A DNA stretch of 64,000 nucleotides from the human T2T-CHM13v2.0 reference genome, Homo sapiens: NCBI RefSeq assembly GCF_009914755.1, contig NC_060946.1, one strand, 5' to 3'. How positions within the stretch are numbered: position 1 is the first letter of the stretch; every line of letters begins with the position of its first letter. This document shows positions 1 through 64,000 of this stretch, piece after piece. Below the pieces are notes generated by a model. The model was not told the origin of the DNA. It worked only from the letters and a program-made list of their open reading frames with translations, and ran no database searches. Both the position numbers and the translations under genes were made by a program.

Positions 1-689
1 AAGAGGTGAGAAAGTAAGAATTTTATTTGCTTATTCTCTAATACCAGGTGCTGATTAAAACTACACTTAGTAAAGAAGGACTTGCTGAATTTTCTCAATA
101 GCTTGATTCAAAATGTCAATTCTGTTGGCTGTGTGGGTAAAGAGTTTTAATTTCCTGGACTCCTTCCTTTCAGGATCATTGCAATGCATATTTTTCTGGG
201 AGTCAGAGAATCTGGGCTTTTTGCCATCTTCCTCACACCCTGGCTAGGGCTTAATTCAGATGGGATGGATTCCACACCCTGATATTTTTATCAGGGGCAT
301 GGTAGTCACCCAATGGAAAGCAGCTACAGAAATGTAGTCCTTGGTCTTAGCACCCAAAAGGTGAGGAGCACAGAGGTTCACTGGTAGTGCAGGGAATGGA
401 GAGGGTCCCTCACACACTGAGTGACAGAAGAGGTTGGCTGTGTCACTGGTATGTAAGGGTTGACACTAGCATTAGATAGGATTTTTCTTAGGATTCCATA
501 TCCGGGTAGATCAGAATCTCTTAACCTAGAGCACACTGTACCCACTTTAGAGCAGCTATAGATCCCTGGAACTATGTGAATTTTAGGTGCTTGCTTAGAC
601 AACTCTGAGAGGATGTGGAAGATTCCCTATGAAGAATATATGGCACAAAAGAAATCAAGAACCTCTGATGTACCAAAGGGTTATTATGA

Positions 690-1169
<480 letters not shown>

Positions 1170-2352
1170 TAAAGTTGAAATTTTGGCGAAAGCATAGCAG
1201 GCTGTCATCACAAAAATTCCAATGTGGACAAGAACCAGTATAAACTGTGACTTTCAGGAATTAGCACAGGGTTTGTAGCCAGAAAACCCGGATTGGGTCT
1301 GCCTATCTTTCAGTGCCCGTGTAACCTACAGCAAGTCCCATGACCCCTCTGAGGCTCAGTAGCCTCATCTGCAAAATGGCAATTATACTAACTGCTGCAC
1401 TGGGTAATTATTAGCATTAAAATGAAAGTGCTTTGCCATCTGCTAGAAGCTATGTTAAGTTTAAGGGCTGTTACTGATGTAGCTTTTTTCCTTTATTACC
1501 ATTCTGGAAGAAACAGCAGGTATATGGAGTCAAATGCTGAGAGCTAATTGGACCGGGCTTGACTTCCATTTTTTGTCTTTCTGTTTTTAGCTGACACACT
1601 AAAAATGCCTACAAAAATCCTTTAACAAAGACCATCAACCAAAGAGTTGTCAACAGTTCGAGAGACTGACCATGATAAATGAGCACCAAAATTAAGTTCA
1701 TGTGAATCAATGAAAGCATTTGGGTGGCGGGGTGTGGAGAAGGGACTGCATATTCTGGGGCAAGCAACGATCCAAACTAGCAGTCATAAAGGGTTCTTCA
1801 TACACATCCTGTTTTGGTATGCACGCTTGCCACCACCCGTTTTGGCACCGGCTATCACCCCCACCCAAACCAGCAGGAAGACCAACTCCCAAGAATGAAT
1901 GTAAGAAGTGGAGACGCAGGATGCTCAATCTTTTCCTTCCCAAGAGTGCAAACTGTTCCAGCGTCTCCTGCTCTTGACCCACTGATGGTCAAAGAGGCTC
2001 AAGACTGAGACAGGTGAGCACACAATCTCATTTAGCACGAGTATCGACACAGGGAATTCCAAAAGGTTAACATACCAGTGGTCAAATATTTTGAATCTGA
2101 CCTTCTAGGCTTCTCTTTGACATAGGCCAGGCATGTTTATATCTAGCTTTCATACCACAGCCCAGTCTAAGACCCTGGATCAGTCTATTTTCACTCCAGT
2201 ATACTTTTTGGCAAAGTGCAAACCAATTTTTTTAAAAAAGCTACTGCCTCTTTCTGAAGTCCCCATAATCAATACGTCTAAGTGATCTGTTTAGAATACA
2301 AATTCCAGGTCACCTGTGCCCTCCTGCAAATAACATCCCACCTGGCTGAAGT

Positions 2353-2672
<320 letters not shown>

Positions 2673-2929
2673 TGAAGACTTTTAAATCACCACCATCATC
2701 AGTTATCTATCAGGACTCCCCTTGGGCATGTGATTAAGATGTGTATTGTTCAGGTAAAATAGTTGAGTAGTACCTACAAGTGACGTTATAACCTTCTTTT
2801 ACTCTTGATAAGAAGTTAGCCTTGGATATCTCAGATTCTTCAATAACCAATTATTAATGAAACTTAACACCTGCTGTACTTTTTAGACATCAAACTGTAA
2901 CAAGAACTCATATCAAAAAGACTACTTTC

Positions 2930-3215
2930 AGCCAGGCACAATGGCTCATGACTGTAATCCCAGCACTTTGGGGAGGTCGAGGTGGACGGATCACCTGAGG
3001 TCAGGAGTTCGAGCATGGTGAAACCTCGTCTCTACTAAAAATACAAAAATTAGCCGGGCGTGGGTGGCAGGCGCCTGTAATCCCAGCTACCTAGGAGGCC
3101 GAGGCAATTGCTTGAACCCAGGAGGCAGAGGATTCAGTGAGCCAAGATTGCCCCACTGCACTCCTGCCTGGGCAACAGAGCAACACTCCGTCTCAAAAAA
3201 AAAAAAAAAAAAAAA
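2930..3215 (+). mobile_element. Alu (AluS, small internal deletions)
   Basis: Dimer with A tail; gactacttt on both flanks. Confidence 0.9.
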
Positions 3216-4544
3216 TGATGACGACTACTTTTTATGGCCTATTCAACACAGCTCATGGTTGGATTCTTCTTCGGACCGAACCATGAATACACTCAGAACA
3301 TGAACACACCACTCACTGCAGAGTATTATTTAAGGATTTGTTGGCAACTGGCCAAGAAGGAGGTTCTATGCTAGTCACTGATCACTGAGGTAGAAACACA
3401 CTCTACAACAGCAGAAGCGAGACAAGGATGTTGACACAAATGCAACGTAAAATGCCTGGGACTGATGTGCCTTCTCCTGTGATAAAAGAGAAGATTCCTG
3501 AAGCCACATACCTAACACAATTTTCTCTCAGCTTCAACTCTAGGGATCAGGTCAGCCTCACTTCTGGAAAACATGTTTCACTGTGATGTTTATCAAATGC
3601 AACTTAAACTAGGGATTCAACTACAATTACACAGTCACATTCCTGTAGTGAGGACACATCATCTCACTAGGTAGGGTTCTCTGCCTCTTAAAGAATGAAA
3701 AGATAAGGAAACGATCACCAAATGGGTTACACCACCATATCCTGCAACTGAGCTCTGACGGAAGCGGGAGTCCGAGGGCACTGACCGGACTGGGGCAGAG
3801 GGCCAACTGCAAGGTTTGGGGAAAGCCTTTTCTGGGCTCCTATTGGAAAGGGGCACTGGGTGGATCATAGCCAAACTTCTTTGACACACAGGGGCAGCAG
3901 TTGAGAGATGATCACACAGAGCTTTCAGTAACTCCCAAATGGACTAGAGCGTATGAGAGATGATAAAGGCCCAGAGAGAGAGGATTTGCCCTTGCCTTAG
4001 TCCCCACCCAAACTCACTCACTGATGAAGTATCCACTGAGACTTAATGTCTTTGATAGTGTAACACTCCACTTAAAAGCAAACAAGTGCTATTTTCTTGA
4101 AACCTACAATTTTAGTTAAAAAAAAAAATTGTTAAAAAAAATAGGAGTGGGGATGGAGGACAGATCACTCTCAAACCAGACCCTCATCTGCCCTGGAATC
4201 ACTACTGCATTCCCACTGGTAAACATTTCTGTCTCTTGGTAAGTTGCCCAGAAATTTAAAAACATTTCTAACACAGCCACTTGTTTGTTTGCTTTCAAGA
4301 GAAAGAGGTTAAAAAGAAACATCTACTCCCAGGAAGAGGGCAAGCTCATAAAATGATAGTCCTGCTAATATATGACCAAAAGGAGAATGATCTTAACAGA
4401 GTAGTACCATGCTGACTAGTGGTTCTTTGATTTCTAACAATTTATAGCAATTGTCTTTTAATCCACTGATAGGAAAGAAAGTAAAATTAAGAACTGTATT
4501 TATTGGAAAACAGTTCCTATTCCTTTTGGGTGGGGGTGTGAGGG

Positions 4545-4806
4545 AGGCAGGGTCTCACTCTGTTGCCCAGGCTAGAGTGCAGTGGCACAATCTCAGCTCC
4601 CAGGCTAAGCGATCCTCTTGCCTCAGCCTCCTAAGCTGTGACTACAGGCACTTGCTACCACATCCAGCTAATTTCTGTATTTTTTGTAGAGATTAGATTT
4701 CGCCATGTTGTCCAGGCTGGTCTCAAACTCCTGAGCTCAAGCAATCCACTCACCTTGGCCTCCCAAAGTGCTGAAATTACAGGCATGAGCCACTACACCC
4801 AGCCCA
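4545..4806 (-). mobile_element. Alu (AluJ-like)
   Basis: Diverged antisense Alu. Confidence 0.85.
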
Positions 4807-5154
4807 GTTGCATTCCTAAATACTAGTTTTGACATAACTTAGAGGTAGGTGTGTGTGTGTGTGTATATTAAAGCTGCTTTCATAGTCACAACATCAAGAT
4901 GGTGGATCCAAGCTCCTCCATTCTTAAATGAGAATATTACTTCCTACATTTCAAAAGCACGAACAATACATCATCTCATTTGATCTCCAAACTCACTCTG
5001 TGGGTAAGTTATCACTCCATGGGTAACTAATTCTGTGAGTAACCTTTAAGATGGGTTATTATCCCAACTATATGAAACTGGGAGTTCAGAAAAGTTACTG
5101 AGTTGCCCAAAGTCTTCTAACTCCTAAGTAACAGAGCAAGGTCTAAGACTCTCT

Positions 5155-5488
5155 TTCTTTTGTTCGTATGCATGTATGTATATATTTGTGTATTTATCTT
5201 GAGACAGGGTCTTGCTCTGTCATCCAGGCTGGAGTGCAGTGGCATGAACACAGCTCACTGCAACCTTGACCTTCTGGGTTTAAGGCTCAAGCCATCCTCC
5301 TGTCTCAGCCTACTAAGTTGCTAAGGCCACAAGCATGTGATATCATGCCTGGCTAATTTTTAAAAACTTTTTGGAGAGATGGGGGTCTATCTTGCCCCAG
5401 CTGGTTTCAAACTCCTGGGCTCAAGAGACCTTCCTGCCTTGGCCTCACCATGTGCTGGGACTGCAAATGTGAGCCACTGTGCCTGGCC
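5155..5488 (-). mobile_element. Alu (AluJ-like)
   Basis: Diverged antisense Alu. Confidence 0.85.
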
Positions 5489-5504
5489 TAAAACTCCACT
5501 TTCT

Positions 5505-5707
5505 AATACAGTAGCAACTAGCCAAATGTGACTATTTAATTAGAATAGCCACATGTGCCTATTTAAATCTAAATTAATTAAAATTAAATAAAAATTAAAA
5601 TTCAGTTTTTCAACTCAAGTATGTTCAACAGCACATGCGGCTAATGGTTAGTCTTATAGAAATAGTTCTATCTTCACTTAACATACTATTGGACAGGGCT
5701 GGTCTAG
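5505..5707. mobile_element. MER3/MER33-like hAT fragment
   Basis: tagccacatgtg..ctatttaaat..aattaattaaaattaaataaaa..ttcagtt..ctattggacag motif set. Confidence 0.65.
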
Positions 5708-5753
5708 CACCTAGTTCTTTTGAATTCATAACTTGGAGAAAAGATCCCATGGC

Positions 5754-6175
<422 letters not shown>

Positions 6176-6192
6176 GATCCCATGGTATCCCA

Positions 6193-6476
6193 GTATGTAT
6201 GTATGTATGTATGTATGTATGTATGTATTTATGAGATGAAGTCTCACTCTGTCGCCCAGACTGGAGTGCAGTGGTGCAACCTCCACCTCCCAGGTTCAAG
6301 CAATTCCCCCTGCTTCAGCCTCCCAAGTAGCTGGGACTACAGGCATGCACCACCACGCCTGGTTAATTTTTGTGTGTGTGTATTTTTAGTAGAGACTGGG
6401 TTTCGCCATGGTAACCAGGCTGGCCTCGGCCTCCCAAAGTGCTGGGATTACAGGCATAAGCCACCAGGCTCAGCCC
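6193..6476 (-). mobile_element. Alu with (TATG)n tail and internal deletions
   Basis: Antisense Alu; tatg repeat 6193-6227. Confidence 0.85.
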
Positions 6477-6786
6477 ATCCAAGTATTTAATAAAGATAGC
6501 CTGATAGTGACAATGTCAAATCATAACCCCTTCCGGTCTTATTACGAGAAACACTGAAGATTTAGGAAGTTGGTTTATCTTTCCAGGGGCTATAAAAACT
6601 AAAAAATGAAAAATTACTTATAATTTTTAGCAGGGGGGTATATGAAAAATCTCCATATCTTCTGCTCAACTTTGCTGTGAAACTGAAACTTCTGTAAAAA
6701 AAAAAAATACTATTTTAAAAGATTCAGGGGAGCCTCTCTGCACCTATTCTGGTTCGGGGATTGTTCAATAAATAAAATTAAACTTA

Positions 6787-7075
6787 GGCCAGTTGCAGTG
6801 GCTCACGCCTGTGATCTCAGCACTTTGGGAGGCCGAGACAAGCAGATCATTTTGAGCCCAGAGTTTGAGACCAACCTGGGCAACATGGCAAAACCGCATT
6901 TCTACTAATAATACAAAAACTAGCTGGACGTGCTGGCCCGCACCTGTAGTCTCAGCTACTCAGAAGGCTGAGGTGGGAGGATGGTTTGGGCCAGGAGGCA
7001 GAGGTTGCAGTGAGCTGAGATTGCGCCACTGCACTCCAGCCTGGATAACAGAACCAGATCCTGTCTCAAAAATAT
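6787..7075 (+). mobile_element. Alu (AluJ-like)
   Basis: Sense dimer. Confidence 0.88.
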
Positions 7076-7463
7076 ATATAAACAAATTTTAAAAAGTTTT
7101 CTTTTGGCTCATTTTATATCTTTATTATCACCATTACTGTTACTGTATCGGCTCAGCCTATCATAAAATAAGTTGAAGTCTCTGTATCCTTTGATTTCTT
7201 TTGTCATCTCTGCACAAACTGGGCTAGCCTAAGGTCCTAGATTCTGTCTACTGGTTACTAAATCCTGAACATCTCATTAGTGAGTCACAATCTAATCCAT
7301 TTTTTTAAAAAATTTAGTTTTAAAAGAGCTTTACCAAAATGTATTTGATTCACATGTACTCAGGAAAAAGAATGTTGAAACCTAGGTTGCATATTTGGTG
7401 AAGAATAATGTAAGTTAACGATTCCCAAGTTACAAATAACAAAAACATCATTAAGAATTGCAG

Positions 7464-7750
7464 GACCAGGCATAGTGGCTCACGCCTGTAATCCCAGCAC
7501 TTTGGGAGGCTGAGGTGGGCAGATCACCTGAGGTCAGGAGTTCAAGACCAGCCTGGCCAACATGGCGAAACCACGTCTCTACTATAAATACAAAAATTAG
7601 CTGGGCGTGGTGGCCGGTCCCTGTAATCTGAGCTACTTGGGAGGCTGAGGCAAGAAAATCGCTTGAACCCAGGAGGCGGAGGTTGCAGTGAGCTTAGATG
7701 GCGCCACTGCACTCCAATCCAGCCTGGGAGAGCAAGTGAGATTTTGTCAA
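7464..7750 (+). mobile_element. Alu (AluSx-like)
   Basis: Sense dimer whose tail has become a GAAA array. Confidence 0.9.
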
Positions 7751-7817
7751 GAAAGAAAGGAAAGAAAAGAAAAAGAAAGAAAGAAAGAGAGAGAGAGACA
7801 GAATGAAAGAAAGAAAG

Positions 7818-7876
<59 letters not shown>

Positions 7877-7916
7877 AGGAAAGAAAGAAAGAGAAAGAAA
7901 GAAAAAGAGAGAGAGA
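7749..7916. repeat. (GAAA)n purine-rich microsatellite
   Basis: Directly visible imperfect tetranucleotide array. Confidence 0.95.
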
Positions 7917-9184
7917 TATGCAACTTCAGACAGAGAGAGACCGTAGTAATCAATCCTGGCACTTTTAAGAAGAAATTTTAACTCTGCTATGGGTGCACAG
8001 GAACATCATTAGAAATGAAAAAAACAAGCTCTGTCAAGAAGACAGAGCAAGGTCTTCGAAGATCTATACGACAAAAATAATTATTTCCTCACGTGTTATT
8101 CAAGGTTTTTCTACTACTGGCACATGGGAAAATAGTAAGTTGAGGGTTAACTGTAGCATTAGAAACATGGTACTATATGCTTTATTTCAAGGATTCTCAA
8201 TTATAAAAGACTGACAAGAGACAAACAAGCTTCTCTCACATCCAGAAAGAATACAGGAGGAGACCCTTTTCTGATTTGTCTAGGTCAGAAAAACTTCCAT
8301 GTTTTCCTTTGAAAGGTTATCCTCTGCAACAGCTCTCATGCCAGAACGTTTTTCTTAAATTTTCACCTTAACCTTATGACCTTGTACACCTTTAAACATC
8401 AAAGAGAAAGGCTTCAGGGGAAGCTTTGAGAACAAAGTGTACCAAATATGACCAGTTTCTTCTGTGAGTCTTCATCCTGGATACAGTGGCATTCCTGGTC
8501 TTAATCTTTGGATTTCAAGACCAGCTCCCTATCTCTGCCATCTGTCCTATCCCTCAAGATATGTGCGAGACATCATTAGTGAAAATTTAGGGCCTAGACC
8601 ATACAAGCCTCTGCTATCTGGCACTCTGTATTTGGTAGAGTTAAGTGACGTTAAATTTGAAACTTATGTTTACATGATGAGAATAAAGAATACTGCAAAA
8701 TGATTCTGTTTAATAGCACATCAGAAACCAACTTCTGTATCTCACAGTTGAGATGCTATGATCAGAGCATATCAAGCAGTACAGAGAGGTATATAGGAAT
8801 TAGGGGATTCTTTAATCCCTTCAACTTTATGGAAAGGTCAGACCCCAACACTGAATGACATATAGAAACAGAACAACCCTGAAGGGAAGGGAACCACTGA
8901 AGCACACTGTGTCCTACAGATATGACGATGTCAGGACTGACAGCCAGTCCTACGTGGTAACTATGTGCAAGTGTTCTGGAAGATGAGGTAGATGGGTTTT
9001 TTTCCTTCCTGGAGGCAGCAAAATTCAAAGGAGAAGAATTTGATAAAAGATATCAACCAGAAATGATGAGACAAAATACAGCCATAACTAACGTGCCCAT
9101 TCCCTCGGCTTGAGGGCTCTGCCTACCTCCTAAGTTGTACAACAAACTTAAATCTGAGAGCTGTTTTCAGAAACACCTCAGGCT

Positions 9185-9479
9185 GGCCGGGCGTGGAGGC
9201 TCATGCCTGTAATCTCAGCACTTTGGAAGGCCGAGGTGGGCAGATCACTTGAGGTCAGGAGTTCGAGACCACCCTGGCCAACATGGCGAAACTCCATCTC
9301 TAAAATACAAAAATTAGCTGGGTATGGTGGTGCACACCTATAGTCCCAGCTACTCGGGAAGGCTGAGGCGAGATAATTGCTTGAACCCAGGAGGCAGAGG
9401 CTGCAGTGAGCTGAGATCGCGCCACTGCACTCCAGCCTCGGCGACAGAGTGAGACTTTGTCTCAAAAAAAAAAAAAAAA
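9185..9479 (+). mobile_element. Alu (AluS-like) followed by a G-rich segment and a second A24 tract
   Basis: Dimer with gatcacttgaggtcaggagttcgag; unique 9480-9628; A run 9629-9652. Confidence 0.9.
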
Positions 9480-10167
9480 GACATGGAGTGGAGGGTGAGG
9501 AGTGGGATTAGTGGGAGTCAGCAGGATGACGGGGTGTTGGGGCGGCAGAGGATGTTGGAGATTACAAAAGGAGTCGGGGGACACAGGGTAGTGGTGAGGG
9601 AGGGTTACTCACTAGGTAGGGGTCTGGCAAAAAAAAAAAAAAAAAAAAAAAAGAGCCTCGTTTTTGGGAACACCAGACCCTATCCATGTACCAACAGGGA
9701 CGTAAATGAGGAGGAAATTCACACCTGAAACTATTCCCAGTCCTCAACATTCTCTCTCATAATCTAAGCATTTCTTACCTACTTCCTTCTCTAGAAAAGC
9801 TGATAACAAGACTATGTCCATAGCTGAAGGTGGATCTTGGTATATGGGAAAATGCAATATTCTCATAGAAGCAGGTCATTTCTATTCCCACAGGAAAGGC
9901 AATTATTCTCACTTCACAGACACAGAGAACAACCCAAAGTATACAATTAGATATTCAGGACAATTTTAGAATCCGGGCTCCTGACAGAATGGGAGTGTTG
10001 TTTCAAACTCCATGCCCAGAATTCCAACAGGTTTTCAATAGAGCGGTATCTATTTCAGTTTGTCAGACTCTCTCTCTCATATACACATGCACACACTGTA
10101 CTTTACAACTGGCTGTCTTCATTCATTCCTTCATTCAGTGCCAGGCACTGGGGACGGGACTGATAAA

Positions 10168-10170
<3 letters not shown>

Positions 10171-10262
<92 letters not shown>
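10171..10262. repeat. Compound (CA)n(TA)n microsatellite
   Basis: Directly visible. Confidence 0.95.
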
Positions 10263-10263
<1 letters not shown>

Positions 10264-10350
10264 GAATGATACTTTCTCAAGGAGATCATAGTCTAGCAGG
10301 AGATACAAGCATATAAGCAGATAACCGCAATAACCAAAGCATCATTTGTC

Positions 10351-10654
<304 letters not shown>

Positions 10655-11309
10655 TAAGTAAGGAGACTAATAGATAAATCCTATTAAACAATGATCTCCA
10701 GTAGCCCCTGCTACTACAGGAAAGACAGGAAAAAGAAAGCAGGGCACTCAATCTGTGCACTGCTTTTAGACCCTGAACATACTACAGGTCCTGAGAAGTA
10801 GCATTATGCTCTCAGAATTAGTGCTGTAATTACAGTTAGTAGCCCATGTGTCAGCACTGAATTGCTCTTTATTTTGTGTATGGGTACGTTTTGGCAGCCC
10901 AAATTTTGGCTGTTCAATGCCTTGAGGGCAGATACCATGCCTCTTACTTCTTTAATCTTGGTAGCATCTAGGACTACCCTAGGCACAAAGTAGACACTAA
11001 GTATATGATGTCCTTGGTGAAAGGGACAAGTAGATGAGAAACTGGGTAGCTATCTTGTTTCTCCACAGTATGGACTGGGAGGTTTGGAGTGTATTGTAAA
11101 GCACAGCATTGCCCTACCTGATCACATTGCTGATACAATGAACAAGCCACCTAACACTTTAAGAACTGGGGGTAGAGAGTCCTTCACTGGAGGGCCACAG
11201 AAGACAGCATAATGTAGGTAAATAGTCTGGCAGTGAACTGCAGTAAACAAAAAGATTAATTTGGGACTTAAGCTCCCTGGGCTGATGTTTAGGATAGAAA
11301 TAGACCCCA

Positions 11310-11624
11310 AGCCGGGCAAGGTGGCTCACACCTGTAATCCCAGCACTTTGGGAGGGTTAGGCAGGAGGACCGCTTGAGCCCAGGAGTTCAAGACCAGTCT
11401 GAGCAACATAGGTAGACTCCATCTCTATAAAAAGTAAAAATAATTAGCCAGGCATGATGGCTCACACCTACAGTCCCAGGGCTATTCAGGAGGCTGAGGT
11501 GGGAAGATCTGCTTGAAAGCCAGAGAGGTGGACGCTGCAGTGAGCCATGATCATGCCATTGCACTTTAGCCTGGATGACAGAGCAAGAACTTGTCTCAAA
11601 AAAAAAAAAAAAAAAAAAAAAAAA
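11310..11624 (+). mobile_element. Alu (AluJ-like)
   Basis: TSD agaaatagacccca on both sides. Confidence 0.9.
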
Positions 11625-11763
11625 GTTAAAAGAAATAGACCCCAGGCTTCTTACACTTGTTATAAGGTTCTCTTAGAAATGGACCCTATCACTATTGTGG
11701 TAGGTCCATTCTGACTTGCTTAAAAGCCTTCAATGGCTTCCCATTGCACTTAAAACCAAATCC

Positions 11764-12202
<439 letters not shown>

Positions 12203-12299
12203 TTAAAATTAAAAGCCAAATCCACCTCCTCCATGTGGGTGATAATGCCCTGGCTCTAGCCCTGCCCACCTTACCCATCTTCACTTGCCCCTTCTCTCT

Positions 12300-12749
12300 C
12301 TCCACCATGCCCCAGCCACACTGGCTTACTTGATGATCTCCAAACACACCAACTTCTGGCCTGCACCAGGCCCAGACACTTGCTTTTTCTTCTCTCTGAG
12401 CCCTCTTCCTGCTTTCTGAATGGCCAGCTTCATCTGATCCTTTAGATCTCAGCTCAAATCTTTCCTCTTCAGTGAGGCCTTTCTTGAACATCTTATTCGA
12501 AGTGACTCCATCTTATTCCTATTACTTATTAACACACCAATCAGTTAATTTACTTGATAGTACTTACCAGGCTCTGAACTTACCAACTGCATTTCAAGGT
12601 GATCCCTGCTCTGAAATTTCTTGTCTACTACTAGTCTTGCCCTTCTAAATATAAATCACCTGAGAGCAAGAGCTGGATTTATCTTGCTGCATCAACTATC
12701 ACATATTAGGTACTCAAAGATTTTGAATGAATGAATGAATGAATGAATG
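12300..12749 (+). mobile_element. L2 3' fragment
   Basis: tctcagctcaaat..cctcttcagtgaggccttt; taggtactcaa..(tgaa)n L2 tail. Confidence 0.7.
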
Positions 12750-13292
12750 AGAGCTAGGAAAATATGGTAGCAGTCAGCCAGCAGACAATGAGTTAAAGTG
12801 AAAAACATCAGTTCTCCCACCATGAAGCCAGAAGTTGTATGATTGTTTTTTGACTTACAGTGTATCCAAGTAGTGATAACATACAAACAGAAAAGAGAGC
12901 CTATGTTCTCTGCTGATGATTTAAAAAAGAAAGGTCCGAAAGATCAAAACCTCACCAGCTCCAGTTTCAGCTCCGTTTATAATGCTGTTGGTATTAAAGG
13001 CAAATTTCCTTACTTCTAACAGATTCCAAGGTTTGGTTTCATTTTTCCCCTAAGGGATGGACTTCTGCACCCACTGAGCCCGGTGCCGTGATAGCGCCAT
13101 CAACGACTCTACTCAGCCATGCTCACGCCCAGGCCAGCCTTAGAGTATCTCAGGATCTCACTCTACATAAAACTGTGGTTGATTCAAAATACCAGAAAAG
13201 AGGTTTCTCTTCCTAAGAACCAGAACATGAAGGCAAAGCATATGGGAGAAGTGGTTCTTCCTCACAATACACCAGGCTCAAGATCTGCCCCT

Positions 13293-13302
13293 CCTATAAA
13301 GG
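13293..13302. promoter_or_regulatory. Consensus CArG box (SRF site)
   Basis: CCTATAAAGG fits CC(A/T)6GG. Motif match only. Confidence 0.25.
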
Positions 13303-13613
13303 GAAGTATAACAGAGTGAAAACTCTTTTAAAGGTGCAATTCCAAAGTAAAGGAAAATTCAGTGGCACCCTTTACACCTAATTTAAACCAGGCTTGACCC
13401 TTTAAACACAGTTTGTTTCACTGAACTTGATCAATTAGTTATCTTAACTATTTAGTGATTGAGCTCTAAACTTGGAAAGTCATGAGAAAGAAGAGAGTGG
13501 AAAATAAAACGCATCATCCTTGTTTTATGTTAGATGCTTCCCATGGCATACTCGGTGAACACAGCCATGTCCTAAAAGCAATCTACCAAATGCTGAGAGA
13601 GAGAGGCACTTAC

Positions 13614-13679
13614 GCGGCATGATCCCTTGGCTCACCAGTTCTTCCCGGGTCCGGCGCTGCTGGAGTTTCAACTGTAGCA
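13614..13679 (-). CDS. MRTFA: MRTFA internal coding exon (RPEL1 motif; contains the MPPLKS start Met)
   Basis: Minus strand: polypyrimidine tract, ctgcag|TG CTA CAG TTG AAA CTC CAG CAG CGC CGG ACC CGG GAA GAA CTG GTG AGC CAA GGG ATC ATG CCG C|gtaagt. 66 nt, phase 1/1. Peptide VLQLKLQQRRTREELVSQGIMP matches MRTF-A (MRTF-B has QLRL/EQLVD). ATG at 13620-13618. Confidence 0.97.
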
Positions 13680-14409
13680 CTGCAGGGCAGCAGAGAGAGA
13701 GGAGAGATGAGGGGTCAGTTGGGTATTCCACCTCAAAAAACACATTTTCAAACGCAAAAAAAGTCTAAAAACAGAAGGATGTAGTGTGAAAGAAGGGTCC
13801 CCTTGAAGTGCAACTGTCTGTAATTGCAGAAGTGGCCTGATACAGCAGAGTTTCCGTATTCTGCTGTGGGCGGTGAGAGGAAGTTGCGAAGGGTCTTGCA
13901 GGGCGATAACAATCCACAAAGCATCAGAGTCTTGCCTTTTGCTCAAAACCTCCAAAACACTGAGTCCTCCTCCTAAAACTTTTTTAAAAACACCTCTTCC
14001 AAACTCAAAATATCCTAACGAGGACCACCACCCAGCAAAAAAAGCTTTCCAGATGCTCTACGCTTAACAAATGTTTACCACCATAAGTATAGTGAATGAA
14101 AGAACTACTCACACAGATCAGGAAGTACTATTTGTAAACTCTTTTTCTTTTGTATCTAAAAATTATAGCCATTTCACCAAGCAATGCCTTTTTCTAGCCT
14201 AGAAAATATTTTACCGTTAATATGCCTCTGTTTTTCTTCTTTCTCTTCACTTAGAGCCTTTTCTGTTGAGGTGAAACAATTCAGCTAGATGACTCAAAGC
14301 ACATCCGGGCTAGGGGAGACTGATGGGTGTTTCTCTTATTTTCACTCTGGCAATACTGCTTAATGAAAAAACTTAATAGGGATTTTTTTTAAGTTAAAAA
14401 TCAACTATC

Positions 14410-14727
14410 AGCCAGGCACAGTGGCTCATGCCTACATGTAATCCCAGCACTTTGGAAGACCGAGGCGGGCGGATCACAAGGTCAGGAGTTCGAGACCAGC
14501 CTGGCCAAGACAGTGAAACCCCATCTATACTAAAAATACAAAAATTAGTCGGGTGTGGTGGTGCGCGCCTGTAGTCCCAGCTACTCAGGAGGCTGAGGCA
14601 GGAGAATTGCTTGAACCTGGGAGGCGGAGGTTGCAGTGAGCCGAGATCACACTACTCTCTCTCACTCCAGCCTGGGTAACGAGAGTGAGATGCTGTCTCA
14701 GGAAAAAAAAAAAAAAAAAAAAAAACA
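14410..14727 (+). mobile_element. Alu (AluSg-like)
   Basis: Sense dimer; caactatc on both flanks. Confidence 0.9.
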
Positions 14728-15960
14728 ACTATCTTTCTTTCAAAAGCCAGTTAAACCTAAACGGTGTTACAACTACAAACTACACAGAATGACAATGGCA
14801 CAGCTGTCATTCAGAGACTAAATGAGAAACTGCAGAGGTTGCAGTGAGCTGAGATCATGCCACTGCACTCCAGCCTGGGCAACAGAGCAAGACCCCGTCT
14901 AAAAAAAAAAAAGAAAGAAAAAAAAGAAAATGTTCAGAGGAGGAGGGTTAGGAGGATCCCACGGGCCAAGGAAAGCCTCCTTACATAATTAAGTCTTCAG
15001 GTGTAGGGGCCTTCCAAGTCACATCTGAGAGGAACCAGAATCTACTGGGAATCATCTTAATATCTGCCTTTTTCTATCCACAGAGTAGCTTTTAGGGAGG
15101 CGTCCAAGAATCGCAGAACCATAACCATGCGCCTGCCTACATCTCAAATTCAGTAGATCCAAAGCCAAACTTGTTTTCCTCCCAAAAACCTAATCCCCTT
15201 CCCATCCTTCTTACTTCTTTAATGATATCACTATCTTTCCCAGTATTTTTTAAATGTCTGGGCCAACTTCAACTCTACCTCCTCACACTCACACTCCCCT
15301 CTTATCAATTTTACCCTGCCATGTTTTCCCATGCTGCAGTGGTAGCTCCCTGGCTGTGTCCTTGCCTGTAGTGTCTCTCTCCCATTTCAAGTTATCTTAA
15401 TCAAGCCTGGCCAGTTACTCTTCCTCAAGTACCGTGAATTTTTTCCTACCTCTTTTATTCACTTCACCTGGAAATGCCTACCCTGTTCATCTGAACTTCC
15501 CCACTCACTCCACAGCATTCAGTTACTCTAGGCCTCCTGTGAGCTACCTTTTATATGTTAGGGAAAAGTATAATATTTTGCCTTGTGTAATAGTAGCCCT
15601 TGAACATCTTACTTCTCCTACCAGTTTATAAGTTCCTGGAGAGAAGAGAATATCCCTTACTGATATATGTCCCCCATAGCACTTAATACATAGTAGGCAT
15701 TCAACAATGGTTTCTTGTACTGAACTGGATCTCAAAAGGATGTTACAAACAGTCTGAGAAACTGAACCAAGAGGCTATTATTATTTTACAAATTACCATT
15801 GTTAAGAACAAAGCCTTGGAGAACTAAATCGATAAAAACAGCAGGAGCTACAATAATAGCTGACACTTATGACGCACGTACTCTGTGCCAGACACTGTTT
15901 TACATTCTTTTATATTTTAACTTACTCTTCCTAACAGCCATATGAAGATACATTTTGGTG

Positions 15961-16258
15961 TTTTATTTTTTGAGACAAGGTCTCACTCTGTCACCCAGGC
16001 TGGAGTGCAGTGGCATGATCTCAGCTCACCAAGGCCTTGACGTCCCTGGCTCAACAGATCCTCCCACCTCAGCCTCTGGAGTAGCTGGAACTATAGGTGC
16101 ATGACACCATGCCCGGTAATTTTTTAATTTTTTTTTTTGTAGATACAGGGTTTCACCATGTTGCCCAGGTTGGTCTTGAACTCCTGGGCTGAAGTGATCT
16201 GTCCGTCTCAGCCTCCCAAAAGTGCTGAGATTACAGGTGTGAGGCACTATGCCTGGCC
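15961..16258 (-). mobile_element. Alu (AluJ-like) inside a MIR
   Basis: Antisense dimer; MIR core resumes after 16260. Confidence 0.85.
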
Positions 16259-16639
16259 AAGATAGGTATTATTAATCCTATTTTACCGAGAAGCAAAGTG
16301 AGGCCCAGCAGGTTTAAGTAATACACCTAAGGCTATCCCACTAATAAGAGGTAGAACAGGATTTGGAGACAAGCATTCTGATTCCAAAACCTGGGCTCCT
16401 TACTTTGCCTCTCTAGGATCTTCTGAAAGCCTGCTCTACTGTGATAACAGGAGTGGAGTGTGATCACCTGGGTTTATTCTCTGGTGAGACAGACAAAGGG
16501 GCTAAAACAGATGGTTCGACCAGAGTGAAAGGAATTCAGGTGATCAACTTCAGTAAAACAAATTTACTCTAGGAAGTTGATTTCAGAAAAAAATTATAAC
16601 CATAGATCAGCAACAATAATTGCATTAATAAAACACAAA

Positions 16640-16860
16640 TAATAAATGAGTGTGCTACTATGTGTCAGACCCTGTGTTAAGTGACTGTCATGCTTTTAAC
16701 TTATTTAATCCTTTAAAAAAGCCCTGTGAGGATGCTACAGTTATTATCTCCATTTTACAGATGAGGAAACTAAGAATCAGACCTTTAAAAGTTTGCCTTC
16801 TGTCACACAGCTCAAAGGTACTGGAACTAGGATTCGTACCCACATTTCTGTGACTCTAAA
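16640..16860 (-). mobile_element. MIR
   Basis: Core ttattatctccattttacagatgaggaaactaag. Confidence 0.75.
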
Positions 16861-19570
16861 GTGGAGGCACCTGATCATATGCAATGTGCCTCTTTGTCAG
16901 AAAGAAAAAGGAGAGCCAAGCAGGATAAAATCTAAGAGGGATAAAAGGGCAAATAATTGTCATCTTTTAGAGTGTTTCTAAAGCCCAGTGTAAGATGAAC
17001 TATTAGAAAATTATTAAATGTGACAAATTAATTTTATTTCAGAGAATAAGGGAACAATGCAATTCAGTAAGTCTGAACACTTCAAAGAAACAATAACATA
17101 AGCAATGGCTATTAATCCAAGAATAATTTTGAAATATTAACCACTAGCCTTCTTAAGTAAACCATATATGAATAGGGCCATAGGGATATTACATAAACTT
17201 CTTGATTGAAAAACTTCTTGCTTCATGAACGCAAAAATTTAAATTTATGAAAGCTAACACATTTAATAAATTTGATTCAAGTTTTCTGTGGAGATTACAG
17301 TAAAGGCATATTCAGCTTATATATACATACACATATACACAACCGTGTATATATTATGCATGTGTATATATATATATATATTTATACACACACATATACA
17401 GCTCCAGTACAAAGACGAAAGCTTATCTAATAAACCTTTTCCATCTCTAAAACTGAATGAAATTAAAGTTCAGTTATCTGAAAATTCCATCTTGTCCCTC
17501 CCAGGAGTTAACTTTGAACTCTGTGCTTATCTGACATCTGACAAAGTTCCCCACTCAAATAACAGAATTATCCTGTATCAGTATCATCTTGGGTACTGCA
17601 ATAACCTGATTTAGGTATGTGTTGTTTTATGCACTGCATAACCTTCAATGGTTACAAAGAGGGGGAAAAAAGACTGAAGCAGTAAACTCAGAATTATGGC
17701 AGTCAACCTATAATTCATTTTGTTTTATAATTTATCTGCTTTATGTTTATCTGTGTAGACTAAAAATGATCCATCGTCTAAGACTTCCAACTACAAAGAA
17801 ACAGCTGTTTATATGGAGTTTTTGTTTCCTTGGTCTATTAATTCCTCTTAATTCTAAGCATTCTAAACAAAATGACTTTACATTTCCAGACCTTAGGATT
17901 ATTCATTTTAGAAGCAATTATTTAATAACCTACTTTCAGTAAATACCACAGAGCCATATGTTCTGTGTTCACTGCCAAAGTTACCAAAATCAGGAATAAA
18001 TTTCAGAGGCCATAAATTTAATACACATCCACTCTCACCGAGAAATATCTGAAACAAATGATGATTTTTCACAGACAGTATAAGCCTATGGAGATTTAGG
18101 AGAGTAGGAATTTTGACATCTTTCTATGTCATTGTATATCACTACTTAGATTTGCTCATCATTCCCCAAGCCAATAAAGACTCAACAAAAATATTTATTT
18201 GTATACAAGCATAAGTCTTTAATCCTTTACTGTTACTGATTTCCACAAATTTAATATATCATGTTTCTAAATGGGCCTGTGTGAACAACCTATACATAGA
18301 TGAACAGATGTCTTTAGAGCTGATGGGTGGTGAATCAACTGAGTTGCCTGCCAGAAAAGAATGGAATAAAAAGAAAAGAAACCCAACCATAAAGTGAAAA
18401 ACCCTAGGTTCTCCACTCTCCATGGAAATAATCAAGTTTTTTACCTGCCTCAAACAAAGGCATCAATTGCTATTTGAATAACTAGCTACTTTGGGGGTGA
18501 GGGAAAAGCCAAGGAGTGACCTTAATATATCTCTGCCCTGTAAGACCATGGAAGGATGTTGATAGGATTCGAGGGGTAATACCCAAGAAATGAACACATC
18601 AAACAGCTGGGTCAATCAAGACTGGAACAAGAAAGGAGTAAGAAGTGGAGTTCTCAAGCCTAGCTCTTCCACCGGTCATTTGTCCTGGATTTCACTGGAA
18701 AGGAAACATGCAGTTGATAGCTGTTCCTACCTTATACATGTATTGATTCCACCAAGACTTCTACAATCAGAAGATAAAGTATAAATTATGAGGAAGTAGA
18801 AAAGAATAGGAAGGTGGGGTTAGTATGGGAAGAACAGGACAGTAAAAAAACAAGACCCCTCCCTCCACATAATCTTTTGCCCAGCTAAGTCCTCTCAAGG
18901 AAGATTCTCAGACTGTAGGGACATTTCATTAACTGAGCTGTAACTCAGGAATACTGACAAGTCTTTTTCTCATGAAACTTCTAATCAAATGACAATAAAC
19001 TTGGCCACCACTTTTCAGAATATTTATGTTAGAAAAGGCTCCAAAACAAACTTGTTGATGAGTAAAGGAAATGCCCCTGGACTAGAAATTATATGCCAGC
19101 CAAAACAGTGCTGCATTTGAAAATTAATGAGGTGTATATGCTTGAGGAGACCAAAATGCAGACAAGCCTTCTCAAAAATCTTTTCTCTTCCCCCACTCAG
19201 ATATTTGGCTTCCAACTCTGGAGGCTGTCATACTTCAGGGGGGAAACTGCTATCCAGAAACAATCAACTGAAAGACTGGTCTGGTTGGAGCCAAGTTTGA
19301 ATGCATCAGTTTTCATGAGAATTAACAATGACCTTCACACTAAAAACATTAAAATAGCCCCAGTATACTAGAAAGTAAATTAATAGATGTCATTTCTGGC
19401 ATTTGTAAGGTACAACTAATACTAGAGCATTTCTACATTTTAATAAATTGCATGGTGCTTATTTAACTAACTTTGAATAAGGAGTATTTGAGTTTATCTC
19501 CTCTAAAAATCGCAATCTACCTCACTCTCAACAATAGACAGAACAACTAGGTAGAAATTAGTAAGGATAT

Positions 19571-19974
19571 TGAAACAGTTCAAATGTGTGCCCCCTCCAA
19601 ACCTCATGCTGAGATATGATCCCCAATGTTGGAGGCGGGGCCTAGTGGGAAGTGTCTGGGTCATGGCGGCAGATGTCCTGGGAGTGGCTTGGTGCCCTCC
19701 CCGCAAGTAATGAGTTCTCACTCTTTTAGCTCATGTGCATGCTGGTTTAAAAGAGCATGGGATCTCTCTTGCTCCCTCTCTCGCCATGTGACACTCCTGC
19801 TCCCCATGTGCCTTCTGTCATAAGTAAAAGCTTCCTGAGGCCTCTCTAGAAGCTGAGCAGACGCTGGTGCAATGCTTGTACAGCCTGAAAAACCATGAGC
19901 CAAATAAACCTCTTTTCTTTATAAATTAACCAGCCTCATGTACCCCTTTTAGCAACCCAAAACAGACTAATGCA
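19571..19974 (+). mobile_element. MST-family MaLR solo LTR (MSTB-like)
   Basis: TG...CA ends, ccccaatgttggaggcggggcctagtggga and agccaaataaacctcttttctttataaat motifs, 5-bp TSD gatat/gacat. Interrupts an L1. Confidence 0.85.
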
Positions 19975-20336
19975 GACATATAGGATTTGAACTACACCAT
20001 CAACCAAATAGAATTAACAAACATATAGAACACTCCACCTAACAATGGCAGAATATACACTCTTTTCAAGCACACATGGAACACTCCCCAGGTCACAACA
20101 CATACCAAGCAATAAAACAAATTTCAGTACATTTAAAAGGATTAAAATCATTCTGTGATGACAATGGAATTAAATTAGAAATCAAAAACAGGCCAGGCAT
20201 GGTGGCTCACACCTACAACCCCAGCACTTTGGGAGGCTGAAGCAGAAAAATCGCTTGAGGCCAGGAGTCAGAGACCAACCTGGGCAAAATAGCAAGACCC
20301 CCATCTCTATAAATATTATGTATATAAAGAATATAT

Positions 20337-20621
20337 GGCTGGGCACAGTGGCTCACGCCTGTAATCCCAACACTTTGGGAGGCCAAGACAGGTGGATCAC
20401 CTCAGGTCAGCAGTTCAAGACCAGCCTGGCCAACATGGTGAAACCCCGTCTCCACTAAAAATACACAAATTAGGCAAGCATGGCGGCGGGTGCCTATAAT
20501 CCCAGCTACTCAGGAGGCTGAGGTAGTAGAATTGCTTGAACCCTGGAGGTGGATGTTGCAGTGAGCCGAGATTGTACCACTGCATTCTAGCCTGGGTGAC
20601 ACAGCAAGACCCCATCTCCAA

Positions 20622-20622
<1 letters not shown>
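20337..20622 (+). mobile_element. Alu
   Basis: Sense dimer followed by (TA)n; an Alu monomer at 20191-20312 precedes it. Confidence 0.88.

Positions 20623-20626
<4 letters not shown>

Positions 20627-20696
<70 letters not shown>
20627..20696. repeat. (TA)n microsatellite
   Basis: About 70 bp of alternating TA with one CA interruption. Confidence 0.95.
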
Positions 20697-21017
20697 AAGA
20701 AACATAATAAAGAGCAAAAGAAAATTTGGGAAATTCATAAATATGCAGAAATTAAAGAGCACACCCTTAAACAGCCAATGGGTCAAAAGAGAATGAGAGA
20801 AATTAGAAAGTACTTTGAACTAAACAATTTATCAAAATTTCTGGAATACAGCTGAAACAGTGCTTAGAGGGAAACTCATAGGTTTATATTAGAAAATTCA
20901 CAGCCTACACTGGAAAAGAAGATCTGAAATACATGCGGTAAGCCTTTACCTTAAGAAACTAGATGAATATGAAATTCAGCTAATTTTAAAAAAGGAAACT
21001 AGGAAAAGAGCAAATTA

Positions 21018-21404
<387 letters not shown>

Positions 21405-21414
21405 TCAATAGTCA

Positions 21415-22310
<896 letters not shown>

Positions 22311-23578
22311 AATACCAATCATTCACAAACTCTTCCAGGAAACAGAGGAGAAAACACTTCCCCAACTCATTTAATGAAGCTGGTATTATTCTCTGATTCC
22401 AAAGCCAGAGAAAGACATCAAAACAAAACTACAGGTGAATATGCCTTATTAACATAGTCACAAAATTCCTCAACAAAATACTAGGAAATGAAGCCAGGAC
22501 TGGAACCAAATATTCTGTATCCTTATCCCTGTAATCCTTCTCTCATTCCAGTGATTCTCAACCCTTACCCTTCACAATGAAATCATCTGGGAAGGTTTTT
22601 AATTGGTCTGGAATGGGGCCTAGACCTCATCTCTTTAAAAAGCTTAGCAGGTAATTCTAATGCAATGCCATGTCAAGAGCTACCCTATGTAATGCTAATT
22701 TGGCCTAATTTAAGCTTACTTTATATGGAGAAATTAAATATGCTCCACCCATGTTCGTGATGCCAATGATAGATCATGGCAAGTAAATAGTGCGAAGCAG
22801 GTTTAATCCACCTAATAAGCAGTAAGTAGCCTTTCCTCTGATACTGTTTTAAGGCACATCATCTTTTGCTGTGTTTTGAACAATGATTCAGTTTTTAAGT
22901 TAAAATTTTTTGACAATAAACATGTTATTATTTCCATGATCATTTTTAATATTTTTTCACATTGAAAAACTTAAGAATGAATAACAAATAATTTTTTTCT
23001 CAAATTCCTTTTTAACAAACGAATAATTTAATAAACAATCATGTGAACACTTCTAGGAGGTGTCAACTCCCATCTCATGAAGTTTAGCATTAAACTCAGA
23101 CATCTAGAGAACAGGATACAGACCAGGGATATCCACTGTCACAAATTATCAACACATTTCCCAGCTTCCATGGTGTCTTGGCATCTTAGCTATGGACCTC
23201 CCAGGACCTGGAGGACACAGGGCAACAGAGACCACAACAAATTCACACATAGCTCCTGGAGCAGAGGACAAAGAGCAGTGAAAATGGACCCCCAAGCTCT
23301 GGCTAAAAATTGTTAATTTGTTCAAAAGTTTCCAACAGGAGAGAAATTTCATTTTCCAACATACTTCTTCCATAAAATGTATTTGTAGACTACCACTAAA
23401 GGTTTGTCAAGGGGAAGAAAATGGCTAAAGAACAACCCAATAAAGAGATAAAATCTGTTATCTCTAGATGCACTTCTGTGAATTTTCTATCTAAATTTAA
23501 TGCATACGATATGATGCAGTATCTTCTAAGTTCTCTTTTATATACAGTGTAGTACATTTACTAATAAATATTAACTGG

Positions 23579-23873
23579 TTTTTATTTTATTTGAGACAGG
23601 TTCTCACTCTGTTGTCCAGGCTGAAGTGCAGTGGTATGATCACGGCTCACCGCAGCCTTGACCCACCAGGCTCAAACAATCCTCCCACCTCAGCCGCCTG
23701 AGTAGCTGGGATTATAGACTTGTACCACCACACCCAGCTAATTTTTAAATTTTTTTGTAGAGATGAGGTCTCACTGTTGCCCAGACTGGTATCGAACTCC
23801 TGGGCTCAGTTAATCCTCCCACTTCGGCCTCCCAAAGTGCTGGGATTACAGGTGTGAGCCACTGTACCCAGCC
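23579..23873 (-). mobile_element. Alu (AluJ-like)
   Basis: Antisense dimer; TSD aatattaactg. Confidence 0.9.
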
Positions 23874-24482
23874 AATATTAACTGTTAAAAGTAGTTTCGG
23901 ATGGTATTTCCTTACTCTAAGTTCATAGCCTCCTATAAATTCCTAAAGCTTGATCTGCTAATAATTGGTATATTTTTTCTCTAATTTTCAGGCACCAGTC
24001 CCAGAAAAAATAAGCAAATGCAACTTAATTCAGCAACAGACACCAATACTTTTAGCTTCAAACTAGGGAATGTGTTTTACCAGGAAGGTCAGAGAAGGAA
24101 CAGGTTGGGTGCTAGCCTTAAGTGAAGCTCAGCATGCAGATAATTAGAATACCCATCTTTGCAACAGTGAATTATACCTATTTTACTGGTGTATTTTACA
24201 TTATATTTATCCTATATGCCTGAAAAATCATTTAGTGGCATCCAAATTGTAAAACCACATGGCCTACCAATTAGAACCAAAGGCTGTTCAGAACACTCAC
24301 CAGTTTCATTCTTAGAATGCATGATTAAAAGTAGGTGAAGGGTGTCCCCAGAAGCAGGTGCTACTCAAGTTCTGCTGCCTGGGTTACTTTCCAGCATCAC
24401 TACCAATATAAGGATTGGGAATCAGGGTGTGGAGAGAGATCTTCTCTATTCACTCACCTAACAAGTATTTACTAAACAACTA

Positions 24483-24561
24483 TAGGTTGGCACAAAAGTA
24501 ATTGAGGCTTTTGTCATTGCTTTTAATGGCAAAAGCTGCAATTATTTTTGCACCAACATAA
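24483..24561. mobile_element. MADE1 mariner-derived MITE inserted in an L2
   Basis: About 80-bp palindromic element taggttggcacaaaagtaattg...caattatttttgcaccaacataa with TA flanks. Confidence 0.9.
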
Positions 24562-25212
24562 TACTATTGTGTTAGGTCCTGTGCTAGGTACTAGATACAC
24601 CTATGATCTCTGCTCACATAAAGCTTTCAGTCCAGTGGGACAACAGAGATCAAATCAATGACAACAAACAAATAAATTCAAGTTGTGATCAATATTTTAC
24701 AGAAAAAGAAAAAAGGATATGAGAGAGCCCTGAACTCTCCAGTATTTCCTTCTTTAATGTTATATGATAATAAACTTTTCACATTGCTCTTTATATTAAT
24801 ATACAGTCAATTGTTTATGATGCTAAAACTCTTTGAAAAGTAGAGATTTCAGGGGAAGTCATAAAAACAAGTAAGTTAAGGCACACAGTGTCATTTACTC
24901 ACTTTACTCTCACTTGCTTGGATGCTCTAGAGTTCATGTACTAGTTGGTCAGCACATATACTTACCTCACATCCATGCCTTATTCAGTTCTTCCTTAGCT
25001 CCTTGTCCCAACCTCTCTTTCCTTGCATTCATTCAAGAAATATGAGGGCCTACTGTATGCCAGATACTCTCTGTTTGTTGCTGGGGATACAGTAGTGACT
25101 GAAGGCCCCACCTTCAGTGAGTTTACAGTTTCATGAGGGAAACATACATAAAGTAAGTTCTAATTTGTGTGAAGAGTATTTCCAAAGAAAACAGACACTA
25201 TATCTTAACTGA

Positions 25213-25560
<348 letters not shown>

Positions 25561-25674
25561 TAATTATTCACTTTGAATCCATTAGAGCTAGGAGTTCTGT
25601 GAGAATGAGAACCATGTCTTACACAGATTTGTATCTCTAATAACTGGCCCTGTCTTTAAGATACAAAAGCCATC

Positions 25675-25998
<324 letters not shown>

Positions 25999-26277
25999 CT
26001 AGACAAGTGTAACATTAGCTAGCACACATGCCAAGAGTGGGCATGCCCTACTACTGGCAAATTCAAGTCTTATGTGGCCTTTTGTGTGAGACACATGTGT
26101 ACATTAAAAATAAAAAGAATTGCTTGTTTCTTTAAAACAACAATTAAAATAGTTATGTATTTTTCAGTTATCATAAGAGCAGAAAGATGGTACTGCCCAA
26201 CACTGGAAGTCAGAGAAAAAGAGAAACAAGATCTTTTCTATGCAAGATAGCACTAGGGTACATAAAAATGGCGTCTC

Positions 26278-26627
<350 letters not shown>

Positions 26628-26867
26628 CTATTTCCTGATAACATTCCCCAAAAGTAAGACTCCTCTGGGCCCCTACTAATATGCGCCCACGAGTCTGTCC
26701 TGATACAGCCTAAAAAGATACGAAAGAGAAGACAGATGTCTCTGTGTTCCCTAACTTGGTTTGATTACCTCTCTTGCTTTCTGGTTCTTGAGCCCTACCC
26801 TGTCCTACAGCATCCAATGGAATTGTTTCCTCTCCTGCTTCTTACATATAATGTTATTTCTAAACAT

Positions 26868-27164
26868 GTTTCTTTTCTTTTTTGTTTTTTGAGATAGGAT
26901 CTTGCTCTGTCACCCAGGCTGGAGAGCAGTGGTGCAATCTTGGCTCACTGCAGCCTCAACTTCCTGGGCTCAAGCAATTGATCCTCTTGCCTCAGCTTCT
27001 TCAGTAGCTGGGACCACAGGCACGCACCACCACAAATGGCTAATTTTTTGTACAGACAGGGTTTCGCCTGTTGCCCAGGCTAGTCTTGAACTCCTGGGCT
27101 CAAATGATCCACCCACCGCGGCCTCCCAAAGTGCTGGAGTACAGATATGAACCACCGCGCAGCC
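26868..27164 (-). mobile_element. Alu (AluJ-like)
   Basis: Antisense dimer; taaaca on both flanks. Confidence 0.87.
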
Positions 27165-27416
27165 TAAACACTAAGTTTCTCTTGTCCTTTTCATGATAAT
27201 TTTCTTCCTTCAACTTGTGAAACCAGCCTGAATGGGTAAGCACAGTGTACACTGTGCCAAAAACATCTCTCTGGCTTGTTTTTAATATAAACAAAAGCAT
27301 TGTAAAGGCCCAATGTATTTTATAATTAGCCCTATCCTTAACCAGAAAGGGTTTACTGTCAACTCAACTGATTTCTGGGTAAAGGGTTAACAGCACTGAA
27401 TGTGGGGTTGGTTTTA

Positions 27417-27859
<443 letters not shown>

Positions 27860-28634
27860 CTAGCTCTGTTGCTACCTAATCAAGTAACTTTATCTTTTTT
27901 TCCTCAATTTTCTCACTATAATTCAATTTTGAAAACTAATCCATATACCCTTTGAAACTCAAAAGACCACAATGTACATGAAAAGTGATTTGTAAAATTA
28001 TAATACAGATTACATATGTTTCATTAGAGGCTTTTACATCAGATTTTCCCTAGGGCAAAGTAAAAACTGTAAGTAATCTGGTACCACACCTCCAACAAGA
28101 TAATTTATTCTGCAAGGTAAAATGATCTTATATCAAGCCACGCTTATTTAAATCACATCCCAAGTTGTTCTTGGTGGGGGTTGGGGGTGGGGGATGCGGA
28201 GAGATGAAAGGAAGGGTAAAGGAAAGGGGAAGGAGAGGAGGGAAAGGAATGAAAAAGGAAAGGGGAAACAAAAAGAAAGGGAACTATTTTTCTTTGGAAG
28301 GCAGTTTAGGAACATGTAGTCAGTGAAGCAGGCTCTGGTAATTATAAAGAGCAAGCTTCAGAGAGAGGCAGAAGAATCAGTACCCATTCATTATTAAAAT
28401 CAAATATACAGTTGAGTGTTCAAAAAAAGCATGCTCCTGAAATTCTAAGCTATCAATACCAAAATAGTTGTTAAAGGATCCAGAAAGGTCCATTTATCTT
28501 TTGCCAGAGAAACGAGCTGCTGAAATTCTTGAGATTCAGATCCAAAGTTAAGATAAAAAGGAGGAAGTGGAGGTGAAGAAAGGAAAGTAAATTCTCCTTG
28601 GGAGTCTATTGACCAACCATCTACAAATCTTATG

Positions 28635-28899
28635 ATTAAATGCAATGTGGTATCCTAGATTGGATCTGGGAACTGAAAAACGACATTAGTGGGAAAACGA
28701 ATGAAATCCAAATGAAGTTTGGAGTTTACTTAACAGTAATGTACTAATGTTCATCTCTCAGTTTTGACAAATGTACCATAGTTATGTAAGATGCTAACAT
28801 TAGGGGCAACTGGATCAAGGATACACAGGAACTCTCCGTACTATCTTTGTAACTTTCTTCTAAGTCTAAAATCATTCCAAATAAAGTTTATTTTCAAAA
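28635..28899 (+). mobile_element. Old L1M 3' UTR fragment
   Basis: tgcaatgtggtatcctagattggat...gttatgtaagatgctaacattagggg...tactatctttgtaactttc...aataaagttta is typical of an L1MC/MD 3' end. Confidence 0.7.
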
Positions 28900-28907
28900 C
28901 CCACGGA

Positions 28908-29950
28908 GGGCCTTTTCCTCTTGGAAGTCCCCTCTCTCTCACTAGAGAGCAAACTGTTTTCCTTTCTCTTTCCTTCTCTTTCTTTTGCCTATGAAACCTC
29001 CACTCCTAAACTCCTCGTACGTGTCCATGTCCTAAATTTTCTTGGCGTGAGACGACGAATCTCAAGTATTTACCCCAGACAACACAGCCACTTCATACTG
29101 GGGACCTCGTCTGGGATACCAAGGTACAACATTCATTGTTACAACATGCAACATCTGGTGGAGGCAAACCAGTGTTACAACCCATCGGAATGGCTCCGAC
29201 AGCAATCAAACTCCAAATGGTGCTGTACACCGAACCACACATGGACACACCTTTCATCTGAAGACCCTTAGATTGACCCCAGGAGGAGCCCTAGCTGCTG
29301 TTCCACACACAATGCCCCTTTTCAGCAGGAAGGAGCCAGAAAGAGTTGTCCAACACCCCCTAACAGCAGTTAGCATTACCATTCCAGAGGAGTGAATGAT
29401 ACAGGAGTTAAGAAATTACTTAGGCAGATAGGGAGGGTATGGAAGTCCTCAGTAAGGTTTTCCTTTTTAATGAAAAGCAGCCCCAAATCATTTTCTAACA
29501 AAGAGCAGCCTGTAAAGTTGAGCTGCTGAAATAGATAAGCAAGCTGAGCGCTTGCACAGGTGAATGCCAGCAGGAAAGAACTACCTGGAACTAATCATGT
29601 TCAAAATGAAGCCTCCACCTTCCCTTCTCTGCCAGCCACATATACAGTAAGGAGCAGACAAGATGGCGCCAGCTAAGGGGAGAATGCATTTGCATAATAA
29701 GATTAGGGTGGGGCAACCAGCCTTCCCCACTCACTATGTAAACATCACACCTGATCAAATCAATCTGTGAGCCCTATGTAAATCAGACACCACCTCCTCA
29801 CACCCAACTATAAAATCTGGGGCATCCGCTGCTGCTGGCCGGCCTTTCCTCTCGCAAGTCCCCTCTTTCTCACGAGAGAGAGCTGTTTTCCTTTCCCTTT
29901 CTTCTGCCTATTAAACCTCTGCTCCTAAAAAAATAAAATAAAATAAAAAA
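28908..29950 (+). mobile_element. Processed (L1-retrocopied) ERV1 transcript: R-U5, PBS-Pro, 300-bp internal, PPT, U3-R, polyA (LTR9/HUERS-P3-like)
   Basis: R sequence present twice (28909 and 29841). U5 ends ...CTTCA at 29095. PBS tggggacctcgtctgggat 29099-29117. env-tail-like AIKLQMV from 29202. 3' LTR starts TGATACAGG at 29397. TATAAAA 29809, ATTAAA 29910, A-tail from 29927. Confidence 0.85.
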
Positions 29951-30084
29951 CATGGATTTGCCCTAGCTTTAGAAAAATTGATGAATCAATTATGAAACAC
30001 AACAAATGTCAGGTTTTTCAAACTGAAATGCTGCCATCTCTTGGAGAGAAAGAAATTATCAATTCCTATAAATGATTCCTGTAA

Positions 30085-30242
30085 ATCAACATGGTGCTCA
30101 AAGGAAATGCTCAATGGAGCATGTCAGATTTCAGATATGGATGTTCAACCAGCAAATATATAATGCAAATATTCCAAAATCTGAAAGAAATCCAAAATGC
30201 AAAACACCTGTAGTCTCAAACATTTCTGATAAGGAATACTCT
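30085..30242. mobile_element. Tigger4/Zombi-like DNA transposon end fragment
   Basis: atgcaaatattccaaaatctgaaagaaatccaaaat...aaacatttctgataaggaatactc matches the recalled Tigger4/MER46 terminus. Confidence 0.65.
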
Positions 30243-30469
30243 TATAATACCAAAATATAATAGATATCTTCTATTTAATCTGAATACTGTCAAGGATGAA
30301 GGCTCTTGATTAATGAAGTAGGTTCCTGGGCTGGTAAACCTGGGCAACTTACACATCTAACCAGGTAACTTTCAAAGAATAAGCTTATGAAAATCTAACT
30401 TAAGTTATTAAAATATGCAAGTGAAAGGTCTCTATATTGTGTAATAACTTATAAAATGGTGTAAACATG

Positions 30470-30640
30470 CATGCATCATCTTATTTCTCACAACAAAGCT
30501 ATGCAGACGATACAACTGTCATACCATTTTGTAGATGAGGAAATTGAGGTTTAGACCGATTAAGCAACTTGCTCAAGGTCATAAAGTAAAAGGTAGAGCA
30601 GAAATTGGAACCCAGCTCTGTCTGAATGTATAGCCTGAAT
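30470..30640 (-). mobile_element. MIR
   Basis: ccattttgtagatgaggaaattgaggtttaga..ttaagcaacttgctcaaggtca. Confidence 0.75.
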
Positions 30641-31079
30641 CTTCAATCACCTCTCTTTTCTCATAAAACACACCAGTTCTCTGTATGTTTATTTTTTTTT
30701 TTTTATGTTTTGTCAAGATGGGGTCCTGCATTGTTGCCCAGGCTGGCCTTGAATTCCTGGCCTCCAGTTATCCTCCTACCTTGGCCTCCCAAATTCCTGG
30801 GATTACAGTCATGATGAAACACTGCACCCCCACTCCTCTGTTTTAAAATGACACTATATTGATAGTGTTATCAGCATGACATGCTGATATGGATGGAAAA
30901 AAGTGATCTACATACTTACTAACTAGGGGAAAATCCAGGTGATTTCAGTGAATAGTATGGAACATGTAGAGTATATGACACAGTAGAACTCTGGAGACTG
31001 AAAACAATGCTTATGTTCTAATTCCAAAAGGAATCGAGATTTTAACAGGATAACGGTGGTCACATCTAAAGGTTATTCA

Positions 31080-31540
<461 letters not shown>

Positions 31541-32196
31541 TACTAAATAAAGGTCAAAGGGGCTCTTCCCAGACAGAGAGACAGGAAGAAGTCTAAAAGG
31601 ATGTAAGAGGACGTCACAGGACTACTGCCTATCTGGCTCTCAGTGTGGGAACATCCACTCCACAAAAGCAGAGAGCATTTGCTTCCTGGTACAACTTCCT
31701 TCCTGCATTCGGCCACAGGTTCTTTTCGGGCACTAGGAAGATTGTCAGTTGGCTCGTTCATTCATTTATTGAACTAATATGTATAGGTGATACTTACAGG
31801 TGATAAAACAACATGAACAGATAAGGTCAATATTTATAGGCAATAAAACAACAACATGGACAGATGAGGTCCCTGCCCTCATAGAACATATGCTCTAGCA
31901 GGGAAAACATAATAAATAAGGTGTACGTATTATAATTTCAGGGAGTACATTATGTGAAGAAAAATATAGTGGAACAAGAGAACAGAGAGTGACAGGGGTG
32001 GTGATAATTTTAGATAGGGTACACAGAGAAGGCCCTTTTGAAGAGACCGATGACTCTTGGACAGAAACCTAAATAATATGACAAACCATAAAAATGATCT
32101 GGAGAGTATTCCAGACATAAGAAATTGCAAGTGCAAAGGCACTGAGAAAAGGCTTGCCTTGAAAAGAAAACTAAAATAGAAGAAATGAGGACTCTG

Positions 32197-32492
<296 letters not shown>

Positions 32493-33263
32493 GAAATGAG
32501 GACTCTAATGTGTTTAGCTCTTACATTGTGTTGTCACTGGGTAGAAGTACTACTACGGTGACTCATTTCATCTCAATGGCTATTTGAGATATGTACTATC
32601 TCATAGATGAAGAAGCTGCACAAGTGGTAACAGGTAGAGCCAGAGTTCAAACACAGGTTGGCCTGATATCAAAGCTTGTGCTTTTTCTACTATATCACAT
32701 TTATGCCACAGTCATAATAAAAATATTAATAACTATAAATAAATATTATTCCCCACATCCTCAAAAATCTGAAGCTCACCACTTCATTTTGGGTAGCTGC
32801 TCATCTCCCCCCTTGAGGTGACCTCCTATTCTAATGGTGGCAAACAGATCTCAAAGTGCCAATTACTTCAATGTCATCAGTCTCTTTCCTGAGGATCTAT
32901 AAAGCAATGTGCAACCAACTCCATCATGTAAGATCTGGGCATAGCATGCACTTGCACCAGATGCCTGAACAGGGTGGAGATAAACTAGGAATGTGCTTCC
33001 TTTAGCACTTTTAGGTAGGGCCATCTGAACACTCCCTTCCAAAGTTAAAGGCACCAAGAACAGCATTTTCCTTATTGCATTAGTTCTGCCCATTCACTGA
33101 GAAAATATGGGCAGCCTTGAATCTCATTTGCTAATCCCTGCTGGTATCACTGATGCTGACATTCTGCACCCAACTTTGTTGTACAGATTCAAAACTTGGA
33201 ATAGGGTAGTCATTCTAGAGCAAACCAAAAGTGACAAAAAATTGTTTTCCTTAAAATTAAATT

Positions 33264-34439
<1,176 letters not shown>

Positions 34440-35207
34440 CTTTTCTATGGGAAGCAGTAGGGAATAGAAAGGTGATTAAAAATTAGACCATATGGGTTGG
34501 GTTATAGATAGATAGATAATTAGATAGACAAACAATCTGAAGCTTATTCAAATGTTTATGTATCAAGTTTTCTATGGATAAAGAAAAAAAAAACAGTAAA
34601 TTCTCACTCTTCAGTCCTAAATGATGTAAAATTTTAGCTATTTGACTCAAAAAGATAAAAATTTAAAAATAAAATTTGATAAAGTCTGCAGCAAAATTTG
34701 TCTTCTCTGTGGAAGAAAGAAATCCATAAAATTAAACTTCATGTAGTGTCTGAGCGTAAAAGCTACAAATCAGCTAAACTTGTTGGAATGGGTTAAAATT
34801 CTCAAGATCAAACACATAAAGGAGAAGCCAGATCATTATAATACATTAGGAGCCCATTTAACTACTGTAGGATTTTCCCACTCCACATCCCCCAGGTTTA
34901 GTAAAGACTTTTCAAAAGCAAAGGTAGGTGTAACTGTAGAAGAGTTCATGTTATAAGTACCGCAACTTTGTATTTCCTGAAGTCTGTGTGGTTGAATTTG
35001 CAAATGGAACATTTCACTACTGCAGGTTTTGCACAAAATTTTACGAAACAAACCTGCATTAAGTTAAAGCAGAACTTAAATAAATGCCTTTTCTGGATAC
35101 TTCAGAAACAATTTCCATATATTTCCTATTACAGAATTCTTTTAATTTAGATACTCCTTCAACATACATGAGTAGAAGGGAAATTCCAGCTCAAAATCTA
35201 AAAGTAG

Positions 35208-35523
<316 letters not shown>

Positions 35524-37122
35524 TCAAATAATTCCTCCATACCACATACCTCAATTTTCTAGCATAATTCTGAGTGATGCAGAGTGCCACACCTATCAGC
35601 AGAATGCTTATTTTAAAAATGTCCCTGATACTACCATGTACTTTTCCTCCTCCTGATTTTCAAATCATCCCAGTATTAACATCCATCCCTAAGGAATCTC
35701 ACTAGTAGTTTCAGAAAAATGAATTTGATTTGTTTTACACACTGTGGGACAGACAACAAACAAGACCCCTTTTCCTCTGCCTCTTCGATGCTTCTCCTGG
35801 GCATGAAAACAGCCTGAACTGTGGCAACAGCTGGGGATCATTAAACTGACAGAAATAGCTTAGGAGACTCCAATGGTGTGTGAAGGCGGGAGGAGAGCCT
35901 GAGTATCAGATTAAAAAAAATCAAAAGGGCAAAAGGAAAGGGGGGCAGGGCAGGGAAGCCTAAGGAGTGTATCACACCTAAATTTCCTTTACCACAGCCA
36001 AGAAGATGCAGTGAAGCAAATGACAGGATACATGAATGCGGCCTAAATTGCTTAGCCTCCTACCTATTCCTAGATGGAAGGTTTAGTCAAACCTAAAAAT
36101 GTGGGTCTCAATGAAGACATGGTGGGGAAGAGTAGGGAGGAGAACTGCGGAATCTCAAAGGCTAACTATGGGTCTGGAAGAATCACTTAGAGGAGGTTGC
36201 AATGACGGTAAAAATAAACTCTAAGATGGAGGAGGAGCAAGGGCTGTGAGAATACATCCCAAGCCCTAAGTGGACTCAGAGATTAACGTAGTCCTAAGGC
36301 ATCTCCCTCAACTGGGAAGGACCAAATGCTACATGAAATGCATGTTCTTGTTCTTGCTAGAGCACAGCCATGCCTCCCCAGTGGTAGCTTTTCAACCTGG
36401 CAGGCCTTCGAAGGTCGGTGCAGGAATGAGCCATCTGCCTGGCCCACTGCCCGAGTGTGTTCAGCACATACCTGAATGCCCTAGAGTAGCTTTATTCAGA
36501 TCACCCCAAGGGAGTGGGCTTGCAGATCCCGACTTACGCCTTTAAATCTGGTTAGTCCCAGGATCCTGGTGTACCTTCTTCATCCCCACACTTGTTAGGC
36601 TGTCTATTCAATATTATCATCAAGGCTTCTCCCACCAAGGCGTTTTCTTTATAACTAATCTTATAGGACTGCAGTTTCAGATTGTTCCCCACCTGCAAGC
36701 CCGAACAGGAAATGATTCGATTACGGATATTAAGACTGCAACTTTCTTTGGCAAGAGTGTTTTGTAACTATGAGATTGCACCAAGCTCGGTTGAACATTT
36801 TATTCAATGAATCTAATTACTTACTAAAGAAAGTTCCAGGCTGGTGACTGGTCTCAACAAAAAGCTACCACTATACTACCTTCTTCTTGAATAGCTTGCT
36901 TCTTTTCTTTATTGTTTTTTTCTTCCTTCCACTCTAGGAGGAAAATTTGCTTCTTTTCTAACCACAAATCTGGCAGGAAAATATGCTCATGCATATTTCC
37001 ATACTAAGACATTTTTGTCTAAACAACTGTATTTGAATCTGGCTTTTTATAAGAAGTCCAAAAACCTTACAACGGTTGGCTCATTACGAACACTTTAAGT
37101 TCGTATTAAGAAGGGTACAGGG

Positions 37123-37408
37123 AGCCGGGTGCAGTGTGGCTCACGCCTCTAATCCTAGCACTTTGGGAGGCTGAGGCTGGTGGATCACTTGATCTCAGAC
37201 AGCCTGGGCAACACGGCAAAACCCCATCTCTACAAAAAAATTAGCTGGGCATGGTGGCACTTGCCTGTGGTCCCAGCTACTTGGGGGACTAAGGCGGGAG
37301 GATCACTTGAGCCTAGGGGGTCAAGGCTGCAGTGGGCCAAGGTTGCATCACTGCAATCCAGCCTGGGTGACAAAGCAAGACTGTCTCAAAAAACAAAAAC
37401 AAACAAAA
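37123..37408 (+). mobile_element. Alu (AluJ-like)
   Basis: Sense dimer; agaagggta on both flanks. Confidence 0.87.
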
Positions 37409-38264
37409 GAGAAGGGTAGCAGGTGTACAAAAATAAATTCACTACACAAGAGACTAACAAAAGAGTGTAAACTTCATATATACTTGTGTGTGTTTGTGTG
37501 TGTATCACACAGTTCACTCTGAGGCTAAATAACATCTAAGGACAGGATATATGTTAACCACTATTGTGACTATAATCACCTCTCAGTGTATGCAGCCTTG
37601 GTGAGTACAGCCTTTACCACAGTATATCCCTTACCTAAAATTTTCAAATTAATGTCATAAATATTTATAAGTAATCACTTATTTTGTGTATGCGTTGGTA
37701 CTAAGTATGACATAGGAACTGAGAAGGAAAACACCACTATACATTTATATAATACTTTACAAAGCTACTTTCATACGTATCTCATTTGACCCTATGAGCC
37801 AGAACTGGAGTCATTAGTCATTATACCCACTACTACACAATGAGAAGAACTAGTGTGCCAAGCTTAGAGCAACTTAGCCAAGTTCACCATTGGCAAGATC
37901 AAACCAAGAACTTTGGGTTCTTGACTACCAGACCACTACTGGGATATTAGCTGCCTACCACAAAAAGGCTTCTGCCCTCAAGGAATTAATCTCTGACACC
38001 TAATGCCTTGACTGGTGTTTCTCAGATGTACCAAGTTTCTTCTCAGAAAGAATCTCACTATCTCCTGGTCCAACATACACTGAATCTAATCAAGATATTT
38101 ATAGAAAAAGGTTATTTATTAATATCACTGACAATGAACAGATGTGAGTTCCTTCTGGAGGCCAGAATCGTTAATGAGACTGAATAAAACTGAATTAGGA
38201 CAGAGTGCTCAAAATGTATCTGTCACTTTGGGATAAATACCTCATTTTGCTTATGGATATGATA

Positions 38265-38280
38265 CTGCCCTCTAGTGCCA
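38265..38280 (-). promoter_or_regulatory. CTCF-like motif
   Basis: Minus strand TGGCACTAGAGGGCAG resembles the CTCF core CCAC(C/T)AG(A/G)GGGCA. Motif match only. Confidence 0.3.
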
Positions 38281-38768
38281 GGAAGCACAGTAACAATCAG
38301 CAATCTCAGTAGATTAACTCACCTAATGCATATGAACCACCTACCATGTATAAAAATGCTTTGCTAGACACCGTGGAGAAAAAAAGAAGAAAGAAAAACT
38401 TAAACCTATCACACACATACAACCATCAAAACCACATAAGCCCCTTGAGGAATCTATAAATATAATAGAGAATATGAGAAATGAAAAACAAATCACTACA
38501 ATCAGAGATAGCGTTACAAGTGCTTTAAGAGTTTGCAGATAATACATTACTAGAGTACAAAAGGGATTAGGTAAGCTTCACAGGGCAACAGCATATAAGC
38601 TATCTGAAGGCCTTCATAAACTAGAGATGAACAACATGAGCTAGGACTTGGAGGTAGGAAATCTACAAGGTTAAGGTCACAGCCAACACTCCCCAGTTTA
38701 GCTGGAGCATTACGTTTGTGAAAAAGAGTAACAGAAGGAAGGCTGACTAGGGTCAGACTGTGAAGGGT

Positions 38769-39340
<572 letters not shown>

Positions 39341-39765
39341 TATATCAATACCAATACTGATTGATGTTAGATCTTTCATAGATCTAACATCATTCATATT
39401 GTATCAGAGGTTGTATAAAATCATAAAACACCAACGTTTCATGATGGCTCAGTCCTGAAAAAAAATTCATGCAGATGTGATTGATGCCAAAGTCTATTAA
39501 TAAGGAAAATAAAGCTATAAAAAAAGAAAATATTAAGAATTTATAATAATAAAACACAAGACACAATCATTTTCACTGGGTATCTTTGAGTATTACAAAG
39601 AAGAATGATCTTTGTCCCTCGAACACCTGCTTCAGCCCAAAAGCAGGGACATCAGATATTCTTAATACTTTTACCATTTGAGGCAAAATCTGTTTCTCTT
39701 GTGCAGTTTACAAAATGACAGCAATTAAAAAAATAATGTGTATCTGTAGAAGACATAATTTCAAA

Positions 39766-40030
39766 TTTTTTTTTTTTTTTTATGGAGACGGAGTCTCGTT
39801 CTGTCGCCCAGGCTGGAGTGCAGTGTCGTGAACATGGTTCTAGCCTCCTGTGTAGCTGGGACCACAGGTGTACACCACCATGCCCAGCTAATTTTTTCAT
39901 TTTTTTTTTTCTAGAGACAGGGTCTCACTTTGAAGCCCAGCCTGGTCTCGAAATGCTGGGCTAAAGTGACCCTCCCAGACTCAGCCTCCCCAAGTGTTGG
40001 GATTACAGGCATGAGCCACTGCACCCAGCC
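39766..40030 (-). mobile_element. Alu with internal deletion
   Basis: Antisense; cataattt on both flanks. Confidence 0.85.
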
Positions 40031-40106
40031 CATAATTTGAGTCCTTTCAAGACTGAGTCAATATACAGAATTCTAAATGAAAGGTTCTAAGCACACTATA
40101 AAATCA

Positions 40107-40424
<318 letters not shown>

Positions 40425-40740
40425 TTAATTGCTTAGGGTAGTTATCTAACATTACCATTCTGATCCTACTTATCACAAGCCTGAATCTCTATTGCCTATA
40501 GGTTTTTTTTGCATGTAACACAGATATTTTTAATGATCAGATTGAAAATATGGAACATTACAATCTTTTGAATTACAAAGTCAAAGGTAGCAGCCCAAGT
40601 CCTAAGCCATACTATCCCCCGCCTCTCAAATAATCTTCCCTTTAATGTTGCCATGGTGTTTCTTTGACGTTAGTCCAGAACAGTTCTAGATATTCAAAGA
40701 AAAAGCAACTGCCTCTCAACCAATTCTTAAAACTATTCTC

Positions 40741-41056
<316 letters not shown>

Positions 41057-41482
41057 TATTCTCTCTGCAAACTGGGCACTGATAATCACTCCATCTCGTC
41101 TTCGATGTGTCCATTCATTGCTGACTCCACAGGCTCAAATCATCCTGTTAAAATTATTAAACTCCCAAAGAAATCTGGAAAACTCAAAAGAAATGTCTAA
41201 GTGTTTAGAAAAGTAGCATTTACATAATTATTATACATTGTATATAAATTCTGATAGTAGATAATTAGGGTTTCCAAGATAGGAGAAGAAAATATTGACA
41301 ATTCTCTTTTATTCATATTTGACAGGATTTGGATAAAGCTCCTATTGTCGTTTTTTTCATAACCTAGAACTCTTCTAAAAGAATTTTCCTCAAATTTAAA
41401 AGTGAACTTTTCTAAATAACTCAAATGTGTCCATTCTACTCCCAAAGGATTTTCTTTTCCTGCAGTATAAGACTATGAAAGA

Positions 41483-41781
41483 AGCCGAGCACGGTGGCTC
41501 ACACCTGTAATCCCAGCACTTTGGGAGGATGAGGCGGGAGGATCGCTTAAGGCTGGGGTTCAAGACCAGCATGGCCAAAATGGCAAAACCCCATCTCTAC
41601 AAAAAATATAAAAATTAGCCGGGTGCAGTGGTGCACGCCTGTAGTCCTAGCTACTCAGGAGGCTGAGGCTGGAGAATCACTTGGGCCCAGGAGGTGGAGG
41701 TTGCAGTGAGCCATGATTGAGCCACTGTACTCCAGCCTGGGCCACAGGAGTGAAAACCTGTCTTAAAAAAAAAACAAAACC
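41483..41781 (+). mobile_element. Alu (AluJ-like)
   Basis: TSD aagactatgaa. Confidence 0.9.
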
Positions 41782-42408
41782 AAGACTATGAAGGAAGGCT
41801 GTTCACATAGGCAAACTCTTTTAATATTGATAAGACCAGTCCAAATTGTTCACCCTAAGCAAAACTAAGACGCAATACAAGTAAAAAGCCTTCCAAGTGT
41901 TATTTTATTTTAAATTATGATGTCTTAGTGTTATAAACCTTAAAGGGTTATCTATCTACTTTCAAGTATTCAACAGACAGAAGAAACTGAAATGATCATC
42001 AATAGCTCCCATTTGTATAGTACCTAAGGCCAAAGTGCATTTTATGGATAAAACATTGAATCTGACCCACATAAAGAGTAATTCCGCCTTATTAAAGAAA
42101 AGTTTTTTCTTCCCTTATTCCACAATCTAGGCTTGGCTATATGAGCTCTGCACGGTGGGGAAAAAAGGAGTAAGAAAGTGAAACATCCTAATCACTGTTC
42201 CACCAGGTCATGAAATGCACCCTACAGTACTATGTTCAGTTATCTATTTGTTGGGTGCTCAACAAACTTTAATACAAATCCTGGGAGAATAAACCACCCA
42301 AAGTCAAAGCTTGGATGGCTACAGAGAAATAGGACTGGGATAAAAGACAGCAGTTAAGTTTGAAAGGAAACAAAAGCATGCAAATCCCAAAGGCACAAAT
42401 ACTCGAAC

Positions 42409-42541
42409 CTTCCCGCAAACTGTGATAATGGGTCAGGCACACTGCTGAGTAATAGCTGTCCTTTCTCGGCTTCAGGACAATCCACGAGAGTGGCAGAATC
42501 CTGCAGGTGGACTGATGAATCTTGGCCTTCTCCTCCAGCAT
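42409..42541 (-). CDS. MRTFA: Candidate alternative 5' coding exon of MRTFA (44 aa N-terminus; an in-frame upstream ATG at 42619 could add 26 aa)
   Basis: ORF MLEEKAKIHQSTCRILPLSWIVLKPRKDSYYSAVCLTHYHSLRE then G|GTTCGA, a phase-1 donor in frame with the 13679 acceptor (gives HSLRE-V-LQLKL). Positional similarity to the recalled MRTFB N-terminus. Repeat-free context. The donor is weak. Confidence 0.55.
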
Positions 42542-44282
42542 GCTGGAGGAGATTCGAGTCTCCACAGGCCAATGCTGCAATAAACCACTCTTCCTTCCCT
42601 CTCTCCTTAAAGAGGCCATTTATTATTTGCCGAAGATCTGATTAGCCCTGCTCTTTAAGTTAAAGTGGGCACTTCATTCTACAGTGCAAAGGGTTGCAAG
42701 AACAGTTAGATCCCAAGTTTACTTAGGGAGTGGGGCATTAAAAGCAGTGACAGCAGAAGGTCAGAATCAGTAACTCTACTGGCAAAACATTTCTTCCTGT
42801 CAGCACTGGGCCTAGACACAGACACCTCCCTCTTCTATCCAAATGCCAAAAAGCAGAACTGAGATGATTTCAATGTGTAGAGCTGGAAGAGGAGAGGGTT
42901 CCCTTAGAGAAAATGCTCATAGCAACCAACCAACCTCATTCACCCAAAATAGTAAACAGTTGGTTTCTCTGCTCAGAACCAAAAGGCTTCTGCCAGACAA
43001 GCAGTATCACATGACTAGGTTCCCTCTTCTCTCTCTTGCCCTCCCTCCCTTCTTGTACAAAGCCTGCACCCAAAATGGAACAAGGAGCTATAACACAACA
43101 TTATTTTACTGGACACATTCATCTTTAAAATGTTTGAAGATAAAAGGTACCAAAAAGCAGAGGGGGGAGGTACCAAAGGAAAAACTCAGGAAGAATTTAC
43201 TTTGAAAAAAGTCCTATCACAGTACTGATGTGGGAACCATAAACGTAATGGTTAACTGGCAAGTGTACTCAATGAATGAAAAAACAAATGGACACTTCTC
43301 ACCAATTTGTAAACACTTTGCTGACAAAATATTTAAAAGAAGATACAGTTCAATACATATTTGACCTTTCCTTTAGAAAGACAATATAGGCTCTTAAGAT
43401 GCTGGCTAGAGTCAGAGATAATATATTGGCACAATAGTGACAACCCACCAAAATTTGGGATTCAAACCCTTATCTTGTTGACCTCAGCTTACCTCACCAT
43501 TTGATTTTACTCCTTGTATGTCACAGTCCCATCATTCACATCATTAGGAAGGAAATCAGGACAGCTACACTAACAGGCAACTGAAAAATCTACCCAGCTG
43601 ATTATGAAAACAAAGGCCACCATGACACTGGCATTTCCACCTAAACAGAAGGGGGAAGATATTAAGGCTGACAGCACAGCTGGAACCAGATGTGCCACCA
43701 TATTCTTCTCCCTACAAGGTTCCTCACACTTGAAAGCTAAGCGAGGCATGCAGTATAGAGACACAAAAATGAAAACCTCTATGCTGATCAATCTGTTCCA
43801 CTAGGAAACTAGATAAAGTATAAGAATCAAAAGTGTCACAATCATCTGCCATGACCTCTACTCACAGGGCCAACAGGGGCACTTTGAGAGTAAAATCACT
43901 GATGCTCGTCCATCCCTTGCACTGTAAACTGCTCAATAAATATTTATAAAGTGGAAAGAAAAGGAAAAGGAAAATGAAAGAGGAAAAATTTACATGAGAA
44001 ATCCTTAATTTAAGCAACAATTTTTCCAGCAAGAGCATGTGGAGATTGTTACTTGGCTACTGTCAGAATACAAATACCAGCAATAAATGATTTGTCATCA
44101 AGGATGAGGAGCAACTGGAACTCCCAGACATTACTGAGGAGGATGGAAAACGATAATGCTATGTAGAAAAACAGTTTGGGAGTTTCTTATAAATTTACAC
44201 TTACCATAAAACCCAGTAATCCTATTCCTGAGTATTTATCTAAGAGAAGTGAAAACATACATCCACATAAAGAACTGTACAT

Positions 44283-44727
44283 TGTCTTTGGATAATAGTG
44301 TTTAGGTCTCAGTTCTGTGCCTGATGTAAATTGTCTACCTTGTTTCACCTAAGAAGCGTGTCTTTGGAAATGTGAATTTAGAGTTGCCTAGCTAACAACT
44401 CTTCAGGGGAATGAAGCAGGTAATTGAAATTGATAGTCTAAAGTGGGAGAGAGAAACTATTTGAAAACTGGTAAATGAAAGATCTTAGATTTCTGTGTGT
44501 CTCTATGCCTATATGGTTTATATGTGTCACGTGTATGTGGTATTTCACTACCAAATTATATTAAAGAGCTCTTATCTATTGGCTTAGAGAAAAGTGCTTT
44601 TCTATTGTCTCTGAAATAAAAATAAACTCAAATGCCTTTTAGTTCATCTGACTTTAGTAATAAAGGGAGATATTATTATTTTATATTAATTGTAATTAAC
44701 ATGTCATTAAAACTACTAGGTTAAAAA
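44283..44727 (+). mobile_element. LTR-less ERV1 (MER4-group) internal fragment inserted in an old L1
   Basis: Motifs such as tatttcactaccaaattatattaaagagctc...aatgccttttagttcatctgactttagtaat resemble MER4-group internal sequence. ATTAAA 44706 then a short A-tail. Degenerate TSD 44269-44282 / 44728-44741. Confidence 0.6.
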
Positions 44728-44818
44728 AAAGAGCTATATGTGAATATTCGTAGCAGCTTTATTTGTGATTGCCAAAAAGTGTTCTTCAACTTGTGAATGG
44801 AATAAAAAATTATATACA

Positions 44819-45117
44819 GGCCAGATGCGGTGGCTCATGCCTGTAATCCCAACAGTTTGGGAGGCCAAGGTAGGAGGATCACTTGAACCCAAGGAGTTCA
44901 AGACCAACCAGGGCAATATAGTGAGACCTCTTCTCTACAAAAACCTTAAAAAATTAGCCAGGTATACTGGTGTGCACCTGTAATCCCAGCTACTCAGGAG
45001 GCTAAGGTAGGAGCATCACTCGAGCCCAGGGGGCGAAGGCTGCAGTGAGCCGAGATCATGCCACTGCACTCCAGCCTGGGTAACAGAGCCAGACTCTGTC
45101 TAAAAAAAAAAAAAAAA
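44819..45117 (+). mobile_element. Alu (AluJ-like) inside L1
   Basis: Sense dimer; aaaaaattat on both flanks. Confidence 0.88.
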
Positions 45118-45511
45118 TTATGGTACACCCCTTTAACAGAATACTACTTCAGCAATTTTTAAAAACCCAATAAACTATTGTTACAGGAAACAACACTGAT
45201 GAACCTCAAAAGCACTATTATGCTAAAAGAAGCCAGAAGGCTTCAAGGCAAAACAACAGGCAGAAATCAGATCAGTGATTGCCAAGGGCTGGGAAACAGG
45301 GAAGGAGACTCTACAAAGAGGCATAATGGAATTTTGGGAGGTGATGGAAATAATCTATATGTCTTGATAAAAGGTGGTGGTTTACCTTTTAGCAAAACTC
45401 ACTGAACTGTACCCCTAAAAAAGTGACTATTACTGCATATAAACTGATCTCAACTTTTTTTTTTTTAAAAAAGCAGATTACAAGATATTATGCATAGTTA
45501 AGAGTACAGGC

Positions 45512-46528
<1,017 letters not shown>

Positions 46529-46659
46529 AGGCTCTACAGCTAGATTGCTTGGGTTCAAATTTTGGCTCTACCACTTAGCAGCTGCTGTGACCTTGAGATA
46601 TTTAACATCTCTATGCCTCCATTTCCTCATCTGTCAAATGAAAGTAACAGTTTCACCTC

Positions 46660-47298
46660 AGATCCATAATAAATGCATTTTAAGTAAAGGACTTAAAACA
46701 GTGCCCATTCTATAAGCACTCAGTAAATTTGAGCTGTTGTCCTCACACAATTATGTAACACATACATATACATGTTTCTATATATGCACAGGAGAGAGTA
46801 GAAGCACAGTCACCAATCTGGGTGGTTGGAATAGAACAATCTATTTTCTCTTTCTCCCTTTTGTTTATCTGTATCTTCTACATTTTCTACATTAAATAAC
46901 TACTGTCTTTATAATAAGCCAAAAATCTTTTTCTCAAGAAAGGGCACCAGGCTGAGTCAGGAGTCCTGGTTTCCAGCAAGATCCATAATAAATGCATTTT
47001 AAGTAAAGGACTTAAAACAGTGCCCATTCTATAAGCACTCAGTAAATTTGAGCTGTTGTCCTCACACAATTATGTAACACATACATATACATGTTTCTAT
47101 ATATGCACAGGAGAGAGTAGAAGCACAGTCACCAATCTGGGTGGTTGGAATAGAACAATCTATTTTCTCTTTCTCCCTTTTGTTTATCTGTATCTTCTAC
47201 ATTTTCTACATCAAATAACTACTGTCTTTATAATAAGCCAAAAATCTTTTTCTCAAGAAAGGGCACCAGGCTGAGTCAGGAGTCCTGGTTTCCAGCAA
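46660..47298. repeat. 319-bp tandem duplication, two near-identical copies
   Basis: Copy 1 46660-46978, copy 2 46979-47297. One visible mismatch (T46893 vs C47212). Confidence 0.95.
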
Positions 47299-47902
47299 TA
47301 TTACTAATCTCTACAAAGGAGTGGCTGGAGTAGACAAGGTGTCCTCTATCTCTAAAATGGAATGGTTCTCTAAGATTTATGGTGGGATTTGGCAAAGCTA
47401 CACCCTTTGTTTTGTTTCATTTTTCTGTCAATACTTACTGTCTGCCTATCAAGTACCAGGTGTTGTGGACACAGAAAGGTGAAACACCTGCCCAAATGGA
47501 GTTGACACTACAGGCTGTTCAAGAAACGGAGACAGCCTTGTAACTATTTATACAATCCCTCAGCATGGTAAGTGCTCTGATGAGGACAAAGAAGAGGGGA
47601 CCTTGCTGGGGCTGGAGAGTTAGAGAAGGCCTCCAGGAGGAGAGAAGGCACCTGCACTGAAATCTAAAATCATTTTTGTTTAAGTCAAACCAAAAAGATG
47701 GGAAGGGCATTCCAACCAAAGGCAGAGGAACGCACAAAAGCAAAAGTTATGAAAATAACAATTACTTGAGGAATGGAGAATAGAGAGAAAGAGAAATAGA
47801 GAAAGGTCATTTGGACAGCAGTGTGGAAACAAGGAGGGACAAAGACAGCAGCAGAGAGGCTGGTGAGGAAGAGGAAAATAATCTTCAGAAATCATATGGG
47901 TC

Positions 47903-48179
47903 AGGCTGGCTCACGCCTGTAATCCCAGCACTTTGGGAGGCCAAAACAGGTGGATCACAAGGTCAGGAGTTCGAGACCAGCCTGACCAACATGGTAAAAC
48001 CCCATCTCTACTAAAAATACAAAAATCAGCCAGGCTTGATAGTGCACGCCTATAATCCCAGCTACTCAGGAGGCTGAGTCAGGAGAATCGCTTGAACTTG
48101 GGAGGCGGAGGTTGCAGTGAGCTGAGATCGCACCACTGCACTTCAGCCTGGGCAACAGAGACTGTCTCAAAAAAAAAAA
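47903..48179 (+). mobile_element. Alu (AluSg-like)
   Basis: TSD gaaatcatatggg / gaaatcgcatggg. Confidence 0.88.
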
Positions 48180-48257
48180 GGAAATCGCATGGGGTAGTAA
48201 ATCTTTTCTTCTTATGTAAAAGGCTACATATGCCATAAACAAACCTGATAAATATTA

Positions 48258-48570
<313 letters not shown>

Positions 48571-48679
48571 AGAATGCACTTTACTATATTTACAAATATA
48601 GCATGCACTTACAAAAATTTACCAAACAAAATGTCAGCATGCTTCTATTTTCCACAGTTAACGGTACACACTTCATATA

Positions 48680-49026
<347 letters not shown>

Positions 49027-50337
49027 TGAGTATGTGTCATGCATATGGTAGGTGCTGAGGGAGAAGACAGACACAGACAGTAAACAAATGAACCATCAAA
49101 GCACCCAAGACAACCAACCAGATGTCTTTTTGTATGGCCAAGACCTATGCAGATCTCTACCTCTCAGGAGCAGGCCACAGGCAGGATGATACAGTGGCTA
49201 GGAATTTGCACTTGAAATCAGACAGACCTTTGTTTAAATTTTAGCTCTTATCACCTGTTGCCAACTCTGGTTTTGAGTAAGTTACTTAACCTCTCTAAGC
49301 TTTCATTTCCTTACCTGAAAATAAAGATAATATGACCAAATTTATACGGTTTTAGGGTGAATTTAATCAATCAATCAATAATCAGTGTGTTGGGTATACA
49401 GAATGTTCAGCCAATCGTCCCTTTTATTTTATTATTAATTTTCCACTTTTAGAACAGACAATGATGTCCCACAACACAGACAAAAATATTCACAGGGTAG
49501 AAAAAAAGGGAAAGAAAGGTATAAAAATGATCTGTTTAACATTTCTAAATTCACATCTTAGTGAATTCACAACCGTTTTTCTCGTAAAGATGTCATGCTT
49601 GGAACTTACATTCCTTTAGGATTTCTCAAACTGTTAACATCTTGTCTGCATTACATGACCTAGTAAATTAAATAAAATCTATCACCCAAAATAGGGAACC
49701 AGCCACAATCTCTCCCTGGATTCCTTGTTCTGATTCTCTGACTAATACTGAGTCATTTAAAGAACACAGACAACACAGAGCACTGATAAGCAGTCTGAAC
49801 ACAAAACTGAGGAGCAGAGGTGCCAGAGCACACTATGGACTGACCACAGACTACAAGCAGAACTTTCTGAAACAGAAAAATCAAGATAAAAGGAGAGTTT
49901 CCTAACTGGCTGTAACTTGAGTAATTATGCCTTCCAAGAGAAAAGCAGCACAGAAATTAACATATTTCTCAAGCCAGAAGAAAACTTTTTTAAAATTTTA
50001 ATACCTCCTTATCTGTGAAAAAAAAATTTTTAACCAAATTTTAAAACTCCTTCCTCCCTATAATTACATCCTCAAAAATGTTTTAACTACCTCTTAAAAT
50101 GTTTATTTCTTACAAATGACTCTGTAAGCAACACTGGTCATTTAAAGATTTTGAAGGCATACATAAAACACAAAAAGAAAATGTCTTCTCTGTGACCTGA
50201 CACCTTAAGGGTCAAACTGATTTTACTTCAACTTTCACCATAAATTTCCCTTTGTATTAAAACCAGGTGTGACACTTCAGCCCAAAAACAAGTATTTAAG
50301 AAGCAGAGGAAACCTGGACAAGATTTTCAAGTAGACC

Positions 50338-50653
50338 TTTTTTTTTTTTTTTTTTTTTTTTTTGAGACCGAGTCTCACTCTGTCCCCAAGGCTGGAATGA
50401 AATGGTACGATCTCGGCTCACCGGCTCACCGCAACGTCCGCCTCCAGGGTTCAAGCAATTCTCCTGCCTCAGCCTCCCTAGTAGCTGAGATTACAGGCGC
50501 TCACCACTACACCCAGCTAATTTTTTGTATTTTTAGTAGAGATGGGGTTTCACCATGTTGGCCAGGCTGGTCTCGAACTCCTGATCTTGTGATTTGCCCA
50601 CCTCGGCCTCCCAAAGTGCTGGGATTACAGGCATGAGCCACCGCGCCCGGCCC
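50338..50653 (-). mobile_element. Alu (AluS-like)
   Basis: Antisense dimer with long T tract and a small ggctcac duplication. Confidence 0.9.
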
Positions 50654-51329
50654 AGTCTATGATTTTTTTTTTTTTATGCTTCATTAAAGTAAAAGTCTAT
50701 GCCTACAAAGAGAAATAATAACATACTTTCATATTGCTTTCTTTTTTTTTGTTACAGTTTTTATTTTTTTTATTTTTTTTTTTAACATTTCATTTTTTAT
50801 TTTTTTTATATTTTTATTTTTTTTAATTTATTTTTTTATTGATAATTCTTGGGTGTTTCTCACAGAGGGGGATTTGGCAGGGTCATGGGACAATAGTGGA
50901 GGGAAGGTCAGCAGATAAACAAGTGAACAAAGGTCTCTGGTTTTCCTAGGCAGAGGACCCTGCAGCCTTCCGCAGTGTTTGTGTCCCTGATTACTTGCGA
51001 TTAGGGATTGGTGGTGACTCTTAACGAGCATGCTGCCTTCAAGCATCTGTTTAACAAAGCACATCTTGCACCGCCCTTAATCCATTTAACACTGAGTGGA
51101 CACAGCACATGTTTCAGAGAGCACCGGGTTGGGGGTAAGGTCACAGATCAACAGGATCCCAAGGCAGAGGAATTTTTCTTAGTGCAGAACAAAATGAAAA
51201 GTCTCCCATGTCTACTTCTTTCTACACAGACACGGCAACCATCCGATTTCTCAATCTTTTCCCCACCTTTCCAGCCTTTCTATTCCACAAAGCCGCCATT
51301 GTCATCCTGGCCCATTCTCAATGAGCTGT

Positions 51330-53230
51330 TGGGCACACCTCCCAGACGGGGTGGTGGCCGGGCAGAGGGGCTCCTCACTTCCCAGTAGGGGCGGCCGGGC
51401 AGAGGCGCCCCTCACCTCCCGGACGGGGCGGCTGGCCGGGCGGGGGGCTGACCCCCCAACCTCCCTCCCGGACGGGGCGGCTGGCCGGGCAGAGGGGCTC
51501 CTCACTTCCCAGTAGGGGCGGCCGGGCAGAGGCGCCCCTCACCTCCCGGACGGGGAGGCCGGCCGGGCAGGGGGGCTGACCCCCCCCACCTCCCTCCCGG
51601 ACGGGGCGGCTGGCCGGGCAGAGGGGCTCCTCACTTCCCAGTAGGGGCGGCCGGGCAGAGGCGCCCCTCACCTCCCGGACGGGGCGGCTGGCCGGGCGGG
51701 GGGGGCTGACCCCCCCCACCTCCCTCCCGGACGGGGCGGCTGGCCGGGCGGGGGGCTGACCCCCCCACCTCCCTCCCGGACGGGGCGGCTGGCCGGGCAG
51801 AGGGGCTCCTCACTTCCCAGTAGGGGCGGCCGGGCAGAGGCGCCCCTCACCTCCCGGACGGGGCGGCTGGCCGGGCAGGGGGGCCGACCCCCCCCCCACC
51901 TCCCTCCCGGACGGGGCGGCTGGCCGGGCGGGGGGCCGACCCCCCCACCTCCCTCCCGGACGGGGCGGCTGGCCGGGCGGGGGGCCGACCCCCCCACCTC
52001 CCTCCCGGACGGGGCGGCTGGCCGGGCGGGGGGCCGACCCCCCCACCTCCCTCCCGGACGGGGCGGCTGGCCGGGCGGGGGGCCGACCCCCCCACCTCCC
52101 TCCCGGACGGGGCGGCTGGCCGGGCGGGGGGCTGACACCCCCACCTCCCTCCCGGACGGGGCGGCTGGCCGGGCAGAGGGGCTCCTCACTTCCCAGTAGG
52201 GGCGGCCGGGCAGAGGCGCCCCTCACCTCCCAGACGGGGCGGCTGGCCGGGTGGAGGGCTGACCCCCCCACCTCCCTCCCGGACAGGGCGGCTGGCCGGG
52301 CAGAGGGGCTCCTCACTTCCCAGTAGGGGCGGCTGGGCAGAGGCGCCCCTCACCTCCCAGACGGGGCGGCTGGCCGGGTGGAGGGCTGACCCCCCCACCT
52401 CCCTCCCGGACAGGGCGGCTGGCCGGGCGGGGGGCTGACCCCCCAACCTCCCTCCCGGACGGGGCGGCTGGCCGGGCAGAGGGGCTCCTCACTTCCCAGT
52501 AGGGGCGTCTGGGCAGAGGCGCCCCTCACCTCCCAGACGGGGCGGCTGGCCGGGCGGGGGGCTGACCCCCCCACCTCCCTCCCGGACGGGGCAGCTGGCC
52601 AGGCGGGGGGCTGACCCCCCCACCTCCCTCCCGGACGGGGTGGCTGGCCGGGCTGAGGGGCTCCTCACTTCCCAGTAGGGGCGGCCGGGCAGAGGCGCCC
52701 CTCACCTCCCGGACGGGGCGGCTGGCCGGGCGGGGGGCTGACCCCCCCCACCTCCCTCCCGGACGGGGTGGCTGCCGGGCGGAGACGCTCCTCACTTCCC
52801 AGATGGGGTGGCTGCCGGGTGGAGAGGCTCCTCACTTCTCAGACGGGGCGGCTGCCGGGCGGAGGGGCTCCTCACTTCTCAGACGGGGTGGTTGCCAGGC
52901 AGAGGGTCTCCTCACTTCTCAGACGGGGCGGCCGGGCAGAGACGCTCCTCACCTCCCAGACGGGGTCTCGGCCGGGCAGAGGCGCTCCTCACATCCCAGA
53001 TGGGGCGGCGGGGCAGAGGCGCTCCCCACATCTCAGACGATGGGCGGCCGGGCAGAGACGCTCCTCACTTCCTAGATGTGATGGCGGCTGCGCTCCTCAC
53101 TTCCTAGATGGGATGGCGGCCGGGCGGAGACGCTCCTCACTTTCCAGACTGGGCAGCCAGGCAGAGGGGCTCCTCACATCCCAGACGATGGGCGGCCAGG
53201 CAGAGACACTCCTCACTTCCCAGACGGGGT
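51330..53230. repeat. SVA VNTR, GC-rich about 35-50 bp units, about 1.9 kb
   Basis: Recurrent units such as cacctccctcccggacggggcggctggccgggcggggggctgacccccc and gcagaggggctcctcacttcccagtaggggcggccggg. Confidence 0.95.
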
Positions 53231-53283
53231 GGCGGCCGGGCAGAGGCTGCAATCTCGGCACTTTGGGAGGCCAAGGCAGGCGG

Positions 53284-53410
53284 CTGCTCCTTGCCCTCGG
53301 GCCCCGCGGGGCCCGTCTGCTTCTCCAGCCGCTGCCTCCCGGGCGGCGCTCGCCGGCGCGGCGGCAAAGACTGAGACAGCTCCGCTGCCCGCTGAACTCC
53401 ATCCTCCCCC
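53284..53410 (-). pseudogene. MAST2: Transduced MAST2 exon-1 fragment at the 5' end of the SVA
   Basis: Minus translation ...EDGVQRAAELSQSLPPRRRAPPGRQRLEKQTGPAGPEGKEQ matches the recalled MAST2 N-terminus, joined at GGAGCAG|CCGCCTGCCTTGGCC to the SVA Alu-like domain. Confidence 0.88.
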
Positions 53411-54224
53411 CATATTGCTTTCTTTTATTGGTGGTTTACAATCTCCTTTATGAAGATAGTCCTCTGTAGATTAACTGTCACGCTTCCAGGAAACGCTAGG
53501 ATCTTTTTTCCTTCCTAGTGTCACAGAGGATACCTACTTGCTCCCCTTCTCCACTTTTCCCATCCCCCTTCCCCAATACACCCACACACCCTCATCTACG
53601 CACAGGGAAACCAGCAGCTAGTAAAGCTTCTGAACAACCTGTGCCTCCCTGCTCTGCTCTATTCTGCTTAAAGGCCTCCAAGCTGTACTGTGTATCATCA
53701 AGAAGAGTCTAAAGAAACCACAAAGGCAGGTTCTTCACTTTAGATGCAGAACTGAACTAACAAGGCTAGAAATCTGTTCATTTGTGCTTCACCACAACTG
53801 TGTGATCATCCCATAATGTATCACCATTTACTCTTTTTAAGTGGTTCAGATGTCACCAGACAATTAATTTCTCCACATTATGAACTGTCAACAAAATCAG
53901 AAATGTAGTCTGGGGGCCAGGCATGATTACAGGCGTGTGCCACTATGCGCAGCTAACTTTTGTACTTTTAGTAGAGACAAAGGTTTTGCCAAGTTGGCTG
54001 GGATGGTCTCGAACCCCTGGCCTCAAGTGATCTGCCCGCCTCGGCTTCTCAAAGTACCGGGATTACAAGTGTGAGCCACCGTGCCCAGCCTATAATGTTA
54101 TTTTTAGAGTGGAGTGTCCTTTATCACATATACTTAGCTTGAGACTCCGATATTATTGATCAACAACAAATAGTCTTTATCAAGGCTGTACTGCAAAGAA
54201 GGCATCAGTGTTTCCCAGGATACT

Positions 54225-54564
<340 letters not shown>

Positions 54565-56119
54565 TTAATTCAAAAGATTCAGTTAAATTTATATAAAATT
54601 AATTTCACAGCTTTAAATGTAAATGGTAAATAAAGTTCAAAACTGAACTGAGGATGATGAGCCTTCTCTGCATAAGTTCATTATTTTAAGAAAACAAATA
54701 TTTTATAATTGAAAATTAGATATAAAAATTCATAACTGACTACCTAATTGCTTTGTGGCTGAAAAAAAATTAACCTAGACTTCTCAAATTTCTTAAGACT
54801 CAAGTTCTTGTAGCTGGGCATAGTAGCTCACATCTGTAATCCCAGGTACTTGGAAATTTAAGGCAGAAGGATCACCAGAACCCAACAGTTCAAGGCTGTA
54901 CTAAGCTATGATCACATCACTATACTCCAGCCTGAGGAAGACCTGGTCTCTAAAAAAATACAAAGACTTAAATTATCAGATAATCTCAAGATAAATGCTA
55001 TATCTAATCAGAAATTAGGCCATGGCTGGTTCCAAACAAGTCAGTACATCACATCAGCCTTTCTGTTAGGAAACAGTACCTTTTCTGATTAATAAAACCA
55101 GATGAGTGGTGAAAAACAATTTAACATTACTTCTAATTCTAATATTTTTATGAAAACAAGGAACTGAAAATTATTTTCTGAAACTAGATCTTAAAACTTC
55201 ACCCACACAAATGTAAGCAATCTAAATGACAAGGAAAGAAAGAGGAAAGCAGTTACTTATGTAAGTGAGAAACCTGAAGAGGATTTGATCAGAATCCTCA
55301 ACTTAGAATGAACCTCAAGATGTGTGACAAAGGCCATGCCACTCTTTTTTAAATTATGAAACATTCCAAATTGGAATGAATTCTCTGGATATAGTATCTT
55401 TGAGGAAACTCAGTCCTGCCACCCCTTCATGTCCATCATCTTACAAACATGGCTTAAAACTTACCTATTCTAAGAAACCTTCTCAAAAAGCTGATCCTCT
55501 ACTTGCTGTACCTTCAGGATAAAGTTTCCTCTTATTTTGTAGCATAATGACTATATCTATCCCCAACCGAATGCTAAGCTCTTTGAGGAAAAGGATTAGC
55601 CATGTTGTTTACTTTTTTTGGCCACAAAATAAAACAGAGCTCTATGCAATGGATACTCAATAAACATTATCAGATACTCACAGCATCTAGTCCACTGTCT
55701 TTCAACAGATGCTCACAAATTACTGAATTCTTAGTAATTTATCATCATTGCCAACTTTCAGGCAAAGGGAAATGGAAAGACCTCAAACTCAAAATTAGCC
55801 CCTGCTAACGATAACATCTAGACTGTAGGGATCGACATTTATGTCAAAATGAAGTTAAAAAATTATCTATGAGTCTTATCCATCCTCTCTCATACTGTAT
55901 CTAATCAAGAGACTACATGGCTTAATAGTCAGGTGTTTTGAGGTCAAGGGTTTAAACTCTAACTTCAGCATTTATCAGCTAGGTTCCAGTTTCTTGCAAA
56001 GTAAAATTTTACTTATCTTAAAGAATTGCTATTGGAGTTAAATGACATAACTACTTAAAGTGCCCGATACAAGAGAAGTAGTCAATACATGGTAGCTAAT
56101 CTTACTGTTCAATAAGTAA

Positions 56120-56481
56120 TGCCATGGTTTGAATATGTCCCCTCCAAAATTCAGGAGTTGTCAACGTGATAGTATTAGGAGGTGAGGCCTTTAAAAGATG
56201 ATTAGGCTATGAGGGAACCTCCCTCATGAATGGGATTAAAGCCCTTATTAAAGAGGCTTCACACAGCTTTCGGGTGGCTTGCCCTTCTGCCTTATGCCAT
56301 ATGAGGACACAGCGTTCTTCTTCCCCTGCAGAGGATGCAGCCCTCACAAGACAACCAAACCTGCTGGTTCCTTGATCTTAGGACTTCTCAGCCTCTAGAA
56401 CTATGAGAGATAAATTTCTGTTCTTAATAAATTACCCAGTGTCAGGTATTCTGTTGCAGCAGCACAAAATGAACTAAGACA
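56120..56481 (+). mobile_element. MST-family MaLR solo LTR (MSTC-like)
   Basis: tgccatggtttgaatatgtcccctccaaaattca start; ataaatttctgttcttaataaattacccagt...gaactaagaca end. Confidence 0.8.
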
Positions 56482-56531
56482 ATTATAAAGAAAAAGTAGA
56501 TATAACATAGATTATATTATTAAAGTGCATT

Positions 56532-56840
<309 letters not shown>

Positions 56841-57658
56841 GTGCATTATGACACCAATTCTTTGATAAAATATAGTATATAAAATATAATCCCTTCTTGA
56901 ATGTGATCTGCTTCCCACTGTAGTGAACTTCCCCACAAAAATGATCTCTGCAGTAAGGTAATTTGCCAAGTAGTCTAGAAAATAAGATTGTGCACAGATG
57001 CACACTTATACTTCCCAGCATAACTCAGTTTTATGCAATATTTACATATTAATGGGAACTGAACACCCAGCTCTTTACTATTAAGAAACTGTGGTATTTA
57101 TCCCCAATATCTTACAATCTACGTCTCACTGGCATTTGAAGGAGATGTGGCTTCTTCAGTGCCCAACGAGGTTGGATGTTCAGGGACTTATTCCAACCTA
57201 CTTGTTAAGAATCTTAGGCAAATAATAATTCTCTAAATGGGGGGGTGATGAATCATGACTTTATTCAACTAGCTCATTCTGACTGCTGCATTTATCAACT
57301 ACTGTTTTTCTATATACCATGTCTCTAAAACTAATGACCCCCATTTATCACCATTTTCACTGTTTAAGGAGAGTTTAAAAATATAGTAGCATAATACTAT
57401 TAGCAAACAGCTAACCGAGTGTACTAGCTACCAGCAAGCACATGTGACACACAAAAAGTGCTCTATAAAATATGTCAATGAAATATTGCTGAATACACCA
57501 TTATTTTAATTCTTCAATGACCACATATAAGAAATGCTGATTCTGCTTATTATGGTTGGTGAATTCTGACTAGGATACATTACGGTCTCCAATGGCACCT
57601 TGTTAAAAGCTGCTATGCCCCAAGAGAAGCATACTACAATCTTAGAAACTTCTCCTTT

Positions 57659-58210
<552 letters not shown>

Positions 58211-58265
58211 ATTGTCCTAGATTAAGAACCACTGGGTTATTTCAAGGACTAAAGAAGTTGATTTA

Positions 58266-58632
<367 letters not shown>

Positions 58633-58809
58633 TTACTAAGATTAGCACAGTGGCTTCTAGGGAAACATAAGTTTCTCCTAGCAGCAATTGAAGACAATTA
58701 GATTCGTCCCCAATTTGATTAAGTAAACAACAAAAATTCAAATAAATCACAGATGCTGATAGGATGTGAAAAAATGTGTTTGTCTATTCCCAATAAGATT
58801 TATTTACGT

Positions 58810-59094
58810 GCTGGGCACAGTGGCTCATGCCTGTAATTCCAGCACTTTGGGAGGCCGAGGCGGGCAGATCATTTGAGGTCAGGAGTTCAAGACCAGCCTG
58901 ACCGACATGGTGAAACCCCACGTCTATTAAAAGTACAAAAAAACTAGCTGGGCGTGGTGGTGCATGCCTGTAATTTCAGCTACTCAGGAGGCTGAGGCAG
59001 GAGAATTGTTTGAACTCGGGAAGCAGAGGTTGCAGTGAGCTGAGATCATGCCAGTGCACTCCGGCCTGGGCAACAGAGACAGACTCCGTCTCTC

Positions 59095-59121
<27 letters not shown>
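58810..59121 (+). mobile_element. Alu (AluS-like)
   Basis: Sense dimer with long A tail. Confidence 0.9.
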
Positions 59122-59125
<4 letters not shown>

Positions 59126-59315
59126 TCATTTAGACTCATTACCACTTTCTATGGATATAATGTATTCTGTTCATACTGAAATCTTTGGCCTCACAGTTGA
59201 GGTTGTCTCTCAATTGGAAGTTTCTTTAAGGTGGAAGAATGTTAGTAATATGTTCTTTCCATTGTAACTGTGGTTTGAGGGTACTTTTTTTTTTGCAAAG
59301 TAAGAGTCTGGCTTC

Positions 59316-59444
59316 TGGCTGGGCATGGTGGCTCACACCTGTAATCCCAACAATTTTGGAGGCCAAAACAGGAGAATCACTTGAGCTCAGGACCAGCCTG
59401 GGCAACATAGCGAGACTCTGCCTCTACCAAAAAAAAAAAAAAAA
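59316..59444 (+). mobile_element. Alu left monomer / FLAM
   Basis: Monomer with A tail. Confidence 0.8.
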
Positions 59445-61169
59445 GAACTTGGTTTCTAAGATTATCATATGCTTTGTGTTCACGGTAGCTTTTAACAAGG
59501 TGCTGGTATCAACAGCTCAACCCTCAAACATCCATGCTAACAGCAGAAAATACATTGCACAGAAAGAAAAGATGGTAGACAGTATCTTTTAGAGTGGGCA
59601 GGAATGCTTGTATTTGTATTTAGTACTGAGTAATTATTTCCAATTTTCGAGGAAGTCACAAAGCTGCCACAAATTGTTTAACTATACAATTCTTCCTTTG
59701 CCAGGGTCCAGTGCCTGCTCAGCTTATCATTTCATACTGGCAAACAACTATACAACTTTTCCTCATCTGTGATACAAAGATTAAAATAAGCAGAGGTGGT
59801 CACATTCTAAATATTTCCTGGTTCACACCTTCCCCTATTAGGGAAATCACTTTTGGGCACAAAAGATCATCCATTCTAACTCTTACTGGGCAAATATCTT
59901 GTTTGTGTCAACTAAGTATTTTGTACACAGAATATAATGCCAATATCATTAAGTATTTGAAAGAAAGATTTGTCAAAAATATCCCTGTTATGACCTACTC
60001 TTAGGATAATCCAGGATTGATAAAAAGCCAAATTCTCCCCATAGCCGAAAGAGGTTTGCCTCAGCCTAAGGCTATTTTCCCTAAGTGAGAGTTTCTAAAC
60101 TTTCTGGTGAGCTTCTCTTTCTCATCCAGCTGGTCAAAGTTTTCTGATAACAACATACCACACAACTGAAAAGCTAAGTTTCTCGGCCTGAATTTTTGTT
60201 TATACCTGATAGAAGCTACTGCTTTCTCCTAGTGGAAATTCAAAATACCTAAGTTTATCTCCAGAAAACTCTTCAAATACTTTCAGTAATCTAATGGCAA
60301 CAGCTTTGCTACTAAAAATTTCCCAACATCTTCCTGTTTGGGCAGGTCTTGCTGAAATCCCCCTCCTCATAAGGAGGAATTTGAGAAAAAATACTGCCAA
60401 CTTCAAGTTCCCTTAGGCAAATTTCCAGCCCCAGTGCAAGGCCATGAGGTTAAACATTTCTCAATGACGCAGGCTCCCTCAGAGGGAGGAACAAGAAAAA
60501 AAAAAAAAATCAAAACGTATTCTTCCCACTGCAGTAAATCAAGAAACAGCAGCCAAGTACTTTAAAAAAAAAAAAAAAAAAAAAAAAAGTGAAGTTAATA
60601 CTGTTTGCTCTGCCAAGGCCCCCAGTGGGAGTACAGAACCCAAATGAGAGCTGTGGGATGAGAGAAAAAGAATTGCAGAACCAGCAATCCAGTCAAATTG
60701 ACAGATATGTCTCCAGATTCTCTAGATAGTCTCTGGAGTACCAATACAGTGTAAGGTCCCAGCCACTGTATAATTTACAATAACTAGGACAACTAAAGTA
60801 AAGTGATTGAATTAGTGGCTGGGGGTAAGGAATGGTGTCACACATTAAGCAAATCATGATTCAGGATTAAAATGTACATTAGGTGAGAGGCCGGGAAAAC
60901 TAAAGGAAAGTACATTTAAGCAACTTCTCGGTGAAGGAATATATAAGGCTGATCACAAAGAAGGCAAGCTCATGTGAGGGGCTGGTAGGGTTCTTGAACC
61001 TCTGGCCACCTGCAGATAAATAATTGATTGAAATAAAACCCGAAATGTTCTCCAGAAACAGATTAATACAAAACAGAATTTTAGAGTTCAAAAGGTCCTA
61101 AATGCTTACAAGAAAATGCCAGTGATGAAAATATCATGTGTACAGTGCTTTACTTCTCAAAGTGCTTTC

Positions 61170-62080
61170 ACTGAATCATTAAATAAAAATTATTATGTAC
61201 CTGCTATGTGTTAGGAACTGGCAATACAGAAATTGGATACCACCCCTGCTTTAAAGGGGCCATACTTCTAACAATGAGACCTGCTAGGAATGAAAATGCA
61301 GCAAACAATCAGTCTTTGGTGGTATGCAGTAAACATAAGGAGAGCACAGCAGAAGGGGCACCGAAGTTTCTGGGGGAATCAAAGACAGCACACATCTCAG
61401 AAGAGACAGCCCTTGAAGTGAGGCCAGAAGGCTGGCAAGCAGAAAGACTAACGGTTATATGCAAAGGAATATATGTGCTTTTTTTAAAAAAAGCACGAAG
61501 TGTTCTGGGAACCAAAAGCTGGTCAGTACTGCTGGGGACTGTGAGTTTGGAAGTGATATGAGATAACCACATAGTCAGAGACCAGACAAATAAAATAGCT
61601 TAAGTTTTACCCCACAAGAAATGGAAGAATTCTGAGCAGGAGAAAGAAAATGATTAGAATTGGTAGTTAGCGAAAGTATCTTGGCAGCTGAATGGACAGA
61701 TTGGAGGAGAGTTGAACTATAGCCAGGGAGCCCAATAACAAGTCCCCTGAAACCACAGAGAAAAATGCTGACAATATGATATAGGGCAGAGAGACAAAAT
61801 ATAAGAAGTCAAGGTAGAGGTAAAATCTAGAGAACTCACAAGTCAAATAGATATGACAAGTACAACAAGAAAGGAGGAATTGAGACTGACTCCTAATTTT
61901 CTGGCTAGGGCAACTGGCACTATAAATTAGGGAATGCAGGTTGGGAGTAGTCACTGAGAATGGCGATATCAGTTTTAAGTGCACACTAGTCATTTAGATG
62001 TCCAGGTGGGAAGAATTAGTGGATTAACTGAATCTAGAACTCAGTAAACAGGTCAGGGATATAGATACATATACACGTAT
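61170..62080 (-). mobile_element. L2 fragment
   Basis: Decayed L2 motifs (tgtacctgctatgtgttagg; ctgagcaggag..atgattagaatt; gactcctaatttctggctagggcaactgg). Confidence 0.6.
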
Positions 62081-62094
62081 CACATGTGAATACC

Positions 62095-62593
62095 TTTCCT
62101 ATTTGGAGGAAATTCTAAGACGGGGAAAGGCAGTCACCTTTTCCCACTACAGGAACTGACAGTAACAGAAATTCCCTCTCTCTGTTCCCTGGCATCTAGT
62201 TCACAAATATATAACCCAAGTCAATCAGATCCTCCTATGTAGATCTTTGAATATTGAAAGAATAACACAAAGGTGGAAAATATAATCAGAAATTATTCAT
62301 GGCACTGTGGCAAGTGCCTACTGGTGGCAGTGCCAGTAGTAACAGATGTTCATGGGAGACCAGGCCAGCAGCAGTGGCAGAGAAGGTCCAGCAAGCAGTG
62401 CTAGAGAGAGTCCTCAGCCAACTGATCCCATTACATGGTCTTTACTATGTCTTGCCTCACTCAGTTTCTGCTCATTTTCTGAACTGTGTTATCCAGCCTT
62501 CCTTTTAAGGCTGTGCACTATCCAATACTTTTCCAATATATTTATTTTATGCTTAGGTGAACCAAGATTATGTGAAAAATCCTGAGTAGTACA
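62095..62593 (+). mobile_element. ERVL LTR fragment (LTR33-like)
   Basis: 3' end ccagccttccttttaaggctgtg..tatccaatacttttccaata..tgcttaggtgaacca..cctgagtagtaca resembles the LTR33/LTR16 group. Confidence 0.45.
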
Positions 62594-63909
62594 GAACGAG
62601 GAGGGAACATAGAACAGGTGAGATGAGGCCTAGAATGGGCCCACTATATAGGGTGACTAGTAGGTCACTATGAAATTAGTTCATATGTGTCATCTCCTTC
62701 CATCCTTACGGTCCCTTGTGAGGAAAATAAGGCCAAGTACCATATCTTTATTTTAGGATAAATAAACTGAGGCTAAAAGAGATTAAGATCATACAGTTCT
62801 TTTTGCTATCCAAGAGTGTCCTCAAAAAAGTTGTTTTACAGGTGCTCATCAAAAGGAGATGTTAAATGAGCAATACTAATTCTTACAGCAAATGTCAATG
62901 GACACAGATGATAACCACACATGGGTCCCAATGCTGGTCTTCCAGCTTCTTCAATTTTGGTAATATAAAGAAGATCCTAACAGAAGCATTAAATTCCTTA
63001 TAGACAATCACCTAGAAACATACCTAATGAGGATCCTTGCCATCATCCTTCCACTCAGGGTACCTTGGTTACTACTGAAAGAATACATCATAAGCTAAAG
63101 GGATTCCTCAAGTGGAAGAAAGGATCATCTATCCCTAACCATGAGAACCACTGTGGGAATGAGAGGTTGAGAGCTTTCGAAAGATGATTATTTCTCAACT
63201 TCATTCCTTTGGGATATGTCACAGCCAGTAAGGGAGAAATTGGAAAAAGCAGCTTTCACAAGCTGCCAAATCCATGTCCTAGTCCCAAGGGATAATTAGC
63301 CAGTGAGGTTTTGTGGAGCTGATGTAATGTTGGCAGAGGCTAATGTTTTATGGTTGAACATGTAGCCTCTTGAGTTTTAGCTACAGGGCTAAAAGGATGA
63401 CATCCTGAAAAGCTAAGAAATTCATACCCATAACACCACCACTTCGCAATGTGCATCTTAAAAGTAATTTGTAAACTTTAACTGATCCATCTTTATCATG
63501 ATTAGTTATGAACATTTGTTAAACTATAAATTCTCTAAATTTTATTTTATGTAACTATTTTGCTATGAAAAGAAATTTCTAGGTAACACAGACAATTTAG
63601 AAAGCTTAAAGTAACAAAATAATTAGAAGAAAGGAAAGTTTTACAAGGAGTGAGTCTGTTTGTGGCACTTTCATCCCACTACCACCACACCAAGTTTAAA
63701 GCCATCTGATGAGCTTATGAAAACAATTTTTGAAACTGAGTAGTCTAAGCCAAAAGTGTTCAGGAGTACCAAATCTCTCACAAAAAGTGTCAATCTTAGA
63801 AACCTTAGAAGTATTCTGAGATGCAGGAGGTAAGAATTAACGGACAAGAAGCAGAAATATTAAAACACTAACACTCTTGGTTTGAGTTTGAGCTGTTAAA
63901 CTTCTTGCA

Positions 63910-64000
63910 GGCCTGGCACGGTGGCTCACGCCTGTAATCCCACCACTTTAGGAGGCCAAGGCGGGTGGATGACCTGAGATCAGGAGTTCGAGACCAGCCT
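63910..64000 (+). mobile_element. Alu 5' part (cut by window edge)
   Basis: ggcctggcacggtggctcacgcctgtaatccc start. Confidence 0.9.

What the first reader, a model, noticed from the sequence alone, without database searches (positions are those of the whole stretch)
42409..42619. Hidden alternative N-terminal exon of MRTFA that looks paralogous to the MRTFB first coding exon
Seen: a minus-strand ORF in a repeat-free stretch (about 41.8-44.1 kb) of an otherwise Alu-saturated intron. It reads M(42541)LEEKAKIHQSTCRILPLSWIVLKPRKDSYYSAVCLTHYHSLRE, then G|GTTCGAGT, a phase-1 GT at 42408. The RPEL1 exon (13679) is phase 1, so splicing gives ...HSLRE-V-LQLKLQQRRTREEL. Recalled knowledge: human MRTF-B begins MIDSSKKQQQGFPEILTAGDFEPLKEKECLEGSNQKSLKE-VLQLRLQQ. 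The two share M-[LI]-[ED], K7, Q10, I15-L16, a [LF]-x-P-x-K-[DE] block, CL and a terminal S-L-[RK]-E at the same splice position. Inference: an ancient alternative first exon, older than the MRTFA/MRTFB duplication, giving a full three-RPEL MRTF-A isoform with a distinct N-terminus from an internal promoter. It may match one of the described alternative-5'-exon rodent isoforms or a predicted transcript; I cannot check its annotation status. The human donor (AAG|GTTCGA) is weak, so the exon may be rare, tissue-restricted or decaying.
Basis: partly seen in the sequence, partly recalled or inferred. Interest (0 to 1): 0.9.

Follow-up and report, generated by a model that had tools for sequence, protein, structure and literature searches.

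The report
Ancient unannotated MRTFA start-codon exon
A short stretch inside a long intron of the human MRTFA gene looks like the human counterpart of a start-codon exon that fish MRTFA genes and human MRTFB use, but whether human cells still use it has not been tested.

Summary
On the minus strand, an ATG at 42541 opens 44 codons (MLEE...YHSLRE). They end in G|GT at 42409/42408, in the phase that the RPEL1 exon at 13679 needs. RefSeq annotates no exon here, and two reviews and the rat isoform paper describe none. Against the MRTFB exon alone the likeness is marginal: the local alignment is not significant, and the family-wise p of the global one is about 0.05-0.1. The decisive evidence came from fish. 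Several teleost MRTFA proteins begin with a 43-residue N-terminus, MLD...HVYHSLKE, placed directly before V-LQLKLQQRR. The human stretch shares its start (ML[DE]), its length and its last six residues. A degenerate pattern for those six residues plus the donor occurs 13 times in the whole genome, and one of the 13 is this site. None of 19,272 null pseudo-exons reaches the end score. I conclude it is a true counterpart of an ancient MRTF start-codon exon, lying in the same gene order as in MRTFB. Use in humans is untested. The donor is weak, the interior is unlike its relatives, and no transcript is known. An acceptor-like CAG one base before the ATG suggests an internal exon rather than one needing its own promoter.

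The parts
42409..42541 (-). Candidate coding part of the exon: ATG plus 43 codons plus the first base (G) of a split Val codon; 133 nt
   Evidence: for the sequence. for homology of its two ends to the teleost MRTFA N-terminus.
42407..42408 (-). GT of the phase-1 donor (AAG|GTTCGA), matching 6 of 9 consensus positions
   Evidence: On the minus strand, 609 of 3621 GT sites score 6 or more. The five known donors compared score 7-8.
42410..42427 (-). Last six codons, TAT CAC AGT TTG CGG GAA = YHSLRE, the part shared with fish YHSLKE
   Evidence: one of 13 genome-wide matches to the degenerate pattern; 0 of 4221 plus 0 of 15051 null pseudo-exons reach this end score.
42543..42552 (-). Acceptor-like site TCTCCTCCAG immediately before C-ATG; using it would give a 134-nt internal exon, 42542-42409
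   Evidence: Splicing was not tested.
42529..42552 (-). Perfect 24-nt palindrome centred on the ATG; in RNA it forms a 10-bp hairpin with the AUG in the loop
   Evidence: self inverted match.: -33.6 kcal/mol for the 81 nt folded, z = -2.65.
42269..42619 (-). The whole 116-aa ORF; it runs past both proposed exon ends, and those parts are taken as chance
13614..13679 (-). Annotated RPEL1 exon of MRTFA, the phase-1 acceptor partner

Best explanation
The stretch is the human orthologue of an ancient start-codon exon of the MRTF family. Teleost MRTFA genes use that exon as their N-terminus. Human MRTFB keeps a paralogous copy, the MIDSS...SLKE exon. The human MRTFA copy still has everything it needs to work: a CAG acceptor-like site one base before the ATG, the ATG, 44 open codons, the conserved YHSLRE end, and a GT donor in the phase required by the RPEL1 exon. 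Spliced to exon 4, it would give an AUG-initiated MRTF-A of 995 residues with three RPEL motifs. Its RPEL1 would be preceded by SLRE-V instead of the ERKN-V of the full-length form. I infer that the exon is used rarely or in few tissues, and that it is spliced from the upstream non-coding exons rather than driven by its own promoter. Homology is shown by sequence. Splicing, transcription and translation are inferred.
For: Fish N-termini. Fourteen of the 124 proteins held showed sequence before the RPEL1 motif. Five of those 14 have this exon type: P0011, P0012 and P0123 read MLD...HVYHSLKE|V, P0121 reads MLE...ACQSLRQ|V, and P0030 reads ...YCSSVKE|V.

Orthology. The RPEL1 exon of P0011, P0012 and P0123 is 22 of 22 identical to human MRTFA, against 74% to MRTFB.

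End score. The ungapped last-six score of the human stretch against the fish exons is 30. It is reached by 0 of 4221 real-sequence null pseudo-exons, 0 of 15051 simulated ones and 0 of 3000 shuffles.

Genome-wide count. A degenerate pattern for YH-S-L-[KR]-E plus GGT has 13 matches on both strands of the genome, and one is this site. About 3.6e-4 matches are expected in the 175 kb of sense strand upstream of the RPEL1 exon.

Other shared features. An in-frame ATG-CTG-GAG (MLE) lies 44 codons upstream; fish have MLD or MLE at 43 codons. The order FL-type exon, then this exon, then RPEL1 exon is the same in MRTFA and MRTFB. The acceptor-like CAG parallels MRTFB. The stretch is single-copy DNA.
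Against: - No RefSeq transcript, curated or predicted, uses the exon, and no RefSeq enhancer or silencer lies at 42-43 kb.
- The 2021 review counts five human transcript variants, none with this exon (passages read).
- In the rat study, 5'-RACE found the FL, BSAC and MELODY 5' exons only (passages read).
- The donor matches only 6 of 9 consensus positions, with T at +3 and C at +4.
- The interior 35 residues show no likeness to fish or to MRTFB. Their make-up is that of random intronic translation: W/Y/F/H/C fraction 0.205 against a null of 0.194, where the long real exons have 0.04-0.075.
- Whole-length global scores against the fish exons are not significant family-wise; 35-43% of 60 simulated 64-kb strands reach them.
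- The AUG sits in a stable hairpin.
- No named protein of 64-203 aa shares words with the ORF.
- I chose the end-anchored statistic after seeing the match.
- I could examine no tetrapod sequence.
Confidence: 0.5

Rival explanations
1. Homologous relic. The stretch descends from the ancient start-codon exon but is no longer spliced or translated in humans. It lost its use recently enough that the ATG, the frame, the end motif and the GT are still intact.
For: It is absent from RefSeq models and from the reported variants. The donor is weak. The interior has a random-like make-up with no likeness to its relatives. The ORF runs on past both exon ends, as an unconstrained frame would.
Against: By my own rough estimate of the decay rate, a long-dead exon would have lost the ATG, the open frame, the six-residue end and the GT together. 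Keeping all of them points to constraint until recently. Loss only in the recent past is a narrow time window compared with more than 400 million years of retention.
Confidence: 0.35
2. Regulatory cassette exon. The conserved ends serve splicing, not protein. Inserted after the full-length exon (exon 3), the 134-nt exon shifts the frame and brings an early stop, lowering MRTF-A output; after exon 3' the same length shifts the frame too.
For: An acceptor-like CAG sits at 42543. The exon length of 134 nt is not a multiple of three. Read in the phase of the full-length exon, it meets a stop after 23 codons.
Against: In fish the same exon supplies the protein's N-terminus. What is shared is seen at the amino-acid level, including the ATG. 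No inclusion event is annotated.
Confidence: 0.08
3. Chance. This is an ordinary intronic ORF whose ends happen to resemble the fish and MRTFB exons.
For: ORFs this long are common: eight of 116 aa or more in the window. There are 203 ATG-to-phase-1-GT pseudo-exons upstream of the RPEL1 exon. Against MRTFB alone the family-wise p is only about 0.05-0.1, and an Alu-like pseudo-exon at 3016 scores as high. The local alignment is not significant.
Against: The six-residue end plus donor is one of 13 such sites in 6.2 Gb, and it lies on the right strand of the right intron. The MLE start at the right distance and the open frame are further, independent coincidences. None of 19,272 null pseudo-exons reaches the end score.
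Confidence: 0.05

Closest known systems
Teleost MRTFA (mrtfaa/mrtfab) N-terminal coding exon, as in database proteins P0011 (Mugilogobius chulae), P0123 (Larimichthys crocea), P0121 (Nibea albiflora) and P0030 (Denticeps clupeoides)
   Same: It starts ML[DE] and is 43 residues long against 44 in the human stretch. It ends YHSLKE against human YHSLRE, directly before V-LQLKLQQRR. The RPEL1 exon that follows is identical to human MRTFA.
   Different: The interior 35 residues are unrelated: acidic and proline-rich in fish, basic and hydrophobic in human. The fish proteins are gene models in databases. I could not read their genomic exon boundaries.
Human MRTFB start-codon exon (chr16:14224183-14224303 in T2T; MIDSS...NQKSLKE)
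   Same: It starts M-[IL]-[DE] and is 40 aa against 44. It ends SL[KR]E followed by G|GT in phase 1, joined to V-LQL. It lies between the FL-type exon and the RPEL1 exon, and a CAG acceptor-like site lies shortly before the ATG.
   Different: The MRTFB donor matches 8 of 9 consensus positions against 6 of 9 here. The MRTFB peptide is polar. The interiors do not align, and the local alignment has p = 0.37. That it is the usual MRTFB start is from recall, not from a call.
MRTFA exon 3' (BSAC / MKL1_S / transcript variant 5; chr22:41004176-41004413)
   Same: It is an alternative 5' coding exon in the same gene, ATG-initiated with a phase-1 donor, joined to the same RPEL1 exon, and gives a three-RPEL protein.
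   Different: It is only 15 codons long (MTLLEPEMLMMAVQS) and unrelated in sequence. It lies 42 kb further upstream, has a strong donor, and is annotated and shown experimentally.
Rat MELODY isoform of MKL1 (PMC3821035)
   Same: It is an alternative 5' exon of MRTFA expressed at very low levels.
   Different: MELODY's new exon splices to the full-length exon 3 and shares that exon's reverse PCR primer. Its FLAG construct starts at GGAGGGGTTACCATC, which I translate as G-G-V-T-I. It therefore lies upstream of exon 3 and not in this intron.

Membership tests
MRTF start-codon exon of the M-[LI]-[DE] ... S-L-[KR]-E|V type (teleost MRTFA, human MRTFB) | Begins with Met followed by Leu or Ile, then Asp or Glu | tested here: met
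   MLE in human against MLD or MLE in fish and MID in MRTFB.
MRTF start-codon exon of the M-[LI]-[DE] ... S-L-[KR]-E|V type (teleost MRTFA, human MRTFB) | Ends S-L-[KR]-[EQ], with a split Val codon (phase 1) leading into LQL[KR]LQQ of RPEL1 | tested here: met
   YHSLRE followed by G|GT. The RPEL1 exon supplies TG. The end score of 30 is reached by 0 of 19,272 nulls. The site is one of 13 genome-wide pattern matches.
MRTF start-codon exon of the M-[LI]-[DE] ... S-L-[KR]-E|V type (teleost MRTFA, human MRTFB) | Coding length of about 40-44 residues | tested here: met
   44 aa, against 43 in four fish proteins and 40 in MRTFB. P0030 has 29.
MRTF start-codon exon of the M-[LI]-[DE] ... S-L-[KR]-E|V type (teleost MRTFA, human MRTFB) | Lies on the sense strand between the FL-type exon and the RPEL1 exon | tested here: met
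   MRTFA: FL exon at 41024064, candidate at 40962409, RPEL1 exon at 40933679. MRTFB: FL-type exon at about 14178021, MIDSS exon at 14224183, RPEL1 exon at 14247510.
MRTF start-codon exon of the M-[LI]-[DE] ... S-L-[KR]-E|V type (teleost MRTFA, human MRTFB) | Interior residues alignable with other members (the teleost paralogues align without gaps, global score 57-66) | tested here: not met
   Human against fish gives global scores of -9 to 12. Family-wise, 35-43% of 60 simulated strands reach this. MRTFB against fish is equally weak, -9 to 12.
MRTF start-codon exon of the M-[LI]-[DE] ... S-L-[KR]-E|V type (teleost MRTFA, human MRTFB) | Transcribed and spliced to the RPEL1 exon | not testable with these tools
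   No reads or junction tables were available. RefSeq has no such transcript.
MRTF start-codon exon of the M-[LI]-[DE] ... S-L-[KR]-E|V type (teleost MRTFA, human MRTFB) | Conserved in frame across tetrapods | not testable with these tools
   No vertebrate genomes were on hand. The 120 proteins listed were fish, birds and one lizard. The bird entries are mostly partial and lack the N-terminus.
Reported MRTFA 5' forms (full length/MKL1_L, BSAC/MKL1_S/TV5, MKL1met/TV2, MELODY) | Uses one of the reported 5' exons | tested here: not met
   The annotated 5' exons lie at 41024064-41024325, 41004176-41004413 and window 13614-13833. MELODY splices to exon 3. None overlaps 42409-42541.

The most novel reading that the evidence does not exclude
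Human MRTFA still makes a fourth, AUG-initiated, three-RPEL isoform of 995 residues from this exon in some tissue or stage. The ancestral vertebrate MRTF gene already had this start-codon exon alongside the FL-type exon. On that view MRTFB kept it, by recall as its usual start, and MRTFA demoted it. The SL[KR]E-V lead-in to RPEL1 would be a conserved functional alternative to the ERKN-V lead-in, which carries an ERK-docking motif in MRTFB isoform 3.
Probability: 0.35. Interest if true: 0.65.

Novelty: new member of a known kind. Interest (0 to 1): 0.55.

Why it matters
MRTF-A links actin dynamics to SRF-driven transcription. Its isoforms differ exactly at this point, in what precedes or replaces RPEL1, and that difference affects actin binding, localisation and kinase docking.

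A conserved start-codon exon that is missing from RefSeq would add an isoform that antibodies, knock-outs, and exon-based fusion and variant interpretation do not currently consider.

It would also show that the choice among several 5' exons in MRTF genes goes back to early vertebrates. The exon is at least as old as the bony-vertebrate ancestor, and older than the MRTFA/MRTFB duplication if the MRTFB paralogy holds.

If the exon is only a relic, it is still a clean example of an exon kept for hundreds of millions of years and then abandoned.

Tried and rejected
1. Chance ORF was my working view up. Against MRTFB alone the evidence is marginal. The local alignment gives p = 0.37 (gaps 11/1) and 0.08 (gaps 8/1). 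The global alignment gives z of about 5 against shuffles. Of 4221 null pseudo-exons, 0 reach the stricter global score and 2 reach the looser one. There are 203 candidates upstream of the RPEL1 exon in the window, and one Alu-like pseudo-exon at 3016 scores equally. I dropped this view after the fish N-termini.

2. Identity with known isoforms is rejected.

3. Repeat origin: the DNA at 42200-42800 matches only itself in the genome. The 44-aa peptide also matches only itself.

4. Protein databases:
- The 116-aa ORF found no named protein of 64-203 aa. Eighteen sample-only candidates were left out unseen.
- Pfam found nothing for the ORF or for the MRTFB exon.
- The Atlas gave no usable hit.
- Rfam found nothing at 40000-46000.

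5. CpG content does not discriminate. The candidate region has a CpG observed/expected ratio of 0.14. The known alternative 5' exons have 0.18-0.29.

6. Whole-length similarity to the fish exons is not significant family-wise. Only the two ends carry the signal.

7. Literature. Searches found no paper describing an MRTFA exon here. I read passages of PMC3821035, PMC8593110 and PMC8079280, not whole texts. Their figures and supplements, which hold the isoform sequences, were not visible. GENCODE/Ensembl and other species' RefSeq models could not be consulted, so 'unannotated' means RefSeq T2T only.

8. The last protein search listed only the best 120 of 1118 hits, all fish, birds and one lizard, within 304-966 aa. 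Mammalian isoforms, and any of about 995 aa, were out of reach. Clustering at 90% identity hides isoforms.
Full report
**What is there**

On the minus strand, an ORF of 116 codons spans 42269-42619. An internal ATG at 42541 opens 44 codons, MLEEKAKIHQSTCRILPLSWIVLKPRKDSYYSAVCLTHYHSLRE. A single G at 42409 follows, then GT (AAG|GTTCGA).

The annotated RPEL1 exon starts at 13679 after CAG. Its first two bases, TG, would complete G+TG = Val ahead of LQLKLQQRRTREELVSQGIMP.

Its recalled MRTFB peptide is also correct. I located the exon at chr16:14224183 with a short degenerate pattern and read it from the genome. It translates to MIDSSKKQQQGFPEILTAGDFEPLKEKECLEGSNQKSLKE, followed by G|GTCAGT. The MRTFB RPEL1 exon lies 23 kb further on.

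**Annotation and literature**

RefSeq for this assembly has five MRTFA transcripts with three kinds of 5' coding end:
- The full-length exon at chr22:41024064-41024325. It has a non-AUG start and ends ...LPPLSERKN|V.
- Exon 3' at 41004176-41004413, reading MTLLEPEMLMMAVQS|V.
- The extended exon 4 at window 13614-13833, whose ATG lies at 13620.

Nothing is annotated at 42.4 kb. No RefSeq enhancer or silencer lies between 22.9 and 48.9 kb of the window.

A 2021 review counts five human transcript variants, the same number as the RefSeq models (passages). The rat isoform paper and a 2021 review list FL, MKL1met, BSAC and MELODY. MELODY's new exon splices to exon 3, and the coding region cloned for it starts at a DNA string that translates to G-G-V-T-I, so it is not this exon (passages).

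**Is the likeness to MRTFB more than chance?**

Taken alone, barely.
- Local alignment is not significant: p = 0.37 at gap penalties 11/1 and p = 0.08 at 8/1.
- Global alignment scores 14 and 29 under two gap settings. That is about 5 sd above shuffles.
- I built a fairer null from every ATG-to-phase-1-GT 'pseudo-exon' of 25-70 codons. The candidate ranks first or second of 256 on the window's minus strand. An Alu-like pseudo-exon at 3016 equals it.
- Of 4221 null pseudo-exons from other introns and reversed sequence, 0 reach the first score and 2 reach the second.
- With 203 candidates upstream of the RPEL1 exon, the family-wise p is about 0.05-0.1.

Other features looked ordinary at that stage:
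- Eight ORFs of at least 116 aa occur in the window.
- The donor matches 6 of 9 consensus positions, as do 609 of 3621 GT sites. The five known donors compared match 7-8.
- The peptide's make-up equals that of random intronic translation.
- The true paralogous pair of FL-type exons is found easily, at 52% identity over 64 residues and E = 3.8e-11.
- No named protein of 64-203 aa matches the ORF.

**The turn**

I wanted to see the N-termini of MRTFA in other vertebrates. I first searched with the large MRTFA exon. I then searched with an alignment of a 552-aa fish hit and the 44-aa peptide.

Of the 124 proteins held, 14 showed sequence before the RPEL1 motif.
- P0011: MLDTNHCLSFEPSPSECSPIGEDFDKEALKMDLDRHVYHSLKE|V
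- P0012 and P0123: close variants of P0011
- P0121: MLEHLPCVRIDPAPLRPPSISRNMDERAIRFELERQACQSLRQ|V
- P0030: ...GRSYCSSVKE|V

Three of the 14 carry the FL-type N-terminus (P0024, P0037 and P0111). A fourth protein, P0096, starts with it but did not match my RPEL1 pattern.

These fish proteins are MRTFA orthologues. In P0011, P0012 and P0123 the RPEL1 exon is 22 of 22 identical to human MRTFA, against 74% to MRTFB. The large exon is 47-50% identical in P0011 and P0012.

The human stretch shares three things with them. It has the start ML[DE]. It has the length, 44 against 43. It has the last six residues before the junction, YHSLRE against YHSLKE.

**Statistics of the new match**

- The ungapped score of the last six residues against the fish exons is 30.
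- It is reached by 0 of 4221 real-sequence nulls and 0 of 15051 simulated ones. For the last eight residues the counts are 0 of 4221 and 1 of 15051. None of 60 simulated 64-kb strands reaches it on six residues, and 1 of 60 does on eight.
- None of 3000 shuffles reaches it.
By my translation only three encode exactly that peptide. One of the 13 is this site.
- The expected number in the 175 kb of sense strand upstream of the RPEL1 exon is 13 x 175,000 / 6.23e9 = 3.6e-4.
- An in-frame ATG-CTG-GAG within a codon or two of the fish distance, and an open frame between, are further coincidences. I estimate them at about 1e-4 to 1e-3. That figure is an analytic estimate, not a call.

Three caveats apply. 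I chose the end-anchored statistic after seeing the match. Whole-length global scores are not significant family-wise, since 35-43% of simulated strands reach them. The interior does not align.

Even allowing a generous factor for the post hoc choice, chance is unlikely. I put homology at about 0.9.

**Relation to MRTFB**

The MRTFB exon resembles the fish MRTFA exons about as weakly as the human candidate does in whole-length scores. Its global score is 12, reached by 40 of 3000 shuffles. Its end scores are reached by 7-15 of 3000.

It shares the M-[IL]-D start, the SLKE|V end and the length class. The order FL-type exon, then this exon, then RPEL1 exon is the same in both genes.

An origin before the MRTFA/MRTFB duplication is therefore plausible but less secure than the human-fish orthology.

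**How it would work**

Spliced to exon 4, the exon gives a coding sequence of 2988 nt, which is 995 residues with all three RPEL motifs.

A CAG preceded by TCTCCTC lies one base before the ATG. In MRTFB a CAG with a good pyrimidine tract lies 12 bases before the ATG. The exon may therefore be internal, 134 nt long, and spliced from the non-coding exons 1-2.

Inserted after the coding exon 3, it shifts the frame and meets a stop after 23 codons. After exon 3', which ends in the same phase, the frame shifts too. A regulatory, non-productive role is thus a minor rival.

The ATG is the centre of a perfect 24-nt palindrome. In RNA that gives a 10-bp hairpin with the AUG in the loop (-33.6 kcal/mol for 81 nt, z = -2.65). 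Its meaning is unknown.

**Functional or relic?**

Arguments for present use: the ATG, the frame, the phase, the GT and the end motif have all been kept over the time since the split from ray-finned fish. By my own reasoning, long neutral decay would have erased them.

Arguments against: there is no RefSeq model, no report in human or rodent studies, a weak donor and an unconstrained-looking interior.

I give about 0.5 to an exon that is still used at a low level or in few tissues. I give 0.35 to a recently abandoned relic, 0.08 to a regulatory cassette and 0.05 to chance.

**What could not be done**

I had no reads, no CAGE data, no vertebrate genome alignments and no GENCODE or other-species gene models. 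Supplements and figures of the isoform papers were not visible.

The protein search reaches only cluster representatives within a length window. It listed 120 of 1118 hits, none of them mammalian.

**Verdict**

It is a new member of a known kind, and of moderate interest.

Noticed in passing
window 42529-42552: A perfect 24-nt palindrome, TCTCCTCCAGCATGCTGGAGGAGA, is centred on the candidate ATG. Its left arm is the pyrimidine tract plus the AG of the acceptor-like site, and its right arm encodes L-E-E. It contains GCATG, which from recall is the RBFOX-type motif. By my estimate a perfect 12+12 palindrome is expected about 0.004 times per 64 kb.
   Followed up: partly
window 42843-43205 (+): A 120-aa ATG ORF lies on the opposite strand in the same unmasked stretch.
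   Followed up: no
window 2926-3016 (-): An Alu-like pseudo-exon, [30 protein letters not shown], scores as high against the MRTFB exon as the candidate does (global score 15). It shows how easily such likeness arises.
   Followed up: yes
protein P0012: This protein is labelled Lampetra planeri but is 62-73% identical over its length to teleost MRTFA proteins, and its N-terminus is nearly the teleost one. The species label looks doubtful (contamination or mislabelling). I did not use it as evidence for a lamprey origin.
   Followed up: partly
L010 7863-8021 (chr16, about 14177863-14178021): This is the MRTFB counterpart of the MRTFA full-length exon 3 (…SPQSEAVAHEFQELSLQ…NLPPLNERKN). It has an in-frame Met near its start, whereas RefSeq gives the human MRTFA exon a non-AUG start.
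   Followed up: no
window 1-64000: Only 31% of the window is masked as repeats of 100 bases or more. Seven unmasked stretches are at least 1.5 kb long.
   Followed up: yes
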